Below are positions 1 to 64,000 of a stretch of 64,000 nucleotides of DNA, one piece after another. Below the pieces are notes generated by a model that ran no database searches, was not told the DNA's origin, and saw only the letters and a list, made by a program, of their open reading frames with translations. This DNA is from Thermodesulfobacteriota bacterium (lineage in GTDB: Bacteria > Desulfobacterota_D > UBA1144 > Nemesobacterales > UBA2774), in assembly GCA_965216785.1 (NCBI GenBank), contig OZ244197.1, forward strand, positions 2,144,001-2,208,000, written 5' to 3'. Numbering within the stretch: the first letter of the stretch is position 1; each line of letters opens with the position of its first letter. A program made the translations under genes and the position numbers.

Positions 1-239
1 GTTTCTATTATCTCTTCGACTGTCTTTCTCATTTATTTTCCTCCCTTGCCGTTGCGGCGGAAATCGACAGAGTTGTTTTTACTAAAAAGCATACTTGCCA
101 TAATGCACATGTTGTGCTTTAATATAATTACTAACTCCACAATATGTGTATATATCTTCATGGTGCACATTATAATGCACGTATGATGTGATTGCAAGTG
201 GAATATGTGAAAAATTAAAATTAGGGTCGGAGGTACATT

Positions 240-473
240 ATGAGTGAAGGAAGATTTAGAGTGTCGGGGGAGCTTTTCAAGGGGATACTTACACAAATGG
301 ATACACTATCAAGAAAACAGCTTATGCAGCTTCAAGAGGAGGGGAAGGGGGTCGTGCCCGAGCTCTGTTCACCCGCTTTCTATCACGTCGTGCTGGTACT
401 GGAAGACCTGGCAAAAGTAGAGCTTGTGAACCGAGACCTGATGGATGATCAAAGCCCGGACAGCCGCCAGTAG
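240..473 (+). CDS. Small hypothetical protein (77 aa)
   Basis: GGAGG RBS directly upstream of the ATG; AT-rich promoter region; no recognised motif. Confidence 0.6.
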   Translation: MSEGRFRVSGELFKGILTQMDTLSRKQLMQLQEEGKGVVPELCSPAFYHVVLVLEDLAKVELVNRDLMDDQSPDSRQ

Positions 474-526
474 CAGCTTTAGCGGCGGGGCCTCTTTTCG
501 GTTACAGGTGTAGTTGCGTGCTAAAG

Positions 527-1336
527 CTATGAATTTGCTATTAGGGCTACCGGTCTTACAGGAGATCCTGTACCGCCTTTTATTTTCAGCGGCGAAGCAA
601 AGAAAATGAACTCTTTATGTCCCGAGCTCACAAGCGGCTCGAGGTTGAGATTCTCGAAAATGTATATGCCTGCCCGGACTATAAGCAGAACATGACCGGG
701 GCCATTGCAATCAAGCTCGCGGTCGTATTCCGTAGGCTCGTCCCATCCGAAGTTGTCGGCCCCAACCGCCAGCACTTTTTTCCCCGCGATCACGCGGGAG
801 GCAGAGGCTCCGACGCCGGGACAATCTAGGAAGCGCTCGCGGTCGTGCCAGAAACGGTAGCTCCCGAGGTTTACCAGCACGACGCTGCCGGGATGTATGG
901 TAAGCCCGTCTTTTCTGCAGCACTGCTCAATATCCTCCGGAGTAACCCTGTATTTGGGCTCGAGTGACTCCACACCCTTAAGAGCCGCTATGTCGAGAAG
1001 AATGCCCGGGGCTAGTACTATGGGAAGGTGCTCAGCTCCGTTTACAGTGAAGCCGCCCTTGGTCTCGGTCTCTTCAGTCACCGCCGCGCCGCCGTACATT
1101 ACTCCTTTCTCTGCCTGATGGCTGAGTGCGTCCATGTGAGTGCCCGAGTGCTCGTTCCCGCTATAATTGCCCCAGGCGCTCGTGCGCGTACCCTGTTTTC
1201 GAGCGTCGGTATCTTCGTGCCTGTGGGCAATCTCATAGCCGTATACAGGTTTGTGCCCGGCCATTTCAGGCATTCCTACCACTCGGGTGTGCTCGAGGTC
1301 AAGAATCTTAAATTGCGTTAAGTCGGGCAGCGCCAT
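527..1336 (-). CDS. Cyclase family metal-dependent hydrolase (kynurenine formamidase-like)
   Basis: HSGTHMDA motif, GIYIFENLNL and C-terminal PLKIKGGTGSPVRP signature. Confidence 0.9.
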   Translation of the reverse strand: MALPDLTQFKILDLEHTRVVGMPEMAGHKPVYGYEIAHRHEDTDARKQGTRTSAWGNYSGNEHSGTHMDALSHQAEKGVMYGGAAVTEETETKGGFTVNGAEHLPIVLAPGILLDIAALKGVESLEPKYRVTPEDIEQCCRKDGLTIHPGSVVLVNLGSYRFWHDRERFLDCPGVGASASRVIAGKKVLAVGADNFGWDEPTEYDRELDCNGPGHVLLIVRAGIYIFENLNLEPLVSSGHKEFIFFASPLKIKGGTGSPVRPVALIANS

Positions 1337-1494
1337 TGTTGTCCTCCGAAGGGTCTTATTTATACTATAATATATAGAACTTTACGGGATATATATCAAC
1401 CAAGGCTCATATGGAGATAGCAAAATAGCTATTCACCGTCTATAATATCAAAGCCGGAATTGAAGAGGACATTCTTAAGCTAAGAGGGAACTGA

Positions 1495-1956
1495 ATGAAT
1501 AAAAATTTTACATACGCGGCGCTTTTGATTGTGGCAATCGGGTTGATCGGGATATATGTGCTAGACATCAGGAAGTCTGAAGATGCGGACACCCAGGTTA
1601 ATGTCAGTTCCGATAACCTTCAGAATGAGCAGGCAAGTACAGAGGGAGATGTGATAAACGTAGACGAAGAGATTGAGCGGACGAAACACCTTCAGGCGGG
1701 AAGGAAGGAGATAATGGACGGGATGCTGGAGGGCGGGCTTGCCTCAAGAATCGAGAACCCCTCGGGCTCTCCCTTTATATATGTGATGGAACCCTTTTAT
1801 CTGTTGTCTACAGACGAGCAGGTCTCTCTTTTGAACGTCATTTTATACTACTATATGACAGAGGACAGAGACTCTGACGTGCTCACAATATTCAGCGACG
1901 AGACCGGGCAGGAGATCGGCACTTACACCCCCTCGGGGCTCCTGATGGGAGAGTAG
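1495..1956 (+). CDS. Membrane-anchored hypothetical protein
   Basis: N-terminal hydrophobic helix; GAGGG RBS. Confidence 0.7.
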   Translation: MNKNFTYAALLIVAIGLIGIYVLDIRKSEDADTQVNVSSDNLQNEQASTEGDVINVDEEIERTKHLQAGRKEIMDGMLEGGLASRIENPSGSPFIYVMEPFYLLSTDEQVSLLNVILYYYMTEDRDSDVLTIFSDETGQEIGTYTPSGLLMGE

Positions 1957-2067
1957 GGGATTTTGTACAGTTAGACTTACGTAAGCCCGCGGCGCGCACT
2001 TTCAAGGAACGGTTTGTAAATTCATAATATATTGATATTGCCCTCGTAAATAGTATATAATCAGCAT

Positions 2068-2820
2068 ATGGATACCTTCTGCAGCTTTGATAATACGGAA
2101 CTTGCGTATGTGGATTCGGGCGGAGAAGGGGAGGCCATGATACTGCTGCACGGCTTTACTGCAAGCTCTAAGCTGAACTGGGTCGATACGGGTGTCTACA
2201 AAGCTCTCAAACAGAGCGGAAGAAGAGTCATTATGCTCGACGCCAGAGGGCACGGAGACTCTGAAAAACCTCACAACTCATACTCTTACTGGAACCGCGC
2301 GATGGCAAAGGACGTAAATTCTCTCGGGGAGCACCTGAGTTTGTATGAGTACGATCTGATGGGATATTCCATGGGCGCTAAGACCGCTATTGAGGCCGAG
2401 CTCATGTATTCGGGCATAAGGAGCCTGATATTGGTTGGGCTCTCGATTTATGAAGACGGATGGACGCTCGGGAGTGATGAGCGTGAGGCGAGAGTGCGCA
2501 ACATGCTCGAAGAATATCCTGAGGAGCCGGATGCTTACAGGATTAGCGCGGATGAAACAGGTGGGGATAGAGAGGCATTCGCCGCAAGACTCGAGGGCGC
2601 CATTTTCCCGGAGTTCATCCAGGACGATCTGAAGAAGATACACCTGCCGATACTGATCATAAACGGCGAGAACGACTACAGCGCGGTGGAAGCCGCTTCA
2701 TATTTCCCCAGTGCCAGGGGCGTTACTATAGAGGGTGACCACCTGAGCGTGCTGACAAACGAGCGTTTGAGCCGCGAGGCGCTGACGTTTCTGGATTTGT
2801 TTGAGGGTGAGGTGTCGTGA
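2068..2820 (+). CDS. Alpha/beta fold hydrolase
   Basis: LLHGF, DARGHGDS, GYSMG nucleophile elbow, C-terminal GDH. Confidence 0.9.
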   Translation: MDTFCSFDNTELAYVDSGGEGEAMILLHGFTASSKLNWVDTGVYKALKQSGRRVIMLDARGHGDSEKPHNSYSYWNRAMAKDVNSLGEHLSLYEYDLMGYSMGAKTAIEAELMYSGIRSLILVGLSIYEDGWTLGSDEREARVRNMLEEYPEEPDAYRISADETGGDREAFAARLEGAIFPEFIQDDLKKIHLPILIINGENDYSAVEAASYFPSARGVTIEGDHLSVLTNERLSREALTFLDLFEGEVS

Positions 2821-2912
2821 CACCTCTCTGATATATCCCACAGAAAAAAGAACTCTTTTATGGCTTCACCCCTCGACAGACGGCTCCATCGGAGCCTCGG
2901 GGCGGCTTAGAA

Positions 2913-3572
2913 TTAATTCGCCTCGGCTTTTTCTTCCTCACCTTTTTCTTCTTGTGTACTTTCTTCCGCTGGCTCGTCGGGGATGCTCTTTAAGAAAGTT
3001 ATGGTCAGGTAGCAGTTCTCACCGTCGCCTCTGAACACGAGCTGAATGTCTGAGCCCGGGTAGTTCCACTGGGACCCGTAAATAAGGCTGCCGTCACATA
3101 CCGCCTGACCTTTGTTCTCGGGGTCGATTTGCGCGGAAGGGTTCATCTCTACAATCTTGTCAATTGCGGGAGGGCCCTTAGCTTCTACCATTCTTTCTTT
3201 TAGCTGCTCGTACGCTTGTATATACTCGTTCTTATCCTCATATTCTTTAAGGAAGTAATAACCTCCGCGGATCAGCTTGTCGTTCTGGAATTTGTAATTA
3301 GCCTGTGCCTGCAGCTCGCCAATAAACGTACGGTATTCGATCGAATTCTCATTGTCGAAAATAAGCTTGCTGCGCTCGCTTGCCATTACCTCTTCTTTTG
3401 ACATTCCCCAGCGGGCTTTTCTGAAATCAAACTCGGGTCTTTTCGTATGATCGACTCCTTCTTGAGCGCCGTCATTCTGAGCATTTTCCTCTGCCCCCTG
3501 CTCGCCGCCCGAGCACGCGAATATGAAAATCGAAAGCGCGATAACTGATAAAAATCTTATGTAAGTTTTCAA
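2913..3572 (-). CDS. Lipoprotein, hypothetical (paralog of 6163-6861)
   Basis: Lipobox IFAC; shared DFRxxxWGMSK motif. Confidence 0.75.
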   Translation of the reverse strand: MKTYIRFLSVIALSIFIFACSGGEQGAEENAQNDGAQEGVDHTKRPEFDFRKARWGMSKEEVMASERSKLIFDNENSIEYRTFIGELQAQANYKFQNDKLIRGGYYFLKEYEDKNEYIQAYEQLKERMVEAKGPPAIDKIVEMNPSAQIDPENKGQAVCDGSLIYGSQWNYPGSDIQLVFRGDGENCYLTITFLKSIPDEPAEESTQEEKGEEEKAEAN

Positions 3573-4102
3573 ATTTTTCTCCTCCCGGATTTGTAAGGCT
3601 CAATTTAATAGGTGCTATATTTTACCTAACTTTTTCCGAAATCAACCGCTGAATTTAACGTCGCGAATAAAAATGTAGCTGTGGAACACATAACTTAGCC
3701 TCACAGCTCCTTGGATTTAAAGCAGTAAGCTGAGGATTTAAGCTAAGAGTCAAAAAAACTATATTATAAAAAGTTATTAAACCTAACCGTAAATTTTGCT
3801 GTGACTGTTAGTAATGAAAAATATGATGCTCGGAGCAAAGTCCTAACCCTTTGCAATATAACAATGTTTGGAAGTAAGAATTTTAATTTTCAGCACTTGT
3901 GTGATTAATGATTGATAATTATGATGAATTGTGATAACATAATAGCAGATGATGGTAGGCGGAGGGAAAGGGCTCCAGGTAGTTATGCATTTTACCTGAC
4001 CCTTTGCTTCCTTGTCAGCAGCCGGTTCTTCATTATTTTGTGAAGCACGAAAGTGAAGAGCTTAAGCTTATTAATAAGAAAAAAATATTATCCCCTTCTC
4101 AA

Positions 4103-4143
4103 GCCTTCCTTTCTCCGTTAAATCGGAGGGGAGGGCTTTTTTT
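4103..4143 (+). terminator. Intrinsic terminator (copy 1 of twin motif)
   Basis: GC-rich hairpin CCTTCC..CTCCG/CGGAGGGAGGG followed by T-run. Confidence 0.65.
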
Positions 4144-4444
4144 ATATCGAAAAGATATCATTGTAAAGCTCAAAATAAATAATGACAAATAAATAGAATT
4201 TATGCTATAATGACAATATCTGACGGCTACGTGAGAAGCAGCCCAAAGGCGATTAAAGAACATAAATTTATTTGTTGCTAAATCTCATCTGTGAGGGGAT
4301 AGTAGGGTTTGGTTAGGGGAGTAGTCTCTTTTTTTTAAAGAAGTCTCCTTTAATCTTTAATTATAAGCAGAGAAGCAACTTACTTAGATCGGCGGTTTTA
4401 GAGAGTGGAATAGAAAGGACCAACGTTTTATATCCCCTTCTCAA

Positions 4445-4486
4445 GCCTTCCTCTCTTCGTTAACCCGGAGGGGGGAGGGTTTTTTT
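4445..4486 (+). terminator. Intrinsic terminator (copy 2 of twin motif)
   Basis: Homologous hairpin followed by T-run. Confidence 0.65.
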
Positions 4487-4519
4487 ATTTGTGAGCGCTC
4501 AATATATATGATCTCTGTA

Positions 4520-4634
4520 TTTTGATTAATTCCCCCGGATCGTGCTTCGCACTCCCGTCCGTCCCCACTGCCTCTGTCTCCTGATTTTATACCTGCCCCG
4601 GCATCGCTGTGAAGCGCTCGCCTCTGTCCCCATT
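4520..4634 (-). repeat. GGGGACAGAGGCGAGCG..GCGATGCC repeat family, dispersed copy
   Basis: Reverse complement matches the units and linkers at 17443-17640 and 20795-20940. Confidence 0.85.
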
Positions 4635-4974
4635 AAGGCTCGTCGCGGAACATGTAGGGGGTTTTGCCGGTGGTGCATTCCTCAAAGAATTTAATAATGT
4701 TCTTTTCATACAGGTGCAGAAACCTCGTCAGTATCTCGAAGCGTCTCGCGGTAAGCTTGGTTTTGCAGAGCACTTCGAGCTCGCCCCCGTTCTTGACCTC
4801 TCCGTAAAGCTCGGCCAAAGCCTCGCCGGGCTCCATCCTGTGGCTCACATGGAACCAGCAGTTGATGTCGCCGTTTATTATGACATTTATATCGTCTATG
4901 ACGAGTATAATCTCACCAAGCGTAATTGAGTTGTTTTCCATCCCTTCATTGACCCTGATTAAAAGTTGCTGCAC
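4633..4974 (-). CDS. Hypothetical protein
   Basis: 113-aa ORF with protein-like composition; start uncertain. Confidence 0.55.
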   Translation of the reverse strand: MQQLLIRVNEGMENNSITLGEIILVIDDINVIINGDINCWFHVSHRMEPGEALAELYGEVKNGGELEVLCKTKLTARRFEILTRFLHLYEKNIIKFFEECTTGKTPYMFRDEP

Positions 4975-5114
4975 TCAGCCCTGTACGACCAACATAAATA
5001 TATATCAGCCATATGGGAATATCTACGCTTGGGGGTTATAAGCTGCGGGGCAAACGGGCGCCTATGGTGTCGGAGCTTTCGGAGACCTCCGGGGTGTGGT
5101 GAAAAAATATCTTC

Positions 5115-5297
5115 TTATTCGTTTCCGGGCTCATTTAGCTCGGGGTTTGCCTGCTCGACCAGCTCGGTGTCGGCTGAGTCCTGAAGCGCCAGAAAGTAGA
5201 CGCACATGACTACAACTCCAAGAATAATAAGAAGGATAAACGCTTTTTTTCTTCCTCTTCCAGTATGAGTGGTTCTGTGTTTCTTGCTGTGCTTCAT
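5115..5297 (-). CDS. Small single-pass membrane protein
   Basis: Basic N-terminus, TM helix, acidic tail; AGGA RBS. Confidence 0.6.
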   Translation of the reverse strand: MKHSKKHRTTHTGRGRKKAFILLIILGVVVMCVYFLALQDSADTELVEQANPELNEPGNE

Positions 5298-5412
5298 CTA
5301 CATCCTTCCTGTGCTGTAAATAGATTTAGTGCGATTACTATATCTAAAAATATGGGAAATCCATATTCTTCTTTTATACGATTCCGGCTGTCCGAACAGT
5401 AGCCGGCAACTG

Positions 5413-6066
5413 CTATTGAGGCGGGTCGGGCGGCGCTTCGTTTTCGCTCTTTAACCTTACGAGATTAATGTCCTTAACGCAGTCAGACACGGCTGGGTAG
5501 GTGTTGTTATGCTTGTCCTTACAGTAATTCTTAATGCACCATTCGTTTCCCTCGCACTGTGTTATGACAAGTTTCGCGAGGTTTGTGTAGATTGTTTCCG
5601 AGCAGTAGGAAGTCCACTCCGGATCGGGAGCGCCCTGGTAGCCTGATGAGCACTTTTCATGTACGCAGACCATGTCCTCGCCGCATAGGGCTGAAATGTC
5701 GTTAATGCGCCTCTGCTTTATCTGAAACTCCTCTATATCTTCCTGCCTCTTCTGCTCAAGCTCAGCCTGCTGCTCCTCGATGGCGCTGTCACGTTTGTTC
5801 TTTGCTAATGCAGTTGCTCCGGGCCTGTCGGTAAGAAGCTCTTCCCAGAAATACACCGTGACCGGGTTGCCCTCGGGCCCGTTTTCCGAATGCGCGCTCT
5901 TTACCCATACGCGTCCCGAGCGTGCGTCAATTTTGTGAACCGTAGATCCGTCCGATGAGACGTTTAGAGAGTAGCGGTTGCCCAGGGGGCCTGAGGCGAA
6001 TATTATGTAGCCGATTACTATGCCCACGATAATACCGATTAAGTAGGGTATGAAGTTTTTATGCAT
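5413..6066 (-). CDS. Membrane-anchored protein with coiled coil and Cys-rich C-terminal domain
   Basis: N-terminal TM; 8 Cys in two similar blocks (CGEDMVCVHEKC / CEGNEWCIKNYC). Confidence 0.7.
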   Translation of the reverse strand: MHKNFIPYLIGIIVGIVIGYIIFASGPLGNRYSLNVSSDGSTVHKIDARSGRVWVKSAHSENGPEGNPVTVYFWEELLTDRPGATALAKNKRDSAIEEQQAELEQKRQEDIEEFQIKQRRINDISALCGEDMVCVHEKCSSGYQGAPDPEWTSYCSETIYTNLAKLVITQCEGNEWCIKNYCKDKHNNTYPAVSDCVKDINLVRLKSENEAPPDPPQ

Positions 6067-6162
6067 ATCCCGGTCCTGGAGTTGTATTGCTCTTCTTCCT
6101 TATTAACTTACAACACTTTACCTGATTTATGGAAAAAAATGCAGGAGCCGTAATCGGGTTCT

Positions 6163-6861
6163 TTACAGCACTTCGTGCAGCTGGTCGCGGAGTACGGGGT
6201 CGATCTCTACGTCCGTACTCTCGTAGAAAATAGAAAGGTTGCAGTCAAGCTCGGAGCTGAATTTCTTTTTGTCGAGCTCAAGCGATACGTTCGTCTTCTT
6301 TCCGTCGGTAGGCCAAATGTGCTTGAGTACGTATTCCCCTCCGCATATATCCTTAGGGGTCTCATAGGGGTTGGGTCTGGGCGTTTCTCCGGTGGGGTAT
6401 TCGGCCACTCCCCGGGCGGGCACGCCGATGGTCTCAGACACTTTCCTGGACTTGTCTTTAAAGAGCTCGATATAATCCTCGGGCTCGGGCAGGCTCTCGC
6501 GAAGGTGTATGACGGCCATCCCGAGTTTGCCTTTGCCGAATACGTAAAGGAGATCGTATTCGTAATGAATCGGAGTCACAACAGGATCACCGTTCTCTAG
6601 AACCTTCTCCTCCGCGTCCTCCGCCGGGACCTCGGGGCCGGCTATCTGAGTGCGTCCGCTCAGGTCGAGCATATCGCCCGTGATCCTGTATGTAAGAACG
6701 TTGTCTCCTTCCTTCACAAGCTCCGCGGTCTCTTTTTGCTTAACGTCTCTTTTGGACATGCCCCACTTTACTTCCCTGAAATCCGGTTTGTCCCAGAGCC
6801 CGCAGCCGCTTAGCGAGGAGAGGGTGAATATTAGCAATGTGAGCGCTGTAAGTTTTTTCAT
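6163..6861 (-). CDS. Lipoprotein, hypothetical (paralog of 2913-3572)
   Basis: Lipobox LSGC; KPDFREVKWGMSK. Confidence 0.75.
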   Translation of the reverse strand: MKKLTALTLLIFTLSSLSGCGLWDKPDFREVKWGMSKRDVKQKETAELVKEGDNVLTYRITGDMLDLSGRTQIAGPEVPAEDAEEKVLENGDPVVTPIHYEYDLLYVFGKGKLGMAVIHLRESLPEPEDYIELFKDKSRKVSETIGVPARGVAEYPTGETPRPNPYETPKDICGGEYVLKHIWPTDGKKTNVSLELDKKKFSSELDCNLSIFYESTDVEIDPVLRDQLHEVL

Positions 6862-7127
6862 AACTCATCCCAGGCCGGGTATAAAACAACAAATATTTTA
6901 TGGAAGATTCGGGGATGATGCAAGAAGCTGAATCAAGATTCACAATGGATATGTCAAATAGCCTATAATAATAGGGTGTTACCACAGATATATAATGTAA
7001 AATAAGAGGTTCCGGCTTCAAGGTAATCGAACAACAAAAGGGTTGTTAAATGCGGATACGTAAGAGTATAATAGGGAATAGTTAAATGGCGGATGATGTA
7101 TTAAAACACCTAAAAAGAGGGATCGAT

Positions 7128-7379
7128 ATGCTGTTTCATATTACGCAGACTCATACTCCGGACGACTGTCCGGTAGGCTCGGGGGGCTCGAGCACGCTGT
7201 ATAACCCAGAGGCCGAGGGCGCGGTGCTAAAGGCTATGTACGGGGCGTTTAGCGAGCACGTTATTTTTTACATTGTAGAGGCCGACAGCTTTAAAGCCGT
7301 AAACCAGTTTCTGCTGCCGGGGTTTAAGCACTGCACGTGCACAGTGACGCCTGTGGCCGAAGAGGCTCTGGCAAAATAG
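7128..7379 (+). CDS. Small hypothetical protein (GYD/DUF3303-like ferredoxin-fold)
   Basis: HTPDDCP, HVIFYIVEADS and VTPV pattern; GAGGG RBS before ATG 7128. Confidence 0.55.
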   Translation: MLFHITQTHTPDDCPVGSGGSSTLYNPEAEGAVLKAMYGAFSEHVIFYIVEADSFKAVNQFLLPGFKHCTCTVTPVAEEALAK

Positions 7380-7418
7380 CTGTAATAGTTGAAGGGGTAA
7401 TTTATAGCGTTAAGAAAA

Positions 7419-7517
7419 CCCCCGTTCATACTTAGACTTGCTCAGCATGAACGGGGTTATAGTTTTAGTTGATAACTGCAAGAGATTGCTTCGGTCACGG
7501 TGTTCCCCCGCAATGAC
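7419..7517. repeat. Composite REP-like cluster (CCCGTTCAT..ATGAACGGG plus GAGATTGC..GCAATGAC)
   Basis: Palindromes recurring at 44795, 57517, 57879 and 59510; lies between convergent genes. Confidence 0.75.
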
Positions 7518-7529
7518 GATATATGTTGA

Positions 7530-8141
7530 CTAATCGTCATCTCTTTTATACGTGATCTCCATCTGGCGGAATTCCTTGCCGTCCGCGCCCGAGGTGTAAA
7601 GCTCGTAGGTGTGGTTGTCATTATCGATAATAGTCGTTACGCCCCTGTACGTTCTATCTTCCCCTGTCATAGCATCTGTATAGCTTCCGGTTTCGGTTAG
7701 CTGCTTCTTTTCAGCATCGTAGCTGCCGGTGCCGGTCATCATTCCGGTGCCCATCGAGTCGATCCAGACGTTCGTATACACTTTTTTTACGTTATCATAG
7801 CCCATGATGCCGAGTCCCTCGAATTTCTGGCCCATCGATGTGCCATCGACGTCGGCCTCGATGAAGCGGCCGCCCATGATCCATTTTACCTCGTTCTCAC
7901 CTGTCGAGACGGCAGGCTCCGTGCCGGGCGCGTTCCACCATTTTACTGTGTAGTCCCAGTCGCCTACAAAATGATCGAGCACCTTATGTGCGTCTCCAGG
8001 AGTCGAATACTCATGCCACTTGGCCATCATCTCTTTTTCCGCGTCACTCATCTTTTTCTCGTCCGCCGAGGCCTGGTGGAGCGGTACTAGTGCGGAAATA
8101 ACCATCGTTACTGCAACTGCCAGAGTAAGAAACATTTTCAT
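7530..8141 (-). CDS. DUF1579 family secreted protein
   Basis: TPGDAHKVL, GGRF, GYDN..KKVY..WIDSMGTG motifs; signal peptide; AGGAGG RBS before 8141. Confidence 0.85.
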   Translation of the reverse strand: MKMFLTLAVAVTMVISALVPLHQASADEKKMSDAEKEMMAKWHEYSTPGDAHKVLDHFVGDWDYTVKWWNAPGTEPAVSTGENEVKWIMGGRFIEADVDGTSMGQKFEGLGIMGYDNVKKVYTNVWIDSMGTGMMTGTGSYDAEKKQLTETGSYTDAMTGEDRTYRGVTTIIDNDNHTYELYTSGADGKEFRQMEITYKRDDD

Positions 8142-8388
8142 GATAATCCTCCTGCTTCGTTTTTTTATTAGTGAAAAGAATAACAGATAAAGACGGAGAT
8201 GAAACATATTTTTTTGAATATGAAATTATAAGAAAAAGTAGTCTGAATTTTTGTTGCACTTGCTAGTTTTGATTGTTGATGAGGGGCTATGATTAGACAT
8301 CACAAAAGAATTGTAATAAGGAACTATGATTTTTATCAATTTTAAAGTAAAATTGCATTTAGTCTTAGTTTAGAAGCAGGAGGCAAAA

Positions 8389-9411
8389 ATGAGAACATTT
8401 CTAATAGCAGGCTTGGTAACTGTAGCTTTTAGTTTTGGTTTGAGTCAAGTTGCGAGCGCGGTTTGCGTGCAGAACGGCAATACGCCCGAGGGTGGAAACA
8501 TAATCAACTGCCCGGGGCCGGTTCAGAACAGCCCGCTTAACACCGTAACCGTGCCTGGCACAACAAATCTGGCCGATGAAGTGAATATTCCCGAAGGCGG
8601 CGGACTTGATGTTGGTGCAGGCAGTGCCGTTGTAACAGATGACGGCAATGACAGGGTTACTACAAGCGGGGATGTAACAGGAGACGAAAGTGCTATCTTT
8701 ACGGGGCCTGGTGCTGATACAATTACTGTAAATGGGGGGAACTTGATTGCTGGTAGCCAACAGGCAATATGGTCAGGTGTGGGTGCAGATATAATCACGA
8801 TCAATGGAGGCTTTCTGGAGGGAGAAAATTCCCAAGCTATATTCTCTGATAGCGGAGATGACTTGATTACCGTAAATGCGGGCACCTTGGTAAGTGGTGG
8901 GAGTCAAGCCATGTTTACATCTGGCGGGAACGATATGGTTATCATAAACGGCGGTGTTCTCGATGCTTCCAATACTGATACTCAAATTATTTTTACAAGC
9001 AGTGAAAATGACACAGTCATATTAAACGGTGGTACTTATCTAAAGGGTAGTGATCAGGCCATCTTTTTGGGATCTCAAAATGACACTCTGACCTTTGGCG
9101 GAGATATTGACCTGGACGGATATGTTAATTGCGGCTCAGATTTCGATACTATCGTTTTTGCGATGGAAGTGCCGGAGGAAGCTGTGGGATTCTTCTCATC
9201 TAGAATCAACGGTGCCGACCCTGCTGGAGACAGCGTCGTTATTAACGATATTACCTATGAGTGGCAATTCTGCGAGCTGCTGGTGGCGGACCTTAACGGC
9301 GTCCGGGTAGCGAGACCGATACCTACGCTTTCCGAGTGGGGGCTGATCGCGATGGCGGGAGTGCTGGGGATAGTAGGGCTCATGGCTGTGAGAAGGAGAG
9401 TGGCTGCTTAG
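8389..9411 (+). CDS. IPTL-CTERM surface protein with Gly/Asp-rich beta-helix-like repeats
   Basis: Signal peptide; repeated AIFTGxGxDxITxNGG; C-terminal IPTLSEWG-TM-RRR. Confidence 0.9.
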   Translation: MRTFLIAGLVTVAFSFGLSQVASAVCVQNGNTPEGGNIINCPGPVQNSPLNTVTVPGTTNLADEVNIPEGGGLDVGAGSAVVTDDGNDRVTTSGDVTGDESAIFTGPGADTITVNGGNLIAGSQQAIWSGVGADIITINGGFLEGENSQAIFSDSGDDLITVNAGTLVSGGSQAMFTSGGNDMVIINGGVLDASNTDTQIIFTSSENDTVILNGGTYLKGSDQAIFLGSQNDTLTFGGDIDLDGYVNCGSDFDTIVFAMEVPEEAVGFFSSRINGADPAGDSVVINDITYEWQFCELLVADLNGVRVARPIPTLSEWGLIAMAGVLGIVGLMAVRRRVAA

Positions 9412-9494
9412 CGGGAAATAGGATTAAAAGATTAGATCCGAACATCTGTTAGAATTTATGATAGTTAAAGCTTTATAGTAAACTGATTAATGGA

Positions 9495-9980
9495 GTGACG
9501 ATGAAAAACTTTAGCCTAGTTTTATTAATTGCAGCTCTGTTCATACCAACTTACAGTTACGGATATGCTCAAGCGCCTCCTCCTCCTTGCCCGTGCGATA
9601 CAGAAGAATTGCCAGGTGGTCTGACGGGTGATGAAATCATTGATATAGTCTGTCCCAATGGAAAGCTTGGAGTGGATAGTGAGTTCGTTCTGATACCCGA
9701 AGAGGTAAGAGTTTCCTTAGCTAGCGCGCCGAGTACAACGTACCGTACAGACGAACCCAATGTCGATGATTTCTTTTGTGAAATAAATACTGATGGAGTC
9801 TTACCCATAACATTAGAAATCACTGAGCAACAATATGAACTATGCAGAGCGCGCCTGATCATCGGCTGTGGATTGAACATGAAGCCAGTTCCTACGCTGT
9901 CTGAGTGGGGGCTGATCGCGATGGCGGGAGTGCTGGGGATTGTGGGACTCCTGGCTGTGAGAAGAAGGGCCGTTGCTTGA
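9495..9980 (+). CDS. IPTL-CTERM protein, Cys-rich
   Basis: Signal peptide; VPTLSEWG-TM-RRR. Confidence 0.88.
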   Translation: MTMKNFSLVLLIAALFIPTYSYGYAQAPPPPCPCDTEELPGGLTGDEIIDIVCPNGKLGVDSEFVLIPEEVRVSLASAPSTTYRTDEPNVDDFFCEINTDGVLPITLEITEQQYELCRARLIIGCGLNMKPVPTLSEWGLIAMAGVLGIVGLLAVRRRAVA

Positions 9981-10049
9981 TTGAACTAGCTTGCCTATAA
10001 CAATGTTGTAAAGGGGCCGCACCCGCAGCCCCTTTGGATTTTCTAAAAT

Positions 10050-10595
10050 TTAACCGAAGAAGAAGTCGTTATCGTTATATTTATCAAGCGATGTGAAATG
10101 CACCCTTTGGTCAAGCTCGGGGTAGGTGGCCCTTTCTTCTTCAGTCTGGCTCAACTGATAAGCTGAGCACTTGCCTACGGTTATGATCCTCCCGGGATCC
10201 ACTCCTTCAGAGACAATGTACTCCTTGACCTGATCGGCGCGCACCTGGGCAAGTCCGTGCATAGCTGCCTCTGCCTTACTGCAGTATCCCTCAATTACCA
10301 CATAGGCTTCGGGGTTCTTCCTCAGCGTCTCGGCGTTGTCCAAGAGCACGGGCTCGGCATCGACTCTTATCCGGGCGCTGCCGCGGTCAAAGAATACGTC
10401 GCGCATCTTTTCAGTGGCGGCAGTCCTCTCAGCGGTGGGGAACAGTCCTGCAAGCATGGACGGCTCAACTTCTACGGCCTGCATCACAAGGGGGCTTATG
10501 ACCGATGAGGCTATTATGCAAAAACATGTAAATAACGGTAGTACTATATCTCTAATCAAAACGCCAATATTAATATTGCTCATAATGTAATTCAC
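10050..10595 (-). CDS. OmpA/Pal-like peptidoglycan-binding domain protein
   Basis: VFFDRGSA, VVIEGYC, RADQVKEYIVSEGVDPGRI, QRV. Confidence 0.85.
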   Translation of the reverse strand: MNYIMSNINIGVLIRDIVLPLFTCFCIIASSVISPLVMQAVEVEPSMLAGLFPTAERTAATEKMRDVFFDRGSARIRVDAEPVLLDNAETLRKNPEAYVVIEGYCSKAEAAMHGLAQVRADQVKEYIVSEGVDPGRIITVGKCSAYQLSQTEEERATYPELDQRVHFTSLDKYNDNDFFFG

Positions 10596-10634
10596 CTCGT
10601 TTTATGGATTTTTACAGCGATATTCGCTCTAAAG

Positions 10635-10650
10635 TGCAATAGGCATGCCA
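10635..10650 (-). promoter_or_regulatory. Putative sigma-54 (-24/-12) promoter of the OmpA-like gene
   Basis: Minus strand reads TGGCAT-GCCTA-TTGCA about 40 nt upstream of the ORF. Confidence 0.6.
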
Positions 10651-10804
10651 CTTATGGCATATTTCAGTCATATTGGTGACTTACGATATTTCGGACTGAA
10701 ATTAGTACGAATAATACAGGGAGAAAGTTTTAATTAGAACATGGCTAGGTGAGGAATATGGCACAGTTGGAGTACTTTACGATGTGAGGTGAGGAATCCA
10801 TTTC

Positions 10805-10845
10805 TCACCCCCATCCTAGCCTTCCCCCATCGAGGGGGAAGGGAT
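10805..10845. repeat. REP-like palindrome CCCCATCCTAGCCTTCCCCC..GGGGGAAGG
   Basis: Near-identical copies at 24377-24415 and 34869-34910, variant at 25528-25567. Confidence 0.8.
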
Positions 10846-10990
10846 ATAAAAAAGAAAATAGACGAGAAATAAAATTTTAGTTTGTATATTGGAATTACAA
10901 TTTTCATTCCATACGAGATTTTTGTTGTTTCGGGTACACCGGAAATTTATACTTATTCGCGGTTCGATAGAAAACTAAACGGAGGCCCGT

Positions 10991-11509
10991 ATGTTACTCA
11001 GAAACACGCTCGCAATTATCATCATGTTAGGACTCGCTTTGTCCTTCAATATAAAGCCGTCACTTGCAAACGGCTCCCCCCAGTGGGTTACAGGTGAAGT
11101 AGCCTCGATAGTGGAGACGGGGGATTCAGGCCTGATAAGCCTTAAGCTTTCAAGGGGCGAGGTGCTCAGCGTTACATCTAAGTCCGCGCTACTTAAGGGG
11201 GTTAAAGTCGGGGACATCGTAACGGTACAGATAGTCGAGGGTAGGGTGCGCATAATACAGGTTGCCGAGAGTGCGCCCGAGCCGACTCCGAAACCAGAGA
11301 AAGAGAAAAAAGTTCAGTGGGTAACGGGCGAGCTTGTCTCGATTGAAAGGGGCGCGGATAGCAGCCTCCTGAGTATTAAGATGTGGGACGGGACTGTTTT
11401 TAACGTTGCCGCATCGAACGATAGGATCGGCAGCATAGAAGTCGGGGATTCTGTAATCGCCAAAGTTGTTGACGGATGGGCGGAGTCGGTAAGTAAAAAG
11501 GGGAAGTAA
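10991..11509 (+). CDS. Secreted protein with two tandem small beta-barrel (OB-like) repeats
   Basis: Signal peptide; two QWVTGE..VGD.V repeats joined by a Pro/Glu linker. Confidence 0.75.
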   Translation: MLLRNTLAIIIMLGLALSFNIKPSLANGSPQWVTGEVASIVETGDSGLISLKLSRGEVLSVTSKSALLKGVKVGDIVTVQIVEGRVRIIQVAESAPEPTPKPEKEKKVQWVTGELVSIERGADSSLLSIKMWDGTVFNVAASNDRIGSIEVGDSVIAKVVDGWAESVSKKGK

Positions 11510-11556
11510 CGTTTTTTATAATTTAGCTAGCCATGATCCCCGGTAGCGGCTAGTGG

Positions 11557-12162
11557 TTAAACTTGCCGGTATGGGTACTCTAGCTCTTTTGCCGTGGCTT
11601 GGGCTACCTCTTCGCCGTAGTGAATGGTGACAATCCGGAGCGCCATGTCTATACCCGAGGATATGCCGGCTGAAGTGATGACATTGCCGTCCTCCACGTA
11701 GCGCACGTTCTCAACGACTTCAACTTCGGGAAGCATCTCGCGCATACGCTCTACGGACATCCAGTGGGTAGTGGCTTTTTTGCCGTTCAGAAGCCCGGCT
11801 TTGCCAAGAAGAATGGCCCCGGTGCATACGGAAGCAAGGGTTTTTACTCTCTTTGCCTGGGTGCGGATGAAGTGGAGCAGTACGTGATTACTGTGGGCTT
11901 CGCGCTCGCCTATGCCTCCGGGGACGATGAGTATGTCGAGCGGAGGGCTGTAATGGATTGTATGGTGCGGCGAGACCTTCATTCCACCCGACGCGTAAAC
12001 TGGACGGGGGTATTCTGAAATCAGCTGCACGTTGAAAGGTGAAGGATCTGTGAGCGACGGCTTGTCCGGCAGCCGGGTAGTGCTGAAAACATCGAACGGG
12101 CCGGCGAAGTCCAGAACCTGCATGCCGTTAAATATGAGTATTCCTACAGTGAGGTTTTCCAT
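11557..12162 (-). CDS. DJ-1/PfpI family protein
   Basis: LDFAGPFDVF, VPGG, SVCTGA, ATTHW, TSAGISSGIDM. Confidence 0.93.
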   Translation of the reverse strand: MENLTVGILIFNGMQVLDFAGPFDVFSTTRLPDKPSLTDPSPFNVQLISEYPRPVYASGGMKVSPHHTIHYSPPLDILIVPGGIGEREAHSNHVLLHFIRTQAKRVKTLASVCTGAILLGKAGLLNGKKATTHWMSVERMREMLPEVEVVENVRYVEDGNVITSAGISSGIDMALRIVTIHYGEEVAQATAKELEYPYRQV

Positions 12163-12293
12163 GTTGTGTCGGTTTCCAAAGCAGGATAACAGATTCAGCG
12201 ATTGACGGATACAGTATACCTATATTATTCCGGGACTCTAGAGAGTTGCCGGATAAGGTCACTACATACTATGTGAAGAATAGAGCTTAAGCG

Positions 12294-13034
12294 CTACGCC
12301 TTGAGCGCGTTTCTTCTTCTCTGCGCGTAGATGAGCCCGATTATGCCGAGCGCCGCGACCATGGCGATCATACCCCACTCTGACATGGTCGGGATGGGTC
12401 TTGGTCCGGTGCCGAAATATACGACCGACACGCCCGGGAAAATCCCTGAATCAGTACCAATTTCAGGGGTTATTCTAATGGAAGAAATAGGCTCTCCGGA
12501 TGAAATCCCGAGGAAAACATTAAAAGCGCTTGTCGCATCTACTGTGGTTGATCCTATCGCCATGTCATTTGGGGCGAATATTTCGACCAGTAGAGTTTGG
12601 GAGCACGCAGGGCCACCTTTAGCTGTACACCCAATATTTAAACCGACTACATTATATTTTTCTTTCAGGAAGTCCACAATGAAAATGCCTATAGCATTAT
12701 CAACCAATGAATTATACGCATTAGCGAGTCCTGGGAAATTGGCCCCGTACAGCCTTAAGCCCCCGAATGAGCCACTGAATCGAAGACCCTGCTTTATGAC
12801 TCCGGGTGAGACACAATCATTGTTACTCTCTGTGGTAAACGGGGAGGGGCAAACTTTTGTTTGGCCAGGACTAATACTTGCCGCTGAAAAATCCTGCACC
12901 TTCAGGCCCGGGTATTCGGCCATAAACGCCGCTTTATCGTTAGTCAGCTCATAATTGCCGGAAAATGCCTGTACGGATGTGAGTAGTAAAACAAAAAGTG
13001 GTAATACAGCAATAGTCGTTATTGTTCTTAACAT
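12294..13034 (-). CDS. IPTL-CTERM protein (paralog of 22331-23086)
   Basis: Signal peptide; IPTMSEWG-TM-RRR; shared Cys pattern and FN.F.GI motif. Confidence 0.88.
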   Translation of the reverse strand: MLRTITTIAVLPLFVLLLTSVQAFSGNYELTNDKAAFMAEYPGLKVQDFSAASISPGQTKVCPSPFTTESNNDCVSPGVIKQGLRFSGSFGGLRLYGANFPGLANAYNSLVDNAIGIFIVDFLKEKYNVVGLNIGCTAKGGPACSQTLLVEIFAPNDMAIGSTTVDATSAFNVFLGISSGEPISSIRITPEIGTDSGIFPGVSVVYFGTGPRPIPTMSEWGMIAMVAALGIIGLIYAQRRRNALKA

Positions 13035-13149
13035 TCTTATTCCTCCTTTAGGTCGGTACCGATTACTGATTGGAAAATAGTAATATTGATAAAGATTAGT
13101 GCCAATTTAACACATATCGTAATAATAATCAATCATTTCGGGATGGAAC

Positions 13150-14703
13150 TTAAGACTCGTTCTCGGCCATTTGCTTAAGGGTCACGCGGTCTACCTTGCC
13201 GGTGGGATTGAGCGGTACCTCTTCCAGGAATATTATTTCCTCGGGCGCTCTGTAGCCTATTCTGTCACGCGCGAAGAAGATGAGCTCTGTCGCGGTGGGA
13301 TTCTCTGCGCCTTCTTTTATACTGACGTATGCCCTTACTTTCTCGCCGTGCATAAGGTCGTTAATTCCGATTACTCCCGCGCTCTCAACGGCCTGGTGCT
13401 CTAGGAGAGTTTCCTCTACTTCCTGGGGAGATATGTTAGAGCCGTCGTGCACGATGATCTGCTTTTTGCGGCCCCTGAACCAGAGGTAGCCGTCTTCATC
13501 CGCCTTTACCATGTCGCCCGAGTCGAACCATCCGTCTACTATAACCTCTTGGGTAGCTTCCGGGCGCTCCCAGTAGCCGGTCATAATGCTGGCGGTTTTT
13601 ACCCAATTTGTCCCTTCAATTCCGGCCGGGACTTCATTGCCGTCATTGTCCTTTATCTTCATGACGTATCCGGGAATAGGTCTTCCTATGGAGCCTTGCT
13701 TTATGAGTCCGGAAGGGGGGTTCATGGTGCCGAGCCCCATTTCGGTAGAGCCGTACCCCTCGTCGATGACAAGGCCCGTGAGCTCTTTGAACTCGCGCTC
13801 AAGCTCGAGGGGCACTTTATCGGCACCGGCGCGCATGAGTCTAAGGCTCTTGAAATCGTCCTTCTTCGCGTCGTGGTCCCTTACTACCCGGAAGAGGGCG
13901 GCGGGGATCATCGTAAGTACGGTAGGCCTCTCGCTGCGCATAAGCTGGAGCAGCTCGTCAGGCTCGGTGTTTGTGGGCACAAGCGCTCTGCAGCCAAGGG
14001 ACATAGCGCTGAGCGAGAACAAAAATCCCCCGAGGTGGGAGTGTGAGGAGTCCGCCACCATTACGTCTTCATGCGTAAGCTCAAACCCCTGCGCGCAGCT
14101 CGCGAACATATACTCGAGCGACCCGTGGGTATGCGTCACGCCCTTTGACGGACCCGTGCTGCCTGAAGTAAAGAATATAACGGTAGGCCAATCGGGCGCT
14201 GGGGAGGGAAGCGATACCCCGCCCGGCTCATTTTCCAGGAGGCTTTCAAACCGGACGTACGGCTCGTCTTCCGCCTCAATGCTGATGATGCCCAGGTGGA
14301 GGTTCCGTATTATCTCGCTCTCATCGGCGTGGTGAAGCCTTTCGTCGTGGACAAGGATAGTTTTTGCCCCGGAAACGTTGAGGGCGTGCTCTATCTGGGG
14401 GGTGTGGTAACGGTAATTGAGCGGTACCGCCACGAGCCCTGCTTTGAAGCACGCGAGGTAGTGGATGAGAAGCGCGGGGCGGTTGGGCATGAGCGAGGCG
14501 ATGCGGTCGCCTGGCTCAAGGCCGTGAGCAAGATAATTACCTGAGAGATTATTGCTTGCCTCCTCGACCTCGCGCCATGTGCGGCTCTCATCAAGCGACA
14601 CCAGGGCCGGGTCGTCCGGTCTGGTCTCCAGACCGCGCTTTAGTATGTTGAGTACAGCGACAGTTTCTTTTAGATCATCTCCGTAAATCGGCATTTCGCT
14701 CAC
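13150..14703 (-). CDS. AMP-binding acyl-CoA synthetase
   Basis: FTSGSTGPSKG, EGYGSTE, GWFDSGD, NPTGK. Confidence 0.93.
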   Translation of the reverse strand: MSEMPIYGDDLKETVAVLNILKRGLETRPDDPALVSLDESRTWREVEEASNNLSGNYLAHGLEPGDRIASLMPNRPALLIHYLACFKAGLVAVPLNYRYHTPQIEHALNVSGAKTILVHDERLHHADESEIIRNLHLGIISIEAEDEPYVRFESLLENEPGGVSLPSPAPDWPTVIFFTSGSTGPSKGVTHTHGSLEYMFASCAQGFELTHEDVMVADSSHSHLGGFLFSLSAMSLGCRALVPTNTEPDELLQLMRSERPTVLTMIPAALFRVVRDHDAKKDDFKSLRLMRAGADKVPLELEREFKELTGLVIDEGYGSTEMGLGTMNPPSGLIKQGSIGRPIPGYVMKIKDNDGNEVPAGIEGTNWVKTASIMTGYWERPEATQEVIVDGWFDSGDMVKADEDGYLWFRGRKKQIIVHDGSNISPQEVEETLLEHQAVESAGVIGINDLMHGEKVRAYVSIKEGAENPTATELIFFARDRIGYRAPEEIIFLEEVPLNPTGKVDRVTLKQMAENES

Positions 14704-14874
14704 CTACCAGGTCGTTCGCCATGCTACTTTTATACACCATAGTCATGTGAAGTTCAAAATCCCCGCCGGGGAGGGTGGGCTATACGTCTTGCAGTGTCCT
14801 ATTCCGTTACGGAATCAGAAAGATTGTGGGGGGAAGAATTTCGATAGGTAGATGGCTAAATTAGTTTCCGGAAA

Positions 14875-15162
14875 TTATTTCTCAATGGCTCTTAGCACTG
14901 TTTTTGCGTCTGTATCTATTATCTTTAATAAGGTCTGAGCCGGGCCTTGGGGGACTCGTTTTCCTTGCTCCCATTGCCTCAAAGTTGAGAGCGGTATGGA
15001 GAATGATTCTGAAAACTCCCGCTGAGTCATTTTTGTTTTTTTTCTGATCCCGGCTACGTCCATGGCTGTGTATCTCCAAACCCTTGCGCCGGTCTTTTTG
15101 CCCTTTTTCCATTCAATCGCTTCCTGAGCACCTTTTTTGATTGATTCGAATCTTTCAGTCAT
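14875..15162 (-). CDS. HigA/YiaG-like HTH antitoxin
   Basis: MTQREFS..TLRQWEQGKRVPQGPA XRE motif; immediately downstream of the toxin. Confidence 0.88.
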   Translation of the reverse strand: MTERFESIKKGAQEAIEWKKGKKTGARVWRYTAMDVAGIRKKTKMTQREFSESFSIPLSTLRQWEQGKRVPQGPAQTLLKIIDTDAKTVLRAIEK

Positions 15163-15164
15163 TG

Positions 15165-15503
15165 TTAACTCCCTTTTAAAATTGTAGCAAGCTTTGAAAG
15201 CTCGTTTCTTTCGGCTTTGGTCAAATTATCTTTCTCGCCCTTACCGAATATATCTACTATGTGAACTTCTTGGTCCCTAGTTACAAAAAAATGTATCACA
15301 CGAACCCCACCGCTTTTTCCTCTACCACTTATACCCGCATACCTTAGTTTTCTAAAGCCCCCTGTGCCTTGAAGTAAGTTTCCTGATTTTGGGTGAGCAG
15401 CAAGTATGTTGGCTATTTCCTCCATATGTGCTTCATTTAACAGTTTCCCCGCTCTTTTTAAATAGTTCGGGTGTTCGATAACTGTTACGAGAAACTTTTT
15501 CAA
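15165..15503 (-). CDS. RelE/HigB-2 family toxin
   Basis: GTGGFRKLR, GKSGGVRVI, KGEKDNLT motifs. Confidence 0.9.
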   Translation of the reverse strand: MKKFLVTVIEHPNYLKRAGKLLNEAHMEEIANILAAHPKSGNLLQGTGGFRKLRYAGISGRGKSGGVRVIHFFVTRDQEVHIVDIFGKGEKDNLTKAERNELSKLATILKGS

Positions 15504-15587
15504 TTATTAGAGTACCTCAGTGAGTTACTTTTTGCAATAGACATATATTAAGTGGTGGTTTATAGAATGCTTTCGTGAGTTATCCCC

Positions 15588-16253
15588 TCACACGTTCTGG
15601 AAGATCCAGCGGACGCGTCCGACGACGAGGTTCTCGCTCATGTCGTCGAGCGGTATGGAGTAGTCCTCGACCATCTTGTTGTCGCTTCGGATGATGATCT
15701 CGTTTGGTTTTATCTCAAGGCGCTTAACTACGTAGCCCTCGTAAGGCAGATGCAGGCAGTAGATGGCGCTGCTGACCACCTTTTTATCGTTCGAGTCGAA
15801 TCCAACATAGGCGCCGTTTACGATGGTCGGGTACATGGAGTCACCCTCTACCTTAAAGCCGTTCGTGAAATTGCGCACAAGCTTTGAGGGAAGGGTGACG
15901 CGCTCTATGGGCTCTGCCTCTTGGTTCTCCAGCGGGTTCCCCGCGCCTGCAAGCTCCCATATCTTGATCTCTAGCAGGTCGCCGCTCCCGCCCATGACGT
16001 TTGAGATGTCCGGGAGGAACATATCGCCCTGGCCCCGGCGAAGCCACCTGGGACTGACGTTATATATCTTCTCGATGACCTTAAGGAAGTGATCGGGCGG
16101 ACTTGTGCGTCCTGCTTCCCAGCTGAGGATGGTGTTGAGCGATTTGCCCACGCCCCTGCCGAATTCTTCCTGCGTCAGGTCGAGTGCTTCTCTTATAAGT
16201 TTTATTCTTCGTGCTATTTCAATATTGTGAACCACTTTGGCCCCCTTTTTCAC
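15588..16253 (-). CDS. cI-like repressor (XRE HTH plus S24 peptidase)
   Basis: LTQEEF..WEAG HTH; AG cleavage site; GDSMYP, VKRL and SDN motifs. Confidence 0.93.
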   Translation of the reverse strand: MKKGAKVVHNIEIARRIKLIREALDLTQEEFGRGVGKSLNTILSWEAGRTSPPDHFLKVIEKIYNVSPRWLRRGQGDMFLPDISNVMGGSGDLLEIKIWELAGAGNPLENQEAEPIERVTLPSKLVRNFTNGFKVEGDSMYPTIVNGAYVGFDSNDKKVVSSAIYCLHLPYEGYVVKRLEIKPNEIIIRSDNKMVEDYSIPLDDMSENLVVGRVRWIFQNV

Positions 16254-16350
16254 AAATCTGTGAAATAATGTGTTGACATATTCCCAATTCTGTGATTATA
16301 TTATACATAAAGAATATGACATTGACAATACTAATACACAATATTGTGAA
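16218..16350. promoter_or_regulatory. Divergent cI/cro promoter with four operator-like palindromes (TTCACAAWWYTGTGAA)
   Basis: Sites at 16218-16231 (partial), 16249-16264, 16281-16296 and 16335-16350; TTGACA 16273 with TATATT 16297. Confidence 0.75.
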
Positions 16351-16512
16351 TTGCAAGTCTTTTTCTGGGAAATACAAAGGATGAGCTTAACTACTAAAAG
16401 AGAAAATATCCAGCAGAGGGGAAAAGATTTCACCCCCACCTTTAATACTCTTCCTTTAAGAGGAAGAAAAAAGGATAACGGCGGGATGATTAAAAAAGGG
16501 GATAAACAGATC

Positions 16513-16953
16513 ATGGGAAGAATCGAGCATATAACGACACAGCAGATAATAGGGGAATGGGGGAGCATAGACAAGTTCGCGTTATCGCATGGGGTGAGCC
16601 CGGCTTCGACGAAGATGGTGATATATGTGGACGGGGCAAAGAGCAGGCCGGTAGAGGAGGCTATGAGGAAGTACGGCTATTTGAATTTGCTCCGTTTTGA
16701 GAAGGAACTGAGGAAAAGGGGTCAGACCTTCTCGGGCTATCTTGCGGAGGACGGGCTTAATCCTGTGGAGTTGATTGAGACGCTGAGGATGAAGGACGCG
16801 CACCCGGAGGTGGTGTCGGGACTGAAAAGGGACGGCATCTGGGGGCTACTGGAAAGGGGACAGGGGCGAGTGCACCGCAGCGATGACCTTGGGGACAGGC
16901 CGGAGCGCAAAGCGCGATCGGGGAGCAGGAATAAAGTTAGAGCGAGGGCATAA
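16513..16953 (+). CDS. Cro/Ner-like DNA-binding protein, two HTH-like repeats
   Basis: Divergent from cI; GSIDKFALSHGVS and GQTFSGYLAEDGLN; start chosen from the GGGG RBS. Confidence 0.6.
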   Translation: MGRIEHITTQQIIGEWGSIDKFALSHGVSPASTKMVIYVDGAKSRPVEEAMRKYGYLNLLRFEKELRKRGQTFSGYLAEDGLNPVELIETLRMKDAHPEVVSGLKRDGIWGLLERGQGRVHRSDDLGDRPERKARSGSRNKVRARA

Positions 16954-17028
16954 TGCAGGATGACAACAAAAAGAAAATGACAAGTTTGGTTGAAATTTTT
17001 GGAAGAAATACAAGTCAGGAGGTCGGAA

Positions 17029-17283
17029 ATGAAGTTATCTAAATTTTTTAAGTATGGGAGCTATTTTGTTTTGATTTTTGGCTTTTTGTATGTTTCATGG
17101 CACCTGGGCAGGGCTTTTGAGAAAGACGGGGCCTGGGGAGATGCGGCGGCGGTCAGGACGGTTGCCGCGTGCCCGGAGGTAGATGAGCTGAAGCGGGTCT
17201 ACGAAGAGGTGCTCAGGGAGCTTGAGGAGCCCACGCCGAAGTCTGAGTGGAACACCAGGTATATGGAGTTTACGAAAAGATAG
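17029..17283 (+). CDS. Small membrane protein, phage-like module
   Basis: AGGAGG RBS; one TM helix. Confidence 0.65.
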   Translation: MKLSKFFKYGSYFVLIFGFLYVSWHLGRAFEKDGAWGDAAAVRTVAACPEVDELKRVYEEVLRELEEPTPKSEWNTRYMEFTKR

Positions 17284-17442
17284 GGGTTGGATCCGTGTAT
17301 CCGACTGCACCCGGTTTCCCCGCACTATTCCATCCTTCTTGGTAAACGGGAAACCGGGGCTGCACTCCTACAGAAACGGTCCCGGCCGCTTAACGCTTTG
17401 CGGCTGCCTATCCGCAGAAAAGGCCGGGACTTCTTTTTTGGT

Positions 17443-17640
17443 GGGGGCAAAGGCGAGCGCAGTACAGCGATGCCGGGGAGTTAATCAAAAATGGGGACGG
17501 AGGCGAGCGTTTTAGTGCGATGCCGGGGAGTTAATCAAAAATGGGGACAGAGGCGAGCGTTTTAGTGCGATGCCGGGGAGTTAATCAAAAATGGGGACAG
17601 AGGCGAGCGTTTTAGTGCGATGCCGGGGTATTAATCAGAA
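17443..17640 (+). repeat. Tandem repeat, 4 x 50 bp
   Basis: AGGCGAGCG starts at 17451, 17501, 17551 and 17601; units nearly identical. Confidence 0.95.
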
Positions 17641-17657
17641 GCGGGAAAGGGATAAAA

Positions 17658-18749
17658 ATGGGACGATTGAGACAGAAACAGGAGATCTGGGGCGAAGTGC
17701 TGACTGACAAGGGATATATGAGAGTGCCGAGGGCGCTGAGGCTCAAAAGGGCCGAGCTTGGGATAAGCAATAATGAATATGCAATATTGCTTGACTATCT
17801 GGACTATTACACTTACTGCGGCGGCCAAAACCCCTACGGGCACCTGGCTCAGGTGAACGGGGTGAGCGAGAGGACTGTGCAGAATACGCTCGGCAAGCTG
17901 GCGCAGAAAGGGCTGATCGGGAGGATCGTGAAAAAACACCCCAGCGGAAGGACCAAGGGGGTCGTTTTCACTATTGAGCCGCTGCTCATAAAGCTTAAGG
18001 GTAGGGTGAAAGATCTTTCACCTACAGAGGGTGAAAAAAACTTCACCTACGAGGGGGAAGAAACCTTCACCCCTAATACTAGAGAAGTAGGTAACAAGAG
18101 TAGAGATAGTAAAAAAAGCTCTCCCGAAGCCCTGCCTGCGGGAGAAGCTGCGGCTAAGCATTCTTATTCGAATGATACTTTAGGGAACTCACTCAGAGAA
18201 ACGAGAGAGCTATATGCCTTGTCGGACGCTGAGACTGGTCCTGAAAACCAAAAGGCCCGGGGACGTAAGAGGAAGAGTAATTCAAAAGACCCTTACAACT
18301 CGACCAGGTGGTACAACGAAGTGTTTTCGGAGATTTACAAAGAGGCTTCGGGGCAGCCCGTGCTGACGGGGGGAAGGGAGTACGGGGCGGCCAGGACCTA
18401 CTTTTCAAGGCTAAGGGAGCTGAACCCTTTGCTCGGCGCAGAGGAGATATACGAGCGGGCAAGTGACGGGGCGCGCTTTATGCTCGAGTCGCAGCTAAGG
18501 GGAGGGGTGTTCGGGTGGATGCACTGCCCGCCCGACATATGCATGCTGTCGGGTCAGGCTCAGGCCGTTGACTATCATTTGAGGAAAACGGTTATAGCGG
18601 GCACGGCAGAGCAGAAAGACTCAAAACCAAAGCAAGTGAAAATTTCCGGAGCCAGAGAGCTCGGGGAAAAGGAGGCTTATTATGCGTCAGAAGAGATCAC
18701 AAGAATTTACGGGGAGCTCAAGGGGCTTCGGGGAGCCAAGGGGCAGTGA
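17658..18749 (+). CDS. Phage-type replication initiator (DnaD/O-like N-terminal winged HTH)
   Basis: GYMRVPRAL..ELGISNNE..LAQVNGVSERTVQNTLGKLAQKGLI; internal iteron-like repeats. Confidence 0.7.
   Translation: MGRLRQKQEIWGEVLTDKGYMRVPRALRLKRAELGISNNEYAILLDYLDYYTYCGGQNPYGHLAQVNGVSERTVQNTLGKLAQKGLIGRIVKKHPSGRTKGVVFTIEPLLIKLKGRVKDLSPTEGEKNFTYEGEETFTPNTREVGNKSRDSKKSSPEALPAGEAAAKHSYSNDTLGNSLRETRELYALSDAETGPENQKARGRKRKSNSKDPYNSTRWYNEVFSEIYKEASGQPVLTGGREYGAARTYFSRLRELNPLLGAEEIYERASDGARFMLESQLRGGVFGWMHCPPDICMLSGQAQAVDYHLRKTVIAGTAEQKDSKPKQVKISGARELGEKEAYYASEEITRIYGELKGLRGAKGQ
18003..18072. repeat. Three 21-bp iteron-like units (GGTGAA-N6-TTCACC), putative origin
   Basis: Units at 18003, 18028 and 18052, each with dyad symmetry. 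Confidence 0.7.
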
Positions 18750-19560
18750 GCGGCAGGTGTCGGAGTTTTTAAGGCGCGGGCAGCGGGCGTACCCGGAGAT
18801 ACGGCGCCGCGATAAAAGGCTTTTGGAAGAGGCGCTTGATTTTCTCTTGAGCGCCGAGGGAATAAATGACCCCGAGGGGACGCTTAAGTCGCTCTTTCAT
18901 GTGTATGAGGAGATAGACCCGTACGCGGATTATATAAAGCCCGGAGAGAGGGAGTTTTTCCCGGCACATAAGCGCGAGCGGACGCTCGAGCGGTTCCTGG
19001 AGGGATTTAAGTACATTTACTACATCCTGCTCAGGGCCCAGGAGAGGCTTTATCTCGCCAATACGTTTGGAGTGTTCTGGGAGCGCTGCGCCGAGTATCT
19101 TCAAAAGTGCGGTTACAAGAACAAGTATATAGATGGCGTATGTGGTAAGGATTCTCTATTTTACAGGCAGAGCTTTAATTACTGGCGGAGTGAGTTTAAG
19201 GACGAAGAAGAGGGGTTTTTGGTGATGTTCGCCTACTTTAAGGCTTGTTTCGGGATAGAGGGGAACGACGTTTACTGCTCGGTCGCGAACAGCCGAGAGA
19301 CTACGTATGACTGGAGGCGTATGAAGGCTTGTTTTGAGAAGCTACGGGACTCTGCAGTAAAAGAGACTGTAGTGCCAGCGCCAAAGTACGAAGAGTGGTC
19401 TGAGAAAAACAAAAGGATGATCCGGCAGAGGATAGAGGCCTACAAGAGGGAGCGCAGCGAGGAGATAAGAAAATCTGAGCAGGTGCTTGAAAATATCAGG
19501 ATACGAAACGAGAAAGAGGGGCATGGGCAGTTTGCGGCGGCAGGCAGCGCACATGGTTAG
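18682..19560 (+). CDS. Hypothetical protein downstream of the initiator
   Basis: 292-aa ORF; true start probably near 18757; no Walker motif seen. Confidence 0.7.
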   Translation: MRQKRSQEFTGSSRGFGEPRGSERQVSEFLRRGQRAYPEIRRRDKRLLEEALDFLLSAEGINDPEGTLKSLFHVYEEIDPYADYIKPGEREFFPAHKRERTLERFLEGFKYIYYILLRAQERLYLANTFGVFWERCAEYLQKCGYKNKYIDGVCGKDSLFYRQSFNYWRSEFKDEEEGFLVMFAYFKACFGIEGNDVYCSVANSRETTYDWRRMKACFEKLRDSAVKETVVPAPKYEEWSEKNKRMIRQRIEAYKRERSEEIRKSEQVLENIRIRNEKEGHGQFAAAGSAHG

Positions 19561-19771
19561 AGAGATTTTCGGGGTTTCGGAGCGTATAATATGCAGCGGT
19601 AACGGGGAGTTGCGGCTATTTTTGAAAATAATAGGTTAATTGTGAAAAGTTCGGGTATAATATTATATTAGCAGTTACTGTATCCGAATTGTCCTGAGAA
19701 TAGAAAAGGGCGGCTCGGCTGACAAGTTGTTAAGCTGAAGTCAGGATATGAAGCCAAGGTAAGGTAAAAAC

Positions 19772-20041
19772 ATGAGAGCAAACTATTATCACGAGCGTCT
19801 GGGTATTACATTTCGTATCATAGGTCTTCTTTTTGAGGACGAGAGGTACGAAATCTATCATGCCCGGAACAAAAAGTATGACCGGGACCTGATTCTCCAC
19901 TTTCCTAAGACCGGAGAAGGCCGGAAGTACAACGTCCCTAAGGTGAACTTCGAGAGGCTTGCAGCCGGGACGACGAGCAAGCCGCCAAAAGAAGTCAATC
20001 TGCCGTGGGATAACAAGTCCGAGAGGGCTAAAGGGCACTAA
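19772..20041 (+). CDS. Small basic hypothetical protein
   Basis: AAGG RBS; upstream TATAAT near 19656. Confidence 0.55.
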   Translation: MRANYYHERLGITFRIIGLLFEDERYEIYHARNKKYDRDLILHFPKTGEGRKYNVPKVNFERLAAGTTSKPPKEVNLPWDNKSERAKGH

Positions 20042-20538
20042 GCACGCACGGGGATAGAGGCGGTCCTTTGACTGCACGCTCACCCTGATCGGGGGATTTC
20101 TGCGATGCGGGAGAAGGGATAAAGTCAGGGGCTAAGGCAAACCCTGTCGATTGCATCCGCTTGTGCCTGACCACAAATAAACTTGTTTCTGTAGAGTGAA
20201 TGAAGGGGTGTTTTTTATCCTAGCCGGGAGGGCTTTGCTTTTTCAGCCTGAAGACCGCGGGACCGGGAGCATATAAGCCCGGGGGCTGTAGCCGCTGCGG
20301 GGAGGGGAAAGCGCCCGGGATCGGGAGTTCTTATTTGGGTATGTTCAGAATGGTACTCCAAGGCGGAGCTGCGTCCGATCTTCCCGATGGCATGAAGCAG
20401 GTGGAAGCATACGGTAGAGCAAAGGTGTGAAGTATTTGTCGTTTTGGAGTACAGATAGGCGCTGTAACAGTTGATGTAGGAGTCGAGTCGAACGAGGGCC
20501 GGTTGTTTTAGGGTAAGCACTTATTGAAGGAGGGGATT

Positions 20539-21459
20539 ATGACTTATGACTTCGAGTCTCTCAGCTGTCCGATGTGCGGCGGGGAGCTTATATATTCTGA
20601 GGGTACGCACGACCTTTGCTGCGCAAAGAACAAGTACGAGCTTTCGAGTATGGAAATGGGCAGGGGCGGCCCTTCGACTGCGCACTGTGTGCGCGCTCAG
20701 GGTGAGCGGGGGATTTCTGCGATGCCGGGGAGGGAAAGAAGGAAGGATGAGATCCCGGATCGAGTCCGGGATGACAAAGAAGAGAGGGATAAATTTGGGG
20801 ACAGAGGCGAGCGCAGTGCAGCGATGCCCGCAGGAATAAAATCAGGGGACAGAGGCGAGCGTTTTAGTGCGATGCCTGCAGGTATAAAATCAGGGGACGG
20901 AGGCGAGCGCAGTGCAGCGATGCCGGGGAATGAATTAAACAAAATCGGCAGAGCGCTTCATGAGCCCGGGGCAGGATACGGGAGCGCGGGAAGTAATGGT
21001 GAGACACAGGGTGAATCGAGCGCCCCAAATTCCGGGTCTACACAAGAGACGCATGTTGGAATGAGTAGGCCGCATGCGAGCAAAAGTGATTTGAATAAAT
21101 CGAGTGGATGCTTATTCGCCGTCTCTTTTACCGAGAGCGGGAGGCACGGGACCCTGTGGAGCATCAGGACTGTGCACGGGGGCACGAATTATTTTTCGCT
21201 CATGAGACTAATGGACAAGATTGAGAAGCGCCAGAGGAGGGGCGAGCCTCTTGCCGCGAACGTCCCCAACCTGCCCAGGAAGGTGGAGCGCTCTAAAGAG
21301 TGTAAGCTGGCCTTCCGCTACAGCCTCGAGGTCGAGGACCTGTATTCAATTAAATACAGCTCGGAGACAGTGGACAAGCTGGCCATGTACTACGGGCTGA
21401 CTGAGCCCGACATCAGGCACATTCAGGCCGCGGAGATCGGGGGAGATCAGGGGACATGA
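20539..21459 (+). CDS. Hypothetical protein: N-terminal Zn-ribbon, repeat-derived linker, C-terminal Mor-like HTH
   Basis: AAGGAGG RBS; CPMCGG..CC; LAMYYGLTEPDIRHI tail. Confidence 0.55.
   Translation: MTYDFESLSCPMCGGELIYSEGTHDLCCAKNKYELSSMEMGRGGPSTAHCVRAQGERGISAMPGRERRKDEIPDRVRDDKEERDKFGDRGERSAAMPAGIKSGDRGERFSAMPAGIKSGDGGERSAAMPGNELNKIGRALHEPGAGYGSAGSNGETQGESSAPNSGSTQETHVGMSRPHASKSDLNKSSGCLFAVSFTESGRHGTLWSIRTVHGGTNYFSLMRLMDKIEKRQRRGEPLAANVPNLPRKVERSKECKLAFRYSLEVEDLYSIKYSSETVDKLAMYYGLTEPDIRHIQAAEIGGDQGT
20795..20940 (+). repeat. Tandem repeat, ~3 x 48 bp, same family as 17443-17640
   Basis: GGGGACRGAGGCGAGCG-N7-GCGATGCC units; translates as GDRGERSAAMPAGIKS. Confidence 0.9.
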
Positions 21460-21599
21460 AGCAAAAGAGAGCGTGGGCGGATACCATCTGCTTAGAGTGC
21501 AAATAGAGCGGTTATTCAGGGTGATTAGTAGTCATGAATTGTATGGATAAAGCCCGTGGATATGTCATAATACTTATATAAACAAACGAGTGAGGAGAC

Positions 21600-22187
21600 G
21601 TGATGAAGAGAACCTACACCTTATATATAGCGGCGGTAATGATGACACTCAGCATATTCTCGTTTGGTTGTAATAAGCAGGGCTCGGATCCTGTTTCGGA
21701 GTCCGCGGCGGATCAGCTGGCTAAAGGGCAGGCGCTTGTGGAGGAGTGGAAATGCAATTACTGCCATTCACCGGAGGTTATGGGTCCTGAGGGTAAGGCA
21801 ATCCCCGATCCGGACAGGCTGCTTTCGGGACATCCGGCGGACGAGGAGATCCCGGAAATACCCGATATGATTATGACATCGCCCGAGTACATGGAGTTTT
21901 TGGACAACCTTGACTCTACAGTGTGGGCGACCGACAACAAGATTGTGTTCACGGCCAACCTGACTCCGGACGACGAGACGGGGATCGGCGCCTGGACTGA
22001 GGAAATGTTCATTGCCACCATACGCTCGGGCCAGCACCGGGGGGTGGGCAAGAGGCTCAAGTACCCGATGCCGTGGCAGGAGCTCGCGGAGCTTGACGAC
22101 GCGGAGCTTGCGGCCATATACGTATACCTACAGAGCGTTGAGCCTGTAAGTAATAAAGTCCCTGAGTCGATAGTTCTTTTTAAGTAA
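21600..22187 (+). CDS. c-type cytochrome lipoprotein
   Basis: Lipobox SFGC; CNYCH; ANLTPDDETGIG..W and PMPW. Confidence 0.9.
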   Translation: MMKRTYTLYIAAVMMTLSIFSFGCNKQGSDPVSESAADQLAKGQALVEEWKCNYCHSPEVMGPEGKAIPDPDRLLSGHPADEEIPEIPDMIMTSPEYMEFLDNLDSTVWATDNKIVFTANLTPDDETGIGAWTEEMFIATIRSGQHRGVGKRLKYPMPWQELAELDDAELAAIYVYLQSVEPVSNKVPESIVLFK

Positions 22188-22330
22188 CGCGGTGAAATCC
22201 GGAATGGGCGGAGTATAGACTTTTACGGCTTCGGGACACCGGAAAGTATTTCCGTAGAGAAAAATGAGTGTTGCAAATTTTTAATAATTACAGTACATTT
22301 GTGTTAATAGTTAATGCAAGGAGTGTGCAT

Positions 22331-23086
22331 ATGAAGATGAGCGGTTATAAGCCATCTCTTTTAAGCGCAGTTTTAATTATCGCGGTTTTACTTGTATTGC
22401 CGTTGACCCCGGCTTTCGCACAGGTTGACTTTACCCCGAGCGAGGGGGAGTTTGTTCTGGCAAATCCACAGGTTCTGGAGCAGAATTTTCAGTCGGGCAA
22501 TGTGGCTCCGGGGGAGCTTGAGAGCTGTGACTCGCCAGTGAACCTTGACTCGGACGGTGATTGCTTTAACCCGGGAGATATATTCCCCGGTATTCAGTTT
22601 GACTCTATTCCCCCGGGAGATATGAACCTCGCGGGCAGTTTCTGGAGCGCGAACCAAAACCCTATGAACGCTCTTACGCCGGACGGCTCCACTCAGTCTA
22701 TGGAGATCACTTTCCCGGATAACGCTATAAACGCCGCCGGGCTTACCTTGGGCTGCCTGGATGACAATGGCGGTTGTATTGGCGACCTGGTGGGTGTTGA
22801 CGTATTCGGGGCGGGCGGCGAGCTATTGGGCTCGACTCAAGCTTTTGTATCGAGTCAGTTTAATACGTTTGTAGGAATTACGTCCGTGGAGATTATAGAA
22901 AGAATAGTGATTAGCGACGCAAACCCGCAGACAGTGAGCTTTAGAGGACTGAGCAGAGTGCTGTACCCGCTGCAGGATGAAGTTGATATTCCGACTCTGA
23001 GCGAGTGGGGGCTGATTGCGACAGTGCTGGGGCTGGGAATTATAGGGCTCTTTGCTATACGCAGAAGGGCTGCTGCCAGAACATAA
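22331..23086 (+). CDS. IPTL-CTERM protein
   Basis: Signal peptide; IPTLSEWG-TM-RRR. Confidence 0.88.
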   Translation: MKMSGYKPSLLSAVLIIAVLLVLPLTPAFAQVDFTPSEGEFVLANPQVLEQNFQSGNVAPGELESCDSPVNLDSDGDCFNPGDIFPGIQFDSIPPGDMNLAGSFWSANQNPMNALTPDGSTQSMEITFPDNAINAAGLTLGCLDDNGGCIGDLVGVDVFGAGGELLGSTQAFVSSQFNTFVGITSVEIIERIVISDANPQTVSFRGLSRVLYPLQDEVDIPTLSEWGLIATVLGLGIIGLFAIRRRAAART

Positions 23087-23131
23087 GATAAGAATAGCAA
23101 GATAGTATATACCTAATATAGAATATTAACA

Positions 23132-23168
23132 GAGCCTCTTCCCCCACTACCGGGGAAGGGGCTTTTTT
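23132..23168 (+). terminator. Intrinsic terminator
   Basis: GCCTCTTCCC/GGGAAGGGGC stem followed by T-run. Confidence 0.7.
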
Positions 23169-23208
23169 GTGTATAATGTGCGTAGTAAAATGAATGAAGG
23201 AGCACGGT

Positions 23209-23742
23209 ATGAAAAAATTCATCACATTTTCAATAGTAACGATGTTTCTGATAGCCTCGCCGCTTGGCGCGGTGGCCGCATTTGCCCAGGAGGCTGAGGT
23301 AGCTGAAGAAACAGAGGCCGCGGCGGACCCCGAAAAGGAAGCGGTCAATAAAGCGCTGGGCCAGTTCTATATGGCGCTAAACCAGTTGTTCAAAGGCGAC
23401 GTGGAGCCGATGAAAAAGGTGTGGTCACACGCAGAGGACGTAACGTATATGCCTCCTGACGGCACATATCTCATAGGCTGGGACGAGACTATTAAGTCGT
23501 GGCAAGAGCAGGCGGCAATGAAGCTTGGCGGAGTGATAAGGCCTGTAGAGCTCAATTACCAGATTGGTGACACGATTGCGGTCGTGCAAAATTACGAGGT
23601 CGGAGAGAATTTTGCAAATGGCGAACGGGATACTGTGAAAATACGGGCTACCAATGTATTCAGGAAGGAAGACGGCCAGTGGAAGATGGTATCGCACCAT
23701 ACGGACGTGCTGCCGTTTTTAGAAAAGGAAGAGAAAAAGTAG
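23209..23742 (+). CDS. SnoaL/NTF2-like protein with signal peptide
   Basis: FYMALN..VWSH..RATNVFRKEDGQWKMVSHH. Confidence 0.88.
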   Translation: MKKFITFSIVTMFLIASPLGAVAAFAQEAEVAEETEAAADPEKEAVNKALGQFYMALNQLFKGDVEPMKKVWSHAEDVTYMPPDGTYLIGWDETIKSWQEQAAMKLGGVIRPVELNYQIGDTIAVVQNYEVGENFANGERDTVKIRATNVFRKEDGQWKMVSHHTDVLPFLEKEEKK

Positions 23743-23819
23743 GGGCTTTATCTATAAGCAGGGTAAAAGATGAGGGCCCGGACCACGCTCCGGGATGACA
23801 AAAATGCGGGAGGGAGATT

Positions 23820-24221
23820 ATGGATATAAAGGAAGCGGTAGAAGAGTATTTCAGGGCGCTTAACGCAATGTTCGCGGGAGACGCTGAGCATATTAAGCAC
23901 CTGTGGTCGCACAGCGCCGACGCGGTATTCTATGGTCCTGACGCCAGCACGCTTACCGGTTGGGAAGCTGTGGAGACGCTCATCGATCAGCACGCGGCGA
24001 TGAACATCGGGGGGTTTGTAGAGCCTTCCGGCATTCACTACGTCGAAGGCGGCGAGCTGACGGTAGTTTATAGCAATGTGAAGGGCCATCATCATATTGG
24101 CGGTAAGCAGCAGCCCGTGGACATCCGCGCTTCCATGGTGTTCCGCGAGGAAAGCGGGGAGTGGAAGGTGGTTGCTCTACAGACGGACATACTGCCGTTT
24201 ATTTTGCCGCTGGGTGATTAG
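23820..24221 (+). CDS. SnoaL/NTF2-like protein
   Basis: Paralog of both neighbours; RASMVFREESGEWKVV. Confidence 0.85.
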   Translation: MDIKEAVEEYFRALNAMFAGDAEHIKHLWSHSADAVFYGPDASTLTGWEAVETLIDQHAAMNIGGFVEPSGIHYVEGGELTVVYSNVKGHHHIGGKQQPVDIRASMVFREESGEWKVVALQTDILPFILPLGD

Positions 24222-24253
24222 GCGTATCTGAGATAAAAAAGTATAAGAAACAG

Positions 24254-24415
24254 ATGAGATCCTGAATAGATCCGGATCAAGCCCGGGACATGGTTCAGGA
24301 TGACCACCCTTCGCTTCCGACTTCGCAAATGCATCGTCGAGACAAGAAAGCTTCGGGTGGCAAGCAATAAGGTATCACACCCATCCTAACCTTCCCCCCT
24401 CAAGGGGGAAGGAAT
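24254..24415. repeat. Composite, nested REP-like cluster
   Basis: GAGATCCTGAA..TTCAGGATGAC, CTTCGC..GCTTCGG..GCAAG and CCCATCCTAACCTTCCCCC classes in series. Confidence 0.75.
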
Positions 24416-24439
24416 TGAAGATTGAAAAGGAGAAGCGAA

Positions 24440-24832
24440 ATGCATATAAATGAAGCGATAGATCAGTTTTACGGGGCTTTGAACGCACTGATCGGGGGAA
24501 ACATAGAGCCGATGAAGGAGATATGGCTGCATGAGGATTACGTTACGTACCTTGACCCCACGGGGGCATATCTTGTCGGCTGGGACAAGGTGCTCGAGAG
24601 CTGGCAGAAGCAGGCGGACATGCACATAGACGGGGACGTGCACCATGAGAAGCTGCAGGTGATGGTGGAGGGGACCATGGCGGTCGCTCACAACTACGAG
24701 ATCGGGAATACGGAGATAGAAGGGAAGCGGGAGCATGTGTTCATACGCGCCACGAACGTGTTCCTTAAAAAAGACGGCAAATGGAAAATGATCTCACACC
24801 ACGTTGACCATATGAAGATGCTTGGGGGGTAG
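24440..24832 (+). CDS. SnoaL/NTF2-like protein
   Basis: RATNVFLKKDGKWKMISHH; AGGAG RBS. Confidence 0.88.
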   Translation: MHINEAIDQFYGALNALIGGNIEPMKEIWLHEDYVTYLDPTGAYLVGWDKVLESWQKQADMHIDGDVHHEKLQVMVEGTMAVAHNYEIGNTEIEGKREHVFIRATNVFLKKDGKWKMISHHVDHMKMLGG

Positions 24833-24860
24833 GGGGGGTGCATTAACGTGATGCAAATTC

Positions 24861-25637
24861 TCAATGCCCGCTGTAGCGGCTTTTTTGGGCGGCGGGGATT
24901 GGGGTAACGGGTTTGCAGGTGCGTGCTTCATCGACGGTTCTTTTCATGGTTTCGAGGTTTACCTGGGCTTTTTGGTAGTAAATCGGCAATAGGCCTTCGG
25001 ATTCCCACTTCTCAGCTTCTTCGCAGGGTATGCTCTTCTTAGTCCTTTTCCCGCCTTTTAATACCTTATTGTAATAGAGTACGTCGTTTTCGATCTTCGG
25101 GTCATCGTACCAGTCAAAGAACGACAGGCTTTTGGTCGGGAGGTCAATTATCAAAACCCGCTTGTGGTCACGCCCCGTCCACTGGTCCAGGAAAAGCTGC
25201 TCGCCCAAAAGTCCCACGAACTGGTTGGCTCCCCCGAACTCGCCGGCTTTGATGAAGTAGTAAGCTCTTTTCAGATTTAGATTGCAAGGGTCTTGCACTT
25301 CTTCGGTCTTGAAAATGTAGGTGTTCTGGCCTTCAAAGTCCTTGGACCTGACGGAATATATAGTATAGAAGTCATATACATATGCCTTACCGCTCTCACA
25401 GGTCTTTACCTCCGCAGTTTCAGTGCCGGGAATCAGGGGTACTACCTGCTTGTACTGCTGCTCGTAGGAGAGTGCGGAGGCTGTGGTGAGAAATAAGAAT
25501 GTAAGGAAAATTGATAATGTTATTAAATCCCCCCCCACCTTTAATCCTCCCCCCGCGGGGGGGAGGAGATTAGAAAAAGACAAAAAATGAGATCCCGAAA
25601 CAAGTTCAGGATGACAAGATAAGGATAGTTTTTTCAT
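24861..25637 (-). CDS. Secreted hypothetical protein (paralog of 26813-27463) with REP-derived N-terminal insertions
   Basis: PLIPGT, GGAN.F.GL and DQ.TG shared with the paralog; 4 Cys. Confidence 0.8.
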   Translation of the reverse strand: MKKLSLSCHPELVSGSHFLSFSNLLPPAGGGLKVGGDLITLSIFLTFLFLTTASALSYEQQYKQVVPLIPGTETAEVKTCESGKAYVYDFYTIYSVRSKDFEGQNTYIFKTEEVQDPCNLNLKRAYYFIKAGEFGGANQFVGLLGEQLFLDQWTGRDHKRVLIIDLPTKSLSFFDWYDDPKIENDVLYYNKVLKGGKRTKKSIPCEEAEKWESEGLLPIYYQKAQVNLETMKRTVDEARTCKPVTPIPAAQKSRYSGH

Positions 25638-25690
25638 GAGGGAAAAGGATACCCGGCTTCGTAATACTTCGCCTGGCGTAGCAAGATTAT

Positions 25691-26080
25691 TTCTTCTTTT
25701 GCATGATCACACACGAAGTGTGAATTACTAAAAGATTGCAAAAATCATCGCCTGGACACTCACAAAGTGAGTTTTTACAAATGTGACCTAAGGACTTAGT
25801 AAATTTCTGGCTGCGCGGTATATTGTAGAAACCGTTTGTCAGCACGCACAGCGTGTACGCTAAAAATGAATTCTGTAAGCTAAACCTCCACAATTCCGCC
25901 CACACCCCGTGTGAGGTTTTTAACGCGGACACAGAGTGTCCAATCATACGGTTTCTACATGGCTTATGAGTTAGGGTAAGCAGATAAAGTTCTCATGAAC
26001 CTCATGAGGAATGTAGAAACATTATGTCTGCGGGCACTGCCCGCATTTTCTTAACGCTATTTATGTATGTCGGAAGCTTA
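25691..26080 (+). ncRNA. Large structured repeated element, copy 1 (candidate ncRNA or non-autonomous element)
   Basis: High identity with 35501-35886 and 27553-27832; at least 7 stems; compensatory changes. Confidence 0.55.
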
Positions 26081-26109
26081 AAAGCAAAGACAACGGCAAA
26101 AGAAAATGA

Positions 26110-26138
26110 TGAGATCCCGGATCGGTGTCCGGGATAAC
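26110..26138. repeat. REP-like palindrome GAGATCCCGGATC..TCCGGGAT(G/A)AC
   Basis: Copies at 20746-20776, 23775-23800, 24254-24305 and 25589-25616. Confidence 0.8.
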
Positions 26139-26259
26139 AATGTAATGGCTCTATTTTCATTCCGAAAAAAATACCAGAGTTTCCGGTCTTGCAATGTAAG
26201 GGCAATTGTTATTAGAATTGAGGGTATAGTATTGATAATCCAGTCAGCAGGAGGGTGTT

Positions 26260-26781
26260 ATGAGCTTAAGAAAATTACTATTGATGTTACCGTTGCTGCT
26301 GTTTCTTGGGACCACAGCGTGCGATAACGACAACAGCAGTAACGCGCAGGATATGGAGCCTGACCCGGCGCCTGTGCAAGCCAAGACCACTGTAACGGGC
26401 AAGGTGATCCCGCCCGGAAGCGATAGCTGCAATGGAATGTTTCCAGGGTTTATGGACGGGGACGATGTGGAAATCGATGTCAATTCTAACGGAGGACCGT
26501 CCGGAACCGCGACTATTATGGTTAATCAGGGGACAGACGGGATGATAGCGTGCTCGGCTGACGGCGCGGGGCTAGAGATTGTGGATTCGCCGCCAATATC
26601 TAATATTATTTGTGAGGTAATGTCGGTATCGAGCGAGTTTACGGGAGTCAGCAATGGAGACCTGCTTCAATTTGCGGTCTTCTTTTCAGGTGAATCGCCC
26701 GTACAGAAGCAGGCGGTTGTAATTGTCATGGATCAATGCGCTGTTATAGGAATCGAAAACCTTAACGCGAACTCTTCTTAG
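26260..26781 (+). CDS. Lipoprotein, hypothetical
   Basis: AGGAGG RBS; lipobox TTAC. Confidence 0.75.
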   Translation: MSLRKLLLMLPLLLFLGTTACDNDNSSNAQDMEPDPAPVQAKTTVTGKVIPPGSDSCNGMFPGFMDGDDVEIDVNSNGGPSGTATIMVNQGTDGMIACSADGAGLEIVDSPPISNIICEVMSVSSEFTGVSNGDLLQFAVFFSGESPVQKQAVVIVMDQCAVIGIENLNANSS

Positions 26782-26812
26782 AAAACTGGTCAACGAAGAT
26801 TTCTAATATGGA

Positions 26813-27463
26813 TTACTGGCCCGGTCTGCAGCGGTATTTGTCGAGCGCTTCTTTTTTCCCGGTCTCAAGGTTGTAGGCAGTCTGTCGTTGGTAGTGTGTT
26901 CTTAGTCCCTGCATAGCCCAGTCGCCTAGCAGGATGCATTGGTTCCCGGCGTTATAGAACTCACGGGGGTGGACGGTCTCAAAATAGGTGAGGGTACCGT
27001 CAGAGAGCACAGGGTCTGTGTAGTTGGTGAAATACTGCAGTTTTCCACTCTTAAGATCGTATATGGAAAGTCCCCTGTAGGTAGGGCCCGTGCCCTGGTC
27101 GATGAACAGGTAGTCAACGTACAGCCCGGCGAAGAAGTTGGCTCCGCCCAATACGTCGTTGTCGTACGTGTAGAGGGGCTCTCGCGCGGCTGTCTTGCAC
27201 AGCCTGCCGTCTTTCTTGTCCGTATGGTAAACGTTAATGTTCTCCCCGGACAGCTGCTTTGTAGGAATCGTATATATTGTATATTCTTTATATCTATATA
27301 CTGTGCCGTTACCGCACTTTTTGACATGGGGCGTGTCAGTGCCGGGTATGAGCGGGATTAGCTGCGCCGCGTCCTCGGGAAGCTCTGGGTCGGCAGAGCG
27401 GGCGGTGAGCGGGATAATGAATAGTAGTGCAATGACTAGGGTTATATGGGTTATCGTGTTCAT
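26813..27463 (-). CDS. Secreted hypothetical protein (paralog of 24861-25637)
   Basis: Signal peptide; shared motifs and Cys pattern. Confidence 0.8.
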   Translation of the reverse strand: MNTITHITLVIALLFIIPLTARSADPELPEDAAQLIPLIPGTDTPHVKKCGNGTVYRYKEYTIYTIPTKQLSGENINVYHTDKKDGRLCKTAAREPLYTYDNDVLGGANFFAGLYVDYLFIDQGTGPTYRGLSIYDLKSGKLQYFTNYTDPVLSDGTLTYFETVHPREFYNAGNQCILLGDWAMQGLRTHYQRQTAYNLETGKKEALDKYRCRPGQ

Positions 27464-27552
27464 TTAAAAAAGGATACGTACAGAGGGGGTAGAATCAAGA
27501 ATCATTTAATGTTTGCACATTATCTTTTAACGATACTCAAATATACAACTTT

Positions 27553-27832
27553 TTCTTCTTTTGAGTGATCACACACGAAGTGTGACTTACTAAAAGATTG
27601 CAAAAATCACCGACTGGACACTCACAAAGTGAGTTTTTAGAAATGTACCTAAATAACGGGGCTAATTTCGGACAGCATAACGTTATGTAGAAATCGAATG
27701 TCTGCACGCACAGCGTGTACGCTAAAAGTTAATTATTCTGGCGGAACCTTATAATTCCTCCCCACCCGGTATAAGGTTCTTAACGCCATTCTAATTAACC
27801 TTCTTAACGCTATTTATGTATGTCGGAAACTT
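27553..27832 (+). ncRNA. Large structured repeated element, copy 2 (internally shortened)
   Basis: Same 5' stems and same 3' block GCTATTTATGTATGTCGGAA; lacks a ~110-nt module. Confidence 0.5.
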
Positions 27833-28182
27833 AAACACAAAAGAATAAGAAAAAGGATATAGTGCCAGATCAAGTAAGTTCTTGAGTTATAATGTGCCAA
27901 AAGAAACAAATTTACGTGAGTGTTGCTTTTTTAAATAAATCCGACTAATATAATACTAAATAATAGCAAATTTGTATTTGCGGCGGGAATCGGAAGGCGT
28001 GGAACCCTAAATTCGATTAGCCGTTTCGAAGGGGGATGGCGGATGAACAATCATCCCCTTCAGCACTCTGGAGTTACTGCGCATCATATTGGTGTATCCT
28101 GAAAAAGTTTTTCTTAAACGATTGCATCTCAAAACAAGCTCAATATACTTTGAGTATTAAGATTTTTACTAACGGAGGAACT

Positions 28183-28617
28183 ATGTCACGTTATATTGGA
28201 GTATTATTAATCGCGGTAATCGCGCTCTGTGCCTATAACGCGCACGGAGAGGACGGCGTGTTAACGATTAAACCGGGTGTGTATAAGATTACGGGTAAGA
28301 CTACGACGAATCTGGATGAAAAGCCGCAAGTAAAGACTTCGGAGGTTTGCATACCGGTGTCTGAGATTAGACCGGAGACCATGCTGCCCGATAAAGACAC
28401 ATGCACTATTGATAACATTAAGAGCTCGGAGAATAAAGCGAGTTTTGATCTCCAGTGCAAGGGCCCGGACGGGACTTCCTCGCTCAAGGGTAAGGCCGAG
28501 TACAGCACTGCCCAGGATTCTTTTAAATTTAAATTCAACCTTGACGGCGTTACGTCGGGAAAAGAAATAAAAGTTAACTCAGAGGGAAGCGCTAAGCGCA
28601 CGGGCGACTGTCCATAG
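28183..28617 (+). CDS. DUF3617 family secreted protein
   Basis: IKPGVYKIT..CI..C..C..KRTGDC; GGAGG RBS. Confidence 0.85.
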   Translation: MSRYIGVLLIAVIALCAYNAHGEDGVLTIKPGVYKITGKTTTNLDEKPQVKTSEVCIPVSEIRPETMLPDKDTCTIDNIKSSENKASFDLQCKGPDGTSSLKGKAEYSTAQDSFKFKFNLDGVTSGKEIKVNSEGSAKRTGDCP

Positions 28618-28740
28618 GGGTGTACGCAGAGGAATATTCAAACTTCGATTCAAAAAACAGCCGTCCAAAAAAAGATTGAATACCGCATCTTAACTGAATA
28701 TACTTTCACACTAAAATTACTATTTGGGAGGAGAATACAA

Positions 28741-29184
28741 ATGAAGCGCCAATGGCGAGTGGCATTTGCCGCAAGTGCTCTATTAATCTTAGCAGGGGTT
28801 ATGTTCCACAGCGATTCCTGGGCTCAAAACGAGCCGAAAATCAAGCCCGGTAAATATGAGATTATGACCAAGATGAGGTCGAGTCTGGATAACGCGCTTT
28901 CCAAAAAGACAATTGAGAGGTGCATAGAGGGCAATACTATAAACCCGCAGTCGTTCCTGCCCGATCAAGAAAGATGCAACCTGACAAACCTGAAAAAAGA
29001 AGGGAATAAATCGAGCTTTGATATGAAGTGCACTTCACCGAACGGTATGGATCTTACCGGGCATATGGAATACACCGTGCAAGAGACTTCTTTTTCCTAT
29101 AAGTTTCAGCTGCAGGCCCCACATAACGGCGGCACGTTTGAGGTAAACTCCGAAGGCGACGCGAAACGGATAGGGGATTGTTAG
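28741..29184 (+). CDS. DUF3617 family secreted protein
   Basis: IKPGKYEI..KRIGDC. Confidence 0.85.
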   Translation: MKRQWRVAFAASALLILAGVMFHSDSWAQNEPKIKPGKYEIMTKMRSSLDNALSKKTIERCIEGNTINPQSFLPDQERCNLTNLKKEGNKSSFDMKCTSPNGMDLTGHMEYTVQETSFSYKFQLQAPHNGGTFEVNSEGDAKRIGDC

Positions 29185-29247
29185 AAATACCATGTTCCCG
29201 GCAATAGTTAAAGCCGGTTTGTAAACAGATATGAGGGGGTTTTAATA

Positions 29248-29694
29248 ATGTCAAATTACCGAAATATTCTAATTGCCGGAGCTATGCTCCTGTGCTTTAT
29301 GTACGGCTCTTCTTGGGCTGAGGAATATAAAAGTATAAAAATCCAGCCTGGAAACTATGAGTTTACGGAAACAAGCTCGTCCACCCAAAACCCTGATGAA
29401 GTGGTCAAAAAGACAGACAACTGCGTGAAGAACGATGAGATCGAACCCGCGAGCAAGATGGCCGAAAGAGATGGGTGTGAGATAAGTAACTATAAGAGCA
29501 AGGACAACGCGCTCAGTTTTGATTTTGTTTGTAAGAATGTAAAAGCGTCTAGCACCACCAGCGGCTCGATCGAGTACGTCGTGTCGGGTGAAGAAATTTC
29601 CTGGAAAAAGGCTATTAAGACAGAGTTTGAGGAAGGCGGGGATTTTTCAGTGAAATCAGCCGGAAAGGCGGTAAGAAAAGGAAACTGCAGCTAA
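29248..29694 (+). CDS. DUF3617 family secreted protein
   Basis: IQPGNYEF..RKGNC. Confidence 0.82.
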   Translation: MSNYRNILIAGAMLLCFMYGSSWAEEYKSIKIQPGNYEFTETSSSTQNPDEVVKKTDNCVKNDEIEPASKMAERDGCEISNYKSKDNALSFDFVCKNVKASSTTSGSIEYVVSGEEISWKKAIKTEFEEGGDFSVKSAGKAVRKGNCS

Positions 29695-29713
29695 ATTTTG
29701 CTGCGCTGAAAGG

Positions 29714-30193
29714 ATGGAGAAGCTAAAAATGAGGAATTTAATGCTAATGACCGCGCTGATTGTGCTGTCACAGCTTGCGTTTACGGACGCGCGGGCCCAA
29801 GACGCCAAGCTGCCGATAACCCCTGGAATGTATACGGTCACGAGCAAAACTAGCTCGAACCTGAATCCCGAACCTAAAGTCAAGATTATAGACATATGTA
29901 TTGATGATAACGTCTTAGACCCGAGCGATTATCTCCCGAGCGTCGCGCAGTGCTCACTGGATAATGTGAAAAAAGACGGGAACAAAGCCAATTTCGATAT
30001 TGCTTGCAAGAGTACGAAGCGATCGGAAGACGGCTCTCCGGGAATGCCGGAGATGAATGGCAAGGGAGACTGCAGCACTACTGATTCCGGGCTTTACTGC
30101 CACTTTCAGATGATCCTGCCGCTGCAGGGTAAGGAGTTTACAATAGATTCCGTAAGAGAGGGGAGGCGTATCGGGGAGTGCCCCGAACTCTAG
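29714..30193 (+). CDS. DUF3617 family secreted protein
   Basis: ITPGMYTV..RRIGEC. Confidence 0.82.
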   Translation: MEKLKMRNLMLMTALIVLSQLAFTDARAQDAKLPITPGMYTVTSKTSSNLNPEPKVKIIDICIDDNVLDPSDYLPSVAQCSLDNVKKDGNKANFDIACKSTKRSEDGSPGMPEMNGKGDCSTTDSGLYCHFQMILPLQGKEFTIDSVREGRRIGECPEL

Positions 30194-30297
30194 CAGCTCG
30201 CTTGATTTAAATTTTCCGCGAATACACTGAAATGGCCGCTTATTTTAAGGTGGTGAAGATCAGCCGCTGAGCTTTCTCGCAATAATTACTTCGGATA

Positions 30298-30330
30298 TAA
30301 AAAAGGGAGCGTTTTAAGCTCCCTTTTTTT
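30298..30330. terminator. Bidirectional intrinsic terminator
   Basis: A-run, GGGAGC/GCTCCC stem, T-run. Confidence 0.85.
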
Positions 30331-30426
30331 CTTTTGTTTGGTTTTTATTTCAGCTTTTATAAGCTGTTATTTTGGCTCTTCCTCTCTCCCCTCGCCAATG
30401 AGTAGATTGTCAGTATAAAAGACAAT

Positions 30427-30459
30427 CTAGTCTGGTGGAACGTCACCATAATTTTCCAT
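30427..30459 (-). CDS. Candidate 10-aa micro-ORF MENYGDVPPD
   Basis: AGGAGG RBS at 30467-30472; consensus promoter upstream; terminator downstream. Confidence 0.5.
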   Translation of the reverse strand: MENYGDVPPD

Positions 30460-30493
30460 TTTTATACCTCCTATTCACCTACCACTTATTAAT

Positions 30494-30523
30494 ATTATAG
30501 GGGATTTCGGGCTCGCCTGTCAA
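30494..30523 (-). promoter_or_regulatory. Consensus sigma-70 promoter TTGACA-N18-TATAAT
   Basis: TGTCAA at 30518-30523 and ATTATA at 30494-30499 on the + strand. Confidence 0.75.
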
Positions 30524-30729
30524 TAGGTTTTATGGGCCCCGGATTAAATGCTTTATCGGTGGAAGGTTATGGCGGAATTCTGTCGGTTTTCCGCTGTAAA
30601 TTGCTTGATTTACGGGCTGAAATCATACTTTGAGCACTTTATATGTACAGGCTTTGACATTGATCGCGGAATTATGAGATAATAGGAATTCGATACATAA
30701 CATACTCTAAAACGGTAGGAGGGTAACAG

Positions 30730-31839
30730 ATGAAAACGATAGCCGCAATCGCGTGGGAGCCGGAGAAAGATCTTGTCATAGATGAAGTGGAACTGGAGGG
30801 TCCTAAAGAGGGCGAAGTGTTATGCCGTATGCACGCAACGGGCGTATGCCATACGGACGCTTATACGCTCTCGGGCATCGACCCGGAAGGAGTATTCCCC
30901 GTGATACTGGGCCATGAGGGGGGAGCTGTTGTAGAGGATGTTGGACCCGGGGTAACCACAATAAAGCCCGGGGACCACGTAGTGCCGCTCTACATTCCCG
31001 AGTGCAGGCAGTGTAAGTACTGTCTTTCGGGAAAAACGAACCTGTGTCAGGCAGTGAGGGACACCCAGGGCAGAGGGCTTATGCCCGACGGTACGACCAG
31101 GTTTTCAAAGGACGGCAAGACTATATATAACTACATGGGTACTTCGACATTCTCAGAGTACTCGGTAATACCCGAAATCTCGCTCGCCGTGGTGAGTAAA
31201 GAGGCGCCGCTGGATAAGGTGTGTCTTTTGGGCTGCGGGATTACTACAGGCATAGGCGCTGTGCTTAACACCGCGAAGGTAAAGCCGGGCTCTACAGTCG
31301 CTGTATTTGGACTCGGCTGCATAGGGCTTTCGGTGATTCAGGGCGCGGTGATGGCCAAGGCGGAGAGGATAATAGCCGTTGACGTGAACGAGGATAAATT
31401 TGAGATCGCGGGCCAGCTGGGCGCGACCGACTTCGTGAACCCAGCGTCATCGTCAGAGCCCGTGCAGAACGTAATCGTAGAGATGACGGACGGAGGGGTG
31501 GATTACTCCTTTGAGTGTGTGGGCGAGGTGGACGTTATGCGCTCCGCCCTTGAGTGCTGTCACAAGGGATGGGGCGAGTCGACGATCATAGGGGTTGCCG
31601 GGGCCGGAAAGGAGATTTCTACGCGTCCTTTTCAGCTCGTTACGGGCAGAGTGTGGAGAGGCACAGCGTTCGGAGGCGTAAAGGGGCGCTCCGAGCTTTC
31701 GGGAATTGTGGACGAGTACATGGACGGGAAGATAATGATCGATGAGCTCGTGAGCTATGAGCTTCCCTTAGAGAAGATAAACGAGGCTTTTCACTTGATG
31801 CACGAGGGAAAGAGCATAAGGAGCGTTATACGTTATTAA
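30730..31839 (+). CDS. frmA: S-(hydroxymethyl)glutathione dehydrogenase / class III alcohol dehydrogenase
   Basis: [16 protein letters not shown], structural Zn CxxCxx[22 protein letters not shown]. Confidence 0.97.
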
Positions 31840-31848
31840 ATTGATGAC

Positions 31849-32697
31849 ATGTATTTGATTGAGCTTATAAAGTCGCATAAATCCTTCGGGGGCAGAGTGG
31901 ATTATTTCTCGCACCCCTCAAAGGCCACGGGGACCGACATGAAGTTCTCGGTGTTCAGGCCTGTTGTAGAGAAGCATAATGACGTGCCGGTGATGTTCTG
32001 GCTTTCGGGGCTTACGTGTAATGAAGAGAATTTTATCACTAAAGCCGGTGTAGAGAGGTGGGCCTCTGAGTACGGGATGATGATCGTGTGTCCGGACACG
32101 AGCCCCAGGGGCCTTAATCTTCCAGGGGAGCACGACTCCTGGGACTTCGGCTCGGGCGCGGGTTTTTACGTAAACGCGGCGTGCGAACCCTGGCGCAGGT
32201 ACTACAGGATGTACGACTACACGGCAAAGGAGCTCCCGGCTGTAATCGATGCGAACTTTAATGCTGACATGGAGCGAGTAGCAATATCGGGCCACTCGAT
32301 GGGAGGGCACGGAGCGCTGGTGCTGGGGCTCAGAAACCCCGAGCTTTACAGGTCTATATCCGCATTCTCACCCATTTCGGCCCCTTCCGCGTGCCCCTGG
32401 GGCCAGAAGGCGTTTACGAACTATCTGGGTGAGGACAAAGAGCTATGGAAGCAGTATGACGCCTCTGAGATTATCAAAACAGTTAAGGTGAGGACACCAG
32501 TGCTGATAGACCAGGGTACGAACGATGAGTTTTTGGACGAGCAGCTAAAGCCTGAGATATTTCTCCATGCCGCGGAGGAGGCCGGATACCCGGTGAAGCT
32601 GAGGATGCAGGAGGGATATGACCACAGCTATTACTTTATCGCGACATTTATAAAGGAGCACATAGAGTTTCACACTAAGAACCTGAGCCGGGTGTGA
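31849..32697 (+). CDS. fghA: S-formylglutathione hydrolase
   Basis: WLSGLTCNEENF, PDTSPRG, GHSMGG, GYDHSYYFI; adjacent to frmA. Confidence 0.97.
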   Translation: MYLIELIKSHKSFGGRVDYFSHPSKATGTDMKFSVFRPVVEKHNDVPVMFWLSGLTCNEENFITKAGVERWASEYGMMIVCPDTSPRGLNLPGEHDSWDFGSGAGFYVNAACEPWRRYYRMYDYTAKELPAVIDANFNADMERVAISGHSMGGHGALVLGLRNPELYRSISAFSPISAPSACPWGQKAFTNYLGEDKELWKQYDASEIIKTVKVRTPVLIDQGTNDEFLDEQLKPEIFLHAAEEAGYPVKLRMQEGYDHSYYFIATFIKEHIEFHTKNLSRV

Positions 32698-32766
32698 AGC
32701 CTTGCGGCTACTCTCGTAACACGAGTAGATATATCTTTCCAAGCGGTTCGGGTACGATAAAAAATC

Positions 32767-33273
32767 ATGAGTAATTTTCTTTCCTATATCACTCTCAGGA
32801 CTGTTATAAATAATTTTGTGGTAGCTGTCATCGCCTATGTCCTCGGTTATTATTTTACCTCTCTCTTCCATGCGGGCTCTGCCGAGATCGGCGGTCTGTG
32901 GTCGGTAATATCGGGCGTATTTGTGGTCGAGGACCGTAAACTCGACACCGTGGGGTCGGCGCGCTCAAGGATTGTCGGCACCTTTATAGGGGTAGCTATA
33001 AGCGGGGTGTACCTCTATCTATTTCCCTTCAACGTGTTTGGCTTTGCCGCCTGCATAGCCTTGGGCGTTACAGTCTGCAAGCTATTCGGAGTGATTAAAT
33101 ACCTTAAGCTTGTGGGCATAACTATTTCAGTCGTTATGATCGTCTCGATTGTCGATAAGGAGATCGCCCCCTTTATGAACGCTGCTCTAAGGTTCGTTGA
33201 ATCTATAATAGGAACGGTTGTCGCTCTGATCGTAGTGCATCTTTCGGACTTGGTGTATTCGGATAAGGAGTAG
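32767..33273 (+). CDS. FUSC / aromatic acid exporter-like membrane protein
   Basis: W.VIS..V, SRIVGTFIG and LRFVESIIG motifs. Confidence 0.8.
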   Translation: MSNFLSYITLRTVINNFVVAVIAYVLGYYFTSLFHAGSAEIGGLWSVISGVFVVEDRKLDTVGSARSRIVGTFIGVAISGVYLYLFPFNVFGFAACIALGVTVCKLFGVIKYLKLVGITISVVMIVSIVDKEIAPFMNAALRFVESIIGTVVALIVVHLSDLVYSDKE

Positions 33274-33290
33274 CAGGGATATAGGCGTCT

Positions 33291-34025
33291 TTACGGTCTG
33301 ATAATCATAATCGAGCCTATGACTATGAGCAGTATGAGGACGGAGAGGCGGAATTTTTCTTCTGAAAGGTGGCGGCGGAGGATGCTTCCGAGGAAAATGC
33401 CCGCCGAGGCCGGGATGACGGCAAATACCGAATATACGATTACACCCGGATCGAACATGTTAAAGGTGTGAAGGAAGAATATGAGCACTATCCCCGAGAG
33501 TGTGAACCCTAGGTTAATGGCGTTTATGAGACCGTTCATGTCCTGTTTGAGCGCGAGCAGGTAGGGGAGCATCGGCATTACCTGAGTGCCTGTCAGACCG
33601 TTTAACACCCCGTTGGCGAGCCCGATGGGGAAAGAGTAGTATTTCTCCTGGCCCCTGGGCACCGATACCTGAACATTAAACAGCATGAGAACAGAATATA
33701 TAACGGCTGAAGCCCCGAGCGCCATTCGGGAAACCTGGTTACCCGCGGTGCTCAACAGATGCACGCCTATGTATAGCCCTGGAAAAGCGCTGATGTACAG
33801 GAGCCAGAACCTCTTTACACTCTGAGCGAGCCTCCCGGTCTGGATGATAATGATAATATTTGAGGCGAACGAGGGGATGATTATGAGCGGTATGGCCTGG
33901 TGAATGGGGATGAAGCTCGTAACTACGGGAAGAGTGAGGATAGCGAATCCGAGCCCCGTAATGCCTTTTACGAATGAGGCGGCGAAGAAAGTCGCGTAGA
34001 TTATGACTATGAGCTCGGTGTCCAT
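33291..34025 (-). CDS. Sulfite exporter TauE/SafE family
   Basis: FVKGITGLGF, GVLNGLTG; about 8 TM helices. Confidence 0.88.
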   Translation of the reverse strand: MDTELIVIIYATFFAASFVKGITGLGFAILTLPVVTSFIPIHQAIPLIIIPSFASNIIIIIQTGRLAQSVKRFWLLYISAFPGLYIGVHLLSTAGNQVSRMALGASAVIYSVLMLFNVQVSVPRGQEKYYSFPIGLANGVLNGLTGTQVMPMLPYLLALKQDMNGLINAINLGFTLSGIVLIFFLHTFNMFDPGVIVYSVFAVIPASAGIFLGSILRRHLSEEKFRLSVLILLIVIGSIMIIRP

Positions 34026-34277
34026 GAGTACCCGTGAAAACTGTATTATATAGTTTAACCGGGCAAAGCGGTACGCAGGATTTCTATATTCAGGAGCTTG
34101 TTTAACTTTATATATTATAATATCAGTGAAAGCTTGACACATCAGGCCAGGATATATTAGAATTGCCGTATAGGTGGTATGTGGCCTATTGCCGCATTTG
34201 AGAAGCATAACACTATAAAGTTAAATTACCGCTTTGAGAGTCTCGGATTGAAAAAACTAGTTAAGGAGGTTGGTGCT

Positions 34278-34784
34278 ATGATCAGAGTTAAAGAGGTGAG
34301 TGTATTTGTATCTGCGTTTTTTGTCGCGTCGATGCTACTTTGCGCGGGATTGGTGAGTGGAGCTTTCGCGCACGAAGTGGAAGTCGTGGTGGAGGAGGTT
34401 GAAGTTGAGGTAATCGAATGTACTTCTCAAGAAGGGGTTCCATGCACGCAGATGTGCGGGCCTAGCGTAGTAAACGAATTTAAAGCCGGCGGCGCGGTTT
34501 ATACCGAAATGTCCCAGAGCCGTCAGGTAAATATGCTGAGCGCGACGTCTATTGATTTTACGGCCCCTTGCATACAGGGCTCAAAGGCGGTTAGCGGCGG
34601 TTATGTATTCCTGCCTGATGGGTCAACTATCGATATGGACGAAATAAGGATTACCTCGCAGCGCCCGCAAAACGACATTGCTTCGCTGAATAGCTCTTGG
34701 TTAGTGTCGATTTACCGTGAGCACAGTGGTAACGTGGACAACTGCCTAAACGTTGAAGTCCGCGCCCTTTGCGTGAAGGAATGA
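34278..34784 (+). CDS. Secreted Cys-containing hypothetical protein
   Basis: AAGGAGG RBS; signal peptide; C..G.KAVSGGY..ALC. Confidence 0.7.
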   Translation: MIRVKEVSVFVSAFFVASMLLCAGLVSGAFAHEVEVVVEEVEVEVIECTSQEGVPCTQMCGPSVVNEFKAGGAVYTEMSQSRQVNMLSATSIDFTAPCIQGSKAVSGGYVFLPDGSTIDMDEIRITSQRPQNDIASLNSSWLVSIYREHSGNVDNCLNVEVRALCVKE

Positions 34785-34821
34785 TGTAAATACAATTAAC
34801 CAAAAAAGAGAAAAAGATAAA

Positions 34822-34867
34822 ACGCCCGCTCGTCCTTTGAGAACATCCGGATGAGCGGGTTTTTTTT
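34822..34867 (+). terminator. Intrinsic terminator
   Basis: CCCGCTC/GAGCGGG stem followed by a long T-run. Confidence 0.7.
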
Positions 34868-34975
34868 ATCACCCCCATCCTAGCCTTCCCCCTTCACGGG
34901 AGAAGGAAGAACAAGGGAGATTGTATGGCCGGGTGGATTGTGATAGATTGTGAGAAAGAAACGCGGAGGGCGACC

Positions 34976-35443
34976 ATGCGACACATGAGAGCTTTAGCAC
35001 TGACAATCGCAATATTCAGTTTTCTCGTACTACCAGCTCAGGCGGAGCACGTAGTAGACGATTCCTACAGTTACCAGTTTGTCCTGAGCGGCGATACCGG
35101 ATCGCTGAAAGACGGGAAGATTACGCTGAACGGTGTGCCTGTCGTGACATTCTATTCGCTCGGCGCCGAAAGGGGCGACGGGCATTTCTTTGTTAAGAGC
35201 TTTGTGGAAGTGTGGAATAATAACGCGCGGATTTTCGAGAAAGACCCTCCGAACGGCACGCTTTCAGTGCTCAGCGACAAGGGCTCTTCAGGTGCGGTAG
35301 TAGAGTTGTCCGAGCCCTCGGCCACGCTGAATAGCATTACCTTTAAGGCGCGTGTGCTAGAGGGCGGGCTGCCACAGGAGTTTGGCTCCTCTACGTTATT
35401 TTTAAGGCTTACACTGAATGAGTATCTTAAGACTCAGGAGTGA
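34976..35443 (+). CDS. Secreted hypothetical protein (paralog of 52176-52649)
   Basis: DPPNGTLSVL and FKARVLEG..FG..TLF shared. Confidence 0.8.
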   Translation: MRHMRALALTIAIFSFLVLPAQAEHVVDDSYSYQFVLSGDTGSLKDGKITLNGVPVVTFYSLGAERGDGHFFVKSFVEVWNNNARIFEKDPPNGTLSVLSDKGSSGAVVELSEPSATLNSITFKARVLEGGLPQEFGSSTLFLRLTLNEYLKTQE

Positions 35444-35500
35444 TTTCCATTCGGATAAGATCCGTCTTGAGGGTGCTACACTAAACGAATACATGAATTA

Positions 35501-35886
35501 CTTCTTTTGCATGATCACACACGAAGTGTGAATTACTAAAAGATTACAAAAATCACCGACTGAACACTAACAAGGTGAGTTTTTACAAATGCGCCCTAAG
35601 GACTGAGTAAATTTCTGTCTGCGCGGTATATTGTAGAAACCGTTTGTCAGCACGCACAGCGTGTACGCTAAAAATGAATGTAGTTGTATGATCCTTATAA
35701 TTCCACCCACACCCCGTATAAGGTTTTTAACGCGGACACAGAGTGTCCATTCATACGGTTTCTGCGAAGCTAATAAGTTAGGACAAATAGAAGAGGTTCT
35801 TATGAACCTGAAAAGGAATAGAGAAACAGTATGCCTGCGGGCTCTGCCCGCATTTTCTTTGCGCTATTTATGTATGTCGGAAACTT
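35501..35886 (+). ncRNA. Large structured repeated element, copy 3
   Basis: Colinear with copy 1 over ~385 nt; lies between convergent genes. Confidence 0.55.
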
Positions 35887-35979
35887 TTCACCCTACGGGT
35901 GATTTAGCCTAGTTGCAGTTATATTAGACCTAGAGATTATTTAGAACTTTCCCGGAATAATAGCCGCTGCTAAATTAGT

Positions 35980-36012
35980 AAGAGGGGGGAGCCAGTTGGC
36001 TCCCCCCTCTTT
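35980..36012. terminator. Strong hairpin, likely terminator
   Basis: AAGAGGGGG(G)AGCCA/TGGCTCCCCCCTCTT inverted repeat after the 36023 stop. Confidence 0.7.
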
Positions 36013-36022
36013 GGTTTTCAAG

Positions 36023-37069
36023 TTAAACTCTTGAGCCTGAAGCGATTAACCTTCTTAGAGCAATAAATAGAAACGGAACTAACAGCAGCAGGTAAGGGAA
36101 CGAGTATTCTTCACCTGCCCGGGCAAGCGAGCAGTCACTGTTTGAGAAATTACCCGGTTTGAAAGCCATATCTGTCGGACCGTCCAGTCCGCCTGAGGCC
36201 GCTGTAATAAAAACTCGTAAAAACGCCCCGTTAGTCCTTGAGTATTCAAGCACTTCGTCCGTGTTAAAGCTGCAGACAAATACCTGTCCGCCGCCTTGCT
36301 GCCCGCGGCTTAAGCACGTGGGACCGTCGAGCCCGCCTGAGGCCGCTGTAACGAAGGCGCCAAGAAACGCCCCGTTTCCTTTATTATAGTTAAGCACCTC
36401 GTCTGTATCGAAACTTGTTACCAAGAGGTTGTTGTTATGAATGAGGAGCGCGTTGGGAGAGCTGAGGCCTCCTGATCCCGCTGTTACGAGCACCTGTACG
36501 AAATCCCCGGTAGAAGGGTTATACTCTATAACCTCGTTAGTCTCCTGGCTTGCTACAAGCAGTTTGTTGCCGGTGAAAACAAGCGCTGTGGGACCGTCCA
36601 GTCCCCCCGAGCCCGCGGTAACGAAAGCTTCGATGAAATCACCGGTGTTACCGTTGTAGCGGAGTATCTCGTCAGTACCGAAGCTCGCGACGTATAGATC
36701 GCCGCCAGGGCCGAACTCAAAATCCGTCGGGACCTCGAGACCGCCCAAGCCTGCTGTTACGAATGCGTCTATCAGCGTTCCTGAGGCGCCTTCATAAACG
36801 AGAATTTCATCGGTTCCGGCGCTGCTGATAAAGGTTTCTTCGCGCCCGTTAATGAATATGCTCTCAGGCATCATAAGCTGGCCGAACTGGGTGAACGGTT
36901 TTACGAATGCACCTGTTAAAGGGTCATACTCAAGCGCTCTGTCATTATTGAAGCTGTTTATAATAAGTCCCGAAGCAAGAACAGCTCCGGTAGACGAAAA
37001 CACAATGACAAGGGCAAAGCACAAATGTAAAACTGAACTGCGGAAATTATGGAATCTTCCACTAATCAT
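36023..37069 (-). CDS. Beta-propeller (NHL/Vgb-like) repeat surface protein with Cys-type C-terminal anchor
   Basis: Repeats FVTAGSGGLDGPT..TDEVLxY; tail DCSLA..FPYLLL-TM-RR. Confidence 0.85.
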   Translation of the reverse strand: MISGRFHNFRSSVLHLCFALVIVFSSTGAVLASGLIINSFNNDRALEYDPLTGAFVKPFTQFGQLMMPESIFINGREETFISSAGTDEILVYEGASGTLIDAFVTAGLGGLEVPTDFEFGPGGDLYVASFGTDEILRYNGNTGDFIEAFVTAGSGGLDGPTALVFTGNKLLVASQETNEVIEYNPSTGDFVQVLVTAGSGGLSSPNALLIHNNNLLVTSFDTDEVLNYNKGNGAFLGAFVTAASGGLDGPTCLSRGQQGGGQVFVCSFNTDEVLEYSRTNGAFLRVFITAASGGLDGPTDMAFKPGNFSNSDCSLARAGEEYSFPYLLLLVPFLFIALRRLIASGSRV

Positions 37070-37378
37070 CCTTACACCTCCGATATTTAGTTGTAAATTA
37101 AAAACCCACCGGCTTCTCTCTCAAGCCATATCCACACAATGCCTTTTTGACAATAGTACTGAGCTAATGTTAAGGAATTGTGAAGATCATATATACCATC
37201 TATTCCCATACTAACCTATATATTAACAATTATCTACTGTTATTATTTATCATTATTTCCTTTTGTCGGACTGTGGGGATTGCCCTCTACAGCATGCTGA
37301 TCGGACTTGTTTGTGAAGGTTGGCAAGAAATATCTGAATCTTTTTTAACGTTATCCCTCTCTATAGTACATAGAGGGC

Positions 37379-37879
37379 ATGAATATGAGTAAAACAACGG
37401 TGACAAAATTAATGGGGCTGACAAAATGGGCTCTTATGAGTTATCTGGCTGTATTAACGCTGACAGTGGGTGTTGAGCCGCCTGCCGTCTACGCCGGTGA
37501 GAACGGAAAAGAGTGCGCAGAGGTGGTATTTGAGATCGGGCCTCCGAAATTGGCGCCTCAGATTGTGATGATTCCGGAATTTGATAAGGAAAAGATTTTT
37601 GAAGAGGCGGTAAAGTCCATTGATTTGGGTAATGCCCCGTTTAACGTTAACGGGTTTGAGGTAGGGATGTTCGACACAGGCGAGCCTGTGGACGCTGGCG
37701 CCTACGCTACGGAAGAGGATCTGGGAGTGGGCGGGCTCGATGCTGAGGTGTCTGAGTACGAATCGGACACACTCAAAGCGGGTGATATACTCAAAGCTGT
37801 ACCGAGCATCGCCACCAAAGATGAAAAAACGCTCGGTATCCTGGTGCCGCCTTTCGCGTATTTCTCGAAGAAGTTTTAA
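37379..37879 (+). CDS. Exported hypothetical protein
   Basis: GAGGG RBS; hydrophobic N-terminus; C-terminal Phe. Confidence 0.65.
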   Translation: MNMSKTTVTKLMGLTKWALMSYLAVLTLTVGVEPPAVYAGENGKECAEVVFEIGPPKLAPQIVMIPEFDKEKIFEEAVKSIDLGNAPFNVNGFEVGMFDTGEPVDAGAYATEEDLGVGGLDAEVSEYESDTLKAGDILKAVPSIATKDEKTLGILVPPFAYFSKKF

Positions 37880-38116
37880 TTACTGATACCCCCCTATGAT
37901 TACAAGCGCCGCAAAAGGAGCTGTATAGCGGCATATAGCGGTCTTCATCAATTCCTCCCGCCTATTGATACAATTTACAACCATAATATGAATTGGGATT
38001 AGCGCAGCGCATTTAAACAAAGCGCGGGAGCGCGGCCTCAAACAGGACCGCGGTTTGGACGCAATCCTGTAGAGCGTGATTTGTGATTATAAAGAAAAGA
38101 GTATAATAATCTTCTG

Positions 38117-39172
38117 ATGTCACCGCGGATAAAAAGAATAATACTCACCGCGGTCGCCATAGCCGCGGCTGTATTTATTGTAGAGGGGCTACTGCGGCTG
38201 GCAACGCCACCTGAGTTTCTTCAGAGCAGTCCCCGGAGCACGGTGTGGCCGTGGGTTGTGACCGATCCGATCCTTGGGTGGGCTAACTCCGCAGGCTATG
38301 AGAGCAATAACTTTAGAATAAACTCAGAGGGTTTCCGGGGAGAGGAGATTAAGCCTGAGAAGCCCTTGGGCGCTAAACGTGTTGTATGTATCGGGGATTC
38401 GGGCACGTTCGGCGTGTGGTTCGGCGAGAGAGCAAGACGCAATTGGGACAGCTATCCCCAAGAGCTCAGCAGGATACTAAAAGAACATGGTTATGAGGAC
38501 ATAGAGGTAATAAACGCGGGGGTCGTGGGCTACACATCATCCCATACGCTACGTCAGTTGATGACAAAAGTACTTGCGCTCGAGCCTGATATATTGATTG
38601 CGCGCACGGGGTTTAACGACATTGCCGACATGGGTAATGAATTTTTCAGGGCTTATTACGTAAAAGAGCCGCCGGGTTTTATTATCGGGAGCCTGATGTA
38701 CCGCTGGCCGGAATCGAGACTGGTGCGCCTGGCTGCTTGGCTGGATAGAAAGCTCGTAAGCAGGAGCGTTCCGGGTGACAAAAACGTTGTATCGAAAGAG
38801 GAGTTCAGAGCGAACCTGGAGCGCTTAATAAAAGCCTCAAAGAAGCGCGGGATAGATGTACTCTTGCTGGACTACCCGCTGAGAGACGAAAAGAGCGGGC
38901 TTAATAAACAGGAGCAGTATCTTACTGAATATTACGGCGTGGACACGCTTGCCGAGTTTCATGAAAAGCACGACGGCTATCAGGAAATATTATCAGAAGT
39001 TGCCCACGAGCGCGGAGTGGAAGTTCTTGATACCGCCGCGACTATGAAAAAGTTCGCCGGGCCTTCTTTCAGTGAGTACGACTTTGTCCACCCAAATGCT
39101 TCGGGAACCCGGACTGTAGCTATGGAGGTTTTCATCGCTCTCGTAAAGCTTGGGTGGCTGGAAGAGAAGTAA
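38117..39172 (+). CDS. SGNH/GDSL hydrolase, membrane-anchored
   Basis: INSEGFRG, GDSGTFG, INAGVVGY, DFVHP. Confidence 0.9.
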   Translation: MSPRIKRIILTAVAIAAAVFIVEGLLRLATPPEFLQSSPRSTVWPWVVTDPILGWANSAGYESNNFRINSEGFRGEEIKPEKPLGAKRVVCIGDSGTFGVWFGERARRNWDSYPQELSRILKEHGYEDIEVINAGVVGYTSSHTLRQLMTKVLALEPDILIARTGFNDIADMGNEFFRAYYVKEPPGFIIGSLMYRWPESRLVRLAAWLDRKLVSRSVPGDKNVVSKEEFRANLERLIKASKKRGIDVLLLDYPLRDEKSGLNKQEQYLTEYYGVDTLAEFHEKHDGYQEILSEVAHERGVEVLDTAATMKKFAGPSFSEYDFVHPNASGTRTVAMEVFIALVKLGWLEEK

Positions 39173-39316
39173 GGGGATGTTGATGATGCCGCTCAACCTA
39201 AAGGCGTCAGTTTTTATTAAGATCTGGTGAAGCCTTGGATTTGAGGCTAGGAAAGAGCTAAAGGTTGTTTTATAATCGAAGTATGAAGTATATAAAAACA
39301 TCAGGGGGTTAGAACT

Positions 39317-39877
39317 ATGAGATATGCAAAAGGGTTTTTCGTCGCTACAGTGCTACTTTTCTGCGCGGGTACATCATTCACGCATGCCGCAGAGGAGATT
39401 TGGAGTGTAAAGGCGATCTCGCCACAGGGGCAGACACTCGACGTAAAGGCGTTTGATAAAGAGGGCACGGCAATTGACATTAAAGCAATCGAAGTAGACG
39501 GCAACACGTGGCTAATGGACGTAAAGGCTATTAAAGACGGAAAGAAGCTCCCTGTGAAGATACTTGTGAGCGATGAAAAGAATATGCCCTTAAAAGCGAT
39601 AGACGAGGGCGGGGTAATAATGGACGTAAAAGCAATCGCACCTAACGGAGACAAGCTCGACGTTAAGGGTGTGAAGCAGTACGGGAGCATAATACAGATA
39701 AAGGCGATCGGGCCGGACGGTGAGCTATACGGTGTAAAAGCAATATCCCCGGACTCAGATGTGCACGATATAAAGGGCGTAAAGATGCTCGCTCCGGGTG
39801 AAAAGGCCGAGATGAAGATAAACGGAGTCGAGGTTTACGCGCACGTAAAAGGGTTCCCGCACTCAGAGCTCGATTAG
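39317..39877 (+). CDS. Secreted protein built of DVKAI-type repeats
   Basis: Signal peptide; about 11 [DP][VI]K[AG][IV] units. Confidence 0.8.
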   Translation: MRYAKGFFVATVLLFCAGTSFTHAAEEIWSVKAISPQGQTLDVKAFDKEGTAIDIKAIEVDGNTWLMDVKAIKDGKKLPVKILVSDEKNMPLKAIDEGGVIMDVKAIAPNGDKLDVKGVKQYGSIIQIKAIGPDGELYGVKAISPDSDVHDIKGVKMLAPGEKAEMKINGVEVYAHVKGFPHSELD

Positions 39878-40113
39878 AAACCGGGGCTGGTTGTTATGAT
39901 TATACGCTTCTCTCAGATGTGATATATGAGCCCCTGCGGGTCAAGTAAAACCTATCAATGTTAAGCAGCCGAAGCTATATTATCGGCAGGTTTTTAAATT
40001 CTTTCCCGTTTAGGTATTATATTGCCTCGTATAAACCGGTTTTACATTTAATCAAGTTTCAAATGCGAATCAGAAGCGAATATTAAGCCCCAGGGCTCAA
40101 AGGTCAAATTATA

Positions 40114-41091
40114 TTGAACACATCTAAATTACTGAAAAATCTTCTCGCGATACTAATAATAATTGTAGTTCTGTTCGCTATCTGCGAAGCGCTGATCAGG
40201 GTGTATCTGCACTACAACACGGTGTATGACATAGAGATGACCCGCTATGCTATGAGCGTTAAAGAGGACTCCGAAAACCCCAAGATAGGGCACGTTCATA
40301 AACCCGGGAGCGAGAAGGAGCTTATGGACGTAAACGTGTCTATTAACTCTGACGGGCACAGGGACAAGGAGTATCCTACCCAGAAGGGGGACGCGTATAG
40401 AATAATTTTCCTCGGAGACTCCCTCACGTTCGGATGGGGAGTAGCGATTGAAGATACATTTCAATACGTGCTCGAAGAGGAGCTTAGCAAGACTTCTCCT
40501 ACGGAGATAATTAACTTTGGTACCGGGAATTACAACACCGAGCAGGAAGTAAACCTGTTCTTTGAAAAGGGGGCGAAATACCAGCCTGATAAGGTGGTGC
40601 TTTTTTACTTTATTAACGACGCCGAGGTGACGCCCGAGAAATCGGGGCTTTGGTTCCTGGGGTACTCGCACCTCATATCTTTTTACTGGTCGAGGATTAA
40701 TTCCCTTATGAATAACATAGTCGCCGCAAAGAGCTTTGAGGAATACTACAACGCTCTTTATGAAGAAGATCAGCAGGGGTGGGTAAGCGCGAGAAAATCG
40801 CTCATAGAGCTAAGGGACTACAGCCGCGACAAGGGTATCGAGCTGCAGGTGGTGCTCCTGCCCGAGCTACACGATACGGACAACGTAATATTCAAGCAGG
40901 TGTATGATAAAATATCTAATTTCCTGCAAGACAGCGGGATCGATTACATGAGTCTTGCGGATCTGTTTAAGGGTCACGGGAATGAAATCGAGCTATGGGT
41001 GAGTTTTGACGACGCCCACCCTAACGACGTCGCCCACGGTAAGATAGCGGAGTCGTTGGTTGAATTTATTTCGAAAAAGGAGACTGACTAG
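40114..41091 (+). CDS. SGNH/GDSL hydrolase
   Basis: GDSLTFGWG, INFGTGNY, FIND, DAHP. Confidence 0.92.
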   Translation: MNTSKLLKNLLAILIIIVVLFAICEALIRVYLHYNTVYDIEMTRYAMSVKEDSENPKIGHVHKPGSEKELMDVNVSINSDGHRDKEYPTQKGDAYRIIFLGDSLTFGWGVAIEDTFQYVLEEELSKTSPTEIINFGTGNYNTEQEVNLFFEKGAKYQPDKVVLFYFINDAEVTPEKSGLWFLGYSHLISFYWSRINSLMNNIVAAKSFEEYYNALYEEDQQGWVSARKSLIELRDYSRDKGIELQVVLLPELHDTDNVIFKQVYDKISNFLQDSGIDYMSLADLFKGHGNEIELWVSFDDAHPNDVAHGKIAESLVEFISKKETD

Positions 41092-41225
41092 TGCTTGGTA
41101 AATTCTTCTCCAGATACAAATACTATCTCATTGCGGCTCTTGTGCTTTTTATCGGGCTCACTCTGCTTCTGATCGTCTTTTCCTCAGGCCCGCAAAAGGG
41201 CGCGTTTAACTACCAAATATTCTAA
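41091..41225 (+). CDS. 44-aa DUF5989-like small membrane protein (not in ORF track)
   Basis: GTG overlaps the upstream stop; AAGGAG RBS; MLGKFFSRYKYY-TM-GAFNYQIF. Confidence 0.7.
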   Translation: MLGKFFSRYKYYLIAALVLFIGLTLLLIVFSSGPQKGAFNYQIF

Positions 41226-41259
41226 CTGTACCTGCCGTTAAAAGAGCTCGGGAGGTGCG

Positions 41260-42312
41260 GTGCAAGAGGATAAATTGCAGGACTCCGCTGACAAAAGGGG
41301 CTTTTTTTCAAAGCACGCGACGGACATAGTCGTAATTATTGTTTTAGCTCTGATTGTTTACGTGATGGTCGAGCAAGCGGTAAGGGTGTATCTGTTCGGA
41401 GGGGACGCATTTAGCTACTCTAAAATGTCGAGCATAAAATCTACCGGAGGCTCGGGGAACCTTCGGCCCTCGGATATAGACGGGCTCGTTTACGAGCTAA
41501 AGCCCGGGCTCGATACAGTGTTTAAGCTCGTGCCGTTCACTACTAATTCCAGAGGACTCAGGGATAAAGAGTACTCGATCGAAAAGCCTCCCAATACGTT
41601 CAGGGTGGCGGTTATCGGGGGCTCGTTCACCATGGGAGCCGGCGTTAGGATCGAAGAGACCTTTCACTCGAGGCTCGAAGACAGGCTGAACGGGGAATCG
41701 GACGACATCGCTTACGAATTTATAAATTTCGGGGTCGCCGGTTATACAATGGATAACAAGCTCTTGGTGCTCGAGCACAAGGTGCTTGAGTACGATCCAG
41801 ATCTTGTGCTGTTCGTGCTTGACGGGTCGCAATTCTACGAGGAGAAAGTGCGTACGTTTACACCAAGGACGGAGAAATTTAGTTTTTTTAAAAGCTACTC
41901 ATATGAGCTTTTAAAGAAAATAAAAATTCTGCCGGGGGCAAATAAGAGCGCGGTAGAGTTTACACGCCGGCACATGCGGCATTTATTTTTGCTTGACCAC
42001 GCTTTATTTATGTTGGCGCGCTTTAGTGAGGAGAACGAAATCCCAATATGTATTGTAGTGCTCGACCACGATTATCAGCACGAAAGACTCGGCGGAAAGA
42101 TTGAGCAAAAGGTGAGCGGCGTGAAGGAATTATACTTCTCGAATACGCTGCCTTATTTCAGGCATAAGTATTTCAGGGACTACTCTATATATAAGGTAGA
42201 TATGCATCCGAACGGAGAGGCAAACAGTATCTTTGCCGAAGTTATCTATACGGACTTAAAAAGTAAGTCACTTCTCGGCGGGCCTGAGCAAAAAGCTACG
42301 GAGAACGAGTGA
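41260..42312 (+). CDS. SGNH/GDSL hydrolase-like protein
   Basis: TNSRGLRD, GGSFTMG (D to G variant), INFGVAGY, DMHP. Confidence 0.85.
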   Translation: MQEDKLQDSADKRGFFSKHATDIVVIIVLALIVYVMVEQAVRVYLFGGDAFSYSKMSSIKSTGGSGNLRPSDIDGLVYELKPGLDTVFKLVPFTTNSRGLRDKEYSIEKPPNTFRVAVIGGSFTMGAGVRIEETFHSRLEDRLNGESDDIAYEFINFGVAGYTMDNKLLVLEHKVLEYDPDLVLFVLDGSQFYEEKVRTFTPRTEKFSFFKSYSYELLKKIKILPGANKSAVEFTRRHMRHLFLLDHALFMLARFSEENEIPICIVVLDHDYQHERLGGKIEQKVSGVKELYFSNTLPYFRHKYFRDYSIYKVDMHPNGEANSIFAEVIYTDLKSKSLLGGPEQKATENE

Positions 42313-42352
42313 ATATGGGATACGCTAATATCAAAGCAAAAACGGGGGCAGC

Positions 42353-43594
42353 ATGAATAGAGCGAAATTAATCTGCTTTTTAGCAATACTTCTGGGCATA
42401 GCCGGGTGCAGCGGCAGCTCCAGCGGAATACTGTCGAGCTGGGTGCAGATGGGACCCTCGGGGAGCGTTATAGCCCGGGTGATTACGATCCGGAATCACT
42501 GTCCGGATATTAAGATTGATAACTTGAGAGTGGAAATGAGCGTGAGGAGCGAGCCTAAAGAGGATTTTCAGGTGCTGGTATGCGAGTTTGAGATCCCGCC
42601 CGATACGGCTGTAGCGAGAGTAGGGGGTAGAGACCTGAAGCTCCCAAAGGAAAATAACACCAGGCTGGTAATTATAGGGGACGCGGGATGCAGGCTCGAA
42701 GACGGTGACACTCCGCAATCTTGCAACGACCCCAAAGCATGGCCGTTTGAGCGCATCGCCAAAAGCGCGGCAAAGCTTGAGCCGGATCTGGTGATCCACG
42801 TTGGCGACTACCTGTATAGAGAAAGCCAGTGCCCGGAGGGAGATGCGGGATGCGAGGGGTCTCCGTTCGGAGATAACTTTCTTGCCTGGGACGCTGATTT
42901 CTTTACCCCTGCCGAGAGACTTCTGAGGGCCGCTCCCTGGGTGTTCTCGCGAGGAAACCACGAGGAGTGCTCGAGAGCGGGGCCCGGTTGGTTTACGTTC
43001 CTTGACCCCAACCCTCCTTTCCCTAAATGTGAAAAGTATACTCCCGTCTACACTATCGATATAGGCCCGGTCGAGCTACTGATGCTTGACTCGGCGAGCG
43101 CGAAGGACAACTCGGCTCCTTCGGGCGAGGTGGAGGAGTACTCTGAGCAGATTGCCGAGCTTGAATCTACGGTGAGTGAGGACGCCTGGTTTGTTACGCA
43201 CCACCCGCTATGGGGAATAGGGGAATCTGACGGAGAAGTGTTCAAGATTAATGATACGCTCCAGGCCTCTACAGACAACACGCTGGCCGCCGGGATAAAC
43301 CTGGTGATAACAGGGCATATACATTTTTTTGAGATACTCGACTTTGACGGAGTGCGCCCGCCGCAGCTGATTGTGGGAAACAGCGGCACAGAGCTTGACT
43401 CTGCCGTAAGCCAACCGCTCGCGGGAATGGAGATAGGAGGCGGTACTGTGCGCGAGGGGATCAGCCTTTCGGAATTCGGGTTTGTGCTGATGGAGCTGAA
43501 CGGAAACGTATGGGAGATGTCAGTTCGCGGTGTAGACGGGGAAGAGATTTTAAGCTGTGATATAGAAGGACCTGAAGCTACGTGCTTTCCCTAG
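42353..43594 (+). CDS. Metallophosphoesterase lipoprotein
   Basis: Lipobox IAGC; GDAG, HVGDY, RGNHE, HHP, GHIH. Confidence 0.9.
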   Translation: MNRAKLICFLAILLGIAGCSGSSSGILSSWVQMGPSGSVIARVITIRNHCPDIKIDNLRVEMSVRSEPKEDFQVLVCEFEIPPDTAVARVGGRDLKLPKENNTRLVIIGDAGCRLEDGDTPQSCNDPKAWPFERIAKSAAKLEPDLVIHVGDYLYRESQCPEGDAGCEGSPFGDNFLAWDADFFTPAERLLRAAPWVFSRGNHEECSRAGPGWFTFLDPNPPFPKCEKYTPVYTIDIGPVELLMLDSASAKDNSAPSGEVEEYSEQIAELESTVSEDAWFVTHHPLWGIGESDGEVFKINDTLQASTDNTLAAGINLVITGHIHFFEILDFDGVRPPQLIVGNSGTELDSAVSQPLAGMEIGGGTVREGISLSEFGFVLMELNGNVWEMSVRGVDGEEILSCDIEGPEATCFP

Positions 43595-44678
43595 CGTTTA
43601 GCAATCGCCTACTGAAAAACCTTATCATTATTAATAGCACAAGCGGGGTGAGCAGTAACCACGGGAATGAAGCCCTTGTTCCCGGATTAGCTAAAGAGCA
43701 GTTGCTGCCGAACGCCTCGACGGCTTTTGACGGGAAAAACAGAATTACGGTGGGGTCGCTGAGCCCTCCGCTTCCGGGAGCGATGAATGAGCCCAGGAAC
43801 TGGCCATTAGTTGCAGTGTATCGTATCACCTGATTTGTCCCCCGGCTTACCGCGTGGAACCAGCCGTCGGGCGAGAAAGATATACCGAACGGGTTGTCCA
43901 GCCCCCCGCTTCCCGCCGTAACGAATACTTCTACAAACTGCCCTGTGCTTGAGTTGTATTTTAGTACTTCGTTTGTATTTATACTGCTTACGTAAAAGTC
44001 CGTAGTGCCGCGAAATGTAATACCCCTTGGTCCGTCGAGACCGCCTGACCCGGCCGTAACAAAAACTTCAACGAAGCTCCCTGTAGCGCCGTCGTAGCGG
44101 AGCACTTCGTTTGTGCCTGCGCTAGAGACGAAGAAATCACCCCCGAGGCTGAATGTGATGCCGGAGGGAGTGTCAAGGCCGCCTGATCCGGAAGTAACGA
44201 ATACGTCTATGAACTCACCTGTCACGCCGTCGTAGCGGAGCACTTCGTTCGTACCGACGCTTGCTACGTATAGGTTCTCGTCGGGGCCGAACACTATGAA
44301 GCCGGGCGTATCGAGACCGCCCGATCCCGCCGTGACGAACACGTCAATGAAATCTCCGGATTTACGGTCATAACGAAGCACCTCGTTTGTGCCTTCGCTA
44401 GCTACGTAAAAATTGGAGTCTTCAGGGCTGAAAGCTAAACCCACCGGGGTTTCCAGACCGCCTTCACCGTCAGAGACAAAGACGTCAATAAACTCGCCGT
44501 TTCCGCTGTCATAACGGAGCACTTCGTTTGTACCGGGGCTGGAGAGATATATCCTTACCTTACCCTGCGCGCGGGTGTTTACAGAGAATGTGAGTATAAA
44601 AAGAGCGGTAAGAATTCCCAAGAGTACGGGCCAACCAATTTTAAAACGCTTTAGAGGTAACTGTGTCATAATTTCCAT
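43578..44678 (-). CDS. Beta-propeller repeat surface protein (paralog of 36023-37069)
   Basis: TNEVLRYD..FVTAGSGGL repeats; tail NCSLA..FPWLLL-TM-RR; start uncertain. Confidence 0.85.
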   Translation of the reverse strand: MEIMTQLPLKRFKIGWPVLLGILTALFILTFSVNTRAQGKVRIYLSSPGTNEVLRYDSGNGEFIDVFVSDGEGGLETPVGLAFSPEDSNFYVASEGTNEVLRYDRKSGDFIDVFVTAGSGGLDTPGFIVFGPDENLYVASVGTNEVLRYDGVTGEFIDVFVTSGSGGLDTPSGITFSLGGDFFVSSAGTNEVLRYDGATGSFVEVFVTAGSGGLDGPRGITFRGTTDFYVSSINTNEVLKYNSSTGQFVEVFVTAGSGGLDNPFGISFSPDGWFHAVSRGTNQVIRYTATNGQFLGSFIAPGSGGLSDPTVILFFPSKAVEAFGSNCSLANPGTRASFPWLLLTPLVLLIMIRFFSRRLLNAREST

Positions 44679-44851
44679 TGTAACATAACTCCTAAGGGGA
44701 TGGCGACCCTTCGCGAAGGTTGTAGATGGCAAGCACGACATGAATTCCCGCTTTTCCAGGAATAACAACTGTGGGTAGGCTGCGGTATTGTCGGGGATTG
44801 CTTCGCTCCGCTCGCAATGACAGCTTTCCCGAGTCTCAGGATTCGCAGAAA

Positions 44852-46246
44852 TTACTTGTTATTACAACCCGTATTCCTACGCCAGAGTCTTCTTAATATT
44901 ATGAATGCCGGGATCAGCAGGTACAGCGGGAAGTATGTGCCGCTGTTGCTTGGCTGCGCTAGGGCGCATCCGCCTCCTCCTGCTCCCCCTACCTGTGTCA
45001 CAAGCTCGGAGATAAGCATCTCAAGCGCTCCGATATCGCACACGGGAAAACCGTCGTCAAGACCGTCCTGAGGGCGCATGACCCCGCGCTGGTCAAGTGG
45101 AGGACAGCTGAGGTTGTCGCCCATGTCTATTGCCGGGCTTTCGGGCATGAGAGCGTGGCTCAGAGTGATGCCGTTATTAAATGCGAGGTTATCTAACAGA
45201 GGATCAGTGTTCGAGATGTCCGTAAGCTCGGTGAGCATGCACGTGCCGTCTGAGTCCAGGTTATTGCCGTCTGATGTTATAGGGTCGAAGGGCCAGCAGT
45301 CGTCCCCCATGTTATTCGCTACAATGGTGTTTTGGAGAGTGAGCGTTGAGCCATTAAAAATGCCTCCGCCTCCTAATGCCGGGGCGGTGTTATTAGCAAT
45401 TGTCGAATTTAGAATATCAATTACTCCTATGCTTGTCCCAGCCTGACTGTTAGATATTGCCCCGCTGTTATTCGTTGCCTCGTTATCAGAGAGGGTAGAA
45501 TTGGTGATCGTTATGTTGCCGAAATTAGCTATGCCACCGCCCGCTCTGGCCTTATTGCCGATAATGGCAGAGCTTGATATCGTGACCATTTCGTTGCTGA
45601 ATATGCCGCCTCCGCGGTCGGCTTCATTCCTGTCTATAGTAGTATCTGTAATATCCACAGTGCCGGAGTTAAAGATTCCGCCTCCTACAGATGAATCTGT
45701 AGTTCCCGAAATTAAGTTTAAAAATATATCTACTGTGTCGAGTGTGAGGATGCCTGCGTTTGATATTCCTGCTCCTGCTGCTTCTCCGAGCGCTCCCTGG
45801 GTTATTGAAAGGTTAGTCATCATGACAGTTGTGCCGGCTACGATGATGTGGAATACCCGGTCCAGGGAATTACCGTCAACAATTGTATTGCCAAGCCCGT
45901 TTCCTGTAATCGTGAGGTTCTCGAGAATGTCGAGGTCTCCTGTTAGCGCGGAATCTTCGCCGGTGCCGGGGATGGTTAGAGTAATAGGCACCCCGTCAAG
46001 GGACGTGTCGAACACGATCTCGTCATTCCCAGCGTCCCCAAGCGCGCACTCGCCGGGCGGGACTATAAGACCCGGGGGATTGGTGTTGGCGCTTATAACA
46101 GCCTCGCGGAGCGAGCACTGAAGGTCGAGCCCGCTTATAACGTCGTCATCTGTATTTACTGTGATAACCGCTGAATTTGAAACAGGAATCTGAAAGAGAA
46201 TAAATACAAAAGATACAATTGCCACACGCAAAATTGAATTTGCCAT
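44852..46246 (-). CDS. CSLREA-domain / choice-of-anchor Q beta-helix surface protein
   Basis: CSLREA, GDLDI, GGGIFN repeats, SPAID..DQRG..R..CDIGA; tail GGGGCALA-TM-RR. Confidence 0.92.
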   Translation of the reverse strand: MANSILRVAIVSFVFILFQIPVSNSAVITVNTDDDVISGLDLQCSLREAVISANTNPPGLIVPPGECALGDAGNDEIVFDTSLDGVPITLTIPGTGEDSALTGDLDILENLTITGNGLGNTIVDGNSLDRVFHIIVAGTTVMMTNLSITQGALGEAAGAGISNAGILTLDTVDIFLNLISGTTDSSVGGGIFNSGTVDITDTTIDRNEADRGGGIFSNEMVTISSSAIIGNKARAGGGIANFGNITITNSTLSDNEATNNSGAISNSQAGTSIGVIDILNSTIANNTAPALGGGGIFNGSTLTLQNTIVANNMGDDCWPFDPITSDGNNLDSDGTCMLTELTDISNTDPLLDNLAFNNGITLSHALMPESPAIDMGDNLSCPPLDQRGVMRPQDGLDDGFPVCDIGALEMLISELVTQVGGAGGGGCALAQPSNSGTYFPLYLLIPAFIILRRLWRRNTGCNNK

Positions 46247-46418
46247 AACTACACCTCCTCTTTTTTACTCGAGAAACTACTTGCCTTTGTGTCTAATTAT
46301 AGAATATTTGCAGGACTTAAGTCAAGGTTGCACCACTGCTGCGAATTGGTACCGCAAAATTTGAAAAATTACTTTAACTTAGGAATACTTAGGACGGTTA
46401 GATTCTTTGTAAAATATC

Positions 46419-46907
46419 ATGTGTAAAACAAAGATTTTAAGAAATAAGCCACTTCCCAAGGGGTTTAATCGGCTCCTTATGCGCTCGCCGCTATTGCTCT
46501 ATAAGCTCGGGCTCGGCTGGGTTATGGGGGAGAGGTTCCTGAGGCTCAGGCACAGGGGCAGAAAGAGCGCGCGGGTGCACGACACGGTGCTGGAAGTGGT
46601 GGGAAAGGACGAGCAAACAGGTACCTATTATATAGCCTCGGGCTGGGGCGAGGGTTCTCACTGGTTCAGGAATATACAGAAGACCCCTGGGGTAGGGGTG
46701 CAGGTTGGGAGCCGTAAGTTTCAGGCCAAAGCAGAGAGGGTGCCGGACGATGAAGCATGCGAAATACATTATAAATACTCACAGAAATACCCAAAGGCGT
46801 TCGCGGTTCTGACATACAAACTGCTAGGGGAAAAGCTTGAACCCACAGAGGAAAACGCTGTTAAAATGGCCAAGTATGTGCCTGTGGCGGCTCTAAAGCC
46901 TCTTTGA
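46419..46907 (+). CDS. Deazaflavin (F420)-dependent nitroreductase family (DUF385/Ddn-like)
   Basis: L.HRGRKS....TVLEVV, SGWG..SHWFRNI..P. Confidence 0.85.
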   Translation: MCKTKILRNKPLPKGFNRLLMRSPLLLYKLGLGWVMGERFLRLRHRGRKSARVHDTVLEVVGKDEQTGTYYIASGWGEGSHWFRNIQKTPGVGVQVGSRKFQAKAERVPDDEACEIHYKYSQKYPKAFAVLTYKLLGEKLEPTEENAVKMAKYVPVAALKPL

Positions 46908-47007
46908 TCCTTCCTTAAGTACATTTCCGCTTGATAGTAATGTAAGCTTTCAAACTGCAAAGAGGACTGCCGTTAGACAATTGAGGATTGTAAAATCGTA
47001 AGGGTGC

Positions 47008-47703
47008 TTGATGAGAACTCTCGTTATCGGAGACATACACGGAAATTTTAAAGCGCTCATGCAGGTGCTGGGGCGCGCGGGTTTTGACTCGGACAAGGAT
47101 AAGCTGATATCTCTGGGCGATGTTTACGACGGACACCCAGAGTCCGGGCGTTGTGTGGAGTATCTGAGGAAGCTCCCCCATTTTATATGGTGTCTCGGCA
47201 ATCACGACTCTCACGCCAGGTGGTGGCTGCGGGGTGAGTGGAAAGCGGGGGACCCTGAGGGGACTTGGTCTCTGGCATCACTTAAGTCCGTCATAGATTC
47301 CTACAGGGACGGGAAGGGTAATCTCGACCAGGAGCTTATACAGCGCCACAGGGAATTTATTGAGACTGCCGTACCGTACTACGTTGACGAGGACAACAGG
47401 CTCTATCTGCACGCGGGGATAGACTGGCGCTTCGCTGTGGACGAGCAGCCAAAGTATTGGATCTATTACGCAGACAGGCTGACTTACAGAGAGCAGGCGG
47501 TTATGCATAAAAAAGAGGGCACGAAGTTTCCTTACAAAGACGTTTTTATCGGGCACACCAAGACCATAAAACAGCACCCGAAGGCAAAACCGGTGAGGCG
47601 CGCGAACCTGTGGAACCTGGACACGGGGGCGGGGACGCACGGGAAGCTTACGGTGATGGACGCCGATACCTACGAGTACTGGCAGAGCGATAGGTGCGGG
47701 TGA
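47008..47703 (+). CDS. PPP-type Ser/Thr phosphatase-like metallophosphoesterase
   Basis: GDIHG, LGDVYD, GNHD, HAG, GHT, DTGAG. Confidence 0.92.
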   Translation: MMRTLVIGDIHGNFKALMQVLGRAGFDSDKDKLISLGDVYDGHPESGRCVEYLRKLPHFIWCLGNHDSHARWWLRGEWKAGDPEGTWSLASLKSVIDSYRDGKGNLDQELIQRHREFIETAVPYYVDEDNRLYLHAGIDWRFAVDEQPKYWIYYADRLTYREQAVMHKKEGTKFPYKDVFIGHTKTIKQHPKAKPVRRANLWNLDTGAGTHGKLTVMDADTYEYWQSDRCG

Positions 47704-47718
47704 AAGCTGTGAGCGGCT

Positions 47719-48432
47719 TTACTTTCTATACATGAAAACGCTGTATAGCCCCGTGGATTCGGAGAAGATTTTCTTGGCTTCTTTAAAACCCGCGTCCTTT
47801 CCGAGTTTTAGCCAGGTGCCTTCGGTTTCAGGCAGCTCGGTCGTTTTTACATGGTCCAGGAGCGCCGCGGTCTCTTTCTCCGATAGTCCCGTCCAAGTGC
47901 TCTCTATTATCCTCTTGATCCGCACAAAGTAGGCGTCTCTGTTTTCTCCGTCTATATAGACTGGCTCATATATTAGGTATATACCATCATCCGAGAGGGC
48001 ATTGTGTACCCTTTTCATGAAACCCGCTTTCTCCGCCGTATCCAGATGGTGGAGCGAAAGGCCGATCCATATAACATCGAGCGGGGGCTCGCTGATACTC
48101 TCAAACTCGTTAAAGTCGCCCGATTTAAGCTCTATTTTACAATCCAGTCTCTTAAGCTGTTCTTTGGCTGCCGTAAGCGCGGCAGCAGACAGGTCGATGC
48201 CGGTGTAATGCGCGATTCTTGTATCCCTGAGAGCTCTTGAAGAGTAGTATGCGTCGCCGCAGGCCAGGTCGAGGAAGCTGAAGGGTTTCGTCATCTCAGC
48301 ATTTAGAATATCCCGAAGCACTTGATAAGCCTGTACATGGCCCATGTAATTATTCTCCAGGATCTTCCTGTACGCGGCCCAGCTGGTCTTGAAATAGTCG
48401 GACGGGGTTTCTTTTGTATTCTCAGAAGTCAT
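47719..48432 (-). CDS. Class I SAM-dependent methyltransferase
   Basis: LDLACGD, GIDLS, SLHHL. Confidence 0.9.
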   Translation of the reverse strand: MTSENTKETPSDYFKTSWAAYRKILENNYMGHVQAYQVLRDILNAEMTKPFSFLDLACGDAYYSSRALRDTRIAHYTGIDLSAAALTAAKEQLKRLDCKIELKSGDFNEFESISEPPLDVIWIGLSLHHLDTAEKAGFMKRVHNALSDDGIYLIYEPVYIDGENRDAYFVRIKRIIESTWTGLSEKETAALLDHVKTTELPETEGTWLKLGKDAGFKEAKKIFSESTGLYSVFMYRK

Positions 48433-48461
48433 CGTATCTGTCTGTGATTATACCTTGGAGA

Positions 48462-49103
48462 TTAATCCAGGATACCTTTCAAGAGATAAAGGACTCCATT
48501 TTCAAAATAGGTATCGAACTCCACTTTCATGTGTGAAAGCTCGGGGTGCTCCATGGCTTTTAGCTGGACCTCGTTATGATTTGTCATCTGATATAACCCT
48601 GTTGCCATCGACATATGAAGATAAAGAAATTCAAGTGCTTTTTCAGGTGTTAAATTCGGGAAATATTCGCACAATAGCTCTATAAACATCTGTACTTCGG
48701 CTTTAATTGCAAACTTAAAACTAATTACACTCTCGAGAGAGGAGTTCTTTTCAAGGAAATGAAACAAGATTGACAGCAGGTCCAGCATTCTATTGTGCCT
48801 CTTAAGTATCTCGACCCAGACAGAAACGAATTCCTCTGCTGAATACTTCTTCTTTTTCTTATAGGTTTTAACAAGGTCTTTTCTCCAAAGAACAATATCG
48901 TGCTTTAGAAACTCGAGGAATATCTCTTCCTTGGAGCTGAAATATTTGTACAGATTCGAGCGCGTAAAATCGGCTTCCTCAGCAATTAGTACAAAGGTAA
49001 TTTCTTCGAAACTATATTTTTTGTAAAGACGCTCGGTTGCTGCGATTATCTCGGCGATTCTTTGCTCTTTCTGCTCTTCGCTTCTGGCTCTCTCCCATTC
49101 CAT
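48462..49103 (-). CDS. TetR family regulator
   Basis: WERARSEEQK, IAEEADFTRSNLYKYFSSKEEI. Confidence 0.92.
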   Translation of the reverse strand: MEWERARSEEQKEQRIAEIIAATERLYKKYSFEEITFVLIAEEADFTRSNLYKYFSSKEEIFLEFLKHDIVLWRKDLVKTYKKKKKYSAEEFVSVWVEILKRHNRMLDLLSILFHFLEKNSSLESVISFKFAIKAEVQMFIELLCEYFPNLTPEKALEFLYLHMSMATGLYQMTNHNEVQLKAMEHPELSHMKVEFDTYFENGVLYLLKGILD

Positions 49104-49194
49104 ATAATCAACTCCGGTTTTATACTCTTTTTCTGAACGATTGTAGAATAACTTAATTGCAGGTTATAAGAATATCAATTGTGGATGATCTGTC

Positions 49195-50076
49195 TCACCC
49201 CTCGTTTGCCATAAACTGCTCCATTATTTTGCGCACATCGTATTTTTCGTCGCCTTCGAAGCGGGGTGCCTGCGCGACGAACGCATCAAGGATTTCTTTG
49301 TAACGCTCTTCGATATAGTCCCTGTTATGGGGATGGGTGACTATATAAAAGTCGCCCCTCTTCACGCCTTCAATTGTAAGCCTCCCGATTTCGTCCGGGT
49401 CCATACCGAGCTGCATGACCATTTCTCCCCCTTCAACGTTTTCAGGCTCTGTGGGTCCGCCCAAGCGCTCGGGTCTGTTCTCAGAGCTTCGGTGAAGGCT
49501 GGTGTTCACAAGCCCGCAGCACAGAATGCTAACGCCGATGTAGTCCGGAAGCTCCATTCTTAAGGTATCAGAGAGTCCCAGTATCGCATGCTTTGTGGCA
49601 ACATAAAAACCCTGGAGCGGTGCTGCAGGGTAGAAGCTGTTTTCAGACGCCGTGTTCACAATGTGAGCGGGAGTACCCTGCTCAATAAAACGTTTTCCAA
49701 ATACGCTGCAGCCGTTCCATTCGCCGATCAGATTAACGTCTAGCAGCCATCTGAAATCTTCTTCCTTGCCCTCAATTACGGTCCCGATGCCGCTTGAAAC
49801 TCCGGCGTTATTGAATATAAGGTCGACGTGGCCATACTCATTCCAGGCATAATCCGCGAGTTTTTCAACCGCGCTGCGGTTGCTTACATCGCAGACGTAG
49901 GAAGAGGCGCGTACGCCATATCCTTTTAACTCTTCTGCTACCCGCATCCCTTTGTCCTCATTCATGCCGACTACTACAACGTGTGTCCCTTCCTTAGCCA
50001 GGGCTCTAGCAATGCCCAGCCCTATACCGCTTGAACCCCCTGTAACTACTGCTACCTTATCTTTTAAATCTTTCAT
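49195..50076 (-). CDS. Short-chain dehydrogenase/reductase
   Basis: TGGSSGIG, NNAG, YVATK. Confidence 0.93.
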   Translation of the reverse strand: MKDLKDKVAVVTGGSSGIGLGIARALAKEGTHVVVVGMNEDKGMRVAEELKGYGVRASSYVCDVSNRSAVEKLADYAWNEYGHVDLIFNNAGVSSGIGTVIEGKEEDFRWLLDVNLIGEWNGCSVFGKRFIEQGTPAHIVNTASENSFYPAAPLQGFYVATKHAILGLSDTLRMELPDYIGVSILCCGLVNTSLHRSSENRPERLGGPTEPENVEGGEMVMQLGMDPDEIGRLTIEGVKRGDFYIVTHPHNRDYIEERYKEILDAFVAQAPRFEGDEKYDVRKIMEQFMANEG

Positions 50077-50103
50077 TGTTGTTCTCCTTGTTAATTGTAT
50101 TTA

Positions 50104-51015
50104 CTAACCAAAGTAAAACCTAACATTTGTCAATTCCTGAGAGACGTCCCATAATTTCTTGGCGGTTTCTTTGTCATGCGACAATGTGCTGGACTTTACT
50201 TTTACCGGATACCCTCTCATTTCCATAAATCCATTAGGGCCGTAGTAATCACCGCTCCCGGTATTTTCGTCAAGTGCCGCCCTTAAAGTGGGTAATGCTC
50301 CCTGTTCAGACGTCATAGCAAAGAAATTGTTCAAAAAGCGTATAAATCCCGAATGACGCTGTAGATCAGTGGCCGTCCATCCGGGATGCGCTGCCGTGAC
50401 CTTCGTATTTGAGCCGCTCTTTGCAAGGCGCTCTTGAAGCTCATAGGTGAAATATAAGTTAGCGATCTTGCTGTCGGCATAAGAGCGCTGGGCCCTGTAA
50501 TCTCTTTTTTCCCAATTGAGGTCATCAAAATTGATATTGCCAAACTTGTGGGCCATGCTGGATACATTAACAATACGCGAGCCGGGAGTGCTGTTTATTA
50601 AGTCAATCAGAAAACCCGTAAGCGCAAAATGTCCCAAATGGTTTGTTCCGAACTGGAGCTCAAATCCGTCTTCCGTCTTCGAGTAGGGAGGAATCATAAC
50701 TCCGGCGTTATTTATCAGCAAATCAAGCCTTGAGTATTGTTTCTTGAACTCTTCTGCAAAATTCCGGATTGATTTAAGGCTCGCAAGGTCTAAGAGCATT
50801 ACCTTGACGTCAGCGTTTTGGTTTTGCTCTTTTATTTCTTGTACAGCTTTATCACCTTTTGACTGATTTCGCACAGCGATGATAACTTCGGCATTTTTGT
50901 TTGCCAGCACTCTTGCTGCCTCAAACCCAATGCCACTGCTCGAGCCGGTTACGATCGCTACTTTCCCTATTAGATCGGGAATATTGTCAGCTGTCCATCT
51001 TTGATTTTTACTCAT
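50104..51015 (-). CDS. SDR oxidoreductase (retinol-DH/WWOX-like)
   Basis: TGSSSGIG, GFELQFGTNHLGHF, YADSK. Confidence 0.93.
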   Translation of the reverse strand: MSKNQRWTADNIPDLIGKVAIVTGSSSGIGFEAARVLANKNAEVIIAVRNQSKGDKAVQEIKEQNQNADVKVMLLDLASLKSIRNFAEEFKKQYSRLDLLINNAGVMIPPYSKTEDGFELQFGTNHLGHFALTGFLIDLINSTPGSRIVNVSSMAHKFGNINFDDLNWEKRDYRAQRSYADSKIANLYFTYELQERLAKSGSNTKVTAAHPGWTATDLQRHSGFIRFLNNFFAMTSEQGALPTLRAALDENTGSGDYYGPNGFMEMRGYPVKVKSSTLSHDKETAKKLWDVSQELTNVRFYFG

Positions 51016-51083
51016 TGTTTTCTCCTCTCAATAAAGTCTTTTTAACTACTTCGATTAGAAAACACAAAACTCTATATGCTAAT

Positions 51084-51899
51084 CTACAAATCAATCATAG
51101 CTCTAACCCCGGCCATAAACGTCTCGTCGTCCTGCTCCCTACGGTTGGCCATAAAGACCTGAGCGTCATCACCAGCTGTGTAGCGGAGCCTGTCCGTGCC
51201 ATCCGTTGCGGCTTTGTAAATTACCTCAGCCACTACGGCAGGGTCTGCAGCGTTTGCCATCATAGGCTCAAACGCAGCAAAAACCTTATTAGTTATTTCC
51301 CGATACTCGCTCAGATTCTCATCATAGTTATGGTCAAGCGACCTCCCATCGAAATCGGTCTTAATAGCGCCAGGTTCAACGACCTTCACCTTGCAGCCAA
51401 TCTCGGCCAGTTCGTAATGAAGAGCCTCGGATATACCCTCCACTGCATATTTTGTTCCGTGATAAAGACTGAACAAAGGAAATGCCATCTTGCCCCCCAC
51501 GGATGTGATGTTGATAACCATTCCGTCCCTGTTTTTTCTGAAGTGGGGGATTACGGCCTTTGTAACATCCAGTAGTCCGAGCACGTTAACTTCGAATTGC
51601 CTTATGATCTTTTCTCTAGGTGTTGCCTCAAGCGGGCCATACGCGCCGTAGCCCGCGTTGTTAAGAACTACATCTATTTTCCCGAATTTCTCGATACCCT
51701 CGTTAACGGCGCTATTGATGGACAATAAGTCCTGAACATCTAATCGCGTTACAAGAACGTTATCCAGCTGGGTTAATTCTTCTTCCCTTTCGGGCTTACG
51801 CATGGTTGCGACAACGTTCCAGCCCTTTTCATGAAAATATTTAGCGGTCGCTTTACCGATACCGCTGCTTGCTCCTGTAATTAATATTGTTTTACTCAT
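51084..51899 (-). CDS. Short-chain dehydrogenase/reductase
   Basis: TGASSGIG, NNAGYG, YHGTK. Confidence 0.93.
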   Translation of the reverse strand: MSKTILITGASSGIGKATAKYFHEKGWNVVATMRKPEREEELTQLDNVLVTRLDVQDLLSINSAVNEGIEKFGKIDVVLNNAGYGAYGPLEATPREKIIRQFEVNVLGLLDVTKAVIPHFRKNRDGMVINITSVGGKMAFPLFSLYHGTKYAVEGISEALHYELAEIGCKVKVVEPGAIKTDFDGRSLDHNYDENLSEYREITNKVFAAFEPMMANAADPAVVAEVIYKAATDGTDRLRYTAGDDAQVFMANRREQDDETFMAGVRAMIDL

Positions 51900-51923
51900 T
51901 TAATTCCTCCTGTGGTTTGTTAT

Positions 51924-51970
51924 AAGAGACATTATGTCACTAATATAAGTGACACAGTGTCTCTTGTCAA
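51924..51970 (-). promoter_or_regulatory. SDR-operon promoter with double palindromic operator
   Basis: TTGACA-N17-TATATT overlapped by GACATTATGTC and GACACAGTGTC. Confidence 0.8.
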
Positions 51971-52175
51971 GAGGTTTTTTTGAAAATTCCAAATTTGGTC
52001 TAAGATAGGGTAGGGGCGGATATCGAGATTGTTAAGTTAGGCGGATGCTATGCTATTCATACTTTCCCGGTATATTATCAAGTTTGCCGTATTCAGTACA
52101 TAAAACACTCACGCTTCACAACTGTTTAATACGGTGGATATAATATAGAGACATAATCTAAAGATGGAGGATCAC

Positions 52176-52649
52176 ATGAGATACATTTCAAAGTTGCTGG
52201 TTGTAATGTTTGTACTGGGCTTGGGTTTTCAGCTCGCTGAGGCGAATCCCGTAATAAACGAGAAAGACGCTCCGAAGTTCTTATATACGCTGAGCGCCTC
52301 TTCCGGGAAGATGGAGGGGGACAGGATAATTCTCGAAAACGTACCGCTGGTCGTTTATTTCTCGGACAGGCCCGCACGCATATCTGGTCAGCTGAGCATA
52401 CAGGTATTCGCGCAGGGATGGGACCAGGGTAGTGACAGCTTCAGAGCTGACCCGCCTAACGCTACTCTTTCGGTACTTACTGACGATGGAGTGAAGAACA
52501 CAGTGATAGAAATATCTGATCCCGACGTTAAGGTGAAGGAAGGCTCAATTTCATTTAAGGCGAAAGTGCTTGAAGGAGAAGTACCGGAGTCATTTGGTAA
52601 AGCCACTCTATTTATTGACAGTAATTTAGGTGCTTTAAAAGGTTTATAA
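52176..52649 (+). CDS. Secreted hypothetical protein (paralog of 34976-35443)
   Basis: YFSDRPAR, DPPNATL, LFID motifs; GGAGG RBS. Confidence 0.8.
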   Translation: MRYISKLLVVMFVLGLGFQLAEANPVINEKDAPKFLYTLSASSGKMEGDRIILENVPLVVYFSDRPARISGQLSIQVFAQGWDQGSDSFRADPPNATLSVLTDDGVKNTVIEISDPDVKVKEGSISFKAKVLEGEVPESFGKATLFIDSNLGALKGL

Positions 52650-52692
52650 TTTCGGTCTATGGCAGGGGTAAATCAGATTTCCCCTGCCGGAT

Positions 52693-54129
52693 ATGCATGA
52701 CAAAAGTGTAAGGCATATTATGGTAAACAGACTACACATTGCGGATGTGCTTAAAGACGACGAGCTAAGGTTCCTCCGTGTGCTTTGGTGCGATAACGGA
52801 AACGTTATACGCTCTAAGGCCATACACCTGCCATCGTTTAAGCGCCATCTGATGAACCACGGGATGGAGGAGCTCAGGAGCGAGGAGTTTTTGTATAAGC
52901 TCGAGGAGGCGCTCGTAAACACCCAGACCCTTCAGGCGCTGGACGCGGCTCTTGACGAGCCTGTACCTGAGGCCGGGCTCGAGCCTGTTAAGGAGCTGAG
53001 GCTTGTCCCGGACTGGTCTACGCTTGCCATGATCCCCTATGCCCCGGGGCACGCAGTGACCATGGGCAACTTTATGCTCGACAGCACTACAGAGCCATGG
53101 GAGCTTTGTCCGAGGGGGCTTCTCAAGCGCACGGTGAAGAAGGCGGAAGACGCAGGATTTGATGTTATGTGCGGGGCGGAGATAGAGTTCTTTTTATTCG
53201 ATGAAGCGGTGTTCCGCGACAGTGGTACGCTTGAGCCCGTGGACAGGGACGCGTACGCTCAGAACGCAGCGTTTGAAGTGAGCCGGGAGCTGATGGACGA
53301 GATTGCGGACACGCTTTATGAGATGGGGATAGAGCTTGCTTACTATAACCCCGAGGCCGGGCCCGGGCAGCATGAGATTTCGATACATTACAGCGACCCG
53401 CTTACGCTGTCGGACAGGATCGTTTACATGCGGGAGACGATACGCTCGCTCGCGCTTCAGTATGGAGTGATAGCCTCATTTATGCCGAAGATATTTCAGG
53501 AGGCCACGGGGAGCGGCTGTCACGTGCACATGAGTATATGGAAAGACGGGCAAGACGTACTAGGAGACGGGAAAGGCAATTGGGAGCTTTCACCTGCCGG
53601 TGAGTCCTATGTGGCCGGCGTTCTGGAGCACCTTCCGGCGCTAATGGCGTTTACCACGCCCACGCCGAATTCATATAAACGGATTAAGCCCAAGTTCTGG
53701 AGCGGGGCCTACAGGGTTTGGGGGCTGGACAATAAAGAGGCCGCGGTAAGAGTACTAATGAACCCATTCGGCGGGGGGCCCAAGCAGTTTGAGCTTAAGA
53801 CGGTCGACAGCTCCGCCAATCCGTACTTAGCTTTAACAGGTATTATCGCAGCCGGGCTTGACGGTATCTCAAAAAACTTGAAGCTCGGCGAGCCGCTTCA
53901 GAGAGACCCCGGGAACCTTAGCGATGAGGAAAGAAAAGAGCTGGACATTGAGCTTTTGCCTACCGACCTTGAGAAAGCGCTGGCCGCGCTCCGTAAGGAC
54001 GAAGTATTGAGATCAGCTCTGGGGGACCGCTACTATGAAGTTTATAACGCCGTTAAGAGGTTTGAGCATGAGGAGCGGGGGGATTATGATCTTGAGAAAG
54101 AGCGCTCTATGCTCCTTACACGTTATTAA
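52693..54129 (+). CDS. Glutamine synthetase-like (gamma-glutamyl ligase) protein
   Basis: GAEIEFFL, EAGPGQHEI, FMPK..GSGCHVHMS, NSYKR, ANPYLA. Confidence 0.9.
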   Translation: MHDKSVRHIMVNRLHIADVLKDDELRFLRVLWCDNGNVIRSKAIHLPSFKRHLMNHGMEELRSEEFLYKLEEALVNTQTLQALDAALDEPVPEAGLEPVKELRLVPDWSTLAMIPYAPGHAVTMGNFMLDSTTEPWELCPRGLLKRTVKKAEDAGFDVMCGAEIEFFLFDEAVFRDSGTLEPVDRDAYAQNAAFEVSRELMDEIADTLYEMGIELAYYNPEAGPGQHEISIHYSDPLTLSDRIVYMRETIRSLALQYGVIASFMPKIFQEATGSGCHVHMSIWKDGQDVLGDGKGNWELSPAGESYVAGVLEHLPALMAFTTPTPNSYKRIKPKFWSGAYRVWGLDNKEAAVRVLMNPFGGGPKQFELKTVDSSANPYLALTGIIAAGLDGISKNLKLGEPLQRDPGNLSDEERKELDIELLPTDLEKALAALRKDEVLRSALGDRYYEVYNAVKRFEHEERGDYDLEKERSMLLTRY

Positions 54130-54211
54130 GCTCTGAAATCCAACATTGCACTGTGTAGATAAGTTCGCTAATACCAGCCAGTTCCCGAGCTTAAATGACA
54201 GTTAGATAAAG

Positions 54212-54523
54212 TCAGAATCGGGTTTTTGAATACTTAAGCGCCGTAAGCACCAGTGTGGTCTCGTATAGCTCTTCGATGCCGATTACAAGGCCCAAGAGCA
54301 ATAGTGTGTCGCTTCCGTAAATGCCCCCGGCTGTAATTACTATAATCCCTGCTAGAGTGGTGAGTATTCTGATGCCTTTTACGATGAATCCTATGTTCTT
54401 TTTCCCGCCCGAGCGAAGCACAGCGATAATCCCTTTTATATCATAAACCAGTATAGCCGTGCCAAATGTAAGAAAGAGGACGGCAAATATCTCTTTTAGG
54501 TCTATTTCCACAATGCCAGTCAT
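54212..54523 (-). CDS. Small integral membrane protein
   Basis: Three hydrophobic segments; AAGGAGG RBS. Confidence 0.65.
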   Translation of the reverse strand: MTGIVEIDLKEIFAVLFLTFGTAILVYDIKGIIAVLRSGGKKNIGFIVKGIRILTTLAGIIVITAGGIYGSDTLLLLGLVIGIEELYETTLVLTALKYSKTRF

Positions 54524-54724
54524 CTATTTCGGCCTCCTTAGCTCTCTATTAATTTTGATGCTATAGAGCATGGGTTGGGTGCAGAGGGCTTATTTCCGCA
54601 TCCTTTTATCTGAGTGTCGATATCATAAAATTGGTCTTTACAAGACTATTTAATTTATGATATAAGAGAATTAAGGGCGGGTGAATACATACTAAAAATA
54701 TTTATCATAAGGGAGGGTTCTATT

Positions 54725-55465
54725 ATGAGAACTATGATAGTTGTATTTTGTATGGTGACTTACATGGGGTTGGCCGGGGGTTCTGCACTTGAGGAAATTG
54801 ATTGTTCCAAAATAGATTTTTCTTTATACAAACCAAAAATTGCGGATGATGATTCTAAAGACGAACCCGCCGTTAATCCGACAAAGGCGTTTTTCAAAAG
54901 ATTTCAGGCCAATTTGATAGATGATAAGTTGAAATATATAGGGGAGATTACAAGGTCTAGCGATGTTTTGGATGTTGATGACAAAGTTGATGATTCTGGT
55001 GATATTAAGGACCAGAAAAGCACGGAAACACTCTTTAGCATCGGGTACAACTACGAGATAAATCCGGTGGATATAATCAATGTAGTTTATGATCTAAAAC
55101 CCCATGAGAAAAAAAATTATTTCTTGTTAGGATTTATCAGGCTGCAGAATTTGGCGTTAATAACAAAGGGCGCCTATAGTAATACGCTATTAAATGAATT
55201 GGGCGAAGGAGTTGGAGAGTCGGTTAAAACGGAGGAGAAGTTTACCTATGCTTTAGGAATGAAATACACGGGTTGTATTGGGAGTCTTCTCCGGGGGAAA
55301 ATCGGATGTATAGAAAGTTATTCTAGTACGCCAAAAGAAGTTACAGCTAATACAGAAGAAATTACTCTGAATAAGTTTGAAATTGCCAGGCTTCATTGCT
55401 TGGTTAATAAGTTGGAAGACCAGATTGCGACGATGAGCGAGGAAAGCGTCCCGGCTCAAAAGTAG
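54725..55465 (+). CDS. Secreted hypothetical protein, AT-rich gene
   Basis: GGAGG RBS; signal peptide; lower GC than flanks. Confidence 0.7.
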   Translation: MRTMIVVFCMVTYMGLAGGSALEEIDCSKIDFSLYKPKIADDDSKDEPAVNPTKAFFKRFQANLIDDKLKYIGEITRSSDVLDVDDKVDDSGDIKDQKSTETLFSIGYNYEINPVDIINVVYDLKPHEKKNYFLLGFIRLQNLALITKGAYSNTLLNELGEGVGESVKTEEKFTYALGMKYTGCIGSLLRGKIGCIESYSSTPKEVTANTEEITLNKFEIARLHCLVNKLEDQIATMSEESVPAQK

Positions 55466-55958
55466 AATGGCAAATCTTATCGTTAGGATTAAATAAAAAT
55501 AGGCTCGCGGAAGGGGTATGGTCGGCGTGGAAGGGCAGCTAATGCCGCTATTGCCCGTATCATGGTAATTTGGTTTTTTTACGTTTGCAGTCTTGGGGTA
55601 AAAAAAGGGCTTTACATGCGAAAATTTTAGGTATAATAGTAATAAGGGTCGAAATATAAGTAATGATTAGTAGTGATTAGATGGCGACTTTAGCCGTTTA
55701 CATGATGGGGAATCATAAAATACTTTAGGGCGGATTAATAACCATTGTATAAATTTAGTCCTCCCCCCTACTTGACTAAAAGCCAATAGGCTTCTTGTCA
55801 TTAGATCCGGGTCCTTCCCGATCCCCACTCCAACACCCTCCGGGAAGGATATGGGGGAGGGCTGAACTACTTTTTAAAACCACTCGGAAAATCAGTTCTA
55901 ATTCCTGTATTTCCTTCGGTATACTTTTAACCTAATCAAATAAGAGAGGAGTTAAAAT

Positions 55959-56579
55959 ATGACAGTTTTGAGGTTATCTATAGCTATAATAATTTGTGTT
56001 TTCATCGTTTCCTGGGCTTCTGAGAACTCGCAGGCTGCAAAGCTGGCTACAGGCTCGCCGGCTCCGGATTTTAACTACACGGACGTTCAGGGCAACGAGG
56101 GGAAGCTGTCGGACCTAAAGGGAAAGTATATCGTGATCGAGTGGTTTAACCACGGCTGCCCGTTTGTCGCAAAGCACTATAATAGTAAGAAGATGCAGGA
56201 GCTTCAGAAAAAATACACAGAACTCGAGGTTGTTTGGATCGCCGTGAACTCGACCTCTGACGGGCACGGGGACTATAGAAACCCTGAGCAGTCTAAGAGC
56301 GACGCGCGGAAGCACGAGACTTCGGCTACTCATATTGTCATAGACTCCAGCGGGGATATCGGGAAGCTCTATGGGGCAAAGACAACGCCCCATATCTTTA
56401 TAGTTAACCCGGATGGAGTGCTTATTTACCAAGGGGCGGCGGATGATATAAAGTCGACAGATACAGAAGACATTCCTAAAGCTACAAACTATATTGATCT
56501 GGCAATGACCGAGGCGCTAACACCGCAAGAACTAACAAATCCCGAGACTAAGCCCTACGGGTGCAGCGTTAAGTACTGA
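55959..56579 (+). CDS. Periplasmic redoxin / thioredoxin-family protein
   Basis: APDF, EWFNHGCPFV, YGAKTTPH, YGCSVKY. Confidence 0.92.
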   Translation: MTVLRLSIAIIICVFIVSWASENSQAAKLATGSPAPDFNYTDVQGNEGKLSDLKGKYIVIEWFNHGCPFVAKHYNSKKMQELQKKYTELEVVWIAVNSTSDGHGDYRNPEQSKSDARKHETSATHIVIDSSGDIGKLYGAKTTPHIFIVNPDGVLIYQGAADDIKSTDTEDIPKATNYIDLAMTEALTPQELTNPETKPYGCSVKY

Positions 56580-56698
56580 GCCCGGGCGCGGGATTACGGG
56601 GCCACCAGGCCCGTTCTATGAATCTGCTGTAAATAAAGTATGTTATTTGGCACCGGGGAATAACTCCGCGGTAAAAAACTACACTGAGGCTTATAGCA

Positions 56699-57154
56699 AT
56701 GACAAATACGGACGCTGTCGATATGCTCGACAGGCACATCAAGGAAAACACCGCTAACGGCAATATGCACCCTGGCGAGAACTGGTACGAGCGGGACTAT
56801 CGTGATGCTGAGGATATGGTGGTCAGATTCTCTGATCTTAACTGGCAGGCGCTTAAGAATATTTTTGGTGATAGGTCTCATATATGGCAGGAGGCGTGCA
56901 TATTCGTACTTGGGGAAGCGCGCACAGATGGATCGATCTCGATGCTTGGCGATATATTCGTACGCGGGACGGACGGCATTGCCTGCTACGCGGCGATATT
57001 CATATCGCAAGAGGATTTGAGCAATCTGGGCGATGCCGAGCGCCAGCAGATCGGGCTGAGAGCGCAAGAGCTATTAGGGGACGACATATATAAAAACTAT
57101 GGGGATCATTACCAAGTTTCGCTTGAAAAAATACACGAAAAGCTCGAAAAATAG
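56699..57154 (+). CDS. Hypothetical acidic helical protein
   Basis: GAGG RBS; 151-aa ORF. Confidence 0.65.
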   Translation: MTNTDAVDMLDRHIKENTANGNMHPGENWYERDYRDAEDMVVRFSDLNWQALKNIFGDRSHIWQEACIFVLGEARTDGSISMLGDIFVRGTDGIACYAAIFISQEDLSNLGDAERQQIGLRAQELLGDDIYKNYGDHYQVSLEKIHEKLEK

Positions 57155-57628
57155 TTAATAAACCCCGTGTTCTGAGTAAATGTTTTAATCATGTGAAATT
57201 GGGTATTTTAAATTCAGAATAATCGGTTATAATGTTGGCCATAAGGTAAAGTACAGTCCTATTTTTTTGAAAAAATTATACGAAAACGAGAGTATGAATT
57301 AAGTTATCCCACATCCTTATCCTGGGTCCTTTCCCTCCACCTACCGCCATCTAGGAGCTGGGATAGGATGTTGGGACTTTTACTTTCGGTTTGATTTTTT
57401 CCTTAGCAGTTTTTCCAGAAATTATTGTTCTATAGCAGACAGTTATGCTGTCCGGGACCTCCTTTTTCATTTCCAGGATAAGAGATCGCTTTGCTCGCAA
57501 AAATACTTGTCAGTTAGATTGCCGCAGTCGATATCCACCTTCGCTAAAGCTATGGCAAGGCAAGCGCTCCTTCGCTATGACAGCATAGGGATAGTCTGTT
57601 TATGCAGTATCTATATTGTGGGAGATTG

Positions 57629-57817
57629 CTAGTCTTGCTGCTTACTTCTTTCTATAAAGCTGCGCCAGTTTGGGGGGAGGTCTTCCTCGATGAGCACGGC
57701 TCCATGCTCGCAGTGATCGCACGCGCCGCACTCAACGCACTCGTCTATGCCCGCGGGGCAGTCGGCTGCGCACTGCGGGTCTTTGGTATGCTCGGGTTTG
57801 TATTTAATTTCTTCCAT
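57629..57817 (-). CDS. Small degenerate ferredoxin-like protein
   Basis: CAADCP..IDECVECGAC..C..AV..EEDLP..W..FIE resembles 7Fe ferredoxin. Confidence 0.65.
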   Translation of the reverse strand: MEEIKYKPEHTKDPQCAADCPAGIDECVECGACDHCEHGAVLIEEDLPPNWRSFIERSKQQD

Positions 57818-57862
57818 GATCTTTGGATAATTTTAACATATTTCGGCTCTATGTTGTAAGAG

Positions 57863-58002
57863 CTATATATGGTGTGCTGTTCATACTTCTACAGGCTCAG
57901 CATGAACGGGTTTCGTTTGGTGCCCGGATTGGAGGAGGTTGCCGCGGTCACTTTCCGCTTTCGTCAAAGACTACGGAGAGACAAGCGTTCCCTCGCAATG
58001 AC
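57863..58002 (+). repeat. Composite REP direct repeat, left copy
   Basis: Matches 59487-59595, including the linker GTGCCCGGATTGGAGGAG. Confidence 0.85.
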
Positions 58003-58004
58003 TA

Positions 58005-59435
58005 TTAGACACCGGTTATTTTTTCTACCAGGGATTTGCGCTCGTCTATGTCGTATTTGCGCATGATTTCGAGCCTGGTAGCTTCGGGCGAGCCACCGCC
58101 CGAGATGCTGATGACGGAGTACCAGCCGCCCTGATAGGAGGCCACGATGTCTTCGAGCAGTCTTGCGATTGAGATTCTGTAGTCGGCGGGAATATCTTCA
58201 CGGCCCTGCAGGTAGCGGTTTAACCTCTCGCCGATATCGGGGGATTCCATGTCTTCGGGGTAGGGGGAAGCTACCAATATTCCGCCCGATGTATCCTGGG
58301 CTATCCTATACATATCGTATATATGGGTTCCCTGCATCAGTTTGCCGATGTTGGAGTAAATGGGGTCGGGCAGAAAGTTGCCCGCGCGTGTTTCACTGCC
58401 GAACACGGAGGAGGTGACTCCACAGGCGTAAAAGGATTCTACATACTTAATGAGGTCTGCAATCTTGTCGCGTACATGCCCTGTCTTTTGGGTGTCGAGC
58501 CCGTTTGCTTCAGCGAGCGAGCATGTGGCGCCGATGAGCATATCGCCAAGACCCGCGCGCGCTCCGATACAGCTAAGTCTGTGGTGGGTGGCGAAGGATT
58601 CGGTGAGCGAGCCCGCGAGCTGCCATTCTCCCGCGAGGAAAACCCTGTCCCAGGGTACGAGCACATCGTCAAACAGAATCTGTGCCGTCGCCTGCCCGTA
58701 ACGAGAGGAGAGAGGAGCGCCCGACTGACCCGGACGTCCCGCCTCTCTTGAGACAAGCTCCACGCCGGGAGCGTCTATGGGAACGGCGAATGAGACAGCG
58801 TAATCACTGTCCTCCTGGGTCATATTGCGAGTGGGGAGGACTATGATTTCATGAGTATACGGGGCGCCGGTTACGATGGCCTTAATGCCCCTGACTACTA
58901 TGCCTTCCGCGTTTCTTTCTACTATCCGAAGGTAAAGATCGGGGTCGTGCTGCTCGTGAGGGCGTTTGGTCCTGTCGCCCTTGGCGTCTGTCATGGCGAC
59001 GCAAGTGGTTAGGTCGTCCTCCTGCACTTGTTCTAGGTAATTCAGAAACTTTATGTGATAGTCAGTGCCGAACTCAAGGTCGATGTTGTGAGTACACTCG
59101 TAAAGCGCGTTCAGCGCGTCGTGGCACAGATAGCGCTGGGCGCAGCCCGTTTCCCTGCACAGGAGCCTTGTCATCTCGAGCTTCTTAAGCAGGTCGTCCT
59201 GAGATGTGTTTATGTGAAGGAGACGGTTTACGGTTTTCCCGGTAATGTGGGAGGTCGCCGTCATAATGTCCTTGTGCTCGGGCAAAAGGGCGTATTCGTA
59301 AGTGAGAGAGATGGCGTTTATTCCGGGTTCAAGAAGCGGCTCATCAGCGACGCTCTGTACTTTATTGCCCCTGATATAGACGGTAGGATGAAGCTCCCTT
59401 AGGCTCTCGACAAATTCTTCAGGTGTTTTCAGCAT
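58005..59435 (-). CDS. 4-hydroxybutyryl-CoA dehydratase / 4-HPA 3-hydroxylase family flavoprotein
   Basis: AMTDAKGDR, DPDLYLRIVE, GIVVRGIK, FDDVLVPWDRVFLAGE, GGGSP. Confidence 0.88.
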   Translation of the reverse strand: MLKTPEEFVESLRELHPTVYIRGNKVQSVADEPLLEPGINAISLTYEYALLPEHKDIMTATSHITGKTVNRLLHINTSQDDLLKKLEMTRLLCRETGCAQRYLCHDALNALYECTHNIDLEFGTDYHIKFLNYLEQVQEDDLTTCVAMTDAKGDRTKRPHEQHDPDLYLRIVERNAEGIVVRGIKAIVTGAPYTHEIIVLPTRNMTQEDSDYAVSFAVPIDAPGVELVSREAGRPGQSGAPLSSRYGQATAQILFDDVLVPWDRVFLAGEWQLAGSLTESFATHHRLSCIGARAGLGDMLIGATCSLAEANGLDTQKTGHVRDKIADLIKYVESFYACGVTSSVFGSETRAGNFLPDPIYSNIGKLMQGTHIYDMYRIAQDTSGGILVASPYPEDMESPDIGERLNRYLQGREDIPADYRISIARLLEDIVASYQGGWYSVISISGGGSPEATRLEIMRKYDIDERKSLVEKITGV

Positions 59436-59486
59436 GAGCTATCTCTCTTAAAAAAGATAGTCTCATATAGGGCGCAGGATGTCAAT

Positions 59487-59595
59487 CTATATTGGTGTTG
59501 ATCCTAAACCCGTTCATTCTTCGACAGGCTCAACGTGAACGGGTTTTGTTTAGTGCCCGGATTGGAGGAGATTGCCGCGCTTCGCTCGCAATGAC
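59487..59595 (+). repeat. Composite REP direct repeat, right copy
   Basis: Matches 57863-58002. Confidence 0.85.
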
Positions 59596-59683
59596 AGGAT
59601 ATAGACCGGAAAGGATTGGCTTATTGTGATGACAATCGTATATAATAGTTCTTCGATTGAGACTATGGAGGTTAGGTAATCAA

Positions 59684-60448
59684 ATGCTGGATTGGTTGAA
59701 TAGACTGTTTAAAAAGAGGCCGGTGACTGAGGAAAAAATGGAAGAGAGAGTCTTTCTCGAAGGCCCTCATTCGAGGCTGCGTGAGCTATGGTTCCTGGTC
59801 CGTGTGATGTGGGGGTTCCTTTACGGATTCCGCTCCTTACATTTTGTAGGCCCATTGGTAACGGTGTTCGGCTCTGCAAGGACCGAGGAGGACAGCCCTC
59901 ACTATCAAAACGCCGTTAAAGTCGGGGGAGAGCTCGCGAAGATGGGGTTTGGGGTAATGACAGGCGGCGGGCCGGGGATAATGGAGGCCGCAAACCGGGG
60001 GGCTAGAGAGGCCGGGGGAAGGTCGATCGGCTGTAACATCAGGCTGCCGTTTGAACAGGAGCCTAACCCGTATCTGGACGTGATGCTGGATTTTAACTAT
60101 TTCTTTGTGAGAAAGGTGATGCTGCTTAAGTATTCTTACGCCTTTGTGGTTATGCCCGGAGGGGCGGGCACAATGGACGAGCTCTTTGAGACCATAACAC
60201 TAATACAGACAAAGAAGATATTTAACTTCCCCGTAATCCTGATAGGGAAAGAGTATTTCGCGGAGCTAATGGACTTTTTAGAGCTTATGGTAAAAGAGGG
60301 TACTATAAGTCCCGAAGACCTTGACCTTTTTATGGTTACAGATTCGATTGAAGAAGCTATGGCGCATATAAAAGTCAATATTGTAGATAAGTACGGTCTG
60401 AAACTTAAGGAAGTACCTAAGCCTTCGAGAGTGCTGTTCGAGCGTTGA
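59684..60448 (+). CDS. LOG family nucleotide monophosphate nucleosidase
   Basis: VFGSAR, TGGGPGIMEAANRGA, FFVRK, PGGAGTMDE. Confidence 0.93.
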   Translation: MLDWLNRLFKKRPVTEEKMEERVFLEGPHSRLRELWFLVRVMWGFLYGFRSLHFVGPLVTVFGSARTEEDSPHYQNAVKVGGELAKMGFGVMTGGGPGIMEAANRGAREAGGRSIGCNIRLPFEQEPNPYLDVMLDFNYFFVRKVMLLKYSYAFVVMPGGAGTMDELFETITLIQTKKIFNFPVILIGKEYFAELMDFLELMVKEGTISPEDLDLFMVTDSIEEAMAHIKVNIVDKYGLKLKEVPKPSRVLFER

Positions 60449-60632
60449 TATATTACTAATTGAGAAATATTAACCAAGATGTTTAGCTCTTAAGTATGTA
60501 AGGCGGTTAACATTCATTATATATTCACACTTGCCGGGATAGCGAACTTGCGTATTGCTGATCGGCGGCTGAATGTTGTATATTGGTATTCAGAGCTTTT
60601 ATACCCCTAAAATGTATTCCCGGGAGGATCAG

Positions 60633-62099
60633 ATGCGGTATATAAAAGACCTGAGAGAGTATTTAAAGACGCTAAATGAGCTGGGTGAGCTTCAGGAAAT
60701 TGATGAAGAAGTAGATTGGAGTCTAGAGATCGGGGCTATAATAAGAAGAGCTTATGACCTGCGCGCTCCGGCCCCGCTGTTTAACAAGATAAAAGATATA
60801 GAGAAAGGGTTCAGGGTGCTTGGCGGCTCTGCGGGGTTAAGCAGGCAGGATGGGCTTAAATTCTGCAGAATTGCGACATCGCTTGGATTCAAACCCGAAG
60901 CGGGAGCTAAGGAAATCGTAAATACGCTTGCCGATTCATTTACCGGAAACGGGATTGCTCCGAAAGTGGTTCCTGACGCATTGTGCCAGGAGAATATTAT
61001 GGCGGGAGAGGAAGTAGACTTGATGCGGCTGCCGGCTCCCCTTATACACGGCGGGGACGGCGGGCGTTATTTAAACACGTGGGGAACGATCGTAGTACAG
61101 ACACCGGATAAATCTTGGACTAACTGGTCAATCGCAAGGATTATGCTGCTCGACAGTAAACGTATGACCGGGCTTATACCTCCGCAGCAGCACCTGGGCA
61201 TCATTCACAAGATGTGGAAAGACAAAGGAGAGCCTACGCCGTTTGCGCTCGTTCTGGGCGCGCCGCCCGCAGTGCCGTTTTTCTCCGGGACCCCATTCCC
61301 GACATATGTGAGCGAAGGGGAGGTACTGGGCGCACATTTCGGGGAGCCGGTGGAAGTCGTTCAGTGTAAGAGCGTAGACCTGCAGGTTCCTGCCGGGTCT
61401 GAAATTATTATTGAAGGCACCATCTCGGAGAATGAGACTGCAGAGGAAGGGCCGATGGGTGAGTTCGCCGGGTACATGGGTGAGCACGACACTCCTCAGC
61501 CTGTCTACGACGTGAGCGCTATAACTTACAGGGACGAGCCTATATTGCCGGTAGTAAACGCGGGCGCGCCCGTAGAGGACACGCAGACCTGCTGCGGTAC
61601 TATGTATTCGGCAGCGGTGCTCACCGAGCTGAGAAAGCACGGTTTCCCGGCGGATTCGTGCTTTCTGACATTTGAGAGCGCGGTTCACATGATGGTGGTT
61701 ACGGTGGAGGAGATGGAGCACACGCACGCAAGCGCAAAGAAGCTTGCCCACGAGGCAAAGGAGATTATCTTTAACAGTAAGCCCGGAGTGGATTTCCCTA
61801 AAGTAATGCTGGTCGATAACGATATCGACCCGAGTGATATTACCCAGGTGGTATGGGCGTTTGCTACCAGGGTTCATCCGCAGAACGACGCGCATTTTTT
61901 CGAGCATCAAAAGACACTACCGCTGCTTCATTATTTAAACGCCGCGGAGAAAAAGGACATGAGCAGCACAAAGGTGATATACGACGCGCTGCTTCCATCG
62001 TTCGATAGAACAAAAATATCGAGCTTTGAGTATACATACCCTAAAGAGCTGCAAAACAAAGTTCTCAAAAACTGGGGGAAGTATGGGTACGGGAAATAA
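60633..62099 (+). CDS. UbiD family prFMN-dependent (de)carboxylase (Fdc-like)
   Basis: DLREYL, HGGDGGRY, NWSIAR, EGPMGEFAGY, WAFATR. Confidence 0.92.
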   Translation: MRYIKDLREYLKTLNELGELQEIDEEVDWSLEIGAIIRRAYDLRAPAPLFNKIKDIEKGFRVLGGSAGLSRQDGLKFCRIATSLGFKPEAGAKEIVNTLADSFTGNGIAPKVVPDALCQENIMAGEEVDLMRLPAPLIHGGDGGRYLNTWGTIVVQTPDKSWTNWSIARIMLLDSKRMTGLIPPQQHLGIIHKMWKDKGEPTPFALVLGAPPAVPFFSGTPFPTYVSEGEVLGAHFGEPVEVVQCKSVDLQVPAGSEIIIEGTISENETAEEGPMGEFAGYMGEHDTPQPVYDVSAITYRDEPILPVVNAGAPVEDTQTCCGTMYSAAVLTELRKHGFPADSCFLTFESAVHMMVVTVEEMEHTHASAKKLAHEAKEIIFNSKPGVDFPKVMLVDNDIDPSDITQVVWAFATRVHPQNDAHFFEHQKTLPLLHYLNAAEKKDMSSTKVIYDALLPSFDRTKISSFEYTYPKELQNKVLKNWGKYGYGK

Positions 62100-62137
62100 T
62101 TCTTGCGGATGAGACCCCTATTTATTTGATCTGGCGT

Positions 62138-62635
62138 TTAAGCGGCAAGCTTTTTTCTTCTTAATACTATAAAGCCTATTATCCCCAGAACTCCGGCCAA
62201 TGCCATGAGTCCCCAGTGCGAAAGCGCAGGGATGGGCCGCGGAATGCCCTGCCATATTTTTATAGCTGTGTCTGAGGGTATCTCGATTTCAAAATCATCA
62301 TCAGACATTGAGCCAAAGGCGATTATTGAGTCTATACCCGCTGTCTCGCTTGTATAGGTCCAGGTAACCTGGCCGAGCCCGTTTGTTCTGCAGCTGTCGG
62401 GAACACACTGTCCGCTGAAAGGAACGCTCTCTGTGCCTTCGTTAGGTCCTTCAACTACCCTGAAAATTATCAGCTCATTTACTATTGGAGTGCCGTCTTC
62501 CTCCTCGGCAGTGGCTGTAAGCGTATGCGGCTCGCCGAGCATGTTAACCGCGCTATCCGGTTCCAGATCTATGCAGGCGCTGACTGTAAGCAAAATGACA
62601 ATCAGGCTAAAAACCCTGGTTAATTGTAATCTCAT
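62138..62635 (-). CDS. IPTL-CTERM protein with Ig-like (Big_1-type) domain and N-terminal lipobox-like motif
   Basis: VSAC; TNGLGQVTWTY; IPALSHWG-TM-RRKK. Confidence 0.85.
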   Translation of the reverse strand: MRLQLTRVFSLIVILLTVSACIDLEPDSAVNMLGEPHTLTATAEEEDGTPIVNELIIFRVVEGPNEGTESVPFSGQCVPDSCRTNGLGQVTWTYTSETAGIDSIIAFGSMSDDDFEIEIPSDTAIKIWQGIPRPIPALSHWGLMALAGVLGIIGFIVLRRKKLAA

Positions 62636-62767
62636 ATAGTGGAAAATCCTCCTTTATCCTAATAGCCTCAGTTGCCTCTTTGGATAGTTATCATATAACA
62701 ATCCCAAAGGTTGTAAATACCGGTGTTTGGATTAAGAAGGGAGATTGATGAAGTTTGAGGCTATGGA

Positions 62768-63595
62768 TCAGTATGAGTCTTTTACGTTTCTCGGCATACT
62801 GAAGTAGCCCTTTTCTATCTTGGGGTTTATTTCAATCGACGTTACCTTGAATATTTCATTCTGGGGTACGCCTTCCAGCTCGAACTCATAATAATAAGCG
62901 ACCTTTATGTCTCCGGTCTCAATGAAGTCGCCTATGCGCGTAGTTGATTTAATGCTCTTATTTTTTATTGAAGTCGTTCCTACGACCATAAACGGCAGAT
63001 ATGTTTCCTTGTCCAGATAATATGTATCTACCGAGCCGTTACTGAATGTAACTTTGATCTTGTATCCGGTTCTGTCCTCAATCTCTTCTTCTCCCTGATA
63101 CTCAAGATCGATGCCTTTGTCCTTAGAATTTACGAGAGGACCGTCGAAATCGCAGGTATGCTTGAGCTCCTCGGCTCTTTTGCCTTTAAGCTCTGTAGGC
63201 TCTTTCTCTCTGGCTGCTATTCCTTCCTGCCACGGCGTGGTCCCGTCATATGATTCTACAAAATTCATCATATCCGCCTTAAAGTCCAGTCTGCACAAAT
63301 CTGGTCTCTTATATACTACGGTCGTTTTAAAGACAGTTCCGAGTGACTGCATGTTCCCGGAAACTTTAAGACTGTCCATCTGCTCCCAAGCCTCTTTGCC
63401 GCCTATCGCCTTTCTGTAGTTTTGAAGAATTGAGTCTAGTTTTTCGGCGTTCTCGGAATTTTTGCCCTCTTCCGCGCCGCTCTGCGCAATCTCCTGGGGT
63501 GAGCTCTGGGCACGCGCATCGACCGCCGTCCACAGGGAAGCAGTAGTAAAGGCGGTAAGCATTAGAAATAGGGCTGTTTTTAGATATTTGTTCAT
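62768..63595 (-). CDS. Periplasmic LolA-like fold protein
   Basis: Signal peptide; AIGGKEAW, YDGTTPW, YYLDKETYLP, IEINP. Confidence 0.75.
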   Translation of the reverse strand: MNKYLKTALFLMLTAFTTASLWTAVDARAQSSPQEIAQSGAEEGKNSENAEKLDSILQNYRKAIGGKEAWEQMDSLKVSGNMQSLGTVFKTTVVYKRPDLCRLDFKADMMNFVESYDGTTPWQEGIAAREKEPTELKGKRAEELKHTCDFDGPLVNSKDKGIDLEYQGEEEIEDRTGYKIKVTFSNGSVDTYYLDKETYLPFMVVGTTSIKNKSIKSTTRIGDFIETGDIKVAYYYEFELEGVPQNEIFKVTSIEINPKIEKGYFSMPRNVKDSY

Positions 63596-63705
63596 TGAGA
63601 GTCGCTCCAGAGAGGAATTATGTGTATAGCTCAGATCAACATTATTTAGATTATAGGATAAAGTGGGAAATACAAGCGAAATTGCAGATCGCTGAAGTAA
63701 AAGAT

Positions 63706-64000
63706 TTAATCCGGTTTTTTGAAAGAAGACTCGCTGATGCGCGGGTTTACCTGGACGGTCTTGAAGATCACCTCTTCTGTGCCCGGTGAGCCTACAATAT
63801 CGAAATCTAGTTTAGAGGGGATTACTAGTTTGCCGATTTTCTTATAGTCAAAATAGGAGGTTGTAACTTTGTGCTCCAATCCGTCGAGCTGATAGACGCC
63901 GTCGAGTCTAAGGGGGAGGAATGTTTTAGAGTCCAGGAAATATGTCTGCACGTTACCCGTTTTGTATGTGATCTTTAATTTGTAGGTTTCATTTCCATAG
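63706..64000 (-). CDS. Paralog of 62768-63595, 5' end beyond the window
   Basis: YKLKITY..TYFLDSKTFLP..VQVNP; frame open to the window edge. Confidence 0.7.
   Translation of the reverse strand, partial: YGNETYKLKITYKTGNVQTYFLDSKTFLPLRLDGVYQLDGLEHKVTTSYFDYKKIGKLVIPSKLDFDIVGSPGTEEVIFKTVQVNPRISESSFKKPD

Follow-up and report, generated by a model that had tools for sequence, protein, structure and literature searches.

Copies of the element in the window

The window analysed here, a 64,000-nucleotide stretch of the genome of a Thermodesulfobacteriota bacterium, contains three colinear copies of a non-coding element on the plus strand. Copy 1 (positions 25693–26075) and copy 3 (35501–35882), the latter located between convergent genes, are composed of a conserved core and three inserts, designated A, B, and C; copy 2 (27555–27828) comprises the core with inserts A and B. 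Copies 3 and 2 are 87% and 80% identical to copy 1 (E-values of 1e-131 and 9e-52, respectively). These refined coordinates agree with the places given in the original prediction, and all the hairpins that it named are present in the copies. Copy 1 is more stable than 100 of 100 shuffled sequences on both strands (z-scores of −3.5 for plus and −3.3 for minus). The unique flanks are joined to each of the three copies with 0 differences in contigs from four public sequencing runs of one study; therefore, the copies are not an assembly artefact.

Copy 1 has a CGTC-type REP-like palindrome, belonging to a separate repeat family, upstream (25589–25615) and another downstream (26111–26138); both were identified from the sequence and a motif census and have no strand assigned. 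Copy 3 is directly followed by a TCACCCT...GGGTGA palindrome (35888–35902, plus strand), and at least 6 of the 16 full copies in the genome have such a hairpin after them. Two paralogous genes for unknown secreted-type proteins on the minus strand (24861–25637 and 26813–27463) each start beside the end hairpin of a copy, and the gene between them (26260–26781) is absent from the same-genus genome G002. Four similar small secreted-type open reading frames are arranged in tandem at 28036–30193. Two open reading frames at 17658–19560 resemble a plasmid or phage replication pair; NCBIfam gave no match to them.

Conserved core and modular inserts

The host genome (G000; 3.12 Mb, 92% complete) contains 16 full copies of the element in five insert combinations, together with two fragments, rather than only the three copies initially reported. 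Ten of the 16 are insert-free cores with a length of 164–166 nt. The remaining ones carry insert A (one copy), A and B (one, copy 2), A and C (one), or A, B, and C (three: copies 1, 3, and one more). The form of about 390 nt, which had been taken for the unit, is a composite, probably a core that has collected three inserts, and the conserved unit is the core of 165 nt. In a regular-expression census of 118 distinct Dadabacteria-type copies, 73 lack inserts, and two further insert types are present in relatives.

Read on the plus strand, the core consists of a terminal A-tract hairpin, the linker CAAAAATCA, and a rod, and its ends are CTTCTTTT and TGTCGG. The rod is AT-rich and 55 bp long. From the outside in, it is formed by an outer stem, box 1, a 13-bp middle stem, box 2, an inner stem, and a variable apex. 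The two boxes are conserved, bulged, and positioned 20 bp apart; box 1 is GCTAAAAAT opposite ATTTTCTTAACGC, and box 2 is CTAAA opposite TTTTTAACG. In copy 1, the terminal hairpin (CTTCTTTT...AAAAG), whose loop contains insert A, occupies positions 25693–25738, and the linker that connects it to the rod 25739–25747. Positions 25859–25886 contain the covarying arm of the middle stem, bordered by the 5' halves of box 1 (GCTAAAAAT) and of box 2 (GCTAAA). The inner stem and C-rich apical loop follow (25887–25916); this is the predicted stem that is CACA/TGTG in copy 1 and TATA/TATA in copies 2 and 3. The 3' half of box 2 (TTTTTAACGC, with GT bulged on the minus strand) is at 25917–25926, and the 3' half of box 1 (TTTTCTTAACGC) and the 3' arm of the outer stem extend over 26046–26075 to the terminal TGTCGG. 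All of these segments are given on the plus strand.

Insert A (25709–25729, plus strand), present in 6 of the 16 genomic copies, is a hairpin of about 21 nt with a triloop or pentaloop, which also occurs, reversed, in adjoining TCACCCT-type REPs (loci L332, L018, and L044). Insert B (25758–25855, plus strand) is positioned in the 5' arm of the outer stem, and insert C (25927–26045, plus strand), which ends in a terminator-like hairpin and a T run, separates the 3' halves of the two boxes; each is found in 4 of the 16 copies. In the host genome, B and C occur only within copies of the element. They have the same build of hairpin, stem-loop, and hairpin, and a 29-nt segment common to both (score 30; 2 of 500 shuffles score as high) indicates weak homology.

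Covariation and box spacing

The rod is under selection: the sequence and spacing of the boxes are fixed, and the stem pairs are freely swapped. In an alignment of 21 sequences, all less than 85% identical, 87.6% of the cells of a 25-pair structure are paired, compared with 73.4% in shuffles and 34–47% in controls with slid pairing. The structure contains 84 two-sided changes versus 31.9 in shuffles, a number that 0 of 500 shuffles reach, which bears out the selection on structure proposed in the original prediction. RNAalifold recovers the same rod unaided, with the register slipped at box 1. The invariance of the boxes is partly by construction, because the boxes served to collect the sequences; the covariation of the stems and the spacing are free of this circularity. 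Among metagenome loci, 114 of 132 matches to a pattern of the two 3' box halves are 32–34 nt long, though the pattern permitted 28–45 nt (8–25 nt between the halves). Of 99 parsed copies, 76 have a distance of 20 nt between the 5' box halves.

No match to the element above the gathering score was found in Rfam, as had been anticipated, be it to tmRNA, RNase P, 6S, SRP, HEARO, group II introns, Flavo-1, or any other family. The window gave 0 matches (the best E-value, at 25500–28000, was 2.2), and in 20 loci that contain uninterrupted cores and 20 that contain relatives, the element itself matched no family.

Strand preference of the core and inserts

The core folds best on the minus strand. 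Among 35 dereplicated cores from the 76 with the commonest box spacing, the minus strand is more stable in 31 with RNA parameters and in 32 with DNA parameters; z-scores against shuffles agree with this preference, and the energy gap between the strands is larger under RNA than under DNA parameters. The uninterrupted rod of copy 2 fits the covariance model on the minus strand (27703–27827, 68.6 bits). The mismatches in the middle stem are skewed in the same direction. When read on the plus strand, pyrimidine–pyrimidine and A–C mismatches outnumber purine–purine and G–T mismatches by 41 to 10 in 15 types from Dadabacteria (p = 1.5e-5), by 82 to 17 in 31 types from metagenomes (p = 2e-11), and by 7 to 4 in four types from Chryseobacterium. 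Therefore, the mismatches tolerated on the minus strand are purine–purine or G–T, which identifies it as the folding strand. Mutation bias of the leading strand would be expected to put G–T on the plus strand, so the skew appears to reflect selection. The folding asymmetry by itself does not distinguish DNA from RNA.

By contrast, all 14 of 14 variants of insert C fold better on the plus strand, and insert B varies (3 of 6 when RNA parameters are used). The plus-strand preference originally ascribed to the whole element thus holds for insert C and for the helix joining B and C, but not for the conserved core. This helix, predicted as a 12-bp long-range pairing, joins insert B to insert C: 12–14 of its 15 pairs are kept on the plus strand in five of five copies having both inserts, with G–T wobbles and one two-sided change. 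However, it needs both inserts, which only 3 of the 16 copies in the host genome have, and is absent from the other 13, and the plus-strand minimum free energy structure of copy 1 lacks it and pairs B and C locally. The helix can be attributed to the similarity of B and C, although it is not dismissed, because its pairs are kept in all five copies. The inserts A, B, and C are nested modules of hairpins that have a strand preference of their own.

The original prediction offered two readings, a large RNA of 390 nt encoded on the plus strand and a non-autonomous element mobilised in trans, of which the second is the better supported and the first is not supported. The RNA of a trans-acting family of structured non-coding RNAs could be one of two kinds: the 165-nt core, made from the minus strand, or the long form, made from the plus strand, in which the B–C helix would compete with the rod. 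Purine-rich mismatches and G–U pairs are typical of RNA, and the strong covariation, the larger strand gap with RNA parameters, the maintained B–C helix, and the retention of some positions across genera would all fit such a family. However, the core and insert C favour opposite strands, which argues against a single RNA: one transcript does not easily favour both strands, but nested DNA modules can. Only a minority of copies have the composite long form, and most Dadabacteria-type copies are insert-free; an RNA from the minus strand would oppose replication at most loci; promoter-like sites at the ends of the copies are not in excess (3 found versus 4.2 expected); and copies are gained, lost, and arranged in tandem arrays. 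An RNA family is thus unlikely, and the element is probably not a new RNA gene.

Distribution across genomes

The same core occurs in Dadabacteria, in prophages of Dadabacteria, and in Bacteroidota, and the insert-free end hairpin motif was found at 160 or more loci in GTDB genomes of Dadabacteria and Bacteroidota. The box patterns are present in at least 20 of 81 genomes of the order of the host and, as an exact pattern, in at least 6 of 351 Bacteroidota; the covariance model detects the element in at least 6 of 101 Bacteroidia. The pattern counts are lower bounds, because the exact pattern of the 3' arm missed three named Bacteroidota genomes with diverged subfamilies.

The apical motif of the Bacteroidota copies led to 22 loci in a viral collection, many with the same end hairpin and rod, and one of these loci matches 146 plasmid records, 134 of them from Ralstonia. 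A search of the plasmid collection with copy 1 and with a Flavobacterium-like copy gave no match. The Ralstonia relatives are arranged as inverted pairs, among which interiors have been swapped and deletions have occurred. Their short alleles were considered as pre-insertion sites and rejected, as they are deletions between inverted copies. The covariance model gives a score to loci L373, L378, and L380 and to none of the Ralstonia, Pasteurellaceae-like, or Pedobacter loci; therefore, the wider link to Ralstonia and similar relatives is one of shared motifs.

Genomic setting and orientation relative to replication

The genes neighbouring the element are found in all four orientations, often have housekeeping functions, and belong to no recurring family except at orthologous sites, which agrees with the earlier view that the element is not a cis-acting leader. 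In the host genome, 7 of the 18 copies or fragments are located in divergent gaps. Among the metagenome gaps with both neighbours called, 1 of 44 is divergent and 17 are convergent. The avoidance of divergent gaps in the metagenome set, the terminator-like hairpin at the end of insert C, the retention of old sites, and the failure to find an enzyme would be expected of a cis element that the host keeps as a terminator, a stabiliser of mRNA, or a binding site for a protein. Such an element would need no dedicated enzyme, its spread being due only to ordinary recombination, slippage, and gene conversion. We consider this improbable, since divergent gaps are well occupied in the host genome, the presence of the element in its order and in Bacteroidota is patchy, dispersed new sites require a mobilising step, and boxes that are invariant across phyla suggest a dedicated reader.

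The orientation of the element is linked to that of replication. The GC skew of the flanks is positive on the plus strand of the element at 56 of 62 loci, which are clustered and not independent. Twelve of the 16 copies in the host genome follow the KOPS polarity; of the other four, three have a local fourfold-site skew of matching sign and one a mixed skew. Among eight Pedobacter regions, the arrays agree with the skew at the five in which it is strong. The mixed metagenome set shows a weak bias (36 of 54), and the orientation of Chryseobacterium-type loci is mixed or opposite. Where the bias holds, in Dadabacteria and the examined Pedobacter regions, the minus strand of the element is the lagging-strand sequence. 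Fourfold-site skew and KOPS polarity are discordant in the host genome around 161 kb, 2248 kb, and 2772 kb, which suggests rearrangements.

Turnover at orthologous sites

Genome G002 carries the element at all three of the window sites, but in other forms: a 5' stub, a deleted form with inserts A and B, and a short core, which occupies the orthologous site of copy 3. Thirteen sites filled in G001 or G002 are empty in the host genome, and three of these empty sites retain a neighbouring REP-type hairpin. The comparison of relatives revealed gain and loss at orthologous sites, but no clean empty site. The sequences at the 13 sites are only about 80% identical, which makes the junctions unreadable, and no target motif is defined. 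At one site of a Chryseobacterium-like genus, compared in 46 genomes, 25 of the best 30 matching loci are filled, one is internally deleted, and four lack the element; the filled loci have several fully compensated interiors. Such gain, loss, and replacement of copies between close relatives further weaken the reading as a large non-coding RNA.

A segment of 71 nt in copy 1 is identical to a short copy 62 kb away. Tandem arrays with periods of 310–470 nt are present; one from Pedobacter (L350, 8700–11300) has about seven tandem units of 370 nt, each made of a diverged element and a CGTC-type REP. Many sites are old and retained across species, and some positions are kept across genera, such as that after the portal gene in loci L186, L191, and L416. 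Retained old sites are also compatible with a function for the host.

Search for a partner enzyme

No transposase, reverse transcriptase, integrase, or other mobile-element enzyme is encoded by the 78 scanned neighbours of the copies (113 were listed). The two partial copies in the host genome were followed as a lead to a mobile gene and rejected, as none was reached. Similarly, no mobile-element enzyme is present among 48 scanned open reading frames of 209 from regions dense in copies, and the inverted arrays in genome G293, considered as carriers of a partner gene, enclose housekeeping genes.

The host genome, at 92% completeness, has no match to Y1_Tnp, GIY-YIG, or RVT_1. A GIY-YIG match is present in 78 of the 81 genomes of the order, and the host genome lacks even one of the UvrC type; it may therefore be missing a region. 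The presence of GIY-YIG does not discriminate carriers of the element, and the family was set aside as a partner on this basis. Small stand-alone GIY-YIG genes (about 95 amino acids) of Dadabacteria (L403, L404, L405, L406, L408, L411, and L414) have inverted CGTC-type REP palindromes on both sides in a REPtron-like layout; they were rejected as partners, as they are flanked by these repeats and not by the element. Passages in one study describe CGTC repeats as seeming to have no dedicated transposase (PMC3733652).

Genes of the Y1 family are absent from the host genome and present in one of five relatives, and an element copy is nearby at only 1 of 28 Y1 loci. The Y1 gene beside that copy was rejected as a partner, because its family occurs in 0 of 32 genomes of the element-rich family f1 and is thus anti-correlated with the element. 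In family f8, 37 of 37 genomes encode this Y1 family (L546–L566), which carries a C-terminal extension, and almost always in single copy; it looks domesticated. Atypical structures flank the Bacteroidetes Y1 subclass 2.6, according to parts of the report on it (PMC6006769); no element copy lies beside the 12 Bacteroidota Y1 loci that were looked at. The host genome has 15 matches to tyrosine recombinases, none at a copy. Short tyrosine recombinases with open frames of 211–221 amino acids are located at 870977, 1163454, and 1289455.

Neither terminal inverted repeats nor target-site duplications are present in the flanks of the 16 genomic copies, as had been noted for the window. Their absence distinguishes the element from the MITEs of DDE insertion sequences, which are likewise short, non-coding, dispersed, and internally variable. 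The missing terminal repeats, the replication-linked orientation, the RNA-compatible fold, and the replacement of resident copies might also be accounted for by a SINE-like element that is copied from RNA by a reverse transcriptase acting in trans and inserted at the replication fork. Group II introns retrotranspose into the lagging-strand template. However, that route would place the RNA sense on the plus strand, and the core folds on the minus strand; moreover, there is no RVT_1 in the host genome, no reverse transcriptase among the scanned neighbours, and no target-site duplication. A SINE-like origin is thus hardly probable.

Comparison with known repeats and proposed mechanism

The element is best read as a family of non-autonomous structured DNA repeats, REPIN/BIME-like and with a strand asymmetry resembling that of attC, that has apparently not been described before. 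A literature search, with subscription journals and picture-only supplements outside its coverage, gave no description of it. The element works like REPINs and BIMEs and physically resembles attC sites, but lacks the defining features of both.

Mosaics with other repeats and concerted evolution are among the traits of REP, REPIN, and BIME sequences described in parts of several studies (PMC3116915, PMC3337134, PMC3733652). Like these RAYT-associated sequences, the element is non-autonomous, intergenic, hairpin-forming, and multi-copy, and it shows concerted evolution and forms tandem arrays, mosaics with other repeats, and, in the Ralstonia relatives, inverted pairs. Unlike them, it has no GTAG/GTGG or CGTC foot, does not consist of two inverted REPs, and flanks no RAYT gene. 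It further differs in its AT-rich 55-bp rod, two fixed bulged boxes, and separate end hairpin, and in having one orientation relative to replication in Dadabacteria.

Extrahelical bases and a purine and G–T skew favour one strand of attC, as set out in sections of one study (PMC5027507), and passages in another assign the favoured strand to the template of the leading strand for most sedentary integrons (PMC5371416). With solo attC sites and CALINs, the element shares an imperfect rod hairpin read by structure. In both, the stems and the apex of the rod vary, the extrahelical bases of one arm are fixed, one strand has the purine and G–T skew, and the favoured strand is positioned on the leading-strand template. 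It could accordingly be imagined as an attC-like site that serves a cassette system not recognised so far, with excision and shuffling of the genes between direct repeats, and a prophage-like block in genome G021, with about 18 same-strand copies between its genes, is much reduced in four relatives, including the host genome. However, the paired RYYYAAC/GTTRRRY box is lacking; the GTT boxes, 20 bp apart, are direct repeats on one arm, with each GTT opposite AGC or bulged. Integron integrases (TIGR02249) exceed the cut-off in 0 of 5 genomes, and there are no promoterless cassettes in one orientation; the flanking genes, often housekeeping, point in all orientations, and deletions between direct repeats need no special enzyme. 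A cassette system is therefore very doubtful.

The element is instead fairly likely to spread as non-autonomous, folded single-stranded DNA by means of an enzyme acting in trans, with entry as lagging-strand DNA at the fork and overwriting through the boxes. We infer that a structure-specific nuclease or recombinase, of the HUH/Y1, GIY-YIG, or tyrosine-recombinase type, would bind the two bulges, which would be on the same face, at a distance of about two turns of DNA. The bound enzyme might release or copy the folded strand. As DNA of the lagging strand, the copy could then be taken in at the replication fork; it would either land beside other REP-type hairpins or overwrite a resident copy, to which it would anneal by means of the conserved boxes. 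Such overwriting would explain why inserts A, B, and C appear and vanish at one site. The active strand of IS200/IS605 ends and PATE-like elements is on the lagging-strand template, and these elements have subterminal hairpins and a tetranucleotide target. The element has an orientation bias, but its better-folding strand is on the leading-strand template.

We tentatively suggest, as a bolder and rather less probable proposal, that these repeats are a cross-phylum class of single-stranded DNA sites that are read by structure, with the physics of attC but no integron integrase, that a yet undiscovered nuclease or recombinase inserts and overwrites them at the fork, and that the sites act as replaceable slots for nested hairpin modules. 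The family is widespread, unannotated, and sharply defined; the combination of invariant boxes, fixed spacing, and stem pairs that covary freely suggests that a specific, yet undiscovered protein reads it. Structure-specific enzymes acting on single-stranded DNA, such as IntI and TnpA, are few and useful; therefore, the orphan substrate and its covariance model provide a handle for finding another. Repeats of this kind can be mistaken for large non-coding RNAs in covariation screens, and strain series allow the replacement of the interior of a repeat to be followed at a fixed site.

Two other groups of repeats can be set beside the element. Intergenic repeat families R200 and R26 of Pseudomonas fluorescens, with lengths of 320–352 bp, are listed as of unknown origin in parts of one report (PMC2718517). 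They are likewise long intergenic repeats, compared here by description only, and may bear on the novelty of the element. The connection would presumably be to the looser Ralstonia-type relatives. If R200 and R26 are homologous, a wider superfamily had been listed before, without structure or mechanism. Flavo-1 (Rfam RF01705) of Bacteroidetes is described in sections of its report as a covarying hairpin with conserved internal loops and no known function (PMC2864571). The element is also a covarying hairpin with conserved internal loops, but the consensus of Flavo-1 is different and it has no match on the element; one Flavo-1 adjoins an element copy in locus L280.

The block that is rich in copies in genome G021 (contig C1, 228–272 kb; L416–L418) corresponds to 2229766–2232624 of the host genome. 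It is prophage- or GTA-like, follows EamA-like genes, and has no integrase that could be seen; its genes include those for a terminase, portal, tail terminator, and tail tube, and a long tape-measure-like open reading frame.
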